A stretch of DNA of 64,000 nucleotides from Planctomycetota bacterium (lineage in GTDB: Bacteria; Planctomycetota; Phycisphaerae; Sedimentisphaerales; Anaerobacaceae): assembly GCA_013349615.1 (NCBI GenBank), contig DUZJ01000001.1, positions 5,110 through 69,109 of the forward strand, read 5' to 3'. Under the pieces are notes generated by a model. That model saw nothing but the letters and a program-made list of their open reading frames with translations. It was not told where the DNA came from and ran no database searches. Shown piece by piece: positions 1-64,000 of the stretch (its first letter is position 1; each line of letters starts with the position of its first letter). A program made the position numbers and the translations under genes.

Positions 1-539
1 GCCATAACCTCCTTCATCGCTTTTTGAGCTTCAGGATGGAAACAAACATGTCCTGATAACGCTGCGGGGTCATATACATCTATTGGTTTCGGCGCCACAT
101 TGAAGTCACCTACCCAGAGGACGGGGTCGGTTGGCTCAAAATTCTTTTTGAAATACTCACCGAGCCGCTTGAACCAGTTTAATTTGTATTCGAACTTCTC
201 AGACTCGGGGCTGTACCCTTGTGGAACGTAGCTATTGACAATTACAATACCGTTAATTTCGGTTTTTATAAGCCGCGCCTCGTCTTTTGGCTCATCTGCG
301 AAACCGGACGCCACGTTTGAGGTTTGGCCTTTACTGAAAGTCGCTACGCCGTTATAGCTTTTTTGGCCTTTGAAGACGTATTTGTATCCCGCCTCATCAA
401 AAGCATCGGTTGGAAAGTCGACGTCCTGGACCTTGGTTTCCTGGGTGCACAAGACGTCCGGCTGGAACTCGGACAGCCACCCAAGCACGACCGCCAGGCG
501 GGCACGTAAGGAATTGACGTTGAAGCTAACAACTTTCAT
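1..539 (-). CDS. xthA: Exodeoxyribonuclease III (N-terminal ~180 aa; 3' end runs off the window)
   Basis: Absent from the ORF track because it is open at the window edge. Reverse complement from the ATG at 537-539 reads MKVVSFNVNSLRARL..LCTQETKVQD..YNGVATFSK..VNSYVPQG..LWVGDFNVAP, the ExoIII/AP-endonuclease (EEP fold) motif series. Confidence 0.85.
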   Translation of the reverse strand, partial: MKVVSFNVNSLRARLAVVLGWLSEFQPDVLCTQETKVQDVDFPTDAFDEAGYKYVFKGQKSYNGVATFSKGQTSNVASGFADEPKDEARLIKTEINGIVIVNSYVPQGYSPESEKFEYKLNWFKRLGEYFKKNFEPTDPVLWVGDFNVAPKPIDVYDPAALSGHVCFHPEAQKAMKEVM

Positions 540-603
540 TTAGCCGACCTTCTACGGAACTTCTTGTATTTAGCACCACGTTTCGCGTGTGGTCTTGTTT
601 CGC

Positions 604-1557
604 TCATTGTCGGTTTTTACGTTTTTGGATTTCACGTGCCAGCCACCGTGCGGCGTTGGCGACGATTTTCAACGGCTCAGCCTGATGGAAGACATTAAAG
701 GTCTCGTGTCCCGGTCGAAAGTAAAACACCTTGCCCTTGCCGAGCCTCCATATCGCGCCGCTGCGAAATTTCTGGCCTGCTTCCCACGTCTCCTCAAAGA
801 CCACCGCATCAGGTCTCGGCACATGAAACGGCTCGTTATACATCTCCGTCTGGCCAAGTGTGAACTCCCGGGCAATACCTTTGGCGATAGGGTGCCTTGG
901 AAGTAATGTCCTCATCTTACTGGGTTTGCCATGTGCGGCGTACTCCGGGAAGCAGCAGTTAGGCCGGACTATCCGCACGACAATGCCGCCGTCTTCTCCT
1001 TTTTCGTATGATACCGATGGTGTCAGCTCGGCGTCACGTCTAGGTGGCTTGCGTTCGACTTTGCCGAGCCATTGGACTTTTGCTTTGGCGCGTTCGGCTG
1101 CCGTGAGCTTGCCCAGCGCATCCTGCTTCGTACGTTCTTCCATCGCCACCATAAACGGTGTCGACCAGTGCGCCGAATGCAGCACAAGCAGAGAGAGTTT
1201 GCCGCTCTTTACCCGCTCGACAATGCGACGGGCGGTCTGCACCGATATCTCGTCTTGTCGAACATGCCCCCACCAAATCAGAACATCACAATCGTCGAGC
1301 AGCGCGTCCGCCAGGCCCTGCTGCGGGTCGTCTAAGCCGACCGAACGCACGGAAAATCCCTTTTGCTTGCGCAGATACTCGGCGATGTGATTGCCAAGAA
1401 AGTTTTTATAAAGCTGCTTCTGTCTCGGCTGTCGTTCATCCCAGACGACGATTCGTGCGGTTTGTTGCTTCGCACGGGCGATGGTCCCCGCTGCAAATAC
1501 TGCGGTGAACATCCCTAGCACTAAAACCAATGAGCCAATGTGTCGTACCATTTTCAT
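604..1557 (-). CDS. ThuA-like domain protein (secreted)
   Basis: 317-aa ORF with an N-terminal signal peptide. RIVVWDE..DVLIWWGH..LLVLHSAHWS pattern typical of ThuA (trehalose-utilisation, GATase1-like) domains. Confidence 0.7.
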   Translation of the reverse strand: MKMVRHIGSLVLVLGMFTAVFAAGTIARAKQQTARIVVWDERQPRQKQLYKNFLGNHIAEYLRKQKGFSVRSVGLDDPQQGLADALLDDCDVLIWWGHVRQDEISVQTARRIVERVKSGKLSLLVLHSAHWSTPFMVAMEERTKQDALGKLTAAERAKAKVQWLGKVERKPPRRDAELTPSVSYEKGEDGGIVVRIVRPNCCFPEYAAHGKPSKMRTLLPRHPIAKGIAREFTLGQTEMYNEPFHVPRPDAVVFEETWEAGQKFRSGAIWRLGKGKVFYFRPGHETFNVFHQAEPLKIVANAARWLAREIQKRKNRQ

Positions 1558-1687
1558 AATACCTCCTTATAACAAAATCCCAAATCATAAAGACTGTATT
1601 TTACATTCTCAATTCTCCATTCTAAAAAACAAACCTTGGTTTTGCCAGCGTTTTTCTTTCTCGTTAGTCGAAACTAAGGCGTCAACA

Positions 1688-2854
1688 TTAAAATCCGGGA
1701 ATCTCAGGCGTTTTCTCTCCGAAGTATTTTAGCCAGCTTATGGTGAGCGCACCGGCCAGGTCGGTATCGGCGGCAGTGTACTCATCGATGGTCTTGCCCC
1801 AGTAGAAGCCAATCCACCCTTCGGTAATCTCCTGAGAGCCATCAATAAAAACGCCCAGTTCCTGCGTACTACAGTGCAATGGGAACATCTCCTCCACGAT
1901 AAGCGGCTTACCGATATCGTAGGCCGAAAGTGCTGTCAGGGCCTTATCGACTTCGCCTCTTTTAGGATAGAAGTGAACGCTGACGAAATCAAGGTTCTCC
2001 GCCACCTCTTTTGAGTAGAAAAGCGGTCTGGCTTTCGGGAAAGTATGTACCCAGGGTATCACCCCGACCGTTATCATGTGACGGTCATCGTGCTTTCGTA
2101 TCGCCGCCGCCAGCTTGTCGACCCACACCTTTGCCACCTGCTTTCTCGTCCGCCCTGCAAGGTCGAGCGTGATGCGCTGCACGAAGTGCTTGCCCGCGAA
2201 CTCGCCCGCCAGCCAGTCGGTCTCCTTCTTGTTAGCGCCGGGCAGGATAGGCTCGTTCATAAGGTCGTAACAAAAAACTGCATCGCTTTTAGCGCACCTC
2301 TTCGCGACCGACTCCCAGAAAAGGGCCTGAACGTCCCATCGCTTGCCCTCGTCCATCGCATCGTACCATTTCGGCACGTCCTTCTTGTGGTAGCAGCCAA
2401 GACCCGTAATATCGAGGTAAAGCCCGGCCTCCTCGGCCAACTTTACCAGCCGCGTAAGCTGCTCAAGGGCCGCCCCATCAGGTTGCTCCGGCCCCTTCAT
2501 AAACTTCGCGGTTTGCAGGTGAATCCGGACAACGTTGGCCCCCAGCGTTTTCATCTCCCTGAAGTCTTCGGCAACGGTCGACCACTCTTCATCCCAGTAG
2601 TCTTCGAGGAGCCGCCCGGAATCGTCGTGGTCGTAGTTGAAACCCCAGGCGACAAACCTGGCCCCCGATTCAGCACAGATGAAGTGGCTGCCGTCTTCGC
2701 TGGGCCGGACCAGCTCAAGCCCGCCATCAGCCGCTGCGCTTCCCCCGTGGCTGTCTGTCACTCGACAAGAGCAAATCAAGGGTGCCGATATCATCAGAAA
2801 CAATATTGCAAATCCGACCTTATACTGTCTCATTTCTGTCAGTAACCTTTTCAT
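1688..2854 (-). CDS. Glycoside hydrolase family 5 (cellulase/mannanase-type)
   Basis: 388 aa with a signal/lipobox-like N-terminus. GANVVRIH, LMNEP (acid/base Glu) and VEEMFP (nucleophile Glu) motifs of clan GH-A family 5. Confidence 0.75.
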   Translation of the reverse strand: MKRLLTEMRQYKVGFAILFLMISAPLICSCRVTDSHGGSAAADGGLELVRPSEDGSHFICAESGARFVAWGFNYDHDDSGRLLEDYWDEEWSTVAEDFREMKTLGANVVRIHLQTAKFMKGPEQPDGAALEQLTRLVKLAEEAGLYLDITGLGCYHKKDVPKWYDAMDEGKRWDVQALFWESVAKRCAKSDAVFCYDLMNEPILPGANKKETDWLAGEFAGKHFVQRITLDLAGRTRKQVAKVWVDKLAAAIRKHDDRHMITVGVIPWVHTFPKARPLFYSKEVAENLDFVSVHFYPKRGEVDKALTALSAYDIGKPLIVEEMFPLHCSTQELGVFIDGSQEITEGWIGFYWGKTIDEYTAADTDLAGALTISWLKYFGEKTPEIPGF

Positions 2855-2929
2855 CTCAACATTTCTGTTGTATATATGTGCTGTTCACAGCACGCAATTC
2901 TCAGGCAGGGCTCATTTGGGATTCTGCCC

Positions 2930-3679
2930 TTACTTTTGGGAGCGTGTACCTTTGGCCTCGTGTTTCAAGGCGGCATACTTCCTGGCTAATTCAACCACAG
3001 CGTCATCGCTCTTGTCCACATATAGTTCAAGCCAATAGTCCTTCACACCTTCCTTCGCAACACGGATACCCGCCGCCAGTCGTCCTCGATGGTCCCCGCC
3101 GGCTCTATCGCCGGCTGCCAAAGCAGCCATTAGCCGGTCGGCAAGACTTCCTTTACTTTCTTCGTAGGCCCTGGCCATAGCGAAGATTACCTCTCGACCG
3201 ACCAGCGTATTACCCTGACAAGCGTAGTACTTGCCGGATACTGCTCCCCACCACACACCTGATGCATCGGCCCTGGCGGGGTTCCGGTTCGCAGCCCGAC
3301 CGGACATATCGATAATAGCTAACTGCCGTTTATCGCGCAGGGCATCACTATGCAACAGTTCGCCTAAAACCTGCTCCGGTAAATGGCCCTTGGCAAGAAG
3401 GTCCAATGCACGCTCTCCCCATTTCGGATTATGCCAATGCTGTGTGCAGAATGCGCCGACTCCTGCCCGCGCATAGGGTACAATTTTTCCGACAGCCGGG
3501 TACTTGCTTGCCACAGCCGCTCCACAAATCCCCGCCTTGGGTTCGACCGCTACTATAGAGAACGTGCCGGAGACCTTGGCTTCATACAAGCTACCATGTC
3601 TTGAATCTTGCGCGCACGAAGAACATAGTCCTGCAAACACAATCAACAGAATTGAATTCCTGAGCATCGCTTCCTCCAA
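2930..3679 (-). CDS. DUF1028 family (Ntn-hydrolase-like) protein, secreted
   Basis: TFSIVAVEP..GICGAAVASKYPAVG..VPYARAGVGAFCTQ matches the conserved DUF1028 N-terminal block. Signal peptide present; the true start may be the MLRNS Met at 3667. Confidence 0.65.
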   Translation of the reverse strand: MEEAMLRNSILLIVFAGLCSSCAQDSRHGSLYEAKVSGTFSIVAVEPKAGICGAAVASKYPAVGKIVPYARAGVGAFCTQHWHNPKWGERALDLLAKGHLPEQVLGELLHSDALRDKRQLAIIDMSGRAANRNPARADASGVWWGAVSGKYYACQGNTLVGREVIFAMARAYEESKGSLADRLMAALAAGDRAGGDHRGRLAAGIRVAKEGVKDYWLELYVDKSDDAVVELARKYAALKHEAKGTRSQK

Positions 3680-3803
3680 TTATTCTTTATATCCTTTCCG
3701 CATAAAGAAAAGCTCATCGGTCATTTATTCTTGTTGTAATCTTTCCCTAATGATTCGAGCCTGCCCTGGTTTTTGTATGCCTGCAAAATCCGGGCCTCTA
3801 ACA

Positions 3804-6176
3804 TCAGGTAAGTTTTTCGACCTGCTTTTTGGCCGATTTTGGCTTTGCGGGAATGCTCTTTATGGGTGTCGGTTTTTTGATTGTTTGGCCTGTCGGCCTG
3901 GCCTGGCGGGAAGAAACGCTTTTACCGCCTTCGACCTTGTCGATTAAGGCGTAACTTTCCACTATCGCCAACAGGCTCAACAGAAAGCTCAGCGTGCTCT
4001 CTGCACCCTGGTTGGCATTAACGCCGTCCTGTGTAAGACCATCGTGGCAACCTTTCGTTCGAAAGTTGTAAACCGGAATGTACAAATCGTTTGCCCCCAG
4101 AAACCAGTCAAAGGCCTTCCTTTGTAGTGTTAAGAACCTCTTGTGCTTTGTCGCGTCATAAGCGGCCTTTAACATCTGCACCGTACTTGCCGCTTCTATG
4201 GGCTGCTGGTCAAATGTGGCCTTTGTCAGCCCGCGTTCATACCACCCTTTGCACCCGATAAAGCTGAAGTGCGTACCGTTAAAAGTATTTTCCAGCAGGA
4301 ACTCACACGTTTTTTCCGCAGCTTCCAGGTATTTTTTGTTATCGAAGGCCAGGCTGGCAACAAACAAAGCGTGTGGCAAAACTGCGTTGTCATAAGTCAG
4401 GACGTCCTCGAACCACTGCCAGTCGGGAAAGCTGTTTTCTTCGTATTGAATTACCAGGGTATCTGCCGCTATTTCCAATTGGCGCTTGATGTCACTGGCT
4501 CCGGGGAACTGCTTGAGGTAATCTGACATACCTAATATCGAATACGCCATCCCTCGTGGGTACTGCTTATCCACGTGTTTTACCGACCTGTCGAAGCAGT
4601 CTTTGATAGTTGACAAATACGATGGCGTCGGCGGTTTTGCCATGACCGTTCCAAAAGCCTGAAGCAATCTGCCCAAAGCATCGTTGAAGGGCTCATCTTC
4701 TTGCCAGGTTCTGTCGAAATTCATAAAGTTTCTCACCGTCCCGTCACTGTTTTGAGAATGCAGGGCAAACGACAGATATGTATCGAAAAGCTTAAGGGCT
4801 TCCGGCTCCGGATACTGCGAGTAATAGTTGGTCATTACAATTACAGCCCGTGCATTATCGTCCGTGGTGTACCCGTATTCGCGATTTGGAACGGTAAAGT
4901 TGGCGTGTTGAAACAGCCCGGTATCATCGGTCAGCTTTTTCAGATGGTCTAAAGAAGGCTCAGGAACTTCAATACTTGATATAGTTTCGGCTGCTGACAG
5001 GGGCATTTTGGCATGTATCCGGACCGGCATTCGTTTTGCGCTGAATACCTTCCAGTAACCCTGCCCGATTTTAGGCCAGGTACGAGACCTGCCGTATTCG
5101 TATGCGCGTCTTCGCAGCGAATAAAACAGCGAATCTTTCCGAATGATTTTTATTATTGCTTCAGCTATTTGTTCCGACTCGCCGAATCGTACCAGTTTAC
5201 CTCGCCCATCATCCAACAGCTCCAGAGCTGCCCAATAGGGCGACGAGACAACCGCTTTTCCTGTCCCGACCGCAAACGATAACGTGCCGCTGGTCAATTG
5301 TTCTTTGTTGAGGTATGGCGTTACATAAATATCCGCTGCGCATAGGAAGTTATGAAGCTCTTCGTCATTGACGAACCTGTTGTGAAATATCACGTGTTCC
5401 TGCAAACTTAATTCTTTGACCATTCGCTGCAAGTTGAACCTGTATGATTCACCTTCGTGTTTTAATACCGATGGATGCGTCATCCCCAACACTATGTAAA
5501 GAACCGAAGGCTCCGCCTCTATTATCCTCGGCATGGCCCTGAGCATCACTTCTATACCTTTGTTCCTGCTCAGTAGGCCGAACGTCAAAATAGTCCTTCG
5601 GCTTTCCATGCCGAACTTGTGCTTATAGTAGTTGCTGTCCACAAAAGGCAAATCCGGTATCCCGTGCGCAATCAGTTCTACTTTCTTACCAGAAATACCG
5701 TAAATGTCACGCAGCATAGTAAGGCCTCGCTCGTTCATTGTGATTACTTTGTAAGAGGCGTTGCAGACGTCAACTAATGACTTATGGTAAGCCGGATCCG
5801 GGTCGTCAAGGACCGTATGCAGCGTTGTTATTACCGGGGCCTTCAGTCTGTTCAGCAGCAGGCTCAGATAAGAGCCTGCTTCGCCGCCAAACAGACCAAA
5901 TTCATGCTGCACTGAGACTACGTCAACGTGGCTGAAATTAATATAGTCGGCCGCACAGATATAATCACTTTTCACATCCTGCCGGATTTCGAACTTTACC
6001 GGCTCATTGTATTTTAGCTTGTTGTCCGAACGCATTGCGACTACCAAAGGCTCGAATTGACCTTTGGCTGCTGCGCCGGTACTCTTGATAAGGTCCGACG
6101 TAAATGTTGCAATTCCACATTTTCTCGGAAGAAATGAGGAAATAAAGGCCACTTTTTTCTTCGTTACCTTGGCCAT
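3804..6176 (-). CDS. GT4-family glycosyltransferase fused to a C-terminal (alpha/alpha)-barrel-like domain with a Lys-rich tail
   Basis: Start set at MAKVTKKKVAFISSFLPRKCGIATFTSDL (ATG 6176; the ORF is open to 6248). The N-half has the GT-B/GT4 layout. The C-half (~380 aa) is helical-repeat rich (..DDNARA..LGR..YDNAV..) and resembles glycoside-hydrolase-like toroids. The tail is KKPTPIKSIPAKPKSAKK. Confidence 0.65.
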   Translation of the reverse strand: MAKVTKKKVAFISSFLPRKCGIATFTSDLIKSTGAAAKGQFEPLVVAMRSDNKLKYNEPVKFEIRQDVKSDYICAADYINFSHVDVVSVQHEFGLFGGEAGSYLSLLLNRLKAPVITTLHTVLDDPDPAYHKSLVDVCNASYKVITMNERGLTMLRDIYGISGKKVELIAHGIPDLPFVDSNYYKHKFGMESRRTILTFGLLSRNKGIEVMLRAMPRIIEAEPSVLYIVLGMTHPSVLKHEGESYRFNLQRMVKELSLQEHVIFHNRFVNDEELHNFLCAADIYVTPYLNKEQLTSGTLSFAVGTGKAVVSSPYWAALELLDDGRGKLVRFGESEQIAEAIIKIIRKDSLFYSLRRRAYEYGRSRTWPKIGQGYWKVFSAKRMPVRIHAKMPLSAAETISSIEVPEPSLDHLKKLTDDTGLFQHANFTVPNREYGYTTDDNARAVIVMTNYYSQYPEPEALKLFDTYLSFALHSQNSDGTVRNFMNFDRTWQEDEPFNDALGRLLQAFGTVMAKPPTPSYLSTIKDCFDRSVKHVDKQYPRGMAYSILGMSDYLKQFPGASDIKRQLEIAADTLVIQYEENSFPDWQWFEDVLTYDNAVLPHALFVASLAFDNKKYLEAAEKTCEFLLENTFNGTHFSFIGCKGWYERGLTKATFDQQPIEAASTVQMLKAAYDATKHKRFLTLQRKAFDWFLGANDLYIPVYNFRTKGCHDGLTQDGVNANQGAESTLSFLLSLLAIVESYALIDKVEGGKSVSSRQARPTGQTIKKPTPIKSIPAKPKSAKKQVEKLT

Positions 6177-6411
6177 TCGTAACATCCTTTTTTGAAATAG
6201 TGGGAATGTAAACCACACAATTATAGTGGCGGTCGAGCGACCTGTCAAGAAAATTGGGTCTTGCGCCGGTTCCAGGGCATATTTTACCCGGCTGCCTGGA
6301 TTGCATAAATCCTGCCAGATTGGATGATAGAGGCGAATTTACAAATTTTTTTCATTTTTTTGGAGAATTTTTCTTTTTTTTACAACAAAACTTTAGAATT
6401 TAACGTATAAA

Positions 6412-6426
6412 CTACTAACATAGTAG
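6412..6426 (+). promoter_or_regulatory. Perfect palindrome CTACTA-ACA-TAGTAG, candidate Rrf2 (IscR/CymR-type) operator
   Basis: 15-bp dyad 20 nt upstream of the Rrf2 ATG, just downstream of a TATAAA (6406-6411). Rrf2 regulators are commonly autoregulated through dyad operators. Confidence 0.35.
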
Positions 6427-6445
6427 GAATAATAGGAAATTCGTT

Positions 6446-6880
6446 ATGAAACTCTCGACTCGAACCAGGTACGGCATAAGGGCAATATTAGAATTGGCTG
6501 AAAATGACGATAAGCGTCCGTTACAGCTTAGAATCATTGCCGAGCACCAGGATATATCCATCAAATATCTCGAACAATTAATGGCAATACTCAGATCGGC
6601 AGGATTTGTCAGAAGTATCAGGGGCGCCAAAGGCGGCTATATGCTTGCCAAACCTCCGAACCAGATTAAACTTAGCGATGTTTTCGATTGCCTGGAGGGA
6701 TATGTTACTACCGTGGAATGTGTCGAAGACAAAAAGTACTGTGAACGCGCTGATGATTGTATAGTAAGGCAGGTCTGGACGCAGGTCCAGGAAGCAATAA
6801 GGAATGTCCTGCTGTCTATAACTGTGCAGGATTTGGTTAATAGGGACAAAGATAAAAAAATGTTGAATTATCAAATATAG
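6446..6880 (+). CDS. Rrf2-family transcriptional regulator (IscR/CymR-like, three-Cys cluster ligands)
   Basis: MKLSTRTRYGIRAILELA..ISIKYLEQLM..L..AGFV.S.RGAKGGY is the Rrf2 wHTH signature. The Cys triad C-x7-C-x5-C (CVEDKKYCERADDC) fits an Fe-S-binding Rrf2. Confidence 0.85.
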   Translation: MKLSTRTRYGIRAILELAENDDKRPLQLRIIAEHQDISIKYLEQLMAILRSAGFVRSIRGAKGGYMLAKPPNQIKLSDVFDCLEGYVTTVECVEDKKYCERADDCIVRQVWTQVQEAIRNVLLSITVQDLVNRDKDKKMLNYQI

Positions 6881-6898
6881 ACACGAGGACGAAAAATT

Positions 6899-7819
6899 AT
6901 GAGTGCAATATTCCAGGATATCACGGCTGCGATTGGTCAGACTCCACTTGTGCAAATCAATAAGCTCGGCGCCGACAACGCAACCATTCTGGCCAAGCTG
7001 GAGTCCAGGAATCCCTGCGGCAGCGTCAAAGACAGAATCGCACTCTCAATGATAGAGGCGGCGGAAAAGGCGGGGCTCATAAAACCCGGTACCGTTATAA
7101 TTGAACCGACCAGCGGTAATACCGGCATAGGACTCGCCTTCATTTGCGCCGTAAAGGGATACAAATTGATGCTCGCTATGCCCGAATCGATGAGCGTTGA
7201 AAGAAGGAAGCTGCTGCAGTTGTTTGGCGCAGAGATTGTGCTCACGCCCGCCGAGCGCGGCATGCCGGGCGCGGTGGAAAAAGCCGAGCAGCTCGTGGCC
7301 GACAATCCCAATGCCTTTATGCCGCAGCAGTTTAACAACCCGGCAAATCCGAAAATTCACAGGGAAACGACAGCGGAAGAAATCTTCTCTGATACGGATG
7401 GTAAGCTTGACATTTTTGTTGCGGGCGTCGGCACCGGAGGGAGCTTGACCGGGTGCGGAGAAGTCTTAAAACAGCGTAACAAAGACTTAAAGGTCGTTGC
7501 GGTTGAGCCGGAAGATTCACCGGTGCTTTCCGGCGGCAAGCCAGGCCCACACAAAATACAGGGCATCGGCGCCGGCTTCCTGCCGCAGGTTTTGAATACC
7601 GGTATAATTGATGAAACTATACAGGTCTCAAATGGCGACGCTATGGAAACGGCCAGGCAGTTGGCCGCAAAAGAAGGGATATTGGCCGGTATAAGCGCAG
7701 GGGCTGCAATGTACGCCGCAATACAGATTTCCCAGCGACCGGAAAATCAAGGCAAAACAATTGTTGTCATTTTTCCCGATACCGGAGAAAGGTATATCTC
7801 CACCGGGATGTTTCTGTAA
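6899..7819 (+). CDS. cysK: Cysteine synthase A (O-acetylserine sulfhydrylase)
   Basis: 306 aa. [17 protein letters not shown] (PLP Lys), [12 protein letters not shown] and [10 protein letters not shown] motifs. Confidence 0.9.
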
Positions 7820-7858
7820 ATAACAGAAAAAACGTTGACTTTTCGAGAGGGCCTGAAT

Positions 7859-8809
7859 ATGCGAAGGTTCAAGCTGACAAGCAAAAGAATAGAAAATCTC
7901 GTTGGCGAAATTGCCCGCACATACCAGGGCGACTCCGGTATAAATTTTATCGATGCCTCCAATCTGCCCGTGCGGGACAAAATTCTGGACGTCCTTGATT
8001 TGCTATTTGAAGTGCTCTTTCCCGGCTATACCGGCAGAAGAACGGTTACGAAAGCAAATATCAGTTTTATCGTTGGTGATATTCTTTGGCAGCTCGCGAC
8101 CGCGCTCTCTGAGCAGATGGAGCGAGCGTATCATTATCAGTGCAGGACAAGGGAATGTGAAGGCTGCGACTGCAGAACAATGGCCGAGAACGTCACACAG
8201 CATTTATTAACGCGGCTTCCGAAAATCAGAGAGATGCTAAAAGGTGACGTCGGTGCCGCTTTTGACGGCGACCCGGCGGCAAAATCTTACGAGGAAATTG
8301 TGATAAGCTATCCCTGCATAATTGCAATTGCTACATATCGTATTGCACACGAATTGTATATAAAGCAGGTCCCCTTAATTCCACGCATAATGGCCGAATG
8401 TGCACACGCTAAAACCGGTATTGACATACATCCGGGAGCAAAAATCGGCCACAACTTCTTTATCGACCACGGCACCGGCGTTGTAATAGGTGAAACTACC
8501 GTTATTGGCGACAATGTCAAAATCTATCAGGGCGCTACTCTTGGCGCCCTCAGTTTCCCAAAGGACGAAAGGGGAAGGGCAATAAAGGGCGGAAAAAGAC
8601 ACCCCACGATAGAGGACAATGTAACAATATATGCGGAAGCGACGATATTAGGCGATGTAGTCATCGGCAAAGGCGCCGTAATCAGCGGCAACGTCTGGAT
8701 AAAGGAGTCCGTGCCCGCCGGCGTTACCGTTAAAAGCCCGAATCCTGACCTCGTTTACACAAAACAATCGCAGAAAAAAAACAAACAACGGAGTCCCGAA
8801 CGTAAGTGA
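7859..8809 (+). CDS. cysE: Serine O-acetyltransferase (long form)
   Basis: ATG at 7859 (the ORF is open from a TTG at 7835). [31 protein letters not shown] and hexapeptide repeats. Basic C-terminal tail. Confidence 0.85.
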
Positions 8810-8827
8810 GGGGTAGAACAACTTAGA

Positions 8828-9742
8828 ATGAACAAGAAACTCATAGAAAAAATCGAGCAGCTAAAACAAGCGCATAATGCTGTCGTCCTCGCACACAACT
8901 ATCAGACAGCCGACATCCAGGACCTCGCCGATTTTACCGGCGACTCTTTGGGACTGAGCATAAACGCAGCCGAGACCGATGCAGACGTAATAGTATTTTG
9001 TGGCGTCAAATTTATGGCTGAAACCGCCGCAATTCTCTCCCCCGAAAAGACCGTACTTTTGCCGGACGAGCTCGCCGGATGTCCCCTCGCTGATATGATA
9101 ACAGTAGAACAGTTACGCGACTTGAAACAAAAGCACCCTGACGCGCTCGTCGTCTGTTATGTAAACAGTTCTGCACGGGTCAAGGCCGAGAGCGATTATT
9201 GCTGCACAAGTGCCAATGCCGTTGAAGTTGTCGAATCATTGCCCACCGATAGGGAAATCATCTTTGTGCCGGACCAGTATCTCGGGCAATTCGCTGCTGA
9301 AAGGACCGCCAGAGACCTCATCCTCTGGCCGGGATATTGCCACGTACACGTCGCGATAACCGAAGATGATATTAAGAATGCAAAGGCAAAGCAGCCTGAC
9401 GCGATTGTGATGACACATCCGGAATGTACCGGGCCGGTCAAGGCCCTTTCCGACCAGATGCTTAGCACAGGCCAGATGCTCCGCTACGCCGCCAAAAGCA
9501 AAGCGAAACAATTTATAATAGCCACCGAGACAGGAATTATTCATACTTTGAAGAAGCAAAATCCACAGGCCGAATTTATCCCCGCAACCGACAGGGCAAT
9601 TTGTCCCAATATGAAACGCATTACTTTGGAAAAAGTGCTCTGGTCTTTAGAAAATATGCAGTACAAAGTTACCGTGCCGCAGGAGATAAGAATAGAAGCG
9701 AAAAAAGCGATTGATATGATGGTAGAGATTTTGCCCCGTTAG
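8828..9742 (+). CDS. nadA: Quinolinate synthase
   Basis: 304 aa. VVLAHNYQ..IQD.ADF.GDSL, FCGV.FMAETA, CYVNS, HPEC motifs of NadA. Confidence 0.9.
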   Translation: MNKKLIEKIEQLKQAHNAVVLAHNYQTADIQDLADFTGDSLGLSINAAETDADVIVFCGVKFMAETAAILSPEKTVLLPDELAGCPLADMITVEQLRDLKQKHPDALVVCYVNSSARVKAESDYCCTSANAVEVVESLPTDREIIFVPDQYLGQFAAERTARDLILWPGYCHVHVAITEDDIKNAKAKQPDAIVMTHPECTGPVKALSDQMLSTGQMLRYAAKSKAKQFIIATETGIIHTLKKQNPQAEFIPATDRAICPNMKRITLEKVLWSLENMQYKVTVPQEIRIEAKKAIDMMVEILPR

Positions 9743-9827
9743 AAATTCTATAACAGAGCGACGGTATGAGTAAAGAGGCAAAGATTTCTAACGGGCTTTA
9801 CCGGAAAAATAGCATAGGATTTTCAAA

Positions 9828-11117
9828 ATGGCAGAGAAAAACGAATATCGTTTGGAAACTCTTGCGTTGCACGCAGGTCAGCAGGTTGATTCGGACACTT
9901 TAAGCAGGGCGGTCCCGATTTATCAAACCACAAGCTTTCTGTTTAAGGATACCGACCACGCGGCAAACCTCTTTGCCCTAAAGGAGTTCGGCAATATCTA
10001 CACACGCCTGATGAATCCGACGACCGATGTGTTGGAAAAACGGCTTGCTGCATTGGAGGGTGGCGTAGGTGGGCTTTGTTTTAGCTCCGGCATGTCGGCA
10101 ATCACGGCCAGTGTTCTCAATATCTGCCAGGCGCGACAGCACATTGTCTCTTCAAATTCCCTCTATGGCGGAACAGTCACACTATTTAGCCAGACATTTG
10201 CCAAGCTGGGGATTGACGTAACTTTCGTTGACCCCAGGGACGCCGAAAACTTCGCCAAAGCAATCAAAGAGAACACTCGCCTGATTTATATAGAAACGAT
10301 GGGCAATCCCAAAAATGACATCCTCCGGTACGAAAGAATAGCCGACATCGCCCACGAAAATGGTATGCCGGTAATTTGCGACAATACCGTTACCACGCCC
10401 ATACTGTTCAGGCCCTTCGATTATGGCATCGATATTGTCGTTCATAGCTGCACAAAGTTCATCGGCGGACACGGAACCTGCATCGGTGGAGCCATTGTCG
10501 ATTCCGGCAAATTCGACTGGACAAACGGCCGATACCCGGAGCTGACCGAACCGGACCCGAGTTATCACGGCGTAAAATACGTCGAGTCCTTTGGCGAATT
10601 GGCATATATCATAAAAGCAAGAACACAATTTTTACGGGACATGGGTTCCTGTATGTCACCATTCAACGCCTTTCTCTTTTTGCAGGGACTGGAAACGCTG
10701 CATCTGCGTATGCAGAGGCACTGTGAAAACGCGCTCAGGCTCGCACAATGGCTCGAAAAGAACGCGCAAGTCACCTGGGTCAATTATCCGGGCCTCAAAT
10801 CACATCCCGATTATCAACTTGCCAGGAAGTATCTGCCCAAAGGTCAGGGCGCTATCCTTGGCTTTGGAATCAAGGGTGGAAGGCAAGCGGGAATTAAGTT
10901 TATAAACAGCGTTAAATTAGCCAGCCATCTTGCCAACATTGGCGACAGCAAAACTCTGGTAATCCATCCGGCCAGTACGACACATCAGCAGTTGACCGAG
11001 TCCGAGCAGATTGCAGCGGGCGTAACGGATGATTATATTCGCGTCTCGGTAGGCACAGAGCATATAGATGATATAATAGCTGACTTCGACCAGGCATTGA
11101 AAGTAAGTCAGAGGTAA
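9828..11117 (+). CDS. metY: O-acetylhomoserine aminocarboxypropyltransferase / sulfhydrylase
   Basis: 429 aa. [38 protein letters not shown] (PLP Lys) and [22 protein letters not shown] motifs of the Cys/Met-metabolism PLP family. Confidence 0.9.
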
Positions 11118-11121
11118 AACA

Positions 11122-12003
11122 ATGTGGGAGTACACAGATAAGCTCAAGGACCATTTCTTCAATCCTCGCAATGTCGGCGAAGTAGAAGACCCCGACGGCG
11201 TCGGAGAGGTTGGCTCAATGGCCTGCGGCGATGCCTTGAAGCTGACCTTCAAGCTCGATGAAAACGGCATAATCAGGGACGCAAAGTTCAAAACCTTCGG
11301 CTGCGCAAGCGCTATCGCCACATCCTCCGTCTTGACCGAGATGATAAAAGGAAAAACGTTGGATGAAGCTGCCAAGGTAACCAACAGGGACATCGCAAAT
11401 CACCTCGGCGGGTTGCCCGACCAGAAAATGCACTGCTCGGTTATGGGAAGGGAAGCCCTTGAAGCGGCCATCGAAAACTACCGCGGCGGCGGAAAAAAGA
11501 AACACGAGCTTGAAGGCAGGGTGGTCTGTAACTGTTTTGGCGTTACCGAGAATGAAATCGATAGAGTAGTACGCGAAAACGATCTCACAACAGTCGAAGA
11601 TGTTACGAATTACTGCAAGGCGGGCGGTGGATGCGGCGGATGCAGGGGTGAAATCGAAAAAATAATAGAAAAGATTCAGGGTGATAAGATAAAACAAATA
11701 CTCACAGCCACCCCTCGACGGGCCGGCAAGCTCACAAACATTCGAAAGATACACTTAATTCAGCAGACGATAAATGAGCAGATTCGACCCGCACTCCGCG
11801 CACACGGCGGCAATATCGAGCTCATTGACGTTGAAGGGGACAAGGTCATCGTTGCTTTCCGCGGTATGTGTGCACAATGTATGCTCGCTGAGTACACGAT
11901 GAAGGACGTCGTCGAGGCAAAGCTGAGAGAATTCGTCTCCGACGGGCTTTTTGTCGAGGAAGACAAGGAATCTGCGCAGCAGCCGCACAACCATAGAGGA
12001 TAA
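11122..12003 (+). CDS. nifU: NifU-type Fe-S cluster scaffold (IscU-like N-domain, BFD-like [2Fe-2S] centre, NifU C-domain)
   Basis: NPRNVG..GSMACGDALKL, FKTFGCASAIA, HCSVMG. Central CNCFGVTE..CKAGGGCGGC and C-terminal GMCAQC. Confidence 0.85.
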   Translation: MWEYTDKLKDHFFNPRNVGEVEDPDGVGEVGSMACGDALKLTFKLDENGIIRDAKFKTFGCASAIATSSVLTEMIKGKTLDEAAKVTNRDIANHLGGLPDQKMHCSVMGREALEAAIENYRGGGKKKHELEGRVVCNCFGVTENEIDRVVRENDLTTVEDVTNYCKAGGGCGGCRGEIEKIIEKIQGDKIKQILTATPRRAGKLTNIRKIHLIQQTINEQIRPALRAHGGNIELIDVEGDKVIVAFRGMCAQCMLAEYTMKDVVEAKLREFVSDGLFVEEDKESAQQPHNHRG

Positions 12004-12006
12004 TCG

Positions 12007-13164
12007 ATGGAAACCGTATATTTTGACAATAACGCTACAACGAAAGTCGCCGAAGAAGTGCTCGAAGAGTTCAAACCCTTATTCTGCGAGCTTTATGGGA
12101 ATCCTTCGAGTATGCACACATTCGGCGGACAAATCGGCCGAAAAATCCGCCAGGCTCGCGAGCGTGTAGCCGGCCTGCTGGCCTGTGACCCTACCGAGAT
12201 TATTTTTACCAGCGGCGGAACTGAAAGTGACAACGCCGCCACAAAAGGCACGTTAGCTGCCGCCCCGGGCCGACGAAAAGTCATAACCACAAGAGTCGAG
12301 CACCCCGCCGTATTGACGGCCTGCAGGGACCTGGAAAATCACGGATACACCGTCGTAGAACTAACTGTGGACAAAAAAGGCCAGCTTGACCTTGTTGAGC
12401 TTGAAGAACACCTTGATGACGATACTGCCCTTGTAACGATAATGTTTGCGAACAATGAGACCGGCGTCGTTTTCCCGATTGAAAAAATCGCCGAGCTGGT
12501 TACAGGTAAGGGGGTTGTCTTCCACACCGATGCCGTGCAGGCCGTCGGCAAGATTCCGCTGGACCTTGCTAAAAGCAATATTGATTTACTCAGTCTTTCA
12601 GGCCACAAGCTCCACGGCCCGAAAGGCGTAGGCGTCCTCTACGTCAGGAAGGGCACACGCCTCGCGCCGTTTATACTCGGGGGCCATCAGGAAGCAGGCA
12701 GAAGGGCGGGCACCGAAAATGTCCCGGGAATCGTCGGCCTCGGAAAAGCCTGCGAGTTGGCAGCCGAAAGCCTCGAAGACGAAAACAGCAAAGTCAAATA
12801 CCTCCGCGATAAACTTGAAAACGCGCTATTGCAAAAGTGTCCCGGTAGTCGCCTCAACGGCGACAAGGACAATCGTTTGCCCAATACCAGCAACATCAGT
12901 TTCGAGTATGTCGAGGGCGAAGCCATTCTGCTCATGCTCGACAAATACGGCATCTGCGCCAGCAGCGGCTCCGCCTGCACCTCCGGCTCCCTGGAGCCGT
13001 CTCACGTATTGCGCGCGATGGGCGTTCCCTTCACCGCCGCCCACGGCTCAATCCGATTTAGCTTAAGCAGGTACAACACAGAAGCCGAGATTGATTACAC
13101 CATCGAAAAAATGCCGCCCATAATAAAAAAACTCCGCCAACTCTCACCTTTCGTATCGACCTAA
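12007..13164 (+). CDS. nifS: Cysteine desulfurase
   Basis: 385 aa. YFDNNATT, FTSGGTESDN, SLSGHKLHGPKG (PLP Lys), SSGSACTSG (active-site Cys loop). Confidence 0.9.
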   Translation: METVYFDNNATTKVAEEVLEEFKPLFCELYGNPSSMHTFGGQIGRKIRQARERVAGLLACDPTEIIFTSGGTESDNAATKGTLAAAPGRRKVITTRVEHPAVLTACRDLENHGYTVVELTVDKKGQLDLVELEEHLDDDTALVTIMFANNETGVVFPIEKIAELVTGKGVVFHTDAVQAVGKIPLDLAKSNIDLLSLSGHKLHGPKGVGVLYVRKGTRLAPFILGGHQEAGRRAGTENVPGIVGLGKACELAAESLEDENSKVKYLRDKLENALLQKCPGSRLNGDKDNRLPNTSNISFEYVEGEAILLMLDKYGICASSGSACTSGSLEPSHVLRAMGVPFTAAHGSIRFSLSRYNTEAEIDYTIEKMPPIIKKLRQLSPFVST

Positions 13165-13253
13165 ATATGTACAAATCTGACACGGCTTAATTTTGTCTTC
13201 GGCTTTCTTGCCATTTTTCATTGCTTTAGAAATCAATTTGTAGTAATGATTCG

Positions 13254-13484
13254 ATGTGGGAATCCGCATTTATTCCCCGAAACAGGTGGTTGAAAGTGAA
13301 GAAGAATAAAAAATTCGATGGTGTTAAGATGAAGTGGGACATTCAACAGCAGATCTCCGAAGAATTCGCGTCGGTATCAGACGAAGAAGCCCGCCGGATT
13401 CAAATGGCTAAGGTAATCAAGGGCCCAATCTTAGGCCCATTTTGCAAAGAAGTCAGCTCAGTAAAAAAGGCTTCGTCAAAATGA
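13254..13484 (+). CDS. Small hypothetical protein inside the nifS-duplication scar
   Basis: 76-aa ORF. An internal GTG at 13296 is preceded by AGGTGG (giving MKKNKKFDGVKMKWDIQQQISEEF..). No recognisable domain. Confidence 0.3.
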   Translation: MWESAFIPRNRWLKVKKNKKFDGVKMKWDIQQQISEEFASVSDEEARRIQMAKVIKGPILGPFCKEVSSVKKASSK

Positions 13485-13528
13485 ATTTTTCGTTTCTTTT
13501 CTTTCCTGTTGCAAAGATGGGCTGCGCT

Positions 13529-13591
13529 ATCGAAAAAATGCCAACCATAATCAAAAAAATCCGCGAACTCTCACCCTTCGTACCCGGCTGA
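13529..13591 (+). pseudogene. Displaced, diverged duplicate of the last ~63 nt of nifS (encodes ..IEKMPTIIKKIRELSPFVPG*)
   Basis: Aligns without gaps to 13102-13164 (..IEKMPPIIKKLRQLSPFVST*), with about four of five bases identical by eye, including an in-frame stop. No upstream nifS body. Confidence 0.6.
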
Positions 13592-14268
13592 CAGCCGTTT
13601 TTGCACCGGTACTCTGCTGAAAATGAGATTTACTTAGGCTCCGGCTTATGCTATACTAAAATTCCGCCGAATTCTGCGAAATACGCTTCAAGAGATACGC
13701 ACAATTATTAACTGCCGAGGGACGAATCGAATCCACACCTATCAGTACCAAAGCCTGGTTAATTATTTCTTCCAGTTGCCCCGGATTGTTTGGATTTACC
13801 TCGTGGCAATGTGGCTGGTCGGAACAATCCTTGTCATTTCCGGCCTCATAGCCAGGTCCTCGGAATAGTAACGATTGGCTATACCACAGTTGTCTCAAAA
13901 AACACTTCCCAAGGCCGATTCGAACCCTTACGCTAAAGTAACAAAGCTGTCCCGCTTTCCTTAGCTCATAATCCCCATAACCCGCATAGACCGCACAATC
14001 CCCCAAAAGCCTCGAAATACCGCATTTTACCGGACTTTCCGCATTTTTGAGCAAATTTTAAGGCTGATTTCCAAGCCGTTTTGCTGCTTCTCGACGCATT
14101 ATCGGCCTTTTTTGCAATATTTTGGCACATATAAGCGTCTAATCTCATAGTGAAAGAAAAAGAGCAGTAATGGCAATTGCCTGAGGTCTCTCGCATAGAA
14201 ATTTCCGGCAAGGCCTTCTGCTGAAATACCTCTTATAAGTACGTTGGGGGCTATGAAGGGTTGTTCTT

Positions 14269-14694
14269 ATGGAAGGGCTAAGTCCGCGAATTGGTGATAC
14301 GCCCGGAAAATCAGTAAATCAGATGTATGCCGCATTCTCAGCGTTTCGTTACAAAGACGGCTACACACTCTCCGTCATCGATTTGGGGACCCAGGGCGTG
14401 AAGATTGAATTGATTCAAGCATACGATATTGGGGGGGCGATTATACTACCGCCCGAAAAGGTTCAAGAGTGTGGCAGATGGTTGCTGCAGACCCTTGGCC
14501 AGGATAGCTACGGTTTACCGAGGGAATTGACCGATATTTTGACCAGGCTGATAACCCACAAAAAAGCGGGGCAAATACTTGAACGCGGGGACAAGAAGAA
14601 AATAAAGGATGCCCTCAAGGTACTAAGGCGTGACCAACGGAAACTTGAGATGGAGAGAAAAGTCTTGAGGCTGATTTCAAGCAACGCTATATGA
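14269..14694 (+). CDS. Hypothetical protein
   Basis: 141-aa ORF with no overlapping better ORF. No motif recognised. Confidence 0.35.
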   Translation: MEGLSPRIGDTPGKSVNQMYAAFSAFRYKDGYTLSVIDLGTQGVKIELIQAYDIGGAIILPPEKVQECGRWLLQTLGQDSYGLPRELTDILTRLITHKKAGQILERGDKKKIKDALKVLRRDQRKLEMERKVLRLISSNAI

Positions 14695-14895
14695 TAATCC
14701 TGCATTTTGCGATTTATTGCGGGATTATTTAGCCCCTGAATTCCTAATTCCGCTTTACAAATCCTGATGTTTCACCACTTTTTTGTTAAGTTGATGCCGC
14801 ACCGGCTCGATAAAATTACTGGGGCATACTCTTTGGATATGTATTCGTGTACCTGGTGTGAGTTGTCAAAGTAGTTATTTGAAGCAGGTGAAGTT

Positions 14896-15804
14896 ATGAG
14901 TACAAAAGATTACCATATATATAGTATAGGGCTTTTGCTTTGTGTTGTTCTGTTATTGGCCCTTGGCGGATGTGCCTATCAGGCTAAATTATTAGACCAC
15001 CGGCAGGTTGAACCGGATTCCGGTGTAATCGTCCGGTGCAAAGTCGTCAAGGAGCCTATCATCAAGGTTTCCGAGTCGGGTGATTTCATTTTCTGGTGGG
15101 CAGGCGGGCCCGGCCCTGTCACTTATAGTGTCGCGAAGGTCGTCAACGAGAGAAATAATGACATGTATCGCAAAAGGTTAAAGCCCGTCCTCGAGGTGGA
15201 CTATTTCTGCGAAGCATTCGAAGCCAATCTCAAAAAGGCAATAGAAGAAAACGGCCTACGGGTCAATGGGATAAGCATAGAGCACGAGGAGGCTGGAATA
15301 CCCGTCTGGTCGAACGTCCAGGATTTGAATATTTTCGGAACCTCGGCGAAAAAAAGGGCTCACAAATATGTTCTCCAGCTAAAAGTTTCCTGCGGACTTT
15401 TCAAAAGCGAAGCAAAAAGTGTTGCACAGCTTGAGGGACAGCTCTCCAGGCGCGCCGGAAACAAGGTCCTCTGGAAAAACAAACTCAGCTTCGAAGGACA
15501 GGCGGGAGGAGAACACAAGCAATACGGACACGGAAACGAAGCGGTAAAGCAATGGGAAAAAGATGATACCGTATTACGCGACTGTTTAATGGAAGTGGTC
15601 GATGGCGTAACGAAGATGTTGGCCCAGGAGCTTGCCGATACCACCGAGCAACAGCACCGGGAGTTGACAAAGTTGAAGCTAAAAGACGGCTCCAAGATAA
15701 AGGGCAGCATCATTGACGAGTCGCAGGAGCGTCTTGTCGTCAGGCTTGAAGGCGGCTCGGTAAGGTCTATGCTGGCAGAAAACGTGGTCAGTATGAATCA
15801 GTAA
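14896..15804 (+). CDS. Hypothetical lipoprotein
   Basis: 302 aa with a signal peptide and lipobox (LLLALGGC). No catalytic motif recognised. Confidence 0.55.
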   Translation: MSTKDYHIYSIGLLLCVVLLLALGGCAYQAKLLDHRQVEPDSGVIVRCKVVKEPIIKVSESGDFIFWWAGGPGPVTYSVAKVVNERNNDMYRKRLKPVLEVDYFCEAFEANLKKAIEENGLRVNGISIEHEEAGIPVWSNVQDLNIFGTSAKKRAHKYVLQLKVSCGLFKSEAKSVAQLEGQLSRRAGNKVLWKNKLSFEGQAGGEHKQYGHGNEAVKQWEKDDTVLRDCLMEVVDGVTKMLAQELADTTEQQHRELTKLKLKDGSKIKGSIIDESQERLVVRLEGGSVRSMLAENVVSMNQ

Positions 15805-15904
15805 TATTTCAGGTATCGTCCCGGATTCGAAGACTAAAAATTAAAACTAATTGCCCTCCTCCCAATTTATTGCGGGCGTTGTTTGTTTCCCATCAATAAT
15901 AGTC

Positions 15905-15935
15905 AGCCCCAAGTTTCACCGGGGCTTCTCTTTTT
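15905..15935 (+). terminator. Candidate intrinsic terminator
   Basis: AGCCCC-(10 nt)-GGGGCT stem followed by TCTCTTTTT, about 100 nt after the stop at 15804. Confidence 0.4.
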
Positions 15936-16024
15936 CATAATTGTAGTCCGTCAGGATGTGCAACTTGTCCCCAGGGGACTTGTTGCATACGCAGACCGGC
16001 TAAAAATCCAGAAAAATTCCCGGT

Positions 16025-16720
16025 TTAATTTTTCGCAAGCGCCTTTTTCAAAGCCGCACGTGCGAGAAGCCGCGTCGAATCCAGACCCGGCAGCGGACAA
16101 TCGTTTACGTCCACGAGCAAAGGAATCTCGGTGCATCCAAGAACAACTGCGTCACAGCCGTTTTGCTTGAAGACTTGTATAACGTCATTGAAATAAAGCT
16201 GGGATTCTTCACTAAACACACCATTGACGAGTTCGCCGAATATTATGTTGTCGATTTGCTCTCGCTGTTGCTCTTGTGGTATCTGATAACTTATACCGAA
16301 CTTCTTAAGGACGTCCGGGTACACCGGCCCTCTCATAAGATATTTTGTCCCTAAGATGCCGAGATTCGTAAATCCCCTTTGCCTGGCTTCTTCTGCAGCC
16401 ACTTCTGCTATATGCAGCCACGGAATTGGTGATTGGCTTGCCGCCGGCTCGAATGACTGATGGATGGTGTTGTCGGGACAGATTACAAAGTCAGCCCCAG
16501 CTTCTGTAACTATCTCGGCCGAACGAATCATTAGCTCGCCGACCTTCTCCCAGTCGCCAGCCCGGATATGCACCATATATTCGGAGAGTGGATAAGTGTG
16601 CATAGTTATCTCCGGATGGCAGTGCTGCCCCATCACGGATGATGCTTCTGCGCAAATGGTTCGGTAGCACAGTGCTGCTCCTTCTGCGCTGCACGCCACT
16701 ATTCCGATATGCTTTGCCAT
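16025..16720 (-). CDS. Aspartate/glutamate-family racemase (aspartate racemase-like)
   Basis: 231 aa. IGIVACSAEGAALCY and VVLGCTEIPLLV, the two Cys-containing active-site blocks of the Asp/Glu/hydantoin racemase family. Confidence 0.8.
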   Translation of the reverse strand: MAKHIGIVACSAEGAALCYRTICAEASSVMGQHCHPEITMHTYPLSEYMVHIRAGDWEKVGELMIRSAEIVTEAGADFVICPDNTIHQSFEPAASQSPIPWLHIAEVAAEEARQRGFTNLGILGTKYLMRGPVYPDVLKKFGISYQIPQEQQREQIDNIIFGELVNGVFSEESQLYFNDVIQVFKQNGCDAVVLGCTEIPLLVDVNDCPLPGLDSTRLLARAALKKALAKN

Positions 16721-16780
16721 TTCCGTTTTCCTTTTGTTTAGCGCAGTTTTATGTAGAGGAGCATTCAGGGATTAAAGGAA

Positions 16781-16866
16781 TGCCGAAGGTGGGAGTCGAA
16801 CCCACACCCGGGGTAAACCGGACGGGATTTTGAGTCCCGCGCGTCTGCCAGTTCCGCCACTTCGGC
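16781..16866 (-). tRNA. tRNA-Leu (anticodon CAA)
   Basis: Reverse complement GCCGAAGTGGCGGAA..AGACGCG-CGGGA-CTCAAAA-TCCCG plus a long variable arm, then GGGTTCGACTCCCAC-CTTCGGCA. Class II cloverleaf folded by hand. Confidence 0.9.
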
Positions 16867-16950
16867 TAATCTGGGCAGATTATTAACAATCAGACGAATT
16901 TTGTCAACGCAAATCACAGCTTTTCAGCAGCAAAAAAAACAACCAAATCA

Positions 16951-17095
16951 GGTTGTAGGATATCAGGAATCAGGATATCAGAGTTATTGTGGGTTAGAGG
17001 ATTAGTTAATTGGTGATTGGATGGGGGGAAATAGATTCGAAATTCGAAGCAAAGTCAACATCCGAATTTCGAGTATTCGAAAGGATATATTTAGG
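16951..17095. repeat. Word-repeat / palindromic intergenic element
   Basis: Tandem words (ATCAGGA x3; GGTTAG/GATTAG/GATTGG). A perfect 10-bp inverted repeat TCGAAATTCG (17037-17046) / CGAATTTCGA (17063-17072). Confidence 0.5.
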
Positions 17096-17181
17096 GCTTT
17101 GAATTTTTTATTATCCGGATGTGATTTTGGACGAATTGTCGGGGCGTGGAATCCAGCCGCGATACATTAAGACAAAATTCT

Positions 17182-17607
17182 TCATTCGGCCAGTACGGTC
17201 ATCCATTTCCATCGTGCCGGTATTTCTGTTTTCCTGCTATAGGCTTTCACAATCTCAAGTTCGAAGTCATAGACATATCTTCGTTCATAATTGTCAAATT
17301 TGGAAAAATCAAAATGAAGCAGTGCCGATGACGGATAGAAATCCACGATGCAATACCACGCACCCAGTCGAGGAATGTACTGATAATCAGACTGCATCAT
17401 TATGCCCTGCTTATCGCCGAGCATTTTGTATCGGACAATGTCACCATTGTTGAATTTGGGACTCGGAGGGGCTTCCGTCGGCTTGGCAAAGGTCTCATTC
17501 AGGCCGGGCAGGAACACGGGTTCCTTCAGCCCAACTTTCCCACAACCGGTCGTATAAAATGCCAAAAACGCTAATAATGCAAGCAAAAGATTCTTTTTTA
17601 TCATCAC
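17182..17607 (-). CDS. Hypothetical lipoprotein
   Basis: 141 aa with a signal peptide and lipobox (FYTTGC). Confidence 0.5.
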   Translation of the reverse strand: MMIKKNLLLALLAFLAFYTTGCGKVGLKEPVFLPGLNETFAKPTEAPPSPKFNNGDIVRYKMLGDKQGIMMQSDYQYIPRLGAWYCIVDFYPSSALLHFDFSKFDNYERRYVYDFELEIVKAYSRKTEIPARWKWMTVLAE

Positions 17608-17969
17608 TCTGCCTCAACACCAGAACGAACCAACAAAAAACCCAGAGGACAGGCTGCTTTCCGTCCCTGGTCATCGCGTGGTTTTCCGGACGTTTGTATT
17701 TTTCTAAGCTTCATTATAGTAAAAACTCCCATGCATTGTCAATCAAATTTGCGTTAATCTGCGTATAAAAAACTAAAAACCCTGCGTTACCTGTATAAAG
17801 GCCGAGGGCAAACGTAGGCATTTGGGATATTTTGAAAGCGAATTAGATACGGCGAAGGGGTGCTTTTTTCTTGATATAAGGCCCTATATGGACGATAATA
17901 ATACTTTCATGGAACCACAACGCAAGTGGTATGCCATAAATGTCATCAGATCTACAGGAGGATTGTGAA

Positions 17970-19805
17970 ATGGGTGGTTTTTCGCGAAAAATATTATTGT
18001 TCTGTACACTGATTCTATTTACTTCTCCGATACAGACGGCTCCGGCCGAGCCGAATACGGTCGAAATCGACGTGTTCGAGAACGTGATAAGCGAGCAGCA
18101 GCTCCAGATGCCCGATGGCACTACGGAAATAATACGGATGACCGGTGAGGCAACAGAGCACGTCTTCTTCGAGGGCCCGCGGGAAGGCCTGGCCAACGAT
18201 GATGATGGTGACGAGCTCGATGAAGTGAAGACGGAAATGGTGGAGCTGAACCTGACAGGTCTCAGTTCGATGCTGGGTTCTGTGCAGTTGCGTCTGCTCA
18301 CGGGTATACCGTCTATAGGCCAGATGGAAGAGACCAAGAACGACAAGAGCGGTTTGCTGGAAGTGCCGCCTTTTGGGGACGGGATGGTTGAGAGCTTCTT
18401 CGACATATTTTTCGAGATAGAGGTAGCCGGCCAGCTCTTGTACGGGAGAGACCCGATGCACCTGCGGGGATTGCTGAGCGAAAAGTCCGCTGGGCCTATG
18501 GATATTTATGAGAACCTCGGCAATATCCAGCTTTTTGATATCAACGGCAATCCGACCGGCCTTCTTTTGGGTCCGGGTCGTCTTCGGCCGAATCCCCCGG
18601 TCGAGGTCGACGTCTTCGAGACTCCATTATGCCATCTGGATCTGCAAGCACCCGATGGCTCGACGGTAACAGAAATGCTGACAGGCCGGACCACGGAGCG
18701 CGTCTTCTTCGAGGGCGCACACCAGGGCTCAGCCTATGACGACGATGGTAATCTTTTGGATGAAGTACAGACGGAAATGGTGGAATTGGACCTGAAAGGT
18801 TACAGTTCGATGTTCGGGCCTATGCAACTGCGTCTGAATACGGATATGCGTTCGGCAGGCCGGATGGAGGAGCGGACCGACTATAATACCGGTGTTCTGG
18901 ATGTCCCGCCGTTTTTTAAAGACGGAATGGTCGATAGCTTCTTCGACATATATTTTGAGTTGGATGTGCTCGGTGCGACGTATTATAACCGGTACCCGAT
19001 GCACTTGCGTGCAGTGCTGTCACACAAGCCGGCCGGGCCGATGGATATTTACGAGAACCTGACGCAGGTCCAAATGTATGACGAAAACGGCAATCCGACA
19101 GGCTTTTATATTGGTGCGATTAGATATCGGCCGAATCCCGTAGTAGAAGTCGACGTCCTGGACACTTCAATGGGCTTAATCGACCTGGTGACACCATCGG
19201 GCCAGACGTATCCTGTCGAGCTGGTGGGTACGTCAAAAATGCACGTATTCTTCGAGCGTGACTTCAAAGGCTCAGCAAACGATGACGATGGTGACGGTCT
19301 GGATGAAGTGAAGACGGAAATTGTAGAATTGAACCTGAGCGGTTTTGACCCTTGGTTAGGTGAGGTGCGTCTGGGTCTGGATGAGAGCACGATGACTATG
19401 GGCGAGATAGAGGAAAGCTCGGACATCAAGACCGGCAGGCTGGATTTACCGCCCTTTGCCGAAACAGGCAGCGCAGACAGCTTCTTCGATGTACATTTCG
19501 AAATCGAAGTCGATGGAATGATAATGTACGGGGCCAGGCCGATGCTCTGGCGAGGCGTGCTGAACGAAAAGCCCGCCGCACCGGGTGATATCTATGAGAA
19601 CCTGGAAAATATTAAGCTGGTGGATGCACCTGGCACTGAGACGGGCTACACGCTGGGCGCCTCTTGGTACGAGCCGATAGCTTGTGGTGATGCTGCCCAT
19701 CCGTATCCGATAGGAGACCTGAATCTGGACTGCCGGGTAAACTTTTTGGATGTCGCGATATTGGCCCTGCACTGGCTCGAATGCACCAGGCCGGATTGTT
19801 ATTAG
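17970..19805 (+). CDS. Secreted protein with three ~180-aa tandem repeats and a dockerin-like C-terminal tail
   Basis: Start at MGGFSRKILLFCTL (signal peptide). Three modules each contain VE(I/V)DVF..PDG..VFFEG..DDDG..LDEV.TE.VEL.L.G..L..PPF..SFFD..FE..V..PM.LR..L..KPAGP.DIYENL. The C-terminus is GDLNLDCRVNFLDVAILALHWLE. Confidence 0.7.
   Translation: MGGFSRKILLFCTLILFTSPIQTAPAEPNTVEIDVFENVISEQQLQMPDGTTEIIRMTGEATEHVFFEGPREGLANDDDGDELDEVKTEMVELNLTGLSSMLGSVQLRLLTGIPSIGQMEETKNDKSGLLEVPPFGDGMVESFFDIFFEIEVAGQLLYGRDPMHLRGLLSEKSAGPMDIYENLGNIQLFDINGNPTGLLLGPGRLRPNPPVEVDVFETPLCHLDLQAPDGSTVTEMLTGRTTERVFFEGAHQGSAYDDDGNLLDEVQTEMVELDLKGYSSMFGPMQLRLNTDMRSAGRMEERTDYNTGVLDVPPFFKDGMVDSFFDIYFELDVLGATYYNRYPMHLRAVLSHKPAGPMDIYENLTQVQMYDENGNPTGFYIGAIRYRPNPVVEVDVLDTSMGLIDLVTPSGQTYPVELVGTSKMHVFFERDFKGSANDDDGDGLDEVKTEIVELNLSGFDPWLGEVRLGLDESTMTMGEIEESSDIKTGRLDLPPFAETGSADSFFDVHFEIEVDGMIMYGARPMLWRGVLNEKPAAPGDIYENLENIKLVDAPGTETGYTLGASWYEPIACGDAAHPYPIGDLNLDCRVNFLDVAILALHWLECTRPDCY
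18060..19674 (+). repeat. Three in-frame tandem units of ~540 bp (unit starts ~18060, ~18600, ~19143)
   Basis: Units 1 and 2 are clearly alignable at nucleotide level (e.g. GACGGAAATGGTGGA(G/A)(C/T)TG(A/G)ACCTGA). Unit 3 is more diverged. Confidence 0.7.
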
Positions 19806-19812
19806 CGCCTTG

Positions 19813-19830
19813 TCCCCGCGAAGGCGGGGA
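19813..19830 (+). terminator. GC-rich hairpin between convergent genes (weak terminator candidate)
   Basis: TCCCCGC-GAAG-GCGGGGA, a 7-bp stem with a GNRA-like loop. No strong T-tract follows. Confidence 0.3.
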
Positions 19831-19931
19831 TCCGGATTGTCGCAAACTTGCTCTTGTGCTCTTATATCCTTAAAGCCCTCTGTCCCTTCTATGGCTATAA
19901 CAAAATCCGCGAAAGTCTGTGAAAACTGTGG

Positions 19932-21032
19932 TTAATAATCCAGGAACACGATATCTTCCGGTATCGCCACGACGTCACGGTGTTTTGGGCCGAGTCTCTT
20001 TCGGATTTCGGAGCTGTGTTTGCCCGCCAGATTTCTTAGCTGTGTGCTGCTCAAGTTCGTAACGGCCCTGGCATTATCGTTTAGCATAACGACGGCCCCT
20101 GACTCGAATGTACCTTTCACCGAAACAACTCCGCTGGGCAGAAGGCTCTTGCGATTTTTCACAGCCCGCATCGCCCCTTCGTCGATATTTATCACGCCCG
20201 CAGCGGCGCTATTGAGGATCCATCTCGAACGGTTGCTCAGCTTTCGCTTCGGCATAAAGACCATGCCGATTTCATCGCCGGCCATAATCCGCCCGATGAC
20301 GTTTTTCAATCTGCCGTTGGCCAGGACCATTCGACAGCCGGCATTTGATGCAATCTTTGCCGCCTCGATTTTCGTTTTCATCCCGCCCGTGCCGCGTTCG
20401 CTGCCGCGGCCTCCCGCGCTTTGCGTAATGTCCTCAGTTATCTCGTAAACGGTAGGTATCGGCCTGGCATCTGAAGATTTTCGCGGGTCTTTATCGTAAA
20501 GCGCATCGATATCGCTCAGCATAATCAGCACATCTGCGTCAATCTTGCTGGCGACCAGTGCGCTTAATGTATCGTTGTCCCCGAACGCCGAGCCGATTTC
20601 ATCGGTGCTCACGCTATCGTTTTCATTTAGGACCGGCACTACCGACAGCTTCAAAAGTGTCTCGATGGAGTTGCGAAGGTTCAGATATGTCTTTCTGTTG
20701 TTGAGCACCTCGGCTGTTACCAGGACCTGGGCGACGGTAACGCCGTAGCGCAGAAACGATTTTCGCCACTCCGCCATCAACAGCGGCTGCCCGATTGCCG
20801 CATACGCCTGACGCATCTTGATATTTTTTACCTTGCCTACCTGGTCTAAACCGCCGCACCCCATTCCGATAGCGCCGGAGCTGACGATTACGACTTGCCT
20901 GTCCGTCTTCAGCAGCGAATTTATCTGCCTCGCGATTCGACTGACATAGCCCGTATCCACACCGCTTCCCTTCGTCAGGATATTGGTGCCGATTTTGACA
21001 ACTATTCGCTTGGCTTCAATAAAGTTTCGCAT
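19932..21032 (-). CDS. proB: Glutamate 5-kinase (with PUA domain)
   Basis: ATG at 21032 (the ORF is open to a GTG at 21044). RIVVKIGTN.LT, VSSGA.G.G, GDND.LSA, GTGGM.TK. PUA-like C-terminus. Confidence 0.9.
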   Translation of the reverse strand: MRNFIEAKRIVVKIGTNILTKGSGVDTGYVSRIARQINSLLKTDRQVVIVSSGAIGMGCGGLDQVGKVKNIKMRQAYAAIGQPLLMAEWRKSFLRYGVTVAQVLVTAEVLNNRKTYLNLRNSIETLLKLSVVPVLNENDSVSTDEIGSAFGDNDTLSALVASKIDADVLIMLSDIDALYDKDPRKSSDARPIPTVYEITEDITQSAGGRGSERGTGGMKTKIEAAKIASNAGCRMVLANGRLKNVIGRIMAGDEIGMVFMPKRKLSNRSRWILNSAAAGVINIDEGAMRAVKNRKSLLPSGVVSVKGTFESGAVVMLNDNARAVTNLSSTQLRNLAGKHSSEIRKRLGPKHRDVVAIPEDIVFLDY

Positions 21033-21075
21033 GATTCGACGCACATCACCCGTGTCTCGTGATTCGTTCGATTCA

Positions 21076-22374
21076 CTAATTCTCTAATTCACTAACAATA
21101 TTCTTATGCGTGAATTTTTTTGCGTCTGGGCCGGTATAGTCTGCTGTGATTTGCCCGGTGCCGAACAGTTTCCATTTGTAAATGACAAGCCCTTCCAGCC
21201 CGACCGGCCCGCGGGCGTGTATCTTATTCGTACTTATGCCGACCTCCGCACCGAGCCCGTACCGGTAGCCGTCGCTAAAGCGCGTGCTGCAGTTCCAGAA
21301 GACATTCGCCGAATCGATAAGCTCCATAAACTTTTCGGCCTTTTTCTTGTCGGCCGTAACGATAGTTTCGGTATGTCCCGAGCCGTACTGGTTGATATGC
21401 TCGATGGCCTCATCCAGACCGGCCACAACTTTTATCGATAGAATATAATCCAGATACTCCGTTGACCAGTCCTGTTCGGATGCCGGCTTTACATCTATTA
21501 TGGATGCGCTTTTTTCACAGCCGCGAAGCTCAACGCCTTTTTCATCCATCGCCTTTTTGACCATCGGCAAAAACACATCCGCGATTTTCTCATCGACCAG
21601 CATCGTCTCAGCGGCATTACACACTGCTACATACTGGCACTTCGAATCAACCGCGATATTGACCGCCATTTCCAAATCGGCGTCACCGTCGATATAAACG
21701 TGACATATCCCGTCGGCGTGGCCGAGAACCGGTATATTCGTATTATTCATTATGTACCGGACGAATTCGTTTGACCCACGGGGGACAATCAAATCGATAT
21801 ATTCGTCCATCCCCAGCATCTCTGCCACGTCCTCCCGCGTGTGCAGCAGTTGCAGCCATCCTTCCGGAAGGTTCGCTTTTTCACCGGCTTCACAGATAAT
21901 CTTAGCCAGTATATTGTTGGTCTTCTCTGCTTCGCTTCCGCCTTTAAGCAGCACCGCGTTGCCGCTTTTAAGACACAGCGTCGATATTTGCACGAGCGCA
22001 TCAGGCCGCGATTCAAAAACCACACCGATAACGCCGATTGGACAACTGACCTTATAAAGCTGAAGACCCTCATCAAGCTCGGTCGCCGTGATTGTTTTGC
22101 CGACCGGGTCATCGAGTTTTATCAAACTTTCAATTCCTGCGCATACGCTTTCTATTTTACCCTCGTCAAAATTAAGCCGTTTTAGCAAAGGTTCGGCAAG
22201 TTGGCTCTTTTTAGCATCTTCCATATCTACTTCGTTAACTGCCGTGATATGGTCGCTGCGCTGCCTGAGGGTGTCTGCAATGATTGTTAACGCGTTGTTT
22301 TTCACGGCGGTCTTGACCGCCGACAACTGAATTGACGCGTCCTTCGCCGCCGCTGCTGTTTCTGCGATACTCAT
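21076..22374 (-). CDS. proA: Glutamate-5-semialdehyde dehydrogenase
   Basis: 432 aa. VIGVVFESRPDA, LKGG.EA, CNA.ET.L (catalytic Cys), GSGHTE motifs. Confidence 0.9.
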   Translation of the reverse strand: MSIAETAAAAKDASIQLSAVKTAVKNNALTIIADTLRQRSDHITAVNEVDMEDAKKSQLAEPLLKRLNFDEGKIESVCAGIESLIKLDDPVGKTITATELDEGLQLYKVSCPIGVIGVVFESRPDALVQISTLCLKSGNAVLLKGGSEAEKTNNILAKIICEAGEKANLPEGWLQLLHTREDVAEMLGMDEYIDLIVPRGSNEFVRYIMNNTNIPVLGHADGICHVYIDGDADLEMAVNIAVDSKCQYVAVCNAAETMLVDEKIADVFLPMVKKAMDEKGVELRGCEKSASIIDVKPASEQDWSTEYLDYILSIKVVAGLDEAIEHINQYGSGHTETIVTADKKKAEKFMELIDSANVFWNCSTRFSDGYRYGLGAEVGISTNKIHARGPVGLEGLVIYKWKLFGTGQITADYTGPDAKKFTHKNIVSELEN

Positions 22375-22590
22375 TTTTCGTCTCTCTTATTGTGTATTCT
22401 GTATTTGGTATCGAATTGTAAATAATCCTTAACCTTAAATCAATAGTCAATTAAAAACTGGTTTATGAGCCAGGCAGCAAATATTCCAATATTCCAAAAA
22501 AAATTCTTGCCTTCCCCTCCATTCCCCGCAATAATACTACCGAGATGAAACTTTGAGTCTACCTTAATCGAAGGCGAAAAATCTCGTTTT

Positions 22591-22706
22591 GGATTTAATT
22601 ATTTGTATTTCGTATTTGTTTAGGATTTCGGATTTAAGATTTAGATGGTAAGGTGGGCTTTAGCCCACCAATACCGCCCGCACTCGCGTAACCGCTGGTG
22701 CGAGTG
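22591..22706. repeat. Word-repeat stretch followed by two GC-rich hairpins
   Basis: GGATTT / TATTTCG / GATTTA words, then GGTGGGC-TTTA-GCCCACC (22652-22669) and CACTCGC-(12 nt)-GCGAGTG (22681-22706). Confidence 0.45.
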
Positions 22707-22747
22707 GCTTAGCTCAAAGCTTCGATTATATTTTTCACACAAATTAT

Positions 22748-23176
22748 ATGAGTGTCTTAAAAATAACATTATGCGTATTGATTTTTACTGTTTCGTTCTT
22801 AAGAATATTCTTTAGTGCTGCGGGAATCCGACTCAGGAAGTACAGAGTTCCTTTTGCGTTAATACATGTTCTTACTGTTGTCGTTTCAGGAATAAAAATA
22901 ACACAATACGTTGATTCTTATTTAAAGGGCCGTTTGATACTTGAGGATTTCGACACTTTAATTATATTAGAAATAGGTACATATATTCTGAGTTTATTTA
23001 GCGTTGCTGCCTATTCAATCAGACGAAGCGTCGTTAAATTGACAGGTGACATATATGACAAGTGCGAAGTATGCAATGGAGACCTATATGCTCATGGAAC
23101 CCCGGATATAATTAAAAACCATCATATCTGCGGGGCCTGCGTTCAAACTATCAATGAAGCAAAACAAAAGATATAA
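22748..23176 (+). CDS. Hypothetical membrane protein with a C-terminal CxxC..CxxC zinc-ribbon-like motif
   Basis: 142 aa with about 4 hydrophobic helices, then CEVCNGDL..HHICGACV. The DNA is visibly AT-richer than the flanks. Confidence 0.4.
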   Translation: MSVLKITLCVLIFTVSFLRIFFSAAGIRLRKYRVPFALIHVLTVVVSGIKITQYVDSYLKGRLILEDFDTLIILEIGTYILSLFSVAAYSIRRSVVKLTGDIYDKCEVCNGDLYAHGTPDIIKNHHICGACVQTINEAKQKI

Positions 23177-23267
23177 TATGGCCAGCCACTTATTAATGGC
23201 TGCCGACATTGCACAGAAAACGGTCACCGTCTCTAACAAAAAATTAATAAACAAAAGTGAGCGCATT

Positions 23268-24011
23268 ATGAATACAATTCAAAAGAGCCTTTTATCTTCA
23301 GGGCTTTTGGCATCCATTTTCCTTGTTGGATGCAGGTCCGAAAGAATTCTGCAGGGTAATCTGCGAATCGACGGACGACCAATTGAAACGCTCACCTCAG
23401 TTGAGCCCGTTTTCTCATTCAATAATCTGGATACCGGTCAAAGAGGCATAAGGCTTAGAACCGAGTATAAAAAAGGTCAATTCAAGATTTATGAACTTCC
23501 CCAAGGCAATTACCACATTTTCATTTCAATAAATGCTAATACTGATAATCCGGGAGGCTACCCCGGCTACCCATGGGATTTCTATAAAAGATTGCTAAAA
23601 ATAAATATACCAGGACAAGGCAATACCAGGCTCGATGTTGATTTAGAGAAGATCATTCACCTAACCCTTCCCCAGGATAATGGAGATATAATGGACCTCT
23701 GGGGTGTAAGAGGTGAGGGTATGATTACATTTAAGAGCCCGATAGAATTTGCGTGGGAATCTTTGGGAGATAATGTTGAGTATCATTATAAAATACATCG
23801 TATGCAATCCGAGCCGTTCAGGTATCTCGAACATAATATAGAAGAATCAACGACAAAAGCCACCGGGGTGACCATTGAACTGGCAGATAGCAAGGAAAAC
23901 GAATTTTACCTATTTCATCTTTATGCCACAAAGAATGACCGTCGTATAGGAGAACTCAAAACCCACGGAAAACGTGGCTATGGTAATGATCTTCGATTTC
24001 GGATCAAATAG
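23268..24011 (+). CDS. Hypothetical lipoprotein (beta-sandwich-like)
   Basis: Start at MNTIQKSLLSSGLLASIFLVGC (lipobox). The ORF is open from 23154. Confidence 0.5.
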   Translation: MNTIQKSLLSSGLLASIFLVGCRSERILQGNLRIDGRPIETLTSVEPVFSFNNLDTGQRGIRLRTEYKKGQFKIYELPQGNYHIFISINANTDNPGGYPGYPWDFYKRLLKINIPGQGNTRLDVDLEKIIHLTLPQDNGDIMDLWGVRGEGMITFKSPIEFAWESLGDNVEYHYKIHRMQSEPFRYLEHNIEESTTKATGVTIELADSKENEFYLFHLYATKNDRRIGELKTHGKRGYGNDLRFRIK

Positions 24012-24394
24012 GCTTTACTTATCAGCATAACTCCGGATGTCCCAGGGGAAAAGTGGAAAAAGAGAGCAGTCCGGAATTGTTGACTTTATGTTTTGTCGGT
24101 TCAGTTAGAAGTCCGGTACGCTTTTCGTTACTTAAAAATCATATAAACAATACTTGCGGAAACGAAAAATGAAAAGAAATCTGACCTTATGCCTGTTGGC
24201 TCTCATCGCCACCGGCTGCTGGACAATAAAATAATTTGAAAAAGGCTTTTAAATGATTGGTGCTATTGCCTAAAGGAGAGCAATTTTTATACCTACAAAC
24301 TTGACGTGCACCCGTTGGTGTGGCAGTAGAAATTTTCGATTTGCTTTTTTCTGTTGACTGCTTATAATTCTGAGCGGCGCATTACAAATTATCA

Positions 24395-24465
24395 GCGGGT
24401 GTAGCATAGTGGTAATGCACCGGCCTTCCAAGCCGGCTAGGTGGGTTCGATTCCCATCACCCGCT
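24395..24465 (+). tRNA. tRNA-Gly (anticodon UCC)
   Basis: GCGGGTG-TA-GCAT-AGTGGTA-ATGC-A-CCGGC-CTTCCAA-GCCGG-..-GTGGG-TTCGATT-CCCAT-CACCCGC-T, cloverleaf folded by hand. Confidence 0.9.
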
Positions 24466-24712
24466 TCTGGGGTGAAAATCTCCTATTGAGGCAATTCTAT
24501 GAGGTGCTGTGTATTTTCTTGATGATGTCTCGGTTTGGTTGTTTCAAAACTCACGGGTCGTTGTGAAAAAATAGCCGACTGGTGAAAAAAATACCTGGCT
24601 GCTCAAAATCATCATATTGTCGTAAGCACTTTTGTTTGCGGGGATTAAGTCTTGCCGGGCGGAGTCCTATAATAAAATTTTGCAGAAATTTTGGAAAAAA
24701 TGGTTTTGTGTG

Positions 24713-24740
24713 TTGACTGAGTGGTGAGAAGTGGTATGAT
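24713..24740 (+). promoter_or_regulatory. Candidate mraZ promoter (TTGACT-16 nt-TATGAT) carrying two GTGGT boxes 10 bp apart (MraZ-box-like)
   Basis: TTGACT 24713-24718 and TATGAT 24735-24740. AGTGGT sits at 24720-24725 and 24730-24735, with a further AAGTGG at ~24758. Confidence 0.45.
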
Positions 24741-24775
24741 TTCCCATTATAGGTATAGTAAGTGGAATAGATACC

Positions 24776-25249
24776 ATGCTTTTATTAACAGGCGAATATC
24801 AACACATAGTCGATGGTAAAGGCAGAGTTCTCATCTCGAACAAGCTGAGAAGTCAAATCGATGTCGATGAACACGGCAGCAATTTCTACCTTGTCCTCGG
24901 GGCCAACGGTATTCTTTGTCTGTATCCTGAAAAATATTTCGAGCAAATAGTCTTAGCGGTAGCACCCAATGCAACTGCGCCCGATGAGGCAGTTGCGTTC
25001 GAGCGAATGAGTTTTGCACTTGCCAGCAAGGTGGAGCTGGACGGGCAGGGACGACTGCTTCTGAATGAAAGATTGCGAAGGCGGGCGGGACTGAAAGACC
25101 AAATTACATTAGTCGGCGTCCGGGACCATATCGAGCTGTGGAATAACGAAAACTGGGAGCAATATCTGACAGACCATATGGTCCAATACCAAAAACAGAT
25201 GTCGCAGGCACGGCAGGTGGTCCTGCAAAAACAGAACGAAGAACTTTGA
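24776..25249 (+). CDS. mraZ: Transcriptional regulator MraZ
   Basis: 157 aa with two SpoVT/AbrB-like halves: GEYQHIVDGKGRVLI...LR and ELDGQGRLLL...LR..AGL. First gene of the dcw-type cluster. Confidence 0.85.
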   Translation: MLLLTGEYQHIVDGKGRVLISNKLRSQIDVDEHGSNFYLVLGANGILCLYPEKYFEQIVLAVAPNATAPDEAVAFERMSFALASKVELDGQGRLLLNERLRRRAGLKDQITLVGVRDHIELWNNENWEQYLTDHMVQYQKQMSQARQVVLQKQNEEL

Positions 25250-25269
25250 CTTTGTTGACTGGAGGCGAA

Positions 25270-25479
25270 ATGATTGAAATGGATTCGAATCATTGTCAGA
25301 TTGTAGAGAAAAGTCTTACCGGTAAACGAGCGGTTGACGAACAAACGTTTGCCTCACTGACAATTCTTACCGAGCGGCTCCAGCGACTGAAGAATATGGA
25401 CAAGATTTTCAGCAGCATTACGTTTTCGCCCGATGTCAGGGAACTTAAAGCCCAAAAAAACGCAGTAGCTGTAAGTTAG
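25270..25479 (+). CDS. Small hypothetical protein between mraZ and rsmH
   Basis: 69 aa from the ATG at 25270, preceded by GGAGG. No motif recognised. Confidence 0.3.
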   Translation: MIEMDSNHCQIVEKSLTGKRAVDEQTFASLTILTERLQRLKNMDKIFSSITFSPDVRELKAQKNAVAVS

Positions 25480-25548
25480 CTCGCAGTGCGTCGTTTGTAT
25501 ATCGGCAGATAGCGATGTATTAGAGTGAGAAATGATATACGAGATACG

Positions 25549-26460
25549 ATGGAGGTAAATGACTCGAAAGTAGAACATATTCCGGTTCTTGCGGAGAAGT
25601 TGGTCGAACAGGTGAACTTACCCCGGGATGGGGTGATGGTCGATGCGACCATTGGACAGGGAGGTCATAGTTTTCTGTTCGGCGAGGCCCTGGGCCCCGA
25701 GGGAGCTATCGTTGGATTTGATTTAGATAAAAAAGCTATCCGAGGGGCCCATTTTAAGTTGAAAGACCTTGCCTGCAAGGTTATTTTGATTTGCGATAAT
25801 TTCTCCGAGATCGCCGAGCGAGTCCGCGAACAGGGCATCGATAAGGTTGATTTTATATTAGCGGACCTGGGTGTCAGCTCAGCACAGTTGGCGGACGTCG
25901 AGATGGGTCTTAGTTTCCAGACGAATATGCCGCTGGATATGAGAATTGACAAAAGATTAAAGACTACCGCTGCCGATATTGTTAATAAAGCAGACGAAAA
26001 ATCCTTAGCTGATTTGATTTACAAATTCGGCGAGGAAAGGGGCTCACGGCGGATAGCACGGTTTATCGTGCAGGAACGTGAGAGCGGGCCGATAGCTGAA
26101 ACCGGTCAACTGGCCTCGATAGTCTGCAGGGCATTGAGACGGCCAACGCACAGACGAAGAAGCAGAATACACCCGGCAACGAGAACTTTTCAGGCGCTGA
26201 GAATTGCAGTCAATAAGGAGCTGGAGAACCTGGAAAAACTGCTTTGTTCAGCGTCGTCACTGTTGGCTAAAAATGGCCGCATAGCTGTCATCAGCTTTCA
26301 CAGCCTTGAGGACAGACTGGTTAAGAATAGTTTTAAGGCAAATGAAAAAGACGGCGTTTATAAGATTATCACGAAGAAGCCGATTGTGGCATCACGAGAG
26401 GAGATTACGCGAAATCCGCGGGCAAGAAGTGCGAAGTTAAGGGTCGCAGAAAGACAATAG
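25549..26460 (+). CDS. rsmH: 16S rRNA (cytosine1402-N4)-methyltransferase
   Basis: ATG at 25549 (the ORF is open from a GTG at 25525). HIPVL, DATIGQGGHS, DLGVSS.Q, HPATRTFQALRI.VN.EL, ISFHSLEDR.VK. Confidence 0.9.
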   Translation: MEVNDSKVEHIPVLAEKLVEQVNLPRDGVMVDATIGQGGHSFLFGEALGPEGAIVGFDLDKKAIRGAHFKLKDLACKVILICDNFSEIAERVREQGIDKVDFILADLGVSSAQLADVEMGLSFQTNMPLDMRIDKRLKTTAADIVNKADEKSLADLIYKFGEERGSRRIARFIVQERESGPIAETGQLASIVCRALRRPTHRRRSRIHPATRTFQALRIAVNKELENLEKLLCSASSLLAKNGRIAVISFHSLEDRLVKNSFKANEKDGVYKIITKKPIVASREEITRNPRARSAKLRVAERQ

Positions 26461-26487
26461 GGCAAAAAGTGAAAAAGGAGTTTCATT

Positions 26488-27315
26488 ATGACTCGTGACG
26501 CGAAGATTGGATTACTGTTGGGCTTGGCCTTCATATTTATGATTGCATTTATAATTAATGGTCTTCCCGGTTCCCGGCCAGACAGTAACGAGCTGACTAA
26601 CACAATGGCCAATTTTCCGAATAATCCGCCTGGTCTTGCGGCGCGGGAGCGTGAGGTTATCAATCGTACAGAGTCGATGAGAAGAGAAGCGACGGAAGTA
26701 CCGCCACCACCGATTGGTGATCCCCGTATTCGCGATCAAAGAACGTTACCTGATGTACCTGTAATTCCGGGTGAGAGCTATAAGGTCGGGCCGGTCGTTC
26801 CGGGGCCGGTTCGTGATACGAAGATGGATATCGACAAGCCCAAAGCTGTCAGGCCGGCTTTGCCAAAAGTATATATTGTTACCGATGGTGACAATCTGGC
26901 CTCGATAGCCAAAAAGTTTTATGGTCCTGAAGCAGGGAACAAAAGAGCAAACATCATGAGGATATTTGAGGCCAATCGCAAGATTTTGGAAACACCGGAT
27001 GATATTTATGTCGGCCAGAAACTTGTCATACCGCCTTTACCAGGTTCGGAGCAGGAGAAAGACAAGGGCATCTTTTCCAGTGAAATATTTAAGAAGGTTG
27101 TATCTATCGGACGGGAACATCTCACGAATAAGGTGCGCCAAGCCAAGCCGAGCAAATTGTACACAGTGCGGGACGACGATAATCTATGGCGAATTGCCGC
27201 TGAACAGTTAGGCGACGGCAGCCGGTACAAAGAGATAGCCAAACTAAACGCCGACATTTTGGAAGATGAGGACTTTGTCCCTGTTGGTACGCGTTTGAAA
27301 TTACCCGCCCGGTAG
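26488..27315 (+). CDS. Membrane-anchored protein with two LysM domains
   Basis: N-terminal TM helix, a Pro-rich linker, then YIVTDGDNLASIAKKFYG..VGQKLVIP and YTVRDDDNLWRIAAEQLG..VGTRLKLP. Confidence 0.75.
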   Translation: MTRDAKIGLLLGLAFIFMIAFIINGLPGSRPDSNELTNTMANFPNNPPGLAAREREVINRTESMRREATEVPPPPIGDPRIRDQRTLPDVPVIPGESYKVGPVVPGPVRDTKMDIDKPKAVRPALPKVYIVTDGDNLASIAKKFYGPEAGNKRANIMRIFEANRKILETPDDIYVGQKLVIPPLPGSEQEKDKGIFSSEIFKKVVSIGREHLTNKVRQAKPSKLYTVRDDDNLWRIAAEQLGDGSRYKEIAKLNADILEDEDFVPVGTRLKLPAR

Positions 27316-27364
27316 AAACAGCAGCGCCAAAATTTGAATATTCCCGTTATACTCTGGTTTAGTT

Positions 27365-27583
27365 ATGAGGCCGCAATTTCGCTTTGTTTTTGTTGTTTTA
27401 TATTTCACGGCAGTTTTGATATTCACAGTTTATCTTCGCAGCGCCAACAATCGGGTTTTCAACAAACTTTGCGCTCACGAGTCCGAGCAGGGCCGGCTAA
27501 TACAAGAACTTACGCACAAACAACTTGAGTTGGAAAGTTTAATAAATCCCGCAGCGGTCTCTCAACGTTTTGGCGGCCCGTGA
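27365..27583 (+). CDS. ftsL: FtsL-like small bitopic division protein
   Basis: 72 aa with one TM helix followed by a short coiled coil (QGRLIQELTHKQLELESL). Positioned immediately before ftsI. Confidence 0.5.
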   Translation: MRPQFRFVFVVLYFTAVLIFTVYLRSANNRVFNKLCAHESEQGRLIQELTHKQLELESLINPAAVSQRFGGP

Positions 27584-27608
27584 GGTGTGTGGCGAGCGGC
27601 GAGGTACG

Positions 27609-29318
27609 ATGTACGAGAAAAGCGTTCGTATTATCATTTTTCTGTTGTCGTTTGTGATTTTGGCATTTTTGTCGTTAGCAGCGCGGTGCTTTTACCTTCA
27701 ATTTTTCCAGAGCGAGCATTATGTTGACATATCGTCAACGCAGCTTCGTGCGCGGTTTGTCCAGAAACCACAACGCGGCGTGATTCTTGATTGCCGCGGC
27801 AGGGTGCTTGCGGCAAGCGGCAGAATCCAGAACATCTTTGCAGAGCCGCGGGCTATCCGCGAGCCTGAGACGACAGCGACAGAACTTGCGCCAATTTTGA
27901 ACATCGAAGCAATGGATATATATAAGTGTATCATGGGGAGCAGTAATCGCGGCTTTGTTGAAATCAAGTTCGATGCGGATGTTAAGGAGTGCGCAGCCGT
28001 CCGGAAGTATTACGGTATTGGTGTAGAATCTGATTGGCGAAGACATTATCCGATGGGTCGGGTGGCCTCGCACGTTGTGGGTTTTGTGAGCCGGTACAAT
28101 CATTGTCTGTGCGGCATTGAACTGGAATACGACAAACAGCTTATGGGTTCCGGCGCGCAAAATGTTCTGTTTGCCGATGTTCGTCGGAGACCGATTCGTC
28201 CGAAACAGCAAACCGGGATATTAACTCCCGGCGTCGGGATTATTTTGACCATCGATGCCACTATCCAGCAGTTTGCGTGGTCCGAACTTGTCAGGCAGTT
28301 CGAGAGCTATGAGGCCGAGTCGGCAGTTGCGATAGTTGCTTCGGCGAAAACGGGCGCGATTTTGGCGATGGTTTCGCTGCCTGACTTTGAGCTTAACGAC
28401 ATAAGCGGCGCCGACCCGAATAGTTTCCGGAATTGCGCGGTAACGGCCCAGTATGAGCCTGGCAGTATTCTCAAGCCGATAGCCGCGGCGATTGCGATTG
28501 ATAACGGCACTGTGAACATCCATGAGAAGATATTCTGTGAAAACGGCGATTATCGCGGCACGGGATTTGGACAAATCGGCGAATACGGGGAGCACAGATT
28601 CGCAGATTTGACAGTGCGGGGAATTCTTGTCAACTCCAGTAATATAGGTATGGCCAAGATAGGACAAAGGCTCGGCAAGGACAAACTATATAACGGATTG
28701 AAGCTTTTCGGATTCGGCAAAAAGGTCGGCATCGACCTGCCTGGCGAAGCCGGTGGGCTGCTGCGTCCTGCGCGTGACTGGACAGGGTTCAGTATAACGC
28801 GGATACCTTTTGGACAGGAGATTTCTGTAACCGCGATTCAATTGATACGAGGCTTCTGTATACTCGCCAGCGGTGGTCGGGCAGTGGAGCCGTTTCTTGT
28901 GAAGGCAATGGTTGACAGCACCGGCGAGATTATCAAGCTGCGGCAGTCATCGCCGGCAGTCGGCTACATCATCAAGCCGGAAGTCGCCAAGTGGATTGTT
29001 ACCGAGGCCCTTGTCGGCGTGGTCAATGAGGGGACGGGCAAGAAAGCCGCGTTGGAGAAATGGCAGGTTTTCGGGAAAACGGGAACCGCCAATATAGCAA
29101 AAAGCGAGGAGAGAGGTTATTCGGAGCGTGATTACGTTGCCTCTTTTTTAGCGGGCGCACCGGCTGAGGAGCCGGAAGTAGTCGTTCTGGTTTCTATTTA
29201 TAAGCCGAACACGAGGCTTGGTAAAGGTTATACCGGCGGAACCGTTGCTGCGCCGGTGTCAGCCAGGATACTTGAAAAAACCCTTCATTATCTGCGTGTC
29301 CCCGAACAGGCCCTGTGA
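27609..29318 (+). CDS. ftsI: Class B penicillin-binding protein (FtsI/PBP3-like transpeptidase)
   Basis: Start at MYEKSV (the ORF is open from 27570). TM anchor, PBP dimerisation region, then SILKP (SxxK), SSN and KTGTA motifs. Confidence 0.85.
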   Translation: MYEKSVRIIIFLLSFVILAFLSLAARCFYLQFFQSEHYVDISSTQLRARFVQKPQRGVILDCRGRVLAASGRIQNIFAEPRAIREPETTATELAPILNIEAMDIYKCIMGSSNRGFVEIKFDADVKECAAVRKYYGIGVESDWRRHYPMGRVASHVVGFVSRYNHCLCGIELEYDKQLMGSGAQNVLFADVRRRPIRPKQQTGILTPGVGIILTIDATIQQFAWSELVRQFESYEAESAVAIVASAKTGAILAMVSLPDFELNDISGADPNSFRNCAVTAQYEPGSILKPIAAAIAIDNGTVNIHEKIFCENGDYRGTGFGQIGEYGEHRFADLTVRGILVNSSNIGMAKIGQRLGKDKLYNGLKLFGFGKKVGIDLPGEAGGLLRPARDWTGFSITRIPFGQEISVTAIQLIRGFCILASGGRAVEPFLVKAMVDSTGEIIKLRQSSPAVGYIIKPEVAKWIVTEALVGVVNEGTGKKAALEKWQVFGKTGTANIAKSEERGYSERDYVASFLAGAPAEEPEVVVLVSIYKPNTRLGKGYTGGTVAAPVSARILEKTLHYLRVPEQAL

Positions 29319-29365
29319 TTAGCGACCGGTTTGGTAAAGACCTTTGTGGATTTAGCATTGCATCC

Positions 29366-29394
29366 TTGACATAGCATAAGAACGGCGATATACA
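29366..29394 (+). promoter_or_regulatory. Candidate sigma70-type promoter TTGACA-17 nt-TATACA for the glycosyltransferase gene
   Basis: TTGACA 29366-29371 and TATACA 29389-29394. AGGAGG lies 8 nt before the ATG at 29416. Confidence 0.4.
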
Positions 29395-29415
29395 CTGTGC
29401 AGGAGGTACGAAGAA

Positions 29416-30495
29416 ATGGCAAAAATAATCTACGGTGTTGCGGGGGAAGGATTTGGACACAGCAGCCGGTCACACCTGACGGGGCAAAGGCTCATCGACG
29501 CGGGGCACGATGTGATGTTTGTCGGGTCGAGAAAATCACTTCTCTATCTGAAACAATATTTCGGCCAGCGCGTGAGGGAAATATTCGGTCTGTCTTTTAC
29601 GTATATAGATGGGCGTATAGACAAATCGGAGACGCTGAAACAAAATCTTCTGAATCTTCCCGAAGGCAACAGGATAAACGATGAACTATTCCACAAACAT
29701 TTTGAGCCGTTTGGGCCTGATTTGGTGATATCAGATTTTGAGCCATTCAGTGCCTGGTGGGCGTGGCGAAAAGATGTTCCCTTTATCAGTATCGACCACG
29801 AGCATGTGCTGACACTTTGTAAGCTGGAGCACAGGAGCAAGAACTGGTTTTCACGAATAACCGCGAGCGTGGTGACCGAATGTCACTACGTTGGGGCGGT
29901 TGCGTATATCGTTATAAATTTCTTTAAGGCGTCTCTGAGAATTGATTCGGCAGTTCTGGCGCCGCCGGTTGTGAGGCCTATAGTTCGCGGGCTCCGAGCC
30001 GGCAAGGGTGAGCACATTCTGATATATTCGACTTCCGGCAAGGGGGAAGAGGAGTTGCGAGCGACGCTTGGTAAGTTTGCCTCGCAGAAGTTTTTTATTT
30101 ATGGATTTAAGAAGAGCGGGGAGTTTGAGAATTGTGTTTTCAAAGAGCGTTCGACGGAAGGATTTTTAGCTGATTTGGCGAGTGCACGGGGGGTGATAGC
30201 TTCGGCGGGATTTTCATTGCTAAGTGAGTGCCTGCATTTGAAAAAGCCGATGTGCCTGCTTCCTGTTGCCGGTCAGTATGAGCAGATAATCAACGCGCAT
30301 TACATAGAAAAGCTGGGCCTGGGGATTGCGGGAGAAAAACTGGACGAAGAGCTTTTGGGGCGGTTCCTTGACCAAATCGAGAAGCCTATACCGGATGATG
30401 AACGGATCCTTTGGCCTGACAATGACAAATTCTTCGGCATACTGCAAGAGGTCTTACACAAGCTGGCCAAGCCGATTAGTATCGAACTCACTTAA
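29416..30495 (+). CDS. GT-B glycosyltransferase (MurG/GT28-like, MJ1255-type family)
   Basis: 359 aa. IIYGVAGEGFGHSSRS N-terminal Gly-rich loop and C-terminal ..SAGFSL.SE.L...P.. block typical of GT28/GT1-like enzymes. Confidence 0.65.
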   Translation: MAKIIYGVAGEGFGHSSRSHLTGQRLIDAGHDVMFVGSRKSLLYLKQYFGQRVREIFGLSFTYIDGRIDKSETLKQNLLNLPEGNRINDELFHKHFEPFGPDLVISDFEPFSAWWAWRKDVPFISIDHEHVLTLCKLEHRSKNWFSRITASVVTECHYVGAVAYIVINFFKASLRIDSAVLAPPVVRPIVRGLRAGKGEHILIYSTSGKGEEELRATLGKFASQKFFIYGFKKSGEFENCVFKERSTEGFLADLASARGVIASAGFSLLSECLHLKKPMCLLPVAGQYEQIINAHYIEKLGLGIAGEKLDEELLGRFLDQIEKPIPDDERILWPDNDKFFGILQEVLHKLAKPISIELT

Positions 30496-30607
30496 GCTGC
30501 GTGTAAGTCATATAAAGATTATTCTCATTCGCAGGCCAGATGCTTTGCTCTGCTCAGCATGACAAATCAAAACAGGTAAGTTTGGTTTATTTGGATAGGG
30601 ACATCAG

Positions 30608-31294
30608 TTGCAGCTAAAGAACAAGTATGTATCAAATATACCGCTAATTGCACTTATAGCAGCCAACATCATTCCACTCTGGGGGGTGGTTTTTATGGGG
30701 TGGGACGCTTTTTATATCGTGCTACTTTACTGGTCTGAGAACTTAGCGGTCGGGTTCTATAACGTCCTGAAGATGGCGTTTGCAGGTTTCCTGAAGCCAT
30801 CCAAACATCTCGGCAAGTTATTTCTCATACCTTTTTTTATAGCTCACTATGGCGGATTTTGCGCAGTTCACGGTGTGTTCGTATTAGCGCTGTTCGGAAA
30901 AGACGACAGCAGCTTTATGAAGGGCGCTGACTGGCCCTGCTTTCTTGTTTTTGTGCAGATGCTGCTGAATGTCATCAAACATGCCTACTCGGTTATGCCG
31001 TTAGCGATGAGGTATGCGCTGGGGGCGCTTTTTGTAAGTCACGGCGTTTCGTTTGTGTGCAACTATCTGATTAAGGGCGAGTACGCCACATCCAAACCGG
31101 ACAAGCTGATGGGGAGCCCTTATGGGCGGGTGGTTGTGATGCATGTGGCCATTATTTTCGGTGCGTTCCTGACTATGGCGCTGGGCTCGCCGGTCGGCAT
31201 TCTGATTATCCTTGTGGGCATAAAGACCTATCTGGATGTTGTATTTCACCTGCGCCAGCACAAAAAAATGCAGGTAAAAACCGTTTCGGCATAA
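30608..31294 (+). CDS. Polytopic membrane protein (DUF6498-like)
   Basis: 228 aa from a TTG start. PLWGVVFMGWDAFYIVLLYWSENLAVGFYNVLKM resembles the conserved N-terminal block of that family. Confidence 0.45.
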   Translation: MQLKNKYVSNIPLIALIAANIIPLWGVVFMGWDAFYIVLLYWSENLAVGFYNVLKMAFAGFLKPSKHLGKLFLIPFFIAHYGGFCAVHGVFVLALFGKDDSSFMKGADWPCFLVFVQMLLNVIKHAYSVMPLAMRYALGALFVSHGVSFVCNYLIKGEYATSKPDKLMGSPYGRVVVMHVAIIFGAFLTMALGSPVGILIILVGIKTYLDVVFHLRQHKKMQVKTVSA

Positions 31295-31315
31295 TCAGAA
31301 AAAGCTATCTCTCCG

Positions 31316-32095
31316 TCAGGGTTTTGGCTTATGTTCGGTTCTTAATATATACCACTTTAGCTTGTCGAGGTCTTTTGTTTTGACGAATTTCACGTGGTTG
31401 TCGACAAATAAGACATTGCAGCCTTCGCGCTGGTGGTTTTCGGTCGATAAAATTTCCGGTCCGCCGGCCTGGTTCCATCCGGGATAGGTCTCGAAGAGGA
31501 CCACCATATCCGGGCGGGCATTTCCGGCACCAAAGTTTTTTAGGTTTTCGTTCATAGCATAATTGCAGGGACCCTTGTGTGCACCTTTGCAGCGAAATAT
31601 GGAAGGCGATACCTCCATGTGCTCAATCAGCAAATCGCACCATTTTGTTTGCGTCGGGAACTTATCATCGTAGTCGTTGGCGTAGATAAGCATTGCCCTG
31701 CCGAGGCTGGACATGTTGGCGGCGCAGTGTGCTCTGATGGCAATTTGTCGGTAGCGGGCGAGTGCGGGCATAAAGATTCCCATCAATATCACGACGAGCG
31801 GCAGGAGCACTACCGGCAAGACTATTCCTGTGACAGCGAGGCCGATGCCTTTCAATTGCCCGGCGCTTTTAGAAATTTTTACCAGCCCCAAAATACCTAA
31901 AATAATTGCCGGTATGGCTGTAATCAAGCAGGTAAAAGGGATTAGAATCGCGAGGACAAGCGAGGCGATGGCCAGTCCACTTGTTTTGACGCCGACACTC
32001 GGGGATTGTGCTGCAGAGGCAGGCAACACAGTGCTGCAGGAACTGCATAATTGGGCGCCATCCGGATTTTTTGCTCCACATTTTGGGCAGTTCAT
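31316..32095 (-). CDS. Zinc-ribbon / DUF4190-like membrane anchor fused to a pseudopilin-like H-X9-DG domain
   Basis: MNCPKCGAKNPDGAQLCSSCS, two or three TM helices, then ALARYRQIAIRAHCAANMSSLGRAMLIYANDYDDKFP and the C-terminal H..EGCNVLFVDNHV (H-X9-DG-type) motif. Confidence 0.6.
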   Translation of the reverse strand: MNCPKCGAKNPDGAQLCSSCSTVLPASAAQSPSVGVKTSGLAIASLVLAILIPFTCLITAIPAIILGILGLVKISKSAGQLKGIGLAVTGIVLPVVLLPLVVILMGIFMPALARYRQIAIRAHCAANMSSLGRAMLIYANDYDDKFPTQTKWCDLLIEHMEVSPSIFRCKGAHKGPCNYAMNENLKNFGAGNARPDMVVLFETYPGWNQAGGPEILSTENHQREGCNVLFVDNHVKFVKTKDLDKLKWYILRTEHKPKP

Positions 32096-32252
32096 TTTTG
32101 GTCTCCTTTCGATTTAATATTTATTCACTGTAAATCTCCGCGATACATTTTGTGTTAATAGTAACTCCTTGGCTGGGATTTTCCAGAATATTTTTGAGAT
32201 TTTTTCGCTTCGCTCAGAATGACCGTATTTTGTGTCGGTGTGGCGGTGAAGG

Positions 32253-34481
32253 TTATTCTGCTGCGGATTTAGCCTGGCCTAAGTAACCGGCGTTGATGCA
32301 GAAGCGGAGAATTTCGCGGGCGAGAGGTGCTGCGTCGTGGGAGCCTCTTTGACCTCCTTCGACGAGGACGGCGATAGCGAGCTTTCGGCCGGTGCTGTCG
32401 GTGGCGAAGCCTGCGAACCAGGCATGGCTTGGCTGCTGGGTGGAACCGGTTTTGCCATAGACGTGTACGCCATACTGAGTGAGCGGGGCCTCGGCAAACC
32501 GGGTGTAGGCAGTTCCGCCAATCTCATTAACCACTGCACTCATACCATCGTGGACTACGTCTAAGGTCTGTGTTGAGATATTGAGGTCGATGCCCGGTTC
32601 TTGATGCTCGATGCTCTCCACAGGACGCCCAATGGCGGGTTCTCGATTGTCGATTTTCGATGCTTGATTCTCAATGCTCGTTGGTTGAGAATCAAGAAAG
32701 AGGCGGGGCGGTTTATATAGTCCGCGTCGTGCGATGGCGGCCATCGCGTTTGCTACCTGCAGAGGTGTGGCTCTCAGATTGCCCTGGCCTATGCCGAAAT
32801 ATCTTCTTTCGCCCTTATCAAGAGGCGGTATCTGCTCAAAATGAGAAATTTTGCCCCTGACAACGGCGGTCGAGATCTGTCCGAGGACCTGTCTAAAGTA
32901 TCGATTCTCGATACCCGATTCTCGATTCTCGTTGCTCGATGTACGAATCGCCGGAGCGAGTTGGATTTGATGTCCGTAGCCGAACCTGAAAAGCCATAGC
33001 TGGAGGACAGCAGGGTCGATTCTGTTGGCAAGGCGTGAAAAATAGATATTGCAACTTCCCTTAACGGCGTTTCGTGCTGTGTTTTGCCATTTATAATCGT
33101 GTCCGCTCTGGTATTGGTTGAAGATCCAGCAGCTCGGCCAATCTTCTGGCGCCTTTTGGGCCGGGCAGCTGATAATCGCGCCCGGAGTGATTTTGCCGGA
33201 TTCGAGTCCGGCGATGAGAATGAGTGGCTTGACAACCGAGCCGGGCGGATACTCTCCCTTATTTATTGCTCGATTAAGCAGCGGCTCGTTGGGATCGCGG
33301 GCCAGAACGTCATAATCATACCTGGCACGGTTCAAATCAAAGGTCGGCGTTGAAACCAGTGCGAGAATATCACCTGTAGCGACTTCGATGACAACGGCTG
33401 CCGTAGGGGCTTTGCAGTTGGGATTGAGCTGGCAGTCGGTAAGATAATCTTCTATCTTTTTTTGAAGCTCAATGTCGAGTGTGAGGCGGACGTCTTTGCC
33501 AAACTGTGTCTCTGTCCGACTTACCAACCGGCGGTCTATGTCCTTCCTTTCTTCCCCACGTCTTCCTCGCAGTATAGTTTCACACACATACTCTACTCCG
33601 TCCTCCCTTCCGCAGACTTCGTCGCTCAAATAGCTGGATAATTTATCATCTGCGAGAAGCCGCCTGTCTTTTTCCTGCGGCGGTCCGACCCAGCCTATCG
33701 TTTGAGCGGCGGCTGAGCCGTGCGGGTAAATCCTATGGGCTTTTGGGAGAATTTCAATGCCGTCAACTTCCATGAACTCCACCTGAGCGGCAAAGATATC
33801 GTCTTCGGTTTTCAACTCCAGGAATTGCCTGCCTTTGTTCATCTTGGGAATATTGTCAATTCTGTCTATGAGCAGGAGGCGCTGGTTTTCATCGGGAAAT
33901 TTCTTTTTGAAATCCTTGATTGCCTTAGACAGCGGCACACTACTGATTCTACCTTTATATTCGGCAATTATTTTCGGGTCAGGGCTGTTTCGTCTCCAGG
34001 CAAGGAAGGTGCGGAGATTCCATATTTCGTTGTTTATTTTGTAAATTTGCTGCTCAATATCCGCTCTTTCGGGCCCAAAGTAGGTACATTTGTCAATTAT
34101 CCGCTGGAGGTCCTCAAGGCTGTCCTGCAGCTCTTTGCGTGCTTCTAATAAAGAGGAGTTTGTGCTGGCGAGCTGTGAGCGCCGGCGCGCCCTTAAAAGT
34201 TTTGCCCGTTGGACACGTTCGTCGAAAATCGAGCAGAGCCTGTAACTGATATGCAGATGGAACCGCGATTCATCGGTGGCCAATATTGTGCCGTTGCGGT
34301 CGAGTATTTTTCCCCTGATGGTCTTGAGCTGGCGTGAAACGCCTTTTTGGAGCTTTAATTCTGCGATTTTCTCCAGGTATGAGGAATGGGAGAACAACTG
34401 TAATTGTGTCAGACGGAGTAAACAGGGCAGTAGAAGCAGTAAGCTGAGGATTATAAAAATTTTGATTCTCTTAATTAACAT
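32253..34481 (-). CDS. mrdA: Class B penicillin-binding protein 2 (elongation transpeptidase) with low-complexity insertions
   Basis: 742 aa. TM anchor, RG.I.DRNG, PGSVVKP (SxxK), SCN (SxN-type) and KTGST motifs. Lies directly downstream of mreBCD. Confidence 0.85.
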   Translation of the reverse strand: MLIKRIKIFIILSLLLLLPCLLRLTQLQLFSHSSYLEKIAELKLQKGVSRQLKTIRGKILDRNGTILATDESRFHLHISYRLCSIFDERVQRAKLLRARRRSQLASTNSSLLEARKELQDSLEDLQRIIDKCTYFGPERADIEQQIYKINNEIWNLRTFLAWRRNSPDPKIIAEYKGRISSVPLSKAIKDFKKKFPDENQRLLLIDRIDNIPKMNKGRQFLELKTEDDIFAAQVEFMEVDGIEILPKAHRIYPHGSAAAQTIGWVGPPQEKDRRLLADDKLSSYLSDEVCGREDGVEYVCETILRGRRGEERKDIDRRLVSRTETQFGKDVRLTLDIELQKKIEDYLTDCQLNPNCKAPTAAVVIEVATGDILALVSTPTFDLNRARYDYDVLARDPNEPLLNRAINKGEYPPGSVVKPLILIAGLESGKITPGAIISCPAQKAPEDWPSCWIFNQYQSGHDYKWQNTARNAVKGSCNIYFSRLANRIDPAVLQLWLFRFGYGHQIQLAPAIRTSSNENRESGIENRYFRQVLGQISTAVVRGKISHFEQIPPLDKGERRYFGIGQGNLRATPLQVANAMAAIARRGLYKPPRLFLDSQPTSIENQASKIDNREPAIGRPVESIEHQEPGIDLNISTQTLDVVHDGMSAVVNEIGGTAYTRFAEAPLTQYGVHVYGKTGSTQQPSHAWFAGFATDSTGRKLAIAVLVEGGQRGSHDAAPLAREILRFCINAGYLGQAKSAAE

Positions 34482-34504
34482 CGTATTTCAGACCTTTGTT
34501 TTTT

Positions 34505-34639
34505 GCCACTAAGGCACCAAGACACGAAGCTGGCCGTCAGAGGTCAGAGGTCAGAGGTCAGAAGGCAGATGGTTTGTTTTCTGTCTTCTGTTTTCTGTCT
34601 TCTGTTCTCTGTTTCTTTGTGCCTTCGTGTCTTCGTGGC
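34505..34639. repeat. ~135-bp imperfect palindrome built from tandem words (purine-rich left half, pyrimidine-rich right half)
   Basis: (CAGAGGT)x3..CAGAAGGCAGA pairs with TCTGTCTTCTG with one G:T. AAGACACGAAG / CTTCGTGTCTT is a perfect 11-bp pair. The ends are GCCAC / GTGGC. The right arm (34612-34639) is a 27/28 reverse-complement match to 63023-63050. Confidence 0.65.
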
Positions 34640-34688
34640 TGTTTGCCTATATCGTCAGATGTACGCTTTACGCTTCAGTAGACGGAAG

Positions 34689-35189
34689 CTAATGGCGGCT
34701 GAAGCGATGAGTTTTTATACGCATCCACCAGGCTGCCGGCAAGAATAAAACCGGCCCGACTATTGCGGAATATAACGCTGTGCCGAGAATAACAGTGTAT
34801 ATATTTGATATGGCGGCCTGCCCTTTCAGGAGGGCCAAGAGATGGGCGAGGGCGCCGGCGAGAGAGCCGATGACGAAAATCGCGAGTGACTGGTAAGGCA
34901 TTTTTCTGATTGCAATAACACGGTGAAGGTACGCCAGGGCGGTCCCGAGAAGGCCAAAGCTAATTGTGTGTGAGCCCATAACAGAAGCAATACTAATATC
35001 AGCAGCAAAACCGATTGCGAATGAGGTTATGATGGCATCGGTGGTGTTGCAGTAAATTGCAAAAAAAACCAAAAGTATTAATAACAAATTGGGTCTGATG
35101 TTCAACTGTGTAACAGCAACTATACCCAACAGACTGACTTGCAGGACGGTAACGATAAGAATAAAGACCGCAAAGCGAAGCCATCGCAT
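34689..35189 (-). CDS. mreD: Rod shape-determining protein MreD
   Basis: 166 aa, 5-helix membrane protein, positioned between mreC and mrdA. Confidence 0.7.
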   Translation of the reverse strand: MRWLRFAVFILIVTVLQVSLLGIVAVTQLNIRPNLLLILLVFFAIYCNTTDAIITSFAIGFAADISIASVMGSHTISFGLLGTALAYLHRVIAIRKMPYQSLAIFVIGSLAGALAHLLALLKGQAAISNIYTVILGTALYSAIVGPVLFLPAAWWMRIKTHRFSRH

Positions 35190-35262
35190 TTTATATCCCC
35201 ATTTATTACTACAGGTCCGCTTAGGATTTATCCGTTACTGGTAACGTCTTGTTTTGTAAAAG

Positions 35263-35355
35263 GCCAAAGTGCCCAAAGTGAGCTAAAGTGCCTAAAGTTC
35301 TGATAATCCAGTTTATTGGATTTTAGGCGCTTTGGGCACACCATACTTTAGGCAT
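35263..35355. repeat. Word-repeat palindromic element (GTGCC[C/T]AAAG words in both orientations)
   Basis: GTGCCCAAAG 35269-35278 and GTGCCTAAAG 35288-35297 face CTTTGGGCAC 35330-35339 and CTTTAGGCA 35346-35354. Confidence 0.55.
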
Positions 35356-35381
35356 TTCCATTATTAAGTGGCGCTGTAGTA

Positions 35382-36182
35382 TTACTCTTGCGGATTCATA
35401 ATAATCACGGTTACACTGTTTAGTCTTTCTATGTCGCAGACAGGTTTGACCGTTATATCCCAGAGTGACGGATTTTGCTCGTCCGGTTTGCACCTGGCCA
35501 CGGTTCCTATAATCAGGGAAGTATCGAGAAATCCGGGCTTTTTGCAAGTCAGGACGTGGTCTCCGACCTTTATATTGTGCTTTGTTGAGAGCAGGCTGAC
35601 CTTTGCCGAATTGTTTCCACTGCCCTGCATTACCCTGTCTATATTTAGTTTTCCTATCCTTACAGGTATTTTTGACGCCGGGTCCGTGAACAACCTGACC
35701 TTGGCATTTGGTGCTGAGACATCGGAAATAGTACCTATGATACTGTTGTCACCGAGAACGAACTGTCCTTTAGCCAGGCCGTGTTCCCTGCGGCAGTAGA
35801 TAATAAGCTCGCAGTGTGCTCCTCCGATGGAGGCAGTAACGACATCAGCCGGAATTAAGTCGGCACCCTGCAATCCAAATTTATTGCGCAGCGTGGTCAG
35901 CTTTTCGACAAGCTGACGTTCCGAATGCAACTGCTCGGTCAGGTTTGCGATATAGTTTTCGTACTCTGACTCTCTACGATTCGTGATACCCGGTCTTGAC
36001 TGCCAGCTGCGGGTAAACAGTGAGATGTTTCTGCCGACGGCCAAAGGCAAGCGAAAGAGGCGCGCAAAAGCAAACTGAAAGTTGTTTGTTAGATTCTGAG
36101 GAGCGAAGAGCAAGATAAGCCCGGCCAACATTAACCAGGTAAATAACATCCTTCTGGAGACTCTGATTAGCTTCCTTGCCAT
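35382..36182 (-). CDS. mreC: Rod shape-determining protein MreC
   Basis: 266 aa. N-terminal TM, a coiled coil (ENYIANLTEQLHSERQLVEKL), then beta-barrel repeats with the G.V.G.V motif. Confidence 0.8.
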   Translation of the reverse strand: MARKLIRVSRRMLFTWLMLAGLILLFAPQNLTNNFQFAFARLFRLPLAVGRNISLFTRSWQSRPGITNRRESEYENYIANLTEQLHSERQLVEKLTTLRNKFGLQGADLIPADVVTASIGGAHCELIIYCRREHGLAKGQFVLGDNSIIGTISDVSAPNAKVRLFTDPASKIPVRIGKLNIDRVMQGSGNNSAKVSLLSTKHNIKVGDHVLTCKKPGFLDTSLIIGTVARCKPDEQNPSLWDITVKPVCDIERLNSVTVIIMNPQE

Positions 36183-36189
36183 ATCTAAT

Positions 36190-36290
36190 TGATTATTTTC
36201 TATTGACTATTTTCTATTTTTTCGTTGTGTGCCGCGCGTATTTGGCCGTGCGATATAAACAATAGTCAATATTCAATCGTCAATTGACAA
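36190..36290. repeat. Word-repeat palindromic element in the mreB-mreC spacer
   Basis: TATTGACTATT (36201-36211) and AATAGTCAATA (36261-36271) form a perfect 11-bp inverted repeat around a GC-rich core. ATTGA/TATTTTC words are repeated. Confidence 0.5.
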
Positions 36291-36296
36291 TGTTTT

Positions 36297-37370
36297 TTAC
36301 TCCCATCCGTACTCGTTATGGTCCATTGTATCTTTCCACAATTCCAGATTTTCCAGGTAGACGCTGGTGCCTCTCGCTACGCAGCTTAGTGGGTCCTCGA
36401 CCCTTCGTACATTGAGTCCGGTAGCATTTGCGAGTACGGTATCCATTCCCCGCAGCAGCGACCCACCGCCGCAAATATGTACTCCGTTCTCAATCAAATC
36501 GGCGGCGAGCTCCGGCTCGGCCTTCTCAAGCGTGGCCGTAACGGTATCTATAATTGTAGCGATGGGGTCCCGCAGGGACTCACGGATTTCCTCACTTGTT
36601 ATAACGATTTTTCTTGGCAGTCCGGAGATTGTGTCTCTTCCGGCGACCTCCATCGTCAGCTCCTCCTCGAGTGGGGCGGCAGAGCCGATTTGTATCTTGA
36701 CTTTTTCAGCGCTCATCTCACCGATAAGCAGGTTGTATGTTTTTTTGAGATGGCTGATGACGGCTTCATCCATATCATCTCCGCCGATGCGGATAGATTC
36801 AGATGTTGCGATATCAGCGAGACTCATTATGGCCACTTCGCTGGTCCCACCGCCAATATCGACAATCATCGAGGCGGTTGGGTCTGTGATTGGCAGCTCG
36901 GCCCCGATGCCGGCGGCCATCGGCTCATCGACGAGATAGACCTTTCGAGCGCCTGCGCGTTCTGCGCTATCTATAACGGCCCTTCTTTCAACGGCGGTTA
37001 TCCCGCTCGGTACGGCGATAACGACCCGTGGCCTTACCAGGCCTCCTCTTCCGTGTACTTTTCTGATAAAATAGCCGAGCATTGCCTCGGTGATTTCAAA
37101 GTCGCTGATTACGCCGTCTTTGAGTGGTCTTATAGCGCTAATGGAGCCCGGCGTTTTGCCGAGCATTTCTCTTGCGACGAGACCGACCGCTTCGCCATTG
37201 TTGAGGACAATGTTTGTTCCCTTGCGAACGGCGACTACGGATGGTTCATTGAGGACAATGCCCTTGTCGCGGACACAAACCAAGGTGGTACAGGTACCCA
37301 GGTCGATACCCATATCCATACTGAACCAGCCTAAGATTGTGTCCAGCAGCACCTTAGATTCCCTTCTCAA
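36297..37370 (-). CDS. mreB: Rod shape-determining actin homologue MreB
   Basis: MGIDLGTCTTLV, VVAV, AVPSGIT.VERRAV, DIGGGTSEVA, GGGSLLRG. The start is uncertain (TTG 37370, GTG 37352 or ATG 37319). Confidence 0.9.
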   Translation of the reverse strand: MRRESKVLLDTILGWFSMDMGIDLGTCTTLVCVRDKGIVLNEPSVVAVRKGTNIVLNNGEAVGLVAREMLGKTPGSISAIRPLKDGVISDFEITEAMLGYFIRKVHGRGGLVRPRVVIAVPSGITAVERRAVIDSAERAGARKVYLVDEPMAAGIGAELPITDPTASMIVDIGGGTSEVAIMSLADIATSESIRIGGDDMDEAVISHLKKTYNLLIGEMSAEKVKIQIGSAAPLEEELTMEVAGRDTISGLPRKIVITSEEIRESLRDPIATIIDTVTATLEKAEPELAADLIENGVHICGGGSLLRGMDTVLANATGLNVRRVEDPLSCVARGTSVYLENLELWKDTMDHNEYGWE

Positions 37371-37534
37371 ATTTCAATTGCCTTTTTTTTATAGGAAAAC
37401 AGCGGAGTTGTCAACCCCATTAAAAAAAATTTTCTTTTTTGTAGCTCTGGGCCGACAGCAGCCGCACTTCTAACGGGATATACCGTATTTTTCTACGTTA
37501 TCCGCAATTTCTAATGGGGTCAATAGTAAATTTG

Positions 37535-37693
37535 CTACGGAATTTTGAAAATTGATTCGTACTGCAAATAGCATTTGAAGGCGACAAAGGCTGCTGTAGC
37601 GAGCACTACGCAGAATGCTAAGCCAAGAATAACGGTGTAGAGATTGTCTGATGCTACCGGTTTTCCACCGCGGTTTGGTCTATTAGGACTCAT
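37535..37693 (-). CDS. Small single-pass membrane protein (52 aa), below the ORF-track length cut-off
   Basis: My own translation: MSPNRPNRGGKPVASDNLYTVILGLAFCVVLATAAFVAFKCYLQYESIFKIP*. Same strand as, and between, the coiled-coil gene and mreB. Confidence 0.35.
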   Translation of the reverse strand: MSPNRPNRGGKPVASDNLYTVILGLAFCVVLATAAFVAFKCYLQYESIFKIP

Positions 37694-37771
37694 ATTGCAA
37701 CCTCATATATAAAGGGGCCCAATTTGTTTGTTGGTTGTTTGTGTTCTCCAGACCGGGATTATCAGGGTCGT

Positions 37772-38644
37772 CTATAAATTAGTGGAAACAGTATCGCCGG
37801 CTTTGGGTTGTTCCTGGACAAGCTCCATTGCACCGATGGCCTTTTCTGCATCGGTGTCTATGATGAGAATATCGCAAATAAAGTTATCTCCACGAGTAAC
37901 GTGGAATTTCATCCCTTCCCTGACTCCGTCCGCTATGCCGATGGATATACTGACCATCTTATTTTTCAAATCCACATCCGTTACCAGTCCCTTCAAGCCA
38001 ATATCCCTGGTGGTAACCGGGGCCGGTCGAGCTATGTCCTTTTCCGAAGTGACGGTCACGGGGACGGTAGGAATTTTACCGGTCGGCTGTAAAAGCTTGT
38101 CCAGTCGGCCCTGTAAAACAACCTTTTCCTCGAGGAGCTGTTTCTTTTCAGTTTCCAGGGTCTGTATTATAGCCAGTTTCTCAAGAAGAAGCCTTGCCGT
38201 TTCCTTGTGCTGGCTCTGTTCCTTTATCAGGTCGGCTTCGACACTCTTCCAGGTCTTGATAGTATCCTCTAATAACGTCCTGTTGTCGGCGTTGGTTTTT
38301 GTGAATGTCTCGACGTCGGCGGCAAACCTGTCTACCCGCTGAAGCAGGGCGGCCTTTTCTCTTTCGGAGCCCTGGAGCTGTCCTTTTAATTCGTCGAGCT
38401 CTATTTTTAGTGATGTAATCTGGTTGCCCAAATTGTCTTCGAGGTCATTCTTTTCCGCCTCTTTTGCGTTTAATCGCTTTGTCAGGTCGTTAACGCTTTC
38501 CTGCAAACTGTCTTTTGCGGCCCGCTGGGAATTGTACAATTGCCTGTAGTTGTCGGCGTTTGCGACGTAGGTAACGACAATACCGCAGAGGAAAATTGAC
38601 GATATCGTCAGCAAGACTATTAAAATTTTTGTAAGTGTACTCAA
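37772..38644 (-). CDS. Membrane-anchored coiled-coil protein with a small C-terminal beta-domain
   Basis: 290 aa. N-terminal TM, about 180 aa of heptad-rich sequence, then C-terminal GLVTDVDLKNKMVSISIGIADGVREGMKFHVTRG. Confidence 0.6.
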   Translation of the reverse strand: MSTLTKILIVLLTISSIFLCGIVVTYVANADNYRQLYNSQRAAKDSLQESVNDLTKRLNAKEAEKNDLEDNLGNQITSLKIELDELKGQLQGSEREKAALLQRVDRFAADVETFTKTNADNRTLLEDTIKTWKSVEADLIKEQSQHKETARLLLEKLAIIQTLETEKKQLLEEKVVLQGRLDKLLQPTGKIPTVPVTVTSEKDIARPAPVTTRDIGLKGLVTDVDLKNKMVSISIGIADGVREGMKFHVTRGDNFICDILIIDTDAEKAIGAMELVQEQPKAGDTVSTNL

Positions 38645-38859
38645 AACAAGCCCCTTTCACCCATTCCTGCATTCTTTCTGGTTTTTTTCTATATGTCCGA
38701 TATATCAGGATATCGTATGTTCCACATTAATACTTTACACTTAAAAGGCCGAAAGGTCAAGTTATTTTTGAGCTAAAATCCTGTAATAAGTCCGAAAATG
38801 GCAATTTCCGCACACAGGGCAAGTAAAATGGACAATGAAAAATGGGATGATTTTATGTA

Positions 38860-39402
38860 TCATTTTTTCATTGTGCATTGAAAAACGGCCATTGCAGCAG
38901 CAATACGTACGAATTTTGACTCATCTGTGAGGAAGCGGGGCAGGAAACCCGTGAGAGAAGGAGTCCCAATTCGACCTATTGCCAGTACGGTGCGTACATT
39001 AAGTCGTTCGAGGGCCTCTTTATCCAGTCCTGCGGCGAGATTTCTCGTAAAAACATCGAGCACTATGGGCACTCCCCTGTTGTCTTTGAGGATGCCGAGC
39101 TGTTCAGCAGCGGCGAGTCGCACCTCTACAATATCATCATCCAGCATAGTAATGAGTGCGTCTCCGGCCTTCAAAGTTCCCAGCGCCCCCATCGCCTTTA
39201 TACCCATGACCCTGTCGTCAGCGTAAGCGCTTATGAGCATTGTCCACAACTTTGGATATATCCGTTCGTCGCCGAGCATTGCCATTGCTTCGGCGGTCTG
39301 GAACCTGACCATGTCACCCGAATCCGGTCGCTGCAGTGTCCACAATAATGTTTTCAGCGTCAGGGGGCTATTATCGCCTGTTGCCGAGGAGCAAAGCGGC
39401 AT
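38860..39402 (-). CDS. HEAT (PBS-type) repeat protein, probably the 3' part of a frameshifted gene
   Basis: Repeats of the form VR..AA.ALG..GD..A...L. The ORF's own ATG lies inside the upstream HEAT ORF. Confidence 0.5.
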   Translation of the reverse strand: MPLCSSATGDNSPLTLKTLLWTLQRPDSGDMVRFQTAEAMAMLGDERIYPKLWTMLISAYADDRVMGIKAMGALGTLKAGDALITMLDDDIVEVRLAAAEQLGILKDNRGVPIVLDVFTRNLAAGLDKEALERLNVRTVLAIGRIGTPSLTGFLPRFLTDESKFVRIAAAMAVFQCTMKK

Positions 39403-39904
39403 TGGCCCTGACGGTCTGGTCGCCGGCGGCTATCGTCCTTCGGAGCAGTACAATGTTATCAGGCGAGCCGAGCTTGTATAAGGCATAGAGGGCCGCGAGC
39501 CTGACATTTTCGTTTTCATCCTTGAGCAGTTCCGTTACCGACTTTTTCCCAAGTGAGTATTCCAAATCTCCCACGGCCAGTGCGGCGGCAAATCTGACCG
39601 GCACAAATTCATCCTTCAGCAGTCGTTGTACTTTAGGTATCAGTCTGATTCGCCTGGTGGCTGCGACAACTTCGATAGCGTTGGCCCTTACTAATGGGTC
39701 ATCGTCGGCTAAAGCTTCCCTGGCAATTCGGGTGGCTTCCGGGACGAGGGTGTCAATAGAGACAGGCGCGGGCCACTGCTTTTTTATCCGCAGTTGTTTC
39801 CTGCACGCGACAGGAAACAGTGTGGAACTGATGATTGCGAAAGTGAGGAGTTTGGCCACGTACTTTGCTTTTTGTCTTTTAACGTTTTTTCCAGATTTTT
39901 TCAT
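39371..39904 (-). CDS. HEAT-repeat lipoprotein, probably the 5' part of a frameshifted gene
   Basis: Start at MKKSGKNVKRQK..; signal peptide with lipobox (LFPVAC); HEAT/PBS repeats. Ends ..RANAALLLGNRR* in the middle of a repeat. Confidence 0.55.
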   Translation of the reverse strand: MKKSGKNVKRQKAKYVAKLLTFAIISSTLFPVACRKQLRIKKQWPAPVSIDTLVPEATRIAREALADDDPLVRANAIEVVAATRRIRLIPKVQRLLKDEFVPVRFAAALAVGDLEYSLGKKSVTELLKDENENVRLAALYALYKLGSPDNIVLLRRTIAAGDQTVRANAALLLGNRR

Positions 39905-41651
39905 TTTTGCGCCGCTGTACAGAAGTACCATATTTTTTATTTTGGATAATTCTAAGCCAGGCCGTTATTATTATGAGCAACACAAGGCATAGAGCACAAC
40001 AAAAATCCAGCCATTGTCCGTATTTACTAAAAAATGTAGTTCTTTTATCTATCGGCAATTTATCGACGAACCATCCAGACATACCCTTCCTGTCCATAGC
40101 GTTTTGCGGCAAGTTGCCGGCCAAATAGCCATTTTTTAGTTGTCCAAGCGTGTCGATTATGCAGCTTATGCCGGTATTAACGCTTCGCACGACGGCAAGT
40201 CTGTTTTCGACGGCCCTGAAGACGCAAATAGCCGCATGCTGAGGCAGCTCCGTGCCCGGGAAAACCTTGTCGCCTTTGAATCTGACAAACCATCCATCGT
40301 TACTTATGTTAATGAGGAAGTTAATCTGCTTTTGACCCTGGCGGTCGAGGACAAATCTTCGGACAATCTCCGGGAGGGTGGCCTCATAACAAATTATTAC
40401 ACTGAATTTATAAGCAGGGGCCTGGCTATCTGATGTGGAATTTTTACCCGGTCCGGCCATCTCAAAGACGGTGTATTCGGTGCCTGCATCAAGTGAATGG
40501 TCGTAGCCGTAGGGATTAAATTTCATTAAGAGGTTAAAAAGCGGAGGAAAACTCTTTCTAAATGGCAGCACTTCGCCGAAGAGGACCAGATGGATTTTGC
40601 TGTACTGTTTTGGGTCCTTTTTTCCATCAGGCCTGTAAAGAAACGCAGAGTTGTACCTCTCTGTCAAGACAGGCTCTCCGTGTTTAAGTCCAAGCGTGCC
40701 CCCGTAGGCGCCGATAAGCAGATATGCGTTATTTGTGGCGTGTTGGGAGAGAGCTTTGTCAAAGAGGATGGGCTGGCTTAACGGTTCGAGATATGCCAGG
40801 ACACCCTCATTCAACGTCGCCTGCACCATTGTCTCCGGCCAGATGATTAGCTCGGCGCCTTCGGATAAACCTGCTTTGCTTTTTTGCATCAGCTCATCGA
40901 ATAGCTCCTGAGAAGTCTGCTCAGCAACTTCGGTCTCTCCGCGCAGTGCCTCGGTCTTAATCCGCTGCGGGACGTTTGACTGCAGTGAGGCAACGAGCGG
41001 GCCCTGGGTAACGAACCTGTCCGACTCATTGATTCTCCATCGCCCGTAAAAGACCGCGGCAAGCAGTGCAGCGCAGACTACGGCGGTTTTCAAAAAATTC
41101 TTTACCTTGAAGAGGTTTTTTTGCTGAGCGGCGATGAACAATTCAGCCAGCAGGCCGTTGACCATTGCTACCAGGAACGAGACTCCGGCGGCTCCGAATA
41201 TGTCGGCTATCTGGATGATGGTGATGTTGGCATACTGGCTGTGCGAAAGGTGTCGCCAGAAGAAGCCGCCGAGGAAGAGGCCCTGCAGACGTTCAGCGCC
41301 GACGAAGAGTACGGCGGCGGCGAGAAATAACGGTATCTTTTTTATTCTGCAGTAACGCAGACAAAGGGCCAGAATCGGCCAGAGCAGGGCGGTATATAAA
41401 CAGAGCGCGGCCCAGCCCAACAACGTTATCGGAGCTATCCAGTATATATTTGCCAGCCAGTAGCCCAGTGAGGTCAGGTAGGCGACAAGAAATAAGTGTT
41501 TGGGTTTTGCGGTGGGTGAGGACGCAAGAATAAAAGGTACCAGCGATATCCACGCCAGTGCCGATATGCTAATCGGCGACTGAATCACCGTCAGCATCAG
41601 TGCACTGGCGATGAAGGGTAAGCAAAGCAGGAAAATATTCTTTACCTTCAA
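39879..41651 (-). CDS. lnt: Apolipoprotein N-acyltransferase
   Basis: 590 aa. About 7 N-terminal TM helices, a CN-hydrolase domain (WPE, ..K..LVLFGE, ICYE catalytic Cys), and a terminal TM. Its TTG start overlaps the methyltransferase stop (TTGA). Confidence 0.85.
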   Translation of the reverse strand: MKVKNIFLLCLPFIASALMLTVIQSPISISALAWISLVPFILASSPTAKPKHLFLVAYLTSLGYWLANIYWIAPITLLGWAALCLYTALLWPILALCLRYCRIKKIPLFLAAAVLFVGAERLQGLFLGGFFWRHLSHSQYANITIIQIADIFGAAGVSFLVAMVNGLLAELFIAAQQKNLFKVKNFLKTAVVCAALLAAVFYGRWRINESDRFVTQGPLVASLQSNVPQRIKTEALRGETEVAEQTSQELFDELMQKSKAGLSEGAELIIWPETMVQATLNEGVLAYLEPLSQPILFDKALSQHATNNAYLLIGAYGGTLGLKHGEPVLTERYNSAFLYRPDGKKDPKQYSKIHLVLFGEVLPFRKSFPPLFNLLMKFNPYGYDHSLDAGTEYTVFEMAGPGKNSTSDSQAPAYKFSVIICYEATLPEIVRRFVLDRQGQKQINFLINISNDGWFVRFKGDKVFPGTELPQHAAICVFRAVENRLAVVRSVNTGISCIIDTLGQLKNGYLAGNLPQNAMDRKGMSGWFVDKLPIDKRTTFFSKYGQWLDFCCALCLVLLIIITAWLRIIQNKKYGTSVQRRKNEKIWKKR

Positions 41652-42667
41652 CTGGATTTTGCCTTACTGGTACGAACTTTCTTTTGGTGAAGTGGTCCTA
41701 ATTTGCCACTTTTCCGGAGTCTTATCAAACGTTTCATAATTTCGTTAGGGGTGAAGTGGTTCTCCTCATTCGCCATAATTGAATTAAATTTAGCAGTGAA
41801 CAGGGCCAGCTTATGTTCTTCTACGCTCAGTTGTCCCGTTGGGACATTGTTCTCATGGTATAGCCATTTAAGCTCTCTGTCCATGTAATCAGTCCATTCT
41901 CTTGGACCTTCACCCTCTACCGGAAGGTTCTTACAATTTTGTATTCTTTTGCGTGATTCTCTGGTGTACTCACCGGAAAGCTCGATTCCTGTATATTTCT
42001 TTTTTAATTTCGCGGCCACAACTGCGGTAGTTCCCGATCCGCTGAAAGGGTCGAGGACCCAATCGCCTTCATCAGAGCTAACTCGAATTATACGTGCTAA
42101 TAAGCTTTCCGGCATATGACAGGGGTGCCAGTTTCTACGGTGTCTAAATGTTCCACAAATCCGGGGGAAGTGGCTCCAGACATCGTCCGGCATCTTGCCT
42201 GCTGGGTTAGCGCGCCTATCGTTATAAATTAGCTGCCTGTCGGAAGGAGTGCGGACGGCGTGGTCGTTAAAGGTAAATTTGTCTTTGTCATTTACGAAGT
42301 AAAATATGTGTGTGTGTGAGCGAGCGAATTTCTTTTTTGTGCGTTGACCGAATGTATAGTGCCATATTATCCAGTTTCGCATAAACAGGCCTAATTCGTC
42401 AGCTATGATTTTTACGTTCGCGGAATACTCATCGCCTATTGCTATGTAAAATGAGCCGTGTGGCTTTAAGACTTTCTTGCAGACTGTCATCCAGTCTTTC
42501 GTCCAGGCGATGTAGTTTTTCTTTTTGACCTTATCGTGGTATTTGTCGTATTTGTAGCCGATGTTAAATGGCGGGTCGGCAAAAATCAAATCCGCAAAGG
42601 GCTCCTTCGTCTTACGCAAGAGGGCTACGCAATTACCACAAGTTATCCTGTTCAATAGTTTTTCCAT
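41648..42667 (-). CDS. Orphan beta-class DNA methyltransferase (N6-adenine / N4-cytosine type) with a ~90-aa C-terminal extension
   Basis: Motif IV IFADPPFN precedes motif I VLDPFSGSGTTAVVA (beta-class order, PF01555-type). ATG at 42667 is preferred over the TTG at 42712. No nuclease ORF adjacent. Confidence 0.85.
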   Translation of the reverse strand: MEKLLNRITCGNCVALLRKTKEPFADLIFADPPFNIGYKYDKYHDKVKKKNYIAWTKDWMTVCKKVLKPHGSFYIAIGDEYSANVKIIADELGLFMRNWIIWHYTFGQRTKKKFARSHTHIFYFVNDKDKFTFNDHAVRTPSDRQLIYNDRRANPAGKMPDDVWSHFPRICGTFRHRRNWHPCHMPESLLARIIRVSSDEGDWVLDPFSGSGTTAVVAAKLKKKYTGIELSGEYTRESRKRIQNCKNLPVEGEGPREWTDYMDRELKWLYHENNVPTGQLSVEEHKLALFTAKFNSIMANEENHFTPNEIMKRLIRLRKSGKLGPLHQKKVRTSKAKSS

Positions 42668-42698
42668 GACTCTGATGCTCTCATGGCCGGGGCTGGCC

Positions 42699-45600
42699 TC
42701 ACCGTCGCCCAAGTGCTCTTGCTAACCTTAGTTTCTCAACGAGTCCCGCCGTCTCTCCCAGCGGAATCGCCCAGACTTGTATGCACCCTTTCGAGTACTT
42801 GTCGGGATTGTATTCTTGCGGCATTGCGAAGACCATGGATGTTTCGTGGGTAGCTGCGAACAGATTTGCGCCCAGAGTCTGCGCTTTACTTCCATGAGGC
42901 ATAATCACGATCCTGTAGTCAAAACGGTATTCAGCATATATCCCGCCAAGCGCCAAGAGTGTTTTTCTATAATCAAATGTAGTCAACAGGGACCACTTAT
43001 CTTCTGGACAGATAAGAGGGGCTGCGTAAGATTTCTCCATTTCTATGCGATAAAGGTTCTTTTCCAAATCATGTGGTTCGCCGAAGAACCATATTCTTTC
43101 CGCAGGATTCAAGTCGGCCAAAACCCCGTCCGTGCGTTCTTTGTTGAATGTAGGAAATAAAACAAGGAGAACAGGCTGCTCACCTGTGTCGTCTGCTTGC
43201 AACATAGGTGGCTTTGCTACGTATCTGATCCCCTCAAAGGGACCGCGCACCCTCATCATGTAGGCCTTGTGCTCCGTAACTTCCCATTCTTCGGGTGTTG
43301 GGAAGTATTGCTCCGCTTCGGAATACAGAATAGTCAATTCGCATGGGTGTCTCAGTAGGGCCGATAAGGTTTTGGACAGAATTAATGAGGGACAGCTCGT
43401 ACAGTCAAAGAGGATTCGGGGGCATTTCTTCTGTGTCACTGTGCCTAGCAGAGCGCCCATACGCATCGGAAAACCGTGGTCGGGATTGTCTACTGGAGAA
43501 TTAAAAGGGCGGTGCGCCTTGCCAGATGTAAGCTGCCCTATTAGTATCTCATAAGTAGCCCGTCTCTTCTCGTTCGCTTCATAATATCGGTCAAACTCCA
43601 AGAGGACAGCATTCAAGACTTTGACCCCCCTTTCCACTAACGCAGCAGCCCCTTTGGTGGTTCGTTCCTCAAACCCGAGTGCTCCAATGAACAGATCGAA
43701 CTCCGCGTTCTTCTGTATTGCATCAGCTACCGGAGTTAATGGAGTTAGTGAATTCACTGCGACCGTCCAATTGGTCGGTGCTTTTGCCGTGAAATCAACT
43801 CTGTCCTTTTCGGTTGGGATATGCTGAGGAGGAGATTCCTCCTTGATGCTTTTTTGCAACGCTTTGTCTTCGTCCCAGAGTTTAGCTTGGTCAGACTGCT
43901 TGAGTACTCTTCTAAAGTGATCTTTGCAGAACTCCTGTGGTTTGTCCATAAAGTACTCAAACTGTTCTTTTGACAATTGAAGGTGCTCGCTACTCGTGAG
44001 CGTAGTCCTAAGCGCGGGACAGTAGATCCGCCTCAGAGTGGCGCGATCGGCGACAACACTCCTTTGGGATGTAGCCAAGCCGACATCGACAAATATGGAA
44101 GCTTGCTGAAGACGCTGCCACACGTTTTGAGCTGCTTGTGAAGCTCTTGTAATGGCATCAACATAGACGGTCAACAAGTCATACGGCTCACGTCGAGTCC
44201 GACCTTTGCTGGTCGTGCCCTGCCGGACGGGTTTACGCTCGTAGAGGAGATTCTTCGAAAGGTTCCCAAAGCTCTCGACAATATCAAACAGATTCGGCCC
44301 GTCAGGACGGATGTGGAGAATGCGGGAAAGGTATTCTCTGGACACTCTATATATTGCCCTATCCTGCACGGAAGGCGCTATCTTTTTGCTTTTGGCGCCG
44401 GGTCTTTTCCCCGCCTCACGAAATATCTCTCCTACCATTCGAATCATTTCGCTATAGTCTCCGGTGCAGAGGTCCATCAAGCACTCGATCCCATAGTAGT
44501 GAACCTTGGAGCGCGTATTCTCATCATGTAACGCACGACTTAAGGTCCGACCACCCGGATACATGGTCTTGCCCAACCATTCCTCGATTGTGCCTTCGTA
44601 TCCCTCACAATGCTTGAACCTCTCGTTCAGAATCCTCAGGAGCAGCTTTCCTTCCTTTCGTCGCTTGTTCAACTTCAAGTACGCGGAACCAAGGTTTATC
44701 ACTTCGATATTTCGTCCTTCATCGAGGGCAAGCGGACGCGGAAAATGGTATATTGATCCAAACATATGAGCTGAAATTTTGAAGCATATATCTGATGAGC
44801 GTTGACATACGACGGGATGGAGTGCTTCTTGTAGTGCCATTGGAACGCGCCCTTCGGTGTAGTCATCCAAAGAGAAAATAAAATATCTTTGTGAAAGAGC
44901 GGGAATTTCCTTTTTCAAAGTACCAACTAATTGCGTTACAAAATCGGTTGAGCCACGAGCCTCAATGCACTCGCCATAAGCAATGGACTTGCGTATGTAA
45001 CGCATAGAACTTCCCGCATGGCTTATTAGCTCGTCTAAGTCTACGATTGACGGAGGAAATCTCAGCTTCTCCCAAGACGGGCCGAGTTCCTCTTTTAGAA
45101 GTTCTCCAAGTTTCGTAATTACGCTCTTACTAACAGGTCCAAGGGTGACAGGGAGAATTGATAGGGTCGAAGCTACTTCAGCTAGTATGGCCATGTTGAA
45201 GTACAATATGAGAGATTGTTTATTCTTGTTGATGTCAACATCCGACAGGTCAGAAAACCTCATGAAGAAAAGGGATTCGCAGGGAAGGTAAAAACAAACG
45301 TATGGATCATCCTTAATCTCCCTTTTTTTGCCTGCCACAATTTTTGTCTTGAGACGCAATCGTCGAAAAATCATCGTTTTTCCACAGCCGCGAGGACCGA
45401 TTAGCAACACATTTCCGATTTTCTCAAGTTTTGAGGTCCAAGGCATTTTGGTAAGGCAAAGATCAGCAAGCAAAGCATCGTTAGTTATATTCTCCGTGTT
45501 CAATGGTTCAAATGGGTCTTTGAGTTGCCTGGGCGCTTCTTTAGTCGCCGCCAGCGCTCCCTTAATTCTTGTCAGAACATCAGACGGTTTGGAAATACCC

Positions 45601-46334
45601 GTTGACTCAGCAGCTGCACCATTAAGAAGTCCAGGTATATGGGCTATTGCAGCCAGCACTCTCTCATCTTCTCTCGTGATTGTTTCTCTCTGGCAAATAA
45701 CGTCATAAAAACTTCTCAAATGGTTTCCTAAGCATTCTGTATCTTTTAGTAATCCCTCTTGTGTTTCTTCTAAGGGATGAGCCTCACTAAAGTCTATGAT
45801 GACATACCGGACTTCAGGATTTGTCCCTTTTTCTCCAATAACTTGGCGCATAATGTTCCGGTCATGCAAGTCACCGTGGCTAAATCCCAAACGGCCTAAT
45901 TCCTCGAGAGCCACGGTAAGATTTTCAACATACCTAAGTATTTCGGTGTGGGCGCTGAAGTTAGTACCAGACTCTAAAAAGCTCTTAAGAGTTACACCTC
46001 TTACAGGTTTACTCTTGAACCAAACAAACTCATAACTCTTCCGGCCTAGATTCAATATCCAGTCACCAATCTCCTTGGGGAATACGAGGAACCGATCGTC
46101 TTCTGTATCTGCAAACCTGGAGATTTCTCGAAAGGGGGCTCTGCCACCATATGATTCGCGCATCACCAACTTCAACGCCCAAGGAATATCGTATTTGTCC
46201 CTAACATCGTAGGTTACAGCAGTGTTGCCACAACCGAGAACATCTCTGATAGTAAATCCATCGATTTCTTGTCCTATCATCTTCGCCTCGAGATGATTAC
46301 GAAGAGACGCAGGCATTTTGACTTGTTCGGCCAT
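42699..46334 (-). CDS. 1211-aa fusion: protein-kinase-like domain + ORC/Cdc6-type P-loop NTPase + unassigned ~340-aa C-terminal domain
   Basis: Kinase-like: LGCGNTAV (aa 33-40), WALK (K55), HGDLHDRN (153-160), IIDFS (179-183). NTPase: GPRGCGKT (313-320), FIFSLDDY (~485-492), followed by a helical/wHTH-like region. The C-terminal domain starts near DLFIGALGFEERT. Confidence 0.75.
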   Translation of the reverse strand: MAEQVKMPASLRNHLEAKMIGQEIDGFTIRDVLGCGNTAVTYDVRDKYDIPWALKLVMRESYGGRAPFREISRFADTEDDRFLVFPKEIGDWILNLGRKSYEFVWFKSKPVRGVTLKSFLESGTNFSAHTEILRYVENLTVALEELGRLGFSHGDLHDRNIMRQVIGEKGTNPEVRYVIIDFSEAHPLEETQEGLLKDTECLGNHLRSFYDVICQRETITREDERVLAAIAHIPGLLNGAAAESTGISKPSDVLTRIKGALAATKEAPRQLKDPFEPLNTENITNDALLADLCLTKMPWTSKLEKIGNVLLIGPRGCGKTMIFRRLRLKTKIVAGKKREIKDDPYVCFYLPCESLFFMRFSDLSDVDINKNKQSLILYFNMAILAEVASTLSILPVTLGPVSKSVITKLGELLKEELGPSWEKLRFPPSIVDLDELISHAGSSMRYIRKSIAYGECIEARGSTDFVTQLVGTLKKEIPALSQRYFIFSLDDYTEGRVPMALQEALHPVVCQRSSDICFKISAHMFGSIYHFPRPLALDEGRNIEVINLGSAYLKLNKRRKEGKLLLRILNERFKHCEGYEGTIEEWLGKTMYPGGRTLSRALHDENTRSKVHYYGIECLMDLCTGDYSEMIRMVGEIFREAGKRPGAKSKKIAPSVQDRAIYRVSREYLSRILHIRPDGPNLFDIVESFGNLSKNLLYERKPVRQGTTSKGRTRREPYDLLTVYVDAITRASQAAQNVWQRLQQASIFVDVGLATSQRSVVADRATLRRIYCPALRTTLTSSEHLQLSKEQFEYFMDKPQEFCKDHFRRVLKQSDQAKLWDEDKALQKSIKEESPPQHIPTEKDRVDFTAKAPTNWTVAVNSLTPLTPVADAIQKNAEFDLFIGALGFEERTTKGAAALVERGVKVLNAVLLEFDRYYEANEKRRATYEILIGQLTSGKAHRPFNSPVDNPDHGFPMRMGALLGTVTQKKCPRILFDCTSCPSLILSKTLSALLRHPCELTILYSEAEQYFPTPEEWEVTEHKAYMMRVRGPFEGIRYVAKPPMLQADDTGEQPVLLVLFPTFNKERTDGVLADLNPAERIWFFGEPHDLEKNLYRIEMEKSYAAPLICPEDKWSLLTTFDYRKTLLALGGIYAEYRFDYRIVIMPHGSKAQTLGANLFAATHETSMVFAMPQEYNPDKYSKGCIQVWAIPLGETAGLVEKLRLARALGRR

Positions 46335-46393
46335 GATTATCCCCTATTTCTTTTACCGCAAATTATCCTGTTAAGGAGCTTTGACATATAGAC

Positions 46394-46421
46394 ATTTTAT
46401 AAGGCGGCGGCGGGTTTGCAA
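46394..46421 (-). promoter_or_regulatory. Candidate promoter for the kinase-NTPase gene (TTGCAA-16 nt-TAAAAT on the minus strand)
   Basis: Reverse complement of 46416-46421 is TTGCAA and of 46394-46399 is TAAAAT, about 60 nt upstream of the ATG at 46334. Confidence 0.3.
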
Positions 46422-46605
46422 GGGGATTTAGGTGTTAGCGACCTTGTTGTTATTAATAAATAATAAGTCGGCGAGACCCGCTTTTTAGTGTCAATTACGC
46501 ATCTATTCTTCCAGGAAACCTCTTTTTGGCGTGTCTGATTTGCTAAAGTGGCCCATATCCTTTGTCGATAACAACGATGGTCTTATAAGGTTACAGTCGA
46601 TTTCT

Positions 46606-46663
46606 ATCGCGGGGAACAGTTATTTTAGTGAGCAATCGCGGGGAACAGTTATTTTAGTGAGCA
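46606..46663 (+). repeat. Perfect 29-bp tandem microduplication in the leader of CBS copy 1
   Basis: ATCGCGGGGAACAGTTATTTTAGTGAGCA occurs twice back to back (46606-46634, 46635-46663). Copy 2's leader has the unit once (diverged). Confidence 0.9.
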
Positions 46664-46682
46664 AAGGACTTTGCAAAGTTAT

Positions 46683-47771
46683 ATGCGAAGGAAGCAAGAC
46701 AAACAGTTTCGGCTTATCGACCTGTTGGACGACTTGTTAGCCGGGCGAGATGTCTTTTTTAAGTCGGTGTGTTTTGTCAGGGACATGATGACCGAAGATG
46801 TCAAGGTGCTGACGCTGGACGATGCCATAGAGATGTGTCTTAAGTTTATGAGGGAGCACCGCGTCCGACACATACCAGTAGTCGACAGCCCGACCGGCGA
46901 AGATGAACAACAATACTTCGTTGGTATTGTTTCCCAGAGAGACGTGTTCCGACAAATATCACCATATCTGGGAAAAATCGGGGAGGAAGATTCGGACTCA
47001 GAGGCGCTGAAACAGCCTTTGGTCCGAATCGTTACCAGAAACGCGAAGTCCGTATCACCTCAGACACCAATACGTGAGATGATTGGCATCATGGTTGATA
47101 ATCACGTCGATATGGTTCCTGTTCTCATTGACCAGGATATAGTGGGTATCGTTACGTCCACAGATATCTTAAAGCTGTTTATCAGGCTCGATACAATTCG
47201 CCGGCTGTGCTCAAAGATGGAAAAGACGGAGGACCGGAGGCGTTTTGTCGACCTGTTCTCCTGGAATTCCGACAAGGTAATGCCCGCGTTCTCAACAATT
47301 CTGCGAACAGTCGAAGATGTTATGACTGAGCAAGTGGATTATCTGAAGGAGCAAGACAATTTAGCCAGGGCGATGGAGGTCATGCAGAAGGGGGAATTCA
47401 GGCACGTTCCTGTTGTGGACAAGCAAAAGAAACTGTTGGGTATAATCTCCGATAGAGACGTTCTTCGCTATCTTCCGTATCACAGCAAACCATTCGAGGC
47501 GGGAACTGAGATATTTCGCGGCAGGTTGTTTGATGTTGCATCAAACGAGCCGGCCACACAGCGAAACCTGCATCAGATAATGACGCGAGACGTAACTTGC
47601 GTGTTAACGAGCTGTGACTTCTACACTGCCGTGAGGATGCTGTATGAGATGAATATAAGCTGTCTGCCGGTGACAGACAAGGACAAAAAGGTTGTTGGAA
47701 TAGTTACAGTGACAGACGTGATGCGTGGATTGCTGGCCGTCTACGGGCTTTTTGAGGGAGCCATGGCTTAA
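46683..47771 (+). CDS. Stand-alone protein with four CBS domains (two Bateman modules), copy 1
   Basis: ATG at 46683 (the ORF is open from a TTG at 46671). Four repeats of the ..M(T)..V..L...............RHIPVVD....L.GI(V/I)S.RD(V/I)L.. pattern. Confidence 0.75.
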   Translation: MRRKQDKQFRLIDLLDDLLAGRDVFFKSVCFVRDMMTEDVKVLTLDDAIEMCLKFMREHRVRHIPVVDSPTGEDEQQYFVGIVSQRDVFRQISPYLGKIGEEDSDSEALKQPLVRIVTRNAKSVSPQTPIREMIGIMVDNHVDMVPVLIDQDIVGIVTSTDILKLFIRLDTIRRLCSKMEKTEDRRRFVDLFSWNSDKVMPAFSTILRTVEDVMTEQVDYLKEQDNLARAMEVMQKGEFRHVPVVDKQKKLLGIISDRDVLRYLPYHSKPFEAGTEIFRGRLFDVASNEPATQRNLHQIMTRDVTCVLTSCDFYTAVRMLYEMNISCLPVTDKDKKVVGIVTVTDVMRGLLAVYGLFEGAMA

Positions 47772-47983
47772 TTATTCAGCTCGAATTCGGATTCAGCGTC
47801 GCAGGAAACAGAAGAAGAACCGCTTTTTAGTATCAATTATGCATCTATTCTTCGAGGATACATCTTTTTGGCGTAAAGTGGCATATATCCTTTGTCGATA
47901 AAAACAGTGGTTTTGTAAGGTTACAATCGATTTCTATTGCGGGGCATAGTTATCTTAGTGAGCAAAGGGCTTTGCAAAGTTAT

Positions 47984-49060
47984 ATGCAAAGGAAAGAGGA
48001 TAAACAGTTTCGGCTTGTCGACCTGTTAGACGACTTGTTCGCCGGGAGGGATGTCTTTTTTAAGTCGGTGTGTCTTGTCAAGGACATGATGACCGAAGAT
48101 GTCAAGGCGCTGACGCTGGACGATACCATAGAGATGTGTATTAAGTTTATGAAGGAGAACCGAGTCCGACACATACCGGTAATCGACAGCCCTACAGGAG
48201 AAGATGAGCAACAATACTTCGTTGGAATTGTTTCTCAGAGAGACGTGTTCCGACAAATATCACCTTATCTGGGAAAAGTAGGGGAGGAAGATTCAGACTC
48301 AGAGGCGCTCAAACAGCCTTTGGTCCGACTCGTTACCAGAAATCCGAAGTCCGTATCACCTGAGACGACGATACAGGAGATGGTTACCACCATGGTTGAT
48401 AATCGCATCAATATGATGCCTGTTCTGGTTGACCGAGATATGGTTGGCATCGTTACGTCCACAGATATCTTAAAGCTGTTTATCAGGCTCGATATAATCC
48501 GCCGGCTATGCTCAAAGACGCCAAAGACGGAGGAAAGGAGACGCTTTGTTGACCTGCTGTCGGGGGATTCGGACAAGGTGATGCCTGCGTTCTCAACAAT
48601 TCTGCGAACAGTCGAAGATGTTATGACCGAGCAAGTGGTTTATCTGGAGGAACAGGAAAGTTTAGCCAAGGCGATGGAGGTCATGCAGAAGGGGAAATTC
48701 AGGCACGTTCCGATTGTTGATGAGCAAAAGAAACTGGTTGGGGTAATCTCCGATAGAGATGTTCTACGTTACCTTCCATATTTGAGGCCCGGCGCCGAAT
48801 CATTTCACAACAGGCTGTTTGATGTTGCGCCGAACAATGTGGCCACACAGCAATCGCTGCATCAGATAATGACGCGAGACGTAACTTGCGTTCTGCCGAG
48901 CTGTGATTTCTATACCGTGGTGCGAATGCTTTATGAGATGAATATAAGCTGTCTGCCGGTGACTGACGAGGACAAAAAGCTTGTTGGAATAGTAACAGTA
49001 ACAGACGTGATGCGTGGATTGCTGGCCGCCTACAGTTTTTTTGAGAAAGCCATGGCTTAA
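47984..49060 (+). CDS. Stand-alone protein with four CBS domains, copy 2 (tandem paralogue)
   Basis: Same architecture as copy 1, with a 4-aa deletion near ..RYLPYL-RPGAE. Confidence 0.75.
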   Translation: MQRKEDKQFRLVDLLDDLFAGRDVFFKSVCLVKDMMTEDVKALTLDDTIEMCIKFMKENRVRHIPVIDSPTGEDEQQYFVGIVSQRDVFRQISPYLGKVGEEDSDSEALKQPLVRLVTRNPKSVSPETTIQEMVTTMVDNRINMMPVLVDRDMVGIVTSTDILKLFIRLDIIRRLCSKTPKTEERRRFVDLLSGDSDKVMPAFSTILRTVEDVMTEQVVYLEEQESLAKAMEVMQKGKFRHVPIVDEQKKLVGVISDRDVLRYLPYLRPGAESFHNRLFDVAPNNVATQQSLHQIMTRDVTCVLPSCDFYTVVRMLYEMNISCLPVTDEDKKLVGIVTVTDVMRGLLAAYSFFEKAMA

Positions 49061-49241
49061 TTTACGACAATTGTCTATACATTTGGCACGAACGGGGCCC
49101 AAATTCAAATCGAATCCGAATTCAACTTCGCAGCGATGAACCCACACTAAATTATCACCGCCGGAGAAATGAGCTTGCAGGCGTCATGCCTGTTAAGCGA
49201 GGGGCAAGTATGACTGGGAACTAAACTCATTCGGGTCCCCT

Positions 49242-49919
49242 CTAAGGGGGCTTGATGACTTTCTGTTCTTTGAGGACCCTGCCGGTGAGGTAATCGGTAA
49301 AGGTTACGTTCACTGTAAGCGGCTCTTCAAAAGTTTGGACCTTGCCGGATACGTCAAAGGTCAATCTGTAATTGGTCATCATCAGTGCGTTAAACCATAG
49401 CTTTCTCAGCTCGACCGGCCCCACATGCCACCGCCCCAGTAGCTGCGGCTGTTCTTTGTTCAAGTCGAGAAGCTGCACGTCGACGGAGCCGGCCGCTTTT
49501 ACTATGTCACCATCCTGGTCAATCGGCTGGATATATATAATGAGCGTTTCCTTTTTGCCCTCTTTGTCTTTATCCTTGTCGTGAAGATTGGAGTGTTTTG
49601 TAATCTTGAGTCTTTGCACATCGTAGAGTTTTTCGAGCTCGATTTCACCGGTAAGGTTGTGCAGGGTGTTTATCTGTTGCTGCAGGTCTTTGTTTTTTGA
49701 TTTTGACTGCTCGATTTGCCGTGTTAGCCGGCTTTTGTCCTGTTTGAGGGTCTCAATTTGTTCAGACAATGTTTTTTTTTGGCTGTCTGGAGTTTCACAG
49801 CCTGCGACAAAGACCGCGAGGGCACAAGAGCACAAAAGCACCGCGGGGAATTTGAAGTGCCGAGATGCAAAATTAGTAGTTCGACAATCGGTATTCGATA
49901 TTCTATATTTTATATTCAT
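49242..49919 (-). CDS. Hypothetical lipoprotein with a short coiled coil
   Basis: 225 aa. Lipobox VFVAGC after a long N-region. Its ATG overlaps the clpP stop (TAATG). Confidence 0.5.
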   Translation of the reverse strand: MNIKYRISNTDCRTTNFASRHFKFPAVLLCSCALAVFVAGCETPDSQKKTLSEQIETLKQDKSRLTRQIEQSKSKNKDLQQQINTLHNLTGEIELEKLYDVQRLKITKHSNLHDKDKDKEGKKETLIIYIQPIDQDGDIVKAAGSVDVQLLDLNKEQPQLLGRWHVGPVELRKLWFNALMMTNYRLTFDVSGKVQTFEEPLTVNVTFTDYLTGRVLKEQKVIKPP

Positions 49920-50548
49920 TACTTTTGCTCCTGTTGCCTGACGATTTCGGGCGCCTTTTGCAAAATTCTGTCGGCGAGTCCGTACTTGATTGCTTCCTCA
50001 GCGTTGAGCCATAGGTTGCGGTCGCAATCCTTTTCAACTTTCTGCGGTTTTTGTCCTGTATGTTTGGCCAATATATCGTAAAGGCGGGTGCGGAGGCGGA
50101 GTATTTCCTTTGCTTCGATGTCTATGTCGGTAGCTGGGCCTTCGAGTATACCGGTGATTAGTGGCTGGTGTAAAAGAAGTCTGTTGTTTGCCAGTAGAAA
50201 TCGTTTTTCCGGTTTTCCTCCGGCCAATAGTACGGCCGCCATACTTGCTGCCTGTCCGACACAGTATGTCGCCACGTCGCAGCGTAAAAACTGCATAGTA
50301 TCGTAGACCGCAAGGCCCGCCGTGATGGTGCCGCCGGGTGAATTGATGTAGAAATGAATGTCGGTCTTGCTGTCTTCGTTGCTCAGGAACAGCATCTGTG
50401 CGATAATCAAATTAGCTGCTGGGTCATCAACGGCCCCACCGAGAAAGACTATTCTATCCTTGAGCAGCCTTGAATAAATATCGTATGCCCGTTCGGTTCG
50501 GCCACTTTTCTCAATTACTATCGGTACGAGGTTCTGATTGGTTGTCAT
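49919..50548 (-). CDS. clpP: ATP-dependent Clp protease proteolytic subunit (paralogue 2)
   Basis: 209 aa. [21 protein letters not shown] (Ser), LLHQP (His), DCDRN (Asp). Confidence 0.9.
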
Positions 50549-50578
50549 ATTTCATATCCCATATTTCGTTTTTGATTT

Positions 50579-51226
50579 TTACTTTTTATTTTTCGTTTTC
50601 TTTTTTTCTTCTTTTTCTTCGTGGAGCACCTCATCGATAAGTCCGTACTTATGTGCCTCCTCAGCGGTCATATATCTGTCTCTTTCGGTCTCATTTGCGA
50701 TTTTTTCAATCGGCTGTCCGGTGTGTTTTGCAAGAATTTCGTTTATCATCTTTTTTGCTTTTATGATTTCTTCGGCCTGTATTTTGATATCAGCGGCCTG
50801 TCCGGTAACTCCACCCCAGACCTGATGCAGCATAACTTTAGCGTGTGGCAGTGCGTGACGTTTGCCTTTTGTCCCGGCTGCCAGTATTACCGCCGCACCG
50901 GACTGGGCTTTTCCGATGCAATAGGTGGCAACGGGCGAGCCAACAAAGCGCATAGTATCGTAAATAGCCATCGTGTCGTCAACGCTGCCGCCGGGCGAAT
51001 TGATGTACAGGCTGATTTCACTGCCTCGCTTGAGATTGTCGAGATAGAGCATCTTCATAATGACTTCGGCGGCCCTTCCATAGGATATCTCGCCTATGAG
51101 AAAGACGATTCTGTTCTCAAGGAGCATATCATCGAGACTCATCTGGCGGTATCGCTGATACTGTCCGTATTGATTGTATATGTCGGAGTTTTTGATGATG
51201 TTTTTTGCAGGAAGTTCGCTGTGCAT
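50579..51226 (-). CDS. clpP: ATP-dependent Clp protease proteolytic subunit (paralogue 1, Lys-rich tail)
   Basis: 215 aa. RIVFLIGE, INSPGGSV, GKAQSGAA (Ser), MLHQV (His), ETERDRYM (Asp). The tail is EEKEEKKKTKNKK. Confidence 0.85.
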   Translation of the reverse strand: MHSELPAKNIIKNSDIYNQYGQYQRYRQMSLDDMLLENRIVFLIGEISYGRAAEVIMKMLYLDNLKRGSEISLYINSPGGSVDDTMAIYDTMRFVGSPVATYCIGKAQSGAAVILAAGTKGKRHALPHAKVMLHQVWGGVTGQAADIKIQAEEIIKAKKMINEILAKHTGQPIEKIANETERDRYMTAEEAHKYGLIDEVLHEEKEEKKKTKNKK

Positions 51227-51346
51227 TTATGGTTTCCTTTTATGTATAATTGTTTATCTCACATTGCGTATCTCGCCCGGCAAGATACGCTTTTTACCGA
51301 GCATTTTTGTTGGCCGGTCTCCTTATCCATTACAAGTTTTCGCTTT

Positions 51347-52867
51347 TTACGTGGGCCCATTAGAATTCGGTGACAGTGTCCTAATTGGGCGTGTCGGTTT
51401 TTTTCGCTTTTTTGGTGTTTTTTTCTCAGGTGCTTCGGATTTTTTAGCAGTTTTTTTGGTCGTTTTTTTCGCAGTTTTATTAGCGGCTTTTTTGGCTTTC
51501 TTTTCAGGTTCTTTCTCGGTTATCTTTGCGGATTCGAGCAATTTAGCGGTGCATTTTTCCTCCCGCACCTGCAGTCTGAACTGAGATAAGGAGCCGTCGC
51601 GCAGCATCTGCTCTCTCATCCTTTCCGGGCGTTGTCCTTGCTGAATTGCTAACTGTGCTATGTGCCCGTTTATTTCCTCTTCGCTGACGTCAATATCGAG
51701 CTTGTCGGCCACCTTGTCCATTATGAAGAATGTTTTGAGCTGCTCTTTGGCTTGTTGTTCACTGCTTGCCCGAAGCAGCTCCATCTGCTCATCGAGCTGC
51801 TCACGGGAAAGTCCCCGCATCAATAGATTGGAGTACTGTCTTTGCAGCAGCGAGGTCGATTGCTCGGCCACAACATCCAATGGCAGGTCGAAATCCGTAT
51901 TGTCGAGCAGATACTTGTAAATCTGCTCTGTCATCTCCGTTCGCACCTGTCCCTCTAATCGAGTCTGCAATGTATCGCGGATTTTCTCCCTTAGCTCGCT
52001 ATCCTCTTCGACGCCGCACTTTTTGAGGAAATTTTCGTCCAGGGCGGCAGGCTTGAGCCATTTAATATCTTTGATTGTAATTCGGACATCTACCTTTTTT
52101 CCGCGATAGTCTTCTCTGAAAAACGTTTTCGGGACCTCGACGGTTGTTTGCCTGGTATCTTCGGCTTTAGCGCCTATGAGAAGCTCGTCGAGCTTCTCGA
52201 CGGGGACCGCTCCGACAAAACCATTGGCCCTTACATATATCTCGATATTGTTGAGCTTCTTCTCCTCCTCGACATCGGCTACTTTCAGGACCGCATCAGC
52301 TATTATCTGGTCGTCGGCTTCGGCGGCCCCTGTCTCGCGTGGGGTCCAGACACCCGACCATTTTCGTAACTGCTCAGTTTCTCTGCCGATTTGCTCGTCT
52401 GTAACTTCGAGCCTGCTCCTGGTTATTGGAATGTCTTCGAGCTGTGGCAAATCAAACTCCGGGCGTACCTCGACCTCGAAATCGAACTTGATGGGCCCTT
52501 CGGCGGGCAGCTCAATTTTCTCAAAATCAAGAACCGGCTCACGAAGCGCATCCAGCTTGCTGTCCTTGATGGCCGCTTCACTGGCATTGGCCAACAATTT
52601 CAACTTGATTGTTTCCGCAGTCTCTTTGCCGAATCTCTTTTCAAGCAGGCGGCGGGGCGCCCGGCCCTTTCTGAAACCCGGCACGAGCGCTTCTTTGTGC
52701 AATCTTTCGTACTGCTCATCGGTGGCGCTCTTTATCGCTTTCTCCGGTATCTCTACAATCACCTTTTTCTTGCAGGGGCCTGTCTCTTCGATTGTTACGG
52801 TGTTTTTCAATGCTGTAGTTGGTTCTTCTTCGTTTTTTGTCTCTGTGGCTTGCTCATCTTCGGCCAT
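51347..52867 (-). CDS. tig: Trigger factor with an acidic N-extension and a long Lys-rich C-terminal tail
   Basis: 506 aa. ..VPGFRKGRAPRRLLEKRFG (ribosome-binding signature GFRxGxxP). PPIase-like middle region and helical C-domain. Confidence 0.85.
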   Translation of the reverse strand: MAEDEQATETKNEEEPTTALKNTVTIEETGPCKKKVIVEIPEKAIKSATDEQYERLHKEALVPGFRKGRAPRRLLEKRFGKETAETIKLKLLANASEAAIKDSKLDALREPVLDFEKIELPAEGPIKFDFEVEVRPEFDLPQLEDIPITRSRLEVTDEQIGRETEQLRKWSGVWTPRETGAAEADDQIIADAVLKVADVEEEKKLNNIEIYVRANGFVGAVPVEKLDELLIGAKAEDTRQTTVEVPKTFFREDYRGKKVDVRITIKDIKWLKPAALDENFLKKCGVEEDSELREKIRDTLQTRLEGQVRTEMTEQIYKYLLDNTDFDLPLDVVAEQSTSLLQRQYSNLLMRGLSREQLDEQMELLRASSEQQAKEQLKTFFIMDKVADKLDIDVSEEEINGHIAQLAIQQGQRPERMREQMLRDGSLSQFRLQVREEKCTAKLLESAKITEKEPEKKAKKAANKTAKKTTKKTAKKSEAPEKKTPKKRKKPTRPIRTLSPNSNGPT

Positions 52868-53079
52868 TTTTTGGTGCTCCTGAACGATTTAACTTTTGCG
52901 GCTCTGAGATATTAAACAAAAAAGGCGTCAGGAAAACAACATCCCTTAGCCAGATTTCAATAATTTTCAATCCCCGTCAGCCGGGATTTGTCATACCGGC
53001 GACCAACGCCAAACTACTGTGCTTAGCCGGTAACTCGCCGATACTATGTTATCTATAATCCTTTATAGTAGTTTCGTAA

Positions 53080-53151
53080 AGCGGGCGATGAGATTTGAAC
53101 TCACGACATTCACGTTGGCAACGTGACGCTCTACCACTGAGCTACGCCCGC
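53080..53151 (-). tRNA. tRNA-Gly (anticodon GCC)
   Basis: Reverse complement GCGGGCG-TA-GCTC-AGTGGTA-GAGC-G-TCACG-TTGCCAA-CGTGA-ATGTC-GTGAG-TTCAAAT-CTCAT-CGCCCGC-T. Confidence 0.9.
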
Positions 53152-53319
53152 GAAATCGCTGCTCGCAGCCCGAATTTCGATTCAATTTGTAATTATATGG
53201 AGTCTTATCGGCTATGCAAGGCGATTTTTTGCAAAATTTTGTATTTATATCGCTGGAATTACCGCCAAACGATGAGCGGGGCTAAAAAATGCACTCACGA
53301 TAAGAAATATAAGCAGGTA

Positions 53320-54717
53320 TCAGAATCTCCACACGAAAATCGTAACGCCGAAGATGCCCCAATAAGCAAGTACGCCTAAAAAGAGGACAAGTCTGCCGCC
53401 TCGGTCAAGTCTTCGCACGGCAGCAGAGCTGCGTAAGACCAACAGCGTGGCCAGCAGGGCGATCAGGAGCACCGCTGCCGCCGCAAAGCTTATAACCGGG
53501 TAAAGCGCGTTCGGCACCGACTTGTCCAGCACCAGCGTCTTATCGTAGAATATTTTTGTAGCCGTCGCGACGCCTGTCGGGTCTGAAAAGATGTGAGGCC
53601 AGTAGGGGATGCGCGAGGTCATTTTGAATATTGCCTTGATTAGATGGGCGCCCGCCATTGTCGGGAGCAGCAGCAGGGCAAATGCCTTGGCGATAGCCCC
53701 TGAGGAGGCTTCGGATCGTATTTTTGCCAGAGTGCCTACGGTTAGGAAGAGAACAGCAGGAAATATAATAAATATAACGATAGCGTAAACAAAGTCTTTT
53801 GCCATAGGTCCTGTTATCCCGAGAATATCGCAGAGATAAAGGGGAACCCACGTTAGAATTGCCTTGGAGACAGGCCATTCCGACAGGATTTCAGAGACCA
53901 CGAATCCGCTTACCAGCAGAACGAATCCCACCTGCGCGGCTCGCAGTTCAATGGCACCGAAGAAATCGGCGAACGGCCATCTCGTTGACCATCGCAGGTT
54001 GTCGTTGGGGCAGACCTTGAGACATTGCGTGCACAGCAGGCAGTCCCGATTGTCCTTGATAGTAGCCGGGTAGAGATTGCTCGTACACGAACGGCCAACT
54101 ATTCGGTAGTGATTCTTCTTTGCTATGCAGTCTTTGGTCTTGCAGGCCTTGCAGACCGATGTGTCGTCTGCCCGCCACTCCAATGGCGAGACGAGAGCGT
54201 ACAAACCGAGCAAGTGACCCACCGGGCAGACGTAGCTGCAGAACGCCCGCTTCTCGTATATCAGACCAACCACGAGGGCCGCTCCCACAAGCATCAGTAA
54301 GTAGAGCGCCATTCGGTGAGGAATCCTGTGCAGCTTTAGAATGTGCACTCCTACAATCACGATGAGCGTGTAAAAAATGGTGACTACCCAGCCGCTCTTG
54401 AACACTTGCGGCACTTTCCGCCGCAGCCCGAACCGCGCTGCTAAAGAGGTTACCAACTCCATCGGGCAGACCATGCACCACACGCGACCCAGTAAAACTG
54501 CGGCAATGATAATCAACGGCCACCAGTACGACCAGACTATCAGGTTCGCCAGGTTTGTGTTCCGCAGAACCTTGGCAAAGCCTGCATCATCTGTGGTTAC
54601 TCCGATGCCGCCGGCAATAAGCAGCCCCAAAACCAAGAGCATAATCAACTGCGGTACGATTGGAAACCAGCGTGAGCCGAGCAAACTACGGACCAAACGA
54701 ACATTTAGCAAGTTCAT
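53320..54717 (-). CDS. Polytopic membrane 4Fe-4S-binding protein (NapH/MauN-like polyferredoxin)
   Basis: 465 aa, about 10 TM helices. Cys clusters CMVCPME, CSYVCPVG, CKACKTKDC, CLLCTQCLKVCP. Confidence 0.6.
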   Translation of the reverse strand: MNLLNVRLVRSLLGSRWFPIVPQLIMLLVLGLLIAGGIGVTTDDAGFAKVLRNTNLANLIVWSYWWPLIIIAAVLLGRVWCMVCPMELVTSLAARFGLRRKVPQVFKSGWVVTIFYTLIVIVGVHILKLHRIPHRMALYLLMLVGAALVVGLIYEKRAFCSYVCPVGHLLGLYALVSPLEWRADDTSVCKACKTKDCIAKKNHYRIVGRSCTSNLYPATIKDNRDCLLCTQCLKVCPNDNLRWSTRWPFADFFGAIELRAAQVGFVLLVSGFVVSEILSEWPVSKAILTWVPLYLCDILGITGPMAKDFVYAIVIFIIFPAVLFLTVGTLAKIRSEASSGAIAKAFALLLLPTMAGAHLIKAIFKMTSRIPYWPHIFSDPTGVATATKIFYDKTLVLDKSVPNALYPVISFAAAAVLLIALLATLLVLRSSAAVRRLDRGGRLVLFLGVLAYWGIFGVTIFVWRF

Positions 54718-54762
54718 GCTCTTTCGCTCTCCTTATTTAGAGTTCTTTGGCGGCAGCAGCTT

Positions 54763-54938
54763 AGCTCGACTTTTGCCATTTTTCGGGATGCGAAGCCATT
54801 GATTCACAGGATCTTACATAAATAGCCTTGGACTTTTTCAAAACCCTTGTGTTTTGAAGGGTGTTAAAAAAGTCGGAAAACCGCAAAGTCTTACAATTAT
54901 GGCCTTTACAGCCTTCATAAAAGGGCAAAAGTCGAGCT
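54763..54938. repeat. 176-bp element bounded by a perfect 15-bp inverted repeat, with nested internal hairpins
   Basis: AGCTCGACTTTTGCC (54763-54777) / GGCAAAAGTCGAGCT (54924-54938). Inside are GACTTTTT..AAAAAGTC and ACCCTT-(8)-AAGGGT, the latter competing with CAAAAC-(6)-GTTTTG. A direct repeat TCTTACA(T/A)(A/T)(A/T)AT(A/G)GCCTT is also present. Confidence 0.55.
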
Positions 54939-55217
54939 TAGTAGCCTGACTTATCAATTGTCTTCACTCGGTATTCCCCGAAGAGCCGTCTCAAAGCTGT
55001 CTCAAATGCGGCATTTCGGTAATCGTAGCTGATTCAGACGAAAGGTTCACGCACTCTTTTCGATTTTTTCGCTTCAGAAGCCTGTAAAAGAAAGAAGATA
55101 ACATCGCAAAATCAGCCTGATAACCACTGGCGTCGGCCACAACGCGGCATATTGAGTTGTTCGGTGAATAAAACTGACTTTCACAAAAATTTAGCTTAAG
55201 GCTGCCTTTTATAAATA

Positions 55218-55226
55218 TGGTATAAT
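55218..55226 (+). promoter_or_regulatory. Extended -10 promoter element TGgTATAAT upstream of pcm
   Basis: TG at 55218-55219 and TATAAT at 55221-55226, about 70 nt before the ATG at 55298. Confidence 0.4.
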
Positions 55227-55297
55227 ATCGGATGCTAACGACCGATAGCTCACCGCGTTTAAGATAATAGGAGACTTTTGAAGAGGTAATAAGAACG

Positions 55298-56182
55298 ATG
55301 GCTGAAGAAGAGCGGGAAAGACAAAGAAAGCGGATTGTTGCTGCGTTTTTTGGGCTGGTGGTGATTGTCTTGTTGGCCGGAATTTTGATTTTGAGGAGCG
55401 GTACGGAGCCGGCGGTTACATTAGCTTCGCAGGATAAACAAGCGGATTCGAATCAGGCACCTCCCGATGTAAACGAGCAGCGCGCCCGAGAAGATGGGGA
55501 GGTGGGTCGGCCTGACCATAATCACCCGGCTTTTGCCGAGCGGGTCGATGAGCGAAAAAGGATGGTCGCTACGCAAATTCGGGCACGGCACATCAAGGAC
55601 CCGAACGTGTTAAGGGCGATGCTTACCGTGCCGCGGCACGCGTTTATTCCGCCCGGCCAGCAGCGATATGCTTACGCCGACTATCCGCTGCCCATCGGGC
55701 AGGGCCAGACTATCAGTCAGCCGTACATCGTGGCCTTTATGACTGATGCCTTAAAACTTCGGGCCAACTCGAAGGTATTAGAGATTGGGACGGGGTCGGG
55801 TTATCAGGCCGCGGTCTGCGCGGAAATTGCCCGAGAAGTCTACACGATTGAGATTGTGGAAAAACTGGCGAAATCGGCTAAAGAGCAGCTTAAGAAATTG
55901 GGTTATCCGAACGTGTTCGTCAAGGCCGGTGACGGCTTCTTCGGCTGGCCTGATAAAGGGCCATTCGACGCGATAATCGGGACTGCGGCCGCCAAGCGTA
56001 TCCCTGAGCCGCTGCTTGAGCAGTTGAAGCCGGGCGGGCGAATGATTATACCTACGGGCAGTCCGTACGGTTTTCAGTATCTGGAGTTGGTTACGAAGGA
56101 CAAGGATGGCAAAATCAAAAAGAGCAGGGTGATGCCGGTGCGGTTTGTCCCAATGACGGGGGAAGTGCAGAAGGAGGATTAG
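55298..56182 (+). CDS. pcm: Protein-L-isoaspartate O-methyltransferase with an N-terminal TM extension
   Basis: VPRH.F.P......AY.D.PLPIG.GQTISQP, VLEIGTGSGYQAA (SAM motif I), GGRMIIP. Confidence 0.85.
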   Translation: MAEEERERQRKRIVAAFFGLVVIVLLAGILILRSGTEPAVTLASQDKQADSNQAPPDVNEQRAREDGEVGRPDHNHPAFAERVDERKRMVATQIRARHIKDPNVLRAMLTVPRHAFIPPGQQRYAYADYPLPIGQGQTISQPYIVAFMTDALKLRANSKVLEIGTGSGYQAAVCAEIAREVYTIEIVEKLAKSAKEQLKKLGYPNVFVKAGDGFFGWPDKGPFDAIIGTAAAKRIPEPLLEQLKPGGRMIIPTGSPYGFQYLELVTKDKDGKIKKSRVMPVRFVPMTGEVQKED

Positions 56183-56184
56183 TA

Positions 56185-57678
56185 ATGGGTATTTTTTCGA
56201 TTTCAATTGGAAGGCGGCAATCTTCATTCGTGTGCTGCCGGGGCGTTTTTCTGTTGAGCTTTGTGTTAATAAGCGCGGTGGGGCTTTCGGTGGTGTGGTA
56301 TCTTGGCAGGGCGGCATATCCGGCGAGCGGCACAGAAAAGTGGTATCTGCCCAAACGGGTATATGAAGTGGCAGGCGCGCTAAGGGTCACTCCGGGTACT
56401 GCGATGATCCCGCGCGGTGCAGACGGCAGAATGGGGGTGACAGAATATCAAAACTTTGTGAATACACAGGCAGAGGTGATTACGAGCAGGCGGGTGGTGG
56501 AAAGGGTGGCGGACGACCTGGCAGATAAGGGCCTGACATTCTTTGAGGATTATGGGTCAGGGCTTTGGGCTAAATTGAGACGAAAGGAGAATGGGGGAGG
56601 CGTTATGGACGGGCCTGCAGAGGTATTGAAGCAGGCGATACGCGACGGTGTAATCAAGGCGTTTGCGGTTGAGAAAACAGAGCTGATAAAAGTGACTATG
56701 AGAAGTACGAATCCGGAGGAAGCGCGGCAGATAGTGGACAGCTTTATCTCGAATTATATGGATGTGGAGGTTGCGGCCGCTGCCATGAGTGACGACCAAA
56801 GGCTTAGGGTGCTGGAAAATGAACGTAAGGTACTTGCGCAAAAAATACGAAGTCGTCGCGAAGCAATCAGTCAATTGTCACAGGAATATGGTACTACAAC
56901 GCCGGGCGAGCGGCAGGAGGTGATATTGCGGCGTATTACGGTGCTGCAGGGAGAACTGACTGAAATAGAGGCGAGCCGGATTAGACTCGAAGGCAAGGTG
57001 TTATTACTTGAGAAGGGCAGGGATGAGTCGCTGGTCCGGGGAGCGCAAGAGCTTGAGAACGAGCGTGAGCATTACATAAACTCGGACGCTTCTATACAGG
57101 CACTGGCCAGGCGTATTGCCGATATTGAGGTAGATTTAGCTGTCGCAGAGACGGAGGAGTCGGCTGAAAATCCGGCTGTCAAACAGAAGGCGAAGGTTTT
57201 GGATGCTCTGAAATCGCGCCTTCAGAAACGGAAAGAAGAGGTGGGAAAAGCGTTTGACGAGATGGCAACAAAGAGAGAGGCAGAAGCCCTTGCGCAAAAC
57301 CTGACGAAGGCGAAGGTCGAACTGGAACAAATCAGGGCGCATGAAAAGCGTCTTCGGGATGTGTTGGCCAGGGAAGATAAAAAGGCGGTTGAATTTGGAC
57401 GTAGGGAGCTGGATATTCAGGAATTGCAGGATCGATTAGCGTTGGATAAAGAGAGATACGATGCAATATCTCGGCGTATAAATGAAATGAAGATGGAACG
57501 AAAGCGTCCTGCGAGGATTTCCGTGGCTTATAACGCTGATATTAGTTCTGTGAAATCTTTCGTTGGAATACGTTTCAAGGCTGCGATGGCGGTCTTGCTG
57601 GGTGCGCTGGTCTGTAGTGTGCTATTGGCTATTATAACGGGGCATTCGGGTCGTAAATCGAGCACGCCGGCGAAATAA
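56185..57678 (+). CDS. Polysaccharide co-polymerase (Wzz/GumC-like chain-length determinant), no kinase domain
   Basis: N-terminal TM, ..EYQNFVNTQAEVITSRRVVERVADDL.., a long coiled coil and a C-terminal TM. Confidence 0.6.
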   Translation: MGIFSISIGRRQSSFVCCRGVFLLSFVLISAVGLSVVWYLGRAAYPASGTEKWYLPKRVYEVAGALRVTPGTAMIPRGADGRMGVTEYQNFVNTQAEVITSRRVVERVADDLADKGLTFFEDYGSGLWAKLRRKENGGGVMDGPAEVLKQAIRDGVIKAFAVEKTELIKVTMRSTNPEEARQIVDSFISNYMDVEVAAAAMSDDQRLRVLENERKVLAQKIRSRREAISQLSQEYGTTTPGERQEVILRRITVLQGELTEIEASRIRLEGKVLLLEKGRDESLVRGAQELENEREHYINSDASIQALARRIADIEVDLAVAETEESAENPAVKQKAKVLDALKSRLQKRKEEVGKAFDEMATKREAEALAQNLTKAKVELEQIRAHEKRLRDVLAREDKKAVEFGRRELDIQELQDRLALDKERYDAISRRINEMKMERKRPARISVAYNADISSVKSFVGIRFKAAMAVLLGALVCSVLLAIITGHSGRKSSTPAK

Positions 57679-57830
57679 AGAGGCGGGGAGATTGCTTGAG
57701 GAAAGTGCTGACCATCCCCAAGCCCTTCGGGCTTGAGGTTGCCACCAATCGAGGAACCTTTTTTAATAGACCCCTCGGCTGCGTTCGGGGTGACGACTCG
57801 ACTTCGCTCGGGCTGATGACTTTACCGTTG

Positions 57831-58205
57831 TCAGCAGGTGAGGTGGAGTGCGGCGGCGACGTTTACGCCGGCCTCCGACAGCTCGTTAAATTTTTGCACG
57901 GCCTTGTAGCTGTCAAACACCTCCAACTGGATATCGTGCTCTTTTAGGACCTGGCGGGTTTGGTCGGGTATTTCCATCAGGCCGGATGCGCCGCAGCCGA
58001 CTATTAGGACCGATGGCTTGGCCGCAAGCACACTACTCAAATCTTCGGCACACAGCGAATGGCCCTGCTTTCGCCACCAATCAGACTGGACAGTATCGCC
58101 GAGGATTATAACGTCGCTGGTGTAGCTTACACTATCGATAACAATTTTACCGAATTTGTATGAGTCAATGTGCATAGGTTGTACCGATTTTACACGGTTT
58201 TTCAT
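57831..58205 (-). CDS. Mth938-like (DUF498 / NDUFAF3-type) protein
   Basis: 124 aa. IDSY.FG.I.I....Y..DVII......W........L..EDL......P.VLIVG.G. pattern. Confidence 0.6.
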   Translation of the reverse strand: MKNRVKSVQPMHIDSYKFGKIVIDSVSYTSDVIILGDTVQSDWWRKQGHSLCAEDLSSVLAAKPSVLIVGCGASGLMEIPDQTRQVLKEHDIQLEVFDSYKAVQKFNELSEAGVNVAAALHLTC

Positions 58206-58214
58206 CTGACAGTT

Positions 58215-58433
58215 TTAACTTACAATGTCAGGGCCGGGAGGCTTTTGCTGCCTGCTGTATACAAAGGAGTACCAGAAAGGTAAATACCAGAAGGCAGCTC
58301 CCGAAAGAATAGTCAGAAAGAAGAGCAAGCCACCTTCATGCCGTAAACCAAACAAGAGGAGCATGTAATAGAAGCCGGTTTGAGCTAAGATTGCAAAGAT
58401 AACGAGAACAAGGAATATCAATCGCCTTTTCAT
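58215..58433 (-). CDS. Small two-helix membrane protein
   Basis: 72 aa, lying 9 nt upstream of the Mth938-like gene on the same strand. Confidence 0.4.
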   Translation of the reverse strand: MKRRLIFLVLVIFAILAQTGFYYMLLLFGLRHEGGLLFFLTILSGAAFWYLPFWYSFVYSRQQKPPGPDIVS

Positions 58434-58671
58434 TTTATTTATACCTCCAGTTGGATAGCCCGCACCTGCTTTGGGAAAACGAGCACAAAATTAAGTTCCG
58501 CTCAACGCAAGAATTATAATATATCAGCGGCAGTAAATCCAGGAGAAAATATAATTATCACTTCTTTTTGAGTAAAAACAGGCTTCAGAAAAAAGAATGA
58601 ATTCGCTGCAGCGATATTTCAAGTATATTACCATATATCAGGTGTTGTGGTTTTAGTAAAGGATAGCCGGT

Positions 58672-59547
58672 ATGGATTCGAAGAAAACAGGCGTTCTGGC
58701 GATACTTGGGGCCAGCCTGATGTGGGCCATCGAGCCTGTCTGCGCCAAATTGGCTTACGCGAATTCCGATTTTCTTCAAACGTCGGCCATCCGGGCGATA
58801 GTCGTTGCGCTGACGGCGCTGCTCTACGTTCTTTTTACAGGTAAAGGAAATCTGAAAGTAACTAAAGAGCAGCTCCCGAAATTAGTCTATATCGCAATTG
58901 CAGGTACGATATTTGCAGATTTGCTGTATTTCTTTGCGCTGACGAAAATCGCCGTAATTAACGCGGTCTTGATAGGCCACATGCAGCCAATCTTTATTAT
59001 TCTAATAGGGTTCTTCATTCTGAAGGAGGACAAGTTAACAAAATTCGATTACGCGGGCATACTTATTATGATAACCGCGGGCGTGCTTGTCACCACAAAG
59101 ACGCCGGCCAACCTTTCCAATATGAAATTCGGTACGATGGGAGATATCTACGTGCTGCTGGCGACGGTGGCCTGGTCAACAACGGCCATCGTGATGAGGA
59201 AATATCTTACTCAGCTCAATGCAGGGGTAATCACATTTTATAGATATACAATCGCTTCGGCAATTTTTATCGCTTACTTATTGCTTACGTCATCGCTGGT
59301 CCTGGCCAATATCTACCAAGTCCTGGTGGGGATTGTAGTTGGGGCCGGGACCATAATGTATTATGAGGGATTGAAACGCATTAAGGCCGCCCAGGTTTCC
59401 GCACTGGAACTTTCGACACCTTTTTTCGCGGTTGTTTTCGCTTTTTTGATTTTGCGGGAGCTGGTTACGGTTATGCAGATTTCGGGCATCCTGTTATTAG
59501 TTGTGGGAGTTTTTTTTCTGTCGAGGAAAGAAGAGGCATATTTCTAA
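58672..59547 (+). CDS. DMT-superfamily (EamA-type) transporter
   Basis: 291 aa, 10 TM helices in two EamA halves. Confidence 0.8.
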   Translation: MDSKKTGVLAILGASLMWAIEPVCAKLAYANSDFLQTSAIRAIVVALTALLYVLFTGKGNLKVTKEQLPKLVYIAIAGTIFADLLYFFALTKIAVINAVLIGHMQPIFIILIGFFILKEDKLTKFDYAGILIMITAGVLVTTKTPANLSNMKFGTMGDIYVLLATVAWSTTAIVMRKYLTQLNAGVITFYRYTIASAIFIAYLLLTSSLVLANIYQVLVGIVVGAGTIMYYEGLKRIKAAQVSALELSTPFFAVVFAFLILRELVTVMQISGILLLVVGVFFLSRKEEAYF

Positions 59548-59602
59548 TGTATTTGTGTTGACGCAGGGTAAAACTGTTAGCCTTGTGCTATTGTAAAGCT
59601 AA

Positions 59603-59687
59603 CGGAGCAGGAGGGATTCGAACCCCCGGTACCTTTCGGTACAACGGTTTTCAAGACCGTCGCCTTCAGCCGCTCGGCCACTGCTCC
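59603..59687 (-). tRNA. tRNA-Ser (anticodon UGA)
   Basis: Reverse complement GGAGCAG-TG-GCCGAGCGGCTGAAGGC-G-ACGGT-CTTGAAA-ACCGT plus a long variable arm, then GGGGGTTCGAATCCCTC-CTGCTCC-G. Confidence 0.9.
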
Positions 59688-59826
59688 AACTACTTTAATT
59701 AAAAGGTTTTACAGGAAATCGAAAAATATCTTCTTTGAATCTTTTACAACCTTTACTACAACCAAAATGGCATGTAAAAGTTGACTATGTTGTTTCGTCT
59801 TTCGGTTGTAGTTGAGGATATTAGTC

Positions 59827-60010
59827 ATGGCAAAATCCAATTCTAAAAGAAAAACTCGTTCTGACAAATTCCCACTTACTTTACATCCAACGGGGCGGTA
59901 TTGCAAGAAAATCAAAGGTAAACTCTACTATTTCGGCAGTGAAAAGGAAACAGCGTTGGAACGTTACTTAGAGCAAGCTGCCTACCTGCACTCTGGTAAA
60001 CCGCCCAGGT
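59827..60010 (+). pseudogene. N-terminal fragment (~60 aa) of a tyrosine-type integrase
   Basis: MAKSNSKRKTRSDKFPLTLHPTGRYCKKIKGKLYYFGSEKETALERYLEQAAYLHSGK matches an N-terminal pattern I recall from PVC-group site-specific integrases (FPL..H..G.W.KK..GK..YFG......AL..YL). The rest of ORF 59812-60609 is antisense to the GH32 gene and lacks any catalytic core. Confidence 0.5.
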
Positions 60011-60110
60011 CAAAATATACAGATAGAAGCAGTGTCAGGGCTATCCATGCTCCGAAAGGGACTGGTTTCTGCACGCTTCGGAGAGCACATTGCTTATGCC
60101 GTTTCGAATA

Positions 60111-62255
60111 TCAACGCCAGATGGAGCGCAGTTGCCAGATGTCCAGCGCTTCGAGTTGTGTCGTACCTCCCTCACTGAAGAGCTTGATGGACTTGTCGTC
60201 TTCGGGCAGGATGCCGCCGATGGGCATATATATGCGTCCGCCGTTGGCGAATATCTCAATACTGTTGCGATCCACTAACAGTTCCAGCTCGATCTTGCCG
60301 TTGACCGGCTTGAGTGCCACCCTTTTGTTCCGGCAGCTCAATTGGGCCTTGCCGACATCGTACGCAACGCGGGTGCCTCGAATCACAAAGCCGAATTCTT
60401 TTGCATCACCGACAACGAACCGGCCCTTGATATGGAACAGCTCTCCCGAAAGTCGCGGCAACTTCTTTTCGCCTCGTTTAACGGTCATCTTACCAAACGT
60501 ATGCTTCGATCCGTGTATATTCTCGATTTCGCGGACAGGCTCGGCAAACATTCGTATGCCTTCGTCAGTTGTTTGCAGCGTCAGCTCTACGGGAAATAGT
60601 ATGCACTGATTAAACGGCATGCCGGGCGTGGCGATCCGGCCCCAGGCCATCTGAATCCGCCGCCCCTCATCTTTCGGCATATTGTTAAACGTCTGTGACG
60701 CATAGAAGCAGTTGCCGTGCTGAAAACGAATCGCCTTACCCTCCGGCTTGAACTCTTTACCGTCAAAATCGCCAATCAAATAATCACCGGAGCCTCCGTA
60801 AAGAATCCATTTCATATTGTCCTTGTCGCCGTCGACCGGCAGCTCAAACAACTCAGGGCACTCATGGAAACACTTAAGCTCGCTATGCTTGGTCCAGGAC
60901 TTCAAATCGGTCGAGCTGAAGAAGCCCATCATACCGCCATCCAGATACAGCACCATAACCCAGCGTCCGGTCGGCTCGTGCCAAATCACCTTTGGGTCCC
61001 TATTACTCCCGTTGATATGACCGAGCACTGGATTGTCTTTATAGACAGTCCAGGTTCGACCGCGGTCGTTGCTGTAGGCCATAGACTGCGTGAAGGGCTG
61101 ATTGCGCGACCAGGAGTTTGTACCGCCGGCGGAGGTATAAACACAGACGATGACCTTTTCGTCACCGGCCTGCCAGCCCGCGGTATTTTTCTCATCCACG
61201 ACCGCCGAGCCGGAGAATATCGTCCCCAGATGGTCGGGATGAATCGCATCACCCAGCACCTTCCAGTGCACCATGTCCTTGCTGACTGTGTGGCCCCATG
61301 TCATGTTGCCCCAGTTCCAGCCGTATGGATTGTGCTGCCAGAACATATGGAACTCGCCGTCGTAGTACACCATCCCGTTGGTGTCGTTGTTCCAGCCCCG
61401 ACGCGATGAGAAATGAAACTGCTGCCGGTTCTTCTCGCGGTAGAAGGTCTTGGCCTCTTTGATAGCATTGTCCTGATATATCATCTCAAACGCCCGGGAC
61501 TTGCGCCCAAGTGAGTTGACCCGCAGCGTTGCTTGCTTCCCACGAAACTCAGCAATATCCAGAAATACCCAATAGCCGGGCTCATCATCAGCTAATTCAA
61601 TCTCGAACTGACGTACGATTTTTCCATCGATCAATACATCCATCCGTCGTCTGGCTGCGCCATGCTTGACCGGCAGATTCAGATACCGCTTTGTAAACCG
61701 CATCGTACGGTCCTTCTCCACAGCAACTTTCTCATTGCTGCCGAAGATGTGGTCGATGTTGATGTGTCCCCATCCGCCCTTCTGCTTATCGACTATCTGA
61801 ATACGGACCGTTTTGCCCATCAGTTCCGAAACGTCCCAGCTCCACCAGTTCAACGCTTCGCTGCCGCCGGGCCGGTCATTAGGCCCCGTCGCAGTCCGGG
61901 CGACTTTGCCCTCCAGCATAAGATTGATGCACGCTCTGCCCGGATGCATGCCTCCGCCGATCAGGAAGTTGATGTACTTACGCTGAATCTTGAACGGCGG
62001 TGATGTGAGCGTGCCCGTCGTTTCGTCCCCTTTGTAATAGCTATTGACCAGGCCCTTGCCTTCATACCCGCTGACATTCATCTGGCCGTCCAGCGTCCCG
62101 CGAGCAGGCCCCGGCCCGAACGCCTCACCCTCTGCTTTCCAGTTGCCATAGGTCTTACCCTCGAAATCGGCAATCAGGATGTCCTTCTGCCCATCCGCCC
62201 CGATTACTCCCGCAGTAAGAAAGATTGTCATAATGATACTCAGTGTCTTATCCAT
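60111..62255 (-). CDS. Glycoside hydrolase family 32 (fructan/levan/sucrose hydrolase) with an N-terminal beta-sandwich module
   Basis: 714 aa with a signal peptide. GWNNDTNG (WMNDPNG-type nucleophile block), WGH, SNRDPKV (RDP), FHECPELF (EC acid/base). Confidence 0.85.
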   Translation of the reverse strand: MDKTLSIIMTIFLTAGVIGADGQKDILIADFEGKTYGNWKAEGEAFGPGPARGTLDGQMNVSGYEGKGLVNSYYKGDETTGTLTSPPFKIQRKYINFLIGGGMHPGRACINLMLEGKVARTATGPNDRPGGSEALNWWSWDVSELMGKTVRIQIVDKQKGGWGHINIDHIFGSNEKVAVEKDRTMRFTKRYLNLPVKHGAARRRMDVLIDGKIVRQFEIELADDEPGYWVFLDIAEFRGKQATLRVNSLGRKSRAFEMIYQDNAIKEAKTFYREKNRQQFHFSSRRGWNNDTNGMVYYDGEFHMFWQHNPYGWNWGNMTWGHTVSKDMVHWKVLGDAIHPDHLGTIFSGSAVVDEKNTAGWQAGDEKVIVCVYTSAGGTNSWSRNQPFTQSMAYSNDRGRTWTVYKDNPVLGHINGSNRDPKVIWHEPTGRWVMVLYLDGGMMGFFSSTDLKSWTKHSELKCFHECPELFELPVDGDKDNMKWILYGGSGDYLIGDFDGKEFKPEGKAIRFQHGNCFYASQTFNNMPKDEGRRIQMAWGRIATPGMPFNQCILFPVELTLQTTDEGIRMFAEPVREIENIHGSKHTFGKMTVKRGEKKLPRLSGELFHIKGRFVVGDAKEFGFVIRGTRVAYDVGKAQLSCRNKRVALKPVNGKIELELLVDRNSIEIFANGGRIYMPIGGILPEDDKSIKLFSEGGTTQLEALDIWQLRSIWR

Positions 62256-62662
62256 TGTTTTCTCCTTCCAAATCGACTTTCGTATGTATTTCCACCAGTG
62301 CCAACCTCATCAATGCGCCGGAGCATCGTTCTCAATATACTACTAAAGCACACCGTTTTCAATCATTTTGACGGAGCCAGACGGCATTTTGCAATTCGCA
62401 GACCCAAACGGACAGTCTACTACTCTTATTCGGTGGATTTGGAGATTTTTTATAGAAAAAGCGGCATCTTACAAGCAAAATAGGCCTAATCCGGGCTAAA
62501 AATGCGGTCCGAAGAAAAATTTTGGGATTTTTGGAATTTTTAGTTGACATTGCATAGTATGTGTGGCATAATAAGCATAACATGATATAAGGCTGAATCA
62601 GCGTAATATGTGGTTGGAAAAAAGCGAATCTGTGAAATCAGTGGTTAAGAAAGGAGCATTTT

Positions 62663-63004
62663 ATGAAATTTGAAAGTCAGCTATTAAAGGGTGTCGCCCC
62701 TGTGGTCGTTCTTGAGATTCTCTCTCGCGGGCAAATGTACGGCTACGAATTGAGCCAGGCCATCGAGCAGCGAAGCGGCGATATCCTGACCCTTGGCAAA
62801 GGCACTTTGTACCCACTGCTTTACAATCTTGAGGCCAAGAAACTAATCGAGGGCAAGTGGGAAGAAGCAGAGTCAGGACGAAAAAGGCGGTATTACTCAA
62901 TCACCAGCAGGGGCAAAGGCCAGTTAGCAGAACAAAAGGCGCAGCTAATGGAGCTGCACAACGGGCTAAATCTTATCTTCAGCGGTGTGTTTGTGCCGGC
63001 CTAA
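62663..63004 (+). CDS. PadR-family transcriptional regulator
   Basis: 113 aa. LKGVAPVVVLEIL...MYGYEL......R......L..GTLYPLLY.LE...LI. Confidence 0.85.
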   Translation: MKFESQLLKGVAPVVVLEILSRGQMYGYELSQAIEQRSGDILTLGKGTLYPLLYNLEAKKLIEGKWEEAESGRKRRYYSITSRGKGQLAEQKAQLMELHNGLNLIFSGVFVPA

Positions 63005-63022
63005 AGATAGAAAAAAGAATTA

Positions 63023-63094
63023 GCCACGAAGACACAAAGGCACAAAGAAATTAACAAGTAGAATTAAAACTTTAGTGCCTTGGCGCCTTTGTGG
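63023..63094. repeat. Member of the same word-repeat palindrome family as 34505-34639
   Basis: GCCACGAAGACACAAAGGCACAAAGAAA (63023-63050) matches the reverse complement of 34612-34639 at 27 of 28 positions. A partner arm CTTTAGTGCCTTGGCGCCTTTGTGG follows. Confidence 0.65.
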
Positions 63095-63122
63095 TAAAAA
63101 AAAGAAGTGGAGACCCAGCATT

Positions 63123-64000
63123 ATGGCAAAGGGACATAAACAAACCAACTTACAAGGTCTTCCCGCCTGTGCAGCAGAGTTTATTAAGCTTGTCATTAAA
63201 AAGATGCGGTACCGCAAAAAGGTCCGGCGGGATGTACAGGCAGAATTAGCAGCGCACTTTGAAGACGACCTAAAAGATTGTAAAACCGATGAGCAAAGAG
63301 AGCAGAAAGCCCGGGAGCTTGTCGGTAGTTTCGGCGATGTGAAACTGCTTGCTATTTTATTGCGCCGGGCCAAAAAGCGCTGCCGGCCGCTGTGGCGTAA
63401 AGTCCTCGTGCGTGGTTTTCAAGTAGTTGGAGTAGTTATTTTATATATTCTGATATGTTCTGCACCGCTGTTCGTAGGCAGGCCGAATGTTTCCGTCAAT
63501 TACGTTGACTGGCTTAATGACAAGGCTAAAGCGGGCAGAGATGAGTCGGAGAATGCATATCCATACTATGAAAGAGCTGTTGCGGCATGTGTGAAAATGC
63601 CGGACGTGTTAATAAAGAGTAAGGTTAAATGGCCGACTGATTTTAATGACATTGAAATGCAGCAACTGTTGCTATGGATTAATGACAATAACAAAGCCCT
63701 TGAACTGATGATAGAGGGCGCTAAAAGACCGCACTATTGGGCAGTTCACAGCTCTGCGGAGGCCGATTTTTTCAAAGGAGCCGTAATAGATGATGCTCTT
63801 ATGGAGAATCTTTCCGGCTACAGGGTTGTTGCCCGCGCTTTGAATTGGCGCAGCCGATATAAAGCGTACGAAGAAAATGTAGAATCGGCCCTTGAAGATT
63901 GTGTTTCGTTGGTAAAATTCGGCAGGCACCAGCAAGGTAAAGGCCTGTTGATTGAACAGTTAGTGGGTATCGCAGTTGAGGCTCTTGCTCATGGCTCGAT
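63123..64000 (+). CDS. PadR-associated membrane protein (5' part; continues beyond the window)
   Basis: Not in the ORF track (open at the edge). My translation from the ATG at 63123: MAKGHKQTNLQGLPACAAEFIKLVIKKMRYRKKVRRDVQAELAAHFEDDL.., one TM (VVGVVILYILICSAPLF), then a helical domain. The N-terminus resembles the 'permease prefix' region commonly encoded after PadR genes. Confidence 0.6.
   Translation, partial: MAKGHKQTNLQGLPACAAEFIKLVIKKMRYRKKVRRDVQAELAAHFEDDLKDCKTDEQREQKARELVGSFGDVKLLAILLRRAKKRCRPLWRKVLVRGFQVVGVVILYILICSAPLFVGRPNVSVNYVDWLNDKAKAGRDESENAYPYYERAVAACVKMPDVLIKSKVKWPTDFNDIEMQQLLLWINDNNKALELMIEGAKRPHYWAVHSSAEADFFKGAVIDDALMENLSGYRVVARALNWRSRYKAYEENVESALEDCVSLVKFGRHQQGKGLLIEQLVGIAVEALAHGS

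Follow-up and report, generated by a model that had tools for sequence, protein, structure and literature searches.

A kinase-ATPase-CARF-like fusion gene inserted at a resident DNA methylase gene: a candidate modification-linked defence module in the Phycisphaerae

Introduction

In a 64,000-nucleotide stretch of planctomycetal DNA, the whole of which we call the window, a gene for a 1,211-aa protein lies directly upstream of a DNA methyltransferase (MTase, or methylase) gene (Table 1). The question raised by this locus is twofold: (i) whether the two genes together form a system that tells self from non-self DNA; and (ii) whether any such system is already known. A first-pass annotation, made from the sequence alone, had proposed an undescribed system resembling Pgl (BREX type 2). 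Here we examine the domains of the large protein, the neighbourhoods of its homologues, and the history of the junction between the two genes.

Table 1. Coordinates of the features discussed, numbered from the first nucleotide of the window
Feature	Position	Strand	Basis
Fusion gene, 1,211 aa (kinase, ORC/Cdc6-type AAA+ ATPase, tandem CARF-like module)	42699..46334	-	ATG start
Beta-class N6A/N4C DNA methyltransferase gene, 339 aa	41648..42667	-	ATG at 42667
Spacer between fusion gene and methylase gene, 31 nt	42668..42698	-	ORF coordinates
lnt (apolipoprotein N-acyltransferase)	39879..41651	-	TTG start; Pfam LNT_N and CN_hydrolase; named homologues
Promoter-like site of resident methylase	46394..46421	-	TTGCAA, 16 nt, TAAAAT; consensus match
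Insertion scar, 16-codon relic ORF (MSKLLNRIICGKRNRG, then stop)	46337..46387 (51 nt)	-	DNA homology breakpoint and sequence comparison
Protein-kinase-like domain, ~aa 20-260	45555..46277	-	PDB profile search; residue conservation
ORC/Cdc6-type AAA+ ATPase, ~aa 274-810	43905..45515	-	PF24389; AF2 model; Foldseek
Tandem CARF-like module, ~aa 876-1200	42735..43709	-	PADLOC CARF6 profiles; AF2; Foldseek

Results

Domains of the fusion protein

The 1,211-aa ORF contains the kinase core and the ORC/Cdc6-type NTPase that the first-pass annotation had described, with every quoted motif in its place. The kinase motifs are LGCGNTAV (residues 33-40), WALK with K55, HGDLHDRN (153-160), and IIDFS (179-183), and the key residues are K55, E70, HGD155, N160, and D181. 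A family profile run against the PDB matched DAP kinases (DAPK) at E 1.6e-6 over aa 17-190. Many homologues carry a precomputed Pfam Pkinase annotation, and the kinases of relatives in which the protein is split match the PD-T4-6 and mad6 profiles at 1e-11 to 8e-14. The domain's C-lobe is short, as in the RIO/Bud32/APH type, and the domain might be something other than a protein kinase.

The ATPase carries a Walker A motif, GPRGCGKT (313-320, with K319), and a Walker B motif, FIFSLDDY (D490/D491); beyond these lie a helical lid and a winged-helix-like region rich in beta structure. A Pfam search matched this part to PF24389 (ORC-CDC6-like) with 115.6 bits (E 3.5e-33; cut-off 27). The best Foldseek matches of an AF2 model of aa 260-870 (pLDDT 85) were the archaeal Orc/Cdc6 structures 1w5t, 2qby, 1w5s, and 2v1u, with BrxC (9zll_D, E 2.8e-4) and eukaryotic ORC4 among those ranked below. 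K55, E70, D155, N160, D181, K319, D490/491, and R572 are conserved among 129 diverse, non-identical family members (23 fused and 106 split), and kinase and ATPase alike are evidently under purifying selection.

The C-terminal ~340 aa, where DLFIGALGFEERT begins at aa 880, had been considered unassignable. Profile matches and structure prediction lead us to assign this part as a tandem CARF-like module consisting of two Rossmann-like halves. It matches PADLOC CARF6 profiles at E 1.9e-10, and its AF2 model (pLDDT 92, pTM 0.92) reaches a Foldseek probability of 1.0 against Csm6, Csa3, Can1, and Cam1; in the Foldseek superposition on Csa3 the rmsd was 3.0-3.5 Å over ~130 columns. Pfam's own CARF models did not match the 1,211-aa protein, and the module's lowest Foldseek E-values were obtained with C-terminal domains from cation-chloride cotransporters rather than with CARF proteins. 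Conserved positions are GFE889xR891, D977, YxE1006, R1096, and G1148-S-K1150-x-Q. The core residues are kept in 110 proteins, 23 of them fused and 87 of them stand-alone. Against the CARF6 profiles, the stand-alone relatives gave E-values of 1e-14 to 1e-18.

A family associated with DNA-modification genes

The fusion protein belongs to a family of ~860 clusters at 50% identity, found in both Bacteria and Archaea, whose invariant core is the ORC/Cdc6-type AAA+ ATPase together with the tandem CARF-like module. The usual form is a kinase-ATPase gene accompanied by a separate CARF gene; in the clade of the window protein all three parts lie in one chain, and the 86 close homologues (48-76% identity) are near-constant in length. 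The most common effector is a Ser/Thr-type kinase fused to the N terminus of the ATPase. A sister branch without the kinase has an adjacent, separate HD-domain gene instead, and in loci L080-L086 (our own locus labels) the effector is swapped to give HD-CE, ORC, CARF, Dcm, and Vsr.

About 125 of the 148 family loci adjoin a modification-type gene, counted where it lay no more than two genes away on the upstream side or four on the downstream side. Such a gene was found near 22 of 24 fused loci and, where upstream DNA was readable, near 94 of 100 split and 10 of 11 kinase-less loci; eight or nine loci had none nearby. The partners are of several types: alpha-class N6/N4 MTases, beta-class MTases, C5 MTases with Vsr, ThyX-like proteins, and DruA. 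Close homologues in other phyla have an alpha-class MTase upstream. Sumerlaeota, Latescibacterota, Stahlbacteria, and other phyla have homologues at 55-69% identity, and the genes flanking these are unrelated. Recurrent neighbours of the family loci include type I R-M genes and serine recombinases, and one plasmid and five IMG/VR contigs carry members. Judged from these contexts, the family is patchily distributed and horizontally mobile. At the family level, the homologue neighbourhoods bore out the first-pass expectation of synteny with MTase genes and did not point to a housekeeping role. We recognised no nuclease in the system, and no cyclase or other signal generator across ~150 family neighbourhoods. 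Because the family is near-always found beside a DNA-modifying enzyme, it is probably a phage-defence module.

Insertion of the fusion gene into a resident methylase gene

The methylase is of the beta class, as had been annotated from its order of motifs: DPPF (residues 31-34) precedes DPFSGSGTT, and PF01555 is matched with 184.5 bits. In the PDB it is related to M.RsrI, CcrM, and M.MboIIA (E 1e-23 to 1e-26). The core spans aa 1-245 and is followed by a C-terminal tail (aa 246-339) that ends in LIRLRKSGKLGPLHQKKVRTSKAKSS. This tail occurs in two forms within the lineage, and an apparent link between tail type and presence of the module fails in L177. The absence of a restriction endonuclease on either side of the pair also held up, the flanks being two CBS-domain genes and lnt.

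Nine of ten related genomes have a methylase orthologue upstream of lnt. The fusion gene is absent from five of these (L168, L170/171, L172/173, L174, and L175), and there the methylase heads the lnt operon. In the window the methylase stop overlaps the start codon of lnt, a TTG, and the annotation's caveat about this overlap was well placed. The window methylase is, by this synteny, a resident gene of the Phycisphaerae lineage, and since it is kept without the fusion gene in five relatives, its primary role may be unrelated to that gene.

In L168, L170, L172, and L167, the promoter-like sequence TTGCAA-16 nt-TAAAAT sits directly upstream of the methylase ATG and presumably functions as the methylase promoter; in the window, the same site is now upstream of the fusion gene. 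DNA homology between the window and these four loci stops exactly at 46356. The relic ORF opens with codons 1-11 of the resident beta-class methylase gene; its last five codons and stop look like the 3' terminus of the alpha-class ('c2') MTase genes found ahead of the fusion gene in other phyla. Those genes end in RKKGR-stop or RRQNGR-stop, with the stop 2 nt before the ATG of the fusion gene, and the relic stop likewise lies 2 nt before that ATG. L177 and L176 carry the same scar in decayed form. As shown by comparison of these junctions, the fusion gene entered the resident methylase gene heading the lnt operon behind codon 11. The fusion gene derives from a cassette that had an alpha-class MTase upstream; this MTase has since been lost except for its last five codons. 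The first-pass annotation had missed the relic and ended its interval at 46421, which is the -35 box of the putative methylase promoter.

The methylase adjoins the fusion gene here because the latter was inserted into the resident methylase gene, and the methylase copy downstream of the insertion is complete. The spacer has no terminator-like site on the minus strand; the fusion-gene cassette is now at the head of the operon, with lnt as a downstream member, and the fusion gene is most likely co-transcribed with the methylase and lnt from the methylase promoter. The arrangement is kept across genomes in which lnt is just 59% identical; across these the fusion protein is 71% identical and retains every catalytic motif. 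L169 has a split module that shares only 24-27% identity with the window module and has no MTase or DruA of its own. This module lies directly upstream of an orthologous methylase (86% identical) and in front of that methylase's own promoter. From its different junction, L169 is an independent second case of a module landing beside the resident methylase.

The stretch between clpP-hyp and the methylase is variable in related genomes, where it holds CBS genes, SnoaL genes, MNT-HEPN, or Exo_endo_phos; in L167 it carries a TIR cassette that has also taken the place of the resident methylase. Because this region is generally variable, an insertion hot spot could explain part of the adjacency. The fusion protein might then be an abortive-infection sensor-kinase that is self-contained and has no need of the methylase, inserted before a resident housekeeping or regulatory orphan methylase. 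We regard this reading as unlikely, while giving it serious weight: besides the variable stretch and its TIR cassette, it accounts for the five relatives with the methylase directly upstream of lnt and no fusion gene, for a fusion gene that stayed intact despite loss of its own alpha-class MTase, for the family loci without a nearby modification gene, and for the failure of the tail link in L177. However, an immediately adjacent modification-type gene is kept at most family loci, so that doing without a partner is the exception; two unrelated modules, each partnerless, reached the same methylase through different junctions; and the order of fusion gene and methylase has persisted across the lnt divergence given above.

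The same history bears on a second alternative, in which an ORC-like DNA-binding kinase with a non-defence signalling or cell-cycle role reads the epigenetic state set by the conserved methylase, in a neighbourhood concerned with envelope and cell shape (lnt, mreBCD). Housekeeping flanks, a lineage-conserved methylase, and a locus with no integrase and no compositional anomaly (GC ~0.48 across the region) would all suit such a role. We nevertheless find it quite improbable, as most close relatives with the same synteny lack the fusion gene, homologues in other phyla have their own MTase in unrelated contexts, and the insertion scar makes the fusion gene a secondary arrival.

Discussion

We hold, with moderate confidence, that the locus belongs to a widespread, horizontally mobile conflict system, probably directed against phage, and we propose a mechanism that combines methylase marking with an ORC/CARF/kinase response. 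The neighbouring methylase would mark host DNA. Where DNA lacks the mark, the ORC-like ATPase and its winged-helix-like region would bind and assemble with ATP, and a nucleotide-type ligand in the double CARF pocket may provide a second input. Both inputs would activate the kinase, which would phosphorylate host or phage proteins and so cause a replication block or dormancy. A simple model in which the module reads the methyl mark is hard to reconcile with partners that swap among chemically unrelated classes; one of them, DruA, is not a DNA methylase.

The original proposal of a self/non-self defence pair survives in part. The family is mobile and modification-linked, with conserved catalytic residues, but the pair itself arose by insertion. 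Likewise, the family does adjoin modification genes, although a resident beta-class methylase is not its usual partner; the window module appears to use the resident methylase as a substitute for its lost MTase. We consider the locus a real modification-linked candidate defence module, with a mechanism that we infer.

An addiction module would explain some of the same features. The kinase-ATPase would be toxic unless the genome is methylated or the partner neutralises it, and the value of the pair would lie in self-maintenance, not in phage defence. Hoskisson and colleagues reportedly described the Pgl methylase and its partner in 2015 as acting as a toxin/antitoxin pair (cited in PMC12839542); the present family is patchy and mobile, and its partner genes are tightly coupled, with stop-to-start distances of 2 nt. 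This alternative strikes us as improbable, because the fusion gene outlived the loss of its cognate MTase, because modular exchange of effectors and partners together with a CARF-type sensor typifies immune systems and not plain addiction modules, and because we have no evidence of toxicity.

Comparison with known systems

The window module has in common with Pgl/BREX type 2 its link to a methylase, its protein kinase and ORC/Cdc6-like P-loop ATPase, and the lack of an obvious restriction endonuclease of the classical kind; in PglW, too, kinase domains are joined to an ORC/STAND-like domain (PMC12839542). Unlike Pgl/BREX type 2, it has no PglZ and no large PglX-type MTase, its ATPase is predicted to be catalytically intact and is fused to the kinase, and it includes a tandem CARF-like module, which BREX lacks. 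That the pair is a minimal member of this group, a literal reading of the first-pass proposal, would fit the joint presence of kinase, ATPase, and methylase and the BrxC Foldseek match. We judge it highly improbable: the tie to BrxC is structural alone, with no BrxC/PglY HMM match; PglX and PglZ HMMs did not match either; the PglW match is marginal (E 0.018) and covers the kinase core only; and the 339-aa beta-class methylase matches type II MTase profiles, not PglX. With its defining components missing, membership is effectively refuted.

MADS (methylation-associated defence system; mad1-mad8) likewise encodes a methylase, a kinase, and an ATPase together. For kinases of split relatives, E-values were 1e-11 to 1e-14 against mad6 and reached 8e-14 against the PD-T4-6 defence kinases, and the family's alpha-class partner MTases match mad2 at ~5e-10. 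In contrast, the window protein scores 12 bits against NCBIfam MAD6 (cut-off 460), and none of the other genes of the eight-gene MADS is in the window. To our knowledge, a CARF-ORC core has not been described for MADS.

Each half of the CARF-like module resembles in fold Csm6, Csa3, Cam1, and Can1, which are CARF effectors of type III CRISPR signalling, and Can1 also has two CARF domains in tandem in one chain (TMq 0.49). The G-S-K motif occupies the CARF signature position. Unlike type III CRISPR CARF signalling, no family neighbourhood has a Cas10, CD-NTase, or mCpol cyclase, and we know of no CARF protein with a kinase or HD output through an ORC ATPase.

Druantia type I shares DruA (DUF4338; PF14236, E 1e-70 to 1e-117), which fills the MTase slot in ~60 split relatives, whereas the family loci lack DruB, DruC, DruD, and DruE, and the window lacks DruA itself. 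The window methylase resembles CcrM, YhdJ, and M.RsrI as a PF01555 enzyme and, like orphan beta-class MTases, is lineage-conserved and has no cognate endonuclease. It falls below the equivalog cut-offs for YhdJ (172 vs 292) and CcrM (114 vs 830), and its ~95-aa tail sets it apart from all three.

Among the closest matches is PADLOC-DB PDLC01925 ('CARF6--CARF_STK_AAA', length 1187), which covers the whole kinase-AAA-CARF architecture at E 4e-37; 'CARF6--CARF_CARF_CARF' profiles match the C-terminal module and the stand-alone relatives. The CARF6 names are said to come from the CARF/SAVED classification of Makarova et al. in 2020. Given these matches and that to PF24389, the protein family is already catalogued computationally, and the term 'undescribed' was an overstatement. 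These resources are sequence catalogues around which PADLOC defines no system; as the first-pass annotation had anticipated, PADLOC recognised no complete known system here, and we found no published description of a system built on these profiles in the literature searched. To the catalogued family, this analysis adds the link to modification genes, the swap from kinase to HD effector, and the insertion history at this locus.

Architecture of the 1211-aa protein

The N-terminal domain has the motifs of a eukaryotic-like protein kinase, and we call it a predicted kinase from two lines of sequence evidence: (i) it contains G34/G36, K55, E70, H153-G-D155...N160 and D181-F-S, and (ii) 129 non-identical family proteins show conservation at K55, E70, D155, N160 and D181. 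Each motif listed in the first-pass annotation was found at its given residue in the ORF. A family profile matches kinases, DAP kinases among them, over aa 17-190 (E 1.6e-6); the window sequence alone scores 13 against Pfam Pkinase, below the threshold of 31.7. We take the HGDLHDRN catalytic loop and short C-lobe to be reminiscent of RIO/Bud32/APH-type kinases, and some homologues are labelled RIO-like or Bud32 by JGI annotators.

We assign the central region, on profile and model evidence, to the ORC/Cdc6 clade of AAA+ ATPases, with a winged-helix-like region predicted to bind DNA. The Pfam family PF24389 (ORC-CDC6-like) scores 115.6 bits against a cut-off of 27, over aa 274-588 and a second stretch, and is carried by 86 of 86 close homologues. 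An AF2 model of aa 260-870 (pLDDT 85) has an AAA+ core with Walker A/B, a helical lid and a C-terminal winged-helix-like region. Its top Foldseek matches were archaeal Orc/Cdc6 structures (1w5t, 2qby_B, 1w5s and 2v1u, probability 1.0), with BrxC of BREX (9zll_D, E 2.8e-4), eukaryotic ORC4 and RdrA appearing later. Across the 129 non-identical proteins there is no variation at Walker A K319 or at Walker B D490/D491, and R572 is conserved. Pfam found no nuclease domain in aa 590-870, and in Foldseek the aa 260-870 model matched AAA+ ATPases only.

The first-pass annotation had left the C-terminal ~340 aa without a family. We identify this region as a tandem CARF-like module with a putative ligand pocket, because PADLOC CARF6 matches, an AF2 model and Foldseek CARF matches all point that way. 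Seven PADLOC 'CARF6--CARF_CARF_CARF' profiles match it (best PDLC01917, E 1.9e-10, aa 876-1193), and the whole chain matches PDLC01925 'CARF6--CARF_STK_AAA' (profile length 1187) at E 4e-37. The model of aa 856-1211 (pLDDT 92, pTM 0.92) has two Rossmann-like halves and matches Csm6, Csa3, Cam1 and Can1 with Foldseek probability 1.0, with cation-chloride cotransporter C-terminal domains reaching E-values as low as or lower than those of the CARF proteins. Csa3 superposes at an rmsd of 3.0-3.5 Å over ~130 columns (Foldseek), and Can1, which has two CARF domains in one chain, gives a TMq of 0.49. Pfam's own CARF models do not match the protein. Residues GFE889xR891, D977, YxE1006, R1096 and G1148-S-K1150-x-Q are conserved in 110 proteins.

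A modular family linked to DNA-modification genes

A close-homologue search covering 5.8 billion proteins returned 86 homologues at 48-76% identity, nearly all of 1205-1226 aa, from metagenome-assembled genomes of several phyla. Distant relatives in Bacteria and Archaea (21-28% identity) are split: one gene encodes a kinase-ATPase of ~850 aa, and the next a CARF-like protein of ~370 aa. These stand-alone CARF-like proteins match CARF6 profiles over their full length (E 1e-14 to 1e-18), and the split-form kinases have relatives among defence kinases, namely PD-T4-6 and mad6 (E to 8e-14). When 1.84 billion representatives were scanned exhaustively with HMMER, 858 clusters passed E <= 1e-3 and 130 passed E <= 1e-30. 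From GTDB genomes and JGI metagenomes we collected 160 loci; in the metagenome scan a single-protein query had no match and an alignment query did. The split form also lies on five IMG/VR contigs and one Bradyrhizobium plasmid. One Latescibacterota locus reads the fused gene as two ORFs, which may reflect a frameshift or an assembly error.

We identified partner genes by clustering the ORFs that flank family loci. The partners are (i) an N6/N4 MTase with the SAM motif first, the alpha-class order (cluster c2); (ii) DruA/DUF4338 (PF14236, E down to 1e-117); (iii) a beta-class MTase; (iv) a C5 MTase with Vsr; and (v) a ThyX-like protein, mostly found together with one of the MTases. An MTase partner is present at 22 of 24 fused loci, and in 21 of those 22 it is c2, directly upstream on the same strand. 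One of these modification-type partners accompanies 94 of the 100 split loci with readable upstream DNA. We regard the link of the family to DNA-modification genes as well supported.

The effector is exchanged as well. In a kinase-less branch of GTDB genomes (L080, L081, L082, L085 and L086), an HD-CE gene (PF24391) immediately precedes genes for a 600-aa ORC-like ATPase and a 320-aa CARF-like protein, and the flanks hold a C5 MTase, Vsr and at times a ThyX-like gene. Across the family, wider flanks recurrently contain type I restriction-modification (R-M) genes and serine recombinases. Among ~150 family neighbourhoods there is no recurrent cyclase-like gene.

Two further flanking clusters have no Pfam or PADLOC match. 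The c4 gene (~400 aa) follows the split module and is itself followed by DruA on the opposite strand, mostly in Xanthomonadales and Pseudomonas (L019, L021, L027, L030, L034, L035, L040, L044 and L061). The c5 gene (~190 aa) accompanies other DruA-type loci.

Based on the partner genes, the HD branch, the R-M and recombinase flanks, the carriage on IMG/VR contigs and a plasmid, and the kinship to defence kinases, we describe the family as a modular, mobile conflict system with a core of ORC ATPase and tandem CARF, in which the effector (kinase or HD) and the modification partner are interchangeable. An addiction-type module is a reading of the same gene sets that we find improbable, and a regulatory role outside defence seems to us slightly less probable again.

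A resident methylase and an accessory insertion

Coordinates of the locus and of related contigs are collected below. The beta-class MTase downstream of the kinase-ATPase-CARF gene matches PF01555 (184.5 bits, cut-off 26.7), and its best PADLOC matches are MTase_II profiles (E 1.7e-65). The pair is flanked by CBS-domain genes, lnt (apolipoprotein N-acyltransferase) and a HEAT-repeat gene, and the GC content of the region, ~0.48, is unremarkable. ORF calls, Pfam and neighbour annotation show no endonuclease domain on either side of the MTase and, as the first-pass annotation had stated, no endonuclease ORF. An Rfam scan of window 41000-47500 returned no RNA family at E <= 0.1.

Coordinates of features in the window and on related contigs
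Feature	Location	Strand	Description
Kinase-ATPase-CARF gene	window 42699..46334	-	ATG-started ORF, 1211 aa
Beta-class MTase gene	window 41648..42667	-	339 aa; 31-nt gap after the kinase-ATPase-CARF gene; stop overlaps lnt start
MTase C-terminal tail	window 41651-41932		aa 246-339
lnt	window 39879..41651	-	directly after the MTase gene
Promoter-like TTGCAA	window 46416-46421		resident MTase
Promoter-like TAAAAT	window 46394-46399		resident MTase
Relic ORF, ATG	window 46387		within the scar
29-nt tandem duplication	window 46606-46663		perfect; just upstream of the divergent CBS-domain gene
CBS-domain gene	window 46671..47771		divergent
CBS-domain gene	window 47972-49060		tandem paralogue
Fused gene, Latescibacterota	L008:10001-13651		ORFs of 88 aa and 1122 aa
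Cassette replacing the MTase	L167:7257-9631	opposite	MTase and two TIR-like genes
TIR-like 199-aa gene and 425-aa MTase	L167:7257-7856, 8354-9631	opposite	ending like that of the window tail
MTase with window-type tail	L169:8985-10004		
Variable stretch	L169:3141-3588		
Variable stretch	L175:5210-5958		
Variable stretch	L172:5647-6648		
Variable stretch	L174:3466-5835		

We fetched related contigs via lnt homologues, whose names point to Planctomycetota/Phycisphaerae as the host group, and via the two closest homologues of the 1211-aa protein (P0002 and P0003); they share the order tig, clpP, clpP, hyp, ..., lnt, HEAT, mreBCD. An orthologous beta-class MTase stands alone upstream of lnt in L168 (lnt 92% identical to the window's), L170/L171 (90%), L172/L173 (74%), L174 (71%) and L175 (63%). 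In L169 (79%) the MTase, 86% identical to the window's, is preceded by a split module whose identity to the window protein is 24-27%. In L177 (59%) the order is fused gene (71% identical), MTase, lnt, and L176 has a fused gene (76% identical) and the MTase 5' end on a contig that stops before lnt. Because the MTase occurs upstream of lnt without the kinase-ATPase-CARF gene in related contigs, we conclude from these comparisons that the MTase is a resident gene of the lineage and the kinase-ATPase-CARF gene an accessory insertion.

The insertion left a scar. In alignments, DNA homology to L167, L168, L170 and L172 extends from the CBS side as far as window 46356 and is picked up again at lnt. 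The last conserved stretch comprises TTGCAA and TAAAAT, then 11 codons of the resident MTase. We assign the two hexamers as the probable promoter of the resident MTase from their conservation in relatives rather than from a scan; promoter and terminator scans gave counts no higher than in shuffled sequence. The 11 codons open a relic ORF that continues for five more codons to a TAA, reads MSKLLNRIICGKRNRG and ends 2 nt before the ATG of the kinase-ATPase-CARF gene. The final codons of the relic, like its 2-nt stop-start spacing, match what is seen where c2 MTase genes of other phyla end (for example ...RKKGR and ...RRQNGR before the stop). This 5-codon end, seen by eye and by alignment, is the sole alpha-class trace: tblastn found no alpha-class MTase remnant in the 336-nt upstream spacer. 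The MTase after the insert is complete, and its first 11 codons are a separate, diverged copy. In L177 and L176 the scar likewise precedes the fused gene and aligns base for base with that of the window, in decayed form.

Our reading of these alignments is that the fused gene, cut from a cassette of c2 plus fused gene, entered the 5' end of the resident MTase once, early in the clade, and that homologous recombination later spread the arrangement or it was simply retained. Because the MTase 5' end is present twice, precise loss of the insert would be possible. The split module of L169 is a separate arrival, because it sits ahead of the MTase's own promoter. The kinase-ATPase-CARF gene, the MTase and lnt are probably co-transcribed from the MTase promoter, since no terminator-like site lies between them. 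The module's original partner was a different enzyme, and the window MTase is a resident gene that it co-opted. Of the kinase, ATPase and methylase pairing proposed in the first-pass annotation, the tie to modification genes holds at the level of the family, and the native partnership in the window does not. The alternative it had named, a housekeeping gene conserved beside lnt, is ruled out for the kinase-ATPase-CARF gene, which is absent from most close relatives with the same synteny and is preceded by an insertion scar.

Relatives differ in gene content between clpP-hyp and the MTase-lnt operon: some have CBS genes (one or two) there, others three SnoaL genes, an Exo_endo_phos gene or an MNT(-HEPN) pair, which points to a local hot spot of integration or variation. 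Such a hot spot is also the basis of an alternative in which the 1211-aa protein is independent of the methylase and adjacency reflects only the site. We regard this as unlikely; beside it stands the recurrence of modification genes next to family members at other loci.

Several further observations concern this site. In L167 (lnt 94% identical), the resident MTase breaks off after codon 13, at the breakpoint seen in the window, and another cassette stands in place of the methylase; this cassette encodes a beta-class MTase of 425 aa, a TIR-domain protein and a TIR-like protein of 199 aa, and looks like a separate MTase-plus-TIR candidate system. The window's two CBS-domain genes cross-align at ~80-83% nucleotide identity, and some relatives have a single copy. 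The 29-nt unit ATCGCGGGGAACAGTTATTTTAGTGAGCA, present twice in succession, is in all contigs of the window's strain (L001-L006) and absent from the other loci checked, including L167-L175. The MTase core is 74-83% identical in nucleotides between any two of the window, L168, L169, L170, L172, L174 and L175 irrespective of lnt identity (71-92%), falling below lnt in close genomes and above it in distant ones, which may reflect allele shuffling at the locus.

The MTase C-terminal tail has two forms within the lineage. That of the window and L169 (tail-A) ends in ...RLRKSGKLGPL and a basic stretch, and a like ending occurs on the 425-aa MTase and the TIR-like 199-aa protein of L167 (BLASTP E 5e-5 and 0.002). 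At first, tail-A was found at 2 of 2 loci with a module versus 0 of 5 without. We downgraded the idea of a module-specific adaptor to a loose observation, because the fused gene of L177 adjoins a tail-B MTase. A search with the tail alone found nine fragments only, on contigs too short for context.

Proposed working and significance

We consider the following general reading evenly poised between right and wrong. The partner enzyme would mark self DNA; the ORC-like ATPase and winged-helix-like region would load onto unmarked DNA in an ATP-dependent manner; the tandem CARF pocket would add a nucleotide-ligand input; and the kinase (or HD) would be the output. In the window, the module would depend on the resident methylase. 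A simple methyl-reader model is difficult to reconcile with partners as unlike as DruA and ThyX.

A more far-reaching reading, which we put forward tentatively and think somewhat doubtful as a whole, is that the core of ORC/Cdc6 ATPase and tandem CARF marks out a widespread new class of immune systems, linked to modification genes, in Bacteria and Archaea. Here the CARF sensor would have no dedicated cyclase and would therefore sense a phage-derived or host alarm nucleotide; it would gate a protein kinase (or HD enzyme) via the DNA-loading ATPase; and the self-marking enzyme would be freely exchangeable, such that in the window the module dropped its own methylase and adopted the host's resident orphan one. 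If so, this would be the first CARF-controlled protein kinase and a natural case in which a defence module has taken over a housekeeping epigenetic mark.

If our reading is right, the family unites three ideas so far studied apart: epigenetic self-marking (R-M, BREX, MADS), ORC/Cdc6-type ATPases as DNA-bound switches, for which BrxC is a precedent, and CARF sensing. CARF sensors have so far been tied to cyclic-oligoadenylate signalling from CRISPR type III, and where an operon holds a CARF module but no cyclase, one has to ask which nucleotide reports infection. The swapping of alpha, beta and C5 MTases, ThyX-like proteins and DruA provides natural experiments on the coupling of marking to sensing. 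The window locus is a clean case, with a datable scar and a module that lost its own methylase and settled before a resident one, as a second, unrelated version did in a sister genome (L169). At 1211 aa plus a small MTase, the one-chain form is of a size suited to cloning and mutagenesis, and these questions are therefore directly testable.

Comparison with known systems

The kinase-ATPase-CARF gene is a real, coherent feature whose history at this site is uncommonly clear, and belongs to a catalogued but uncharacterised family. The first-pass annotation had called the system undescribed; the protein family is already in PF24389 and the PADLOC CARF6 profiles. In the literature searched we found no description or test of a kinase-ORC-CARF system, and it is absent from the CRISPR classification of 2025 and from a survey of type III effectors.

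The framing as a Pgl/BREX type 2-like system did not survive comparison: the locus is not a member, and the likeness is functional alone (kinase, ORC-like ATPase, methylase). BREX type 2/Pgl has PglZ, of alkaline-phosphatase fold, and a large N6-adenine PglX, whereas in PADLOC the window pair has no PglZ match and its 339-aa beta-class MTase no PglX match. The profile of PglW (NERD nuclease, pseudo-kinase and kinase) reaches the 1211-aa protein at E 0.018, over the kinase core only. BrxC/PglY has no HMM match to it, and the structural resemblance of the ATPase to 9zll_D is the sole link. Type II R-M has a cognate endonuclease, which the window MTase lacks. For MADS, NCBIfam NF047741 (MAD6) scores 12 bits against a cut-off of 460, and no other mad genes lie near the window locus. 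The MADS and PD-T4-6 kinases are the nearest kinase relatives, at scores below the equivalog thresholds. PglW, which is reported to combine kinases with an inactive ORC/STAND-like domain (PMC12839542), offers an architectural parallel to the 1211-aa protein.
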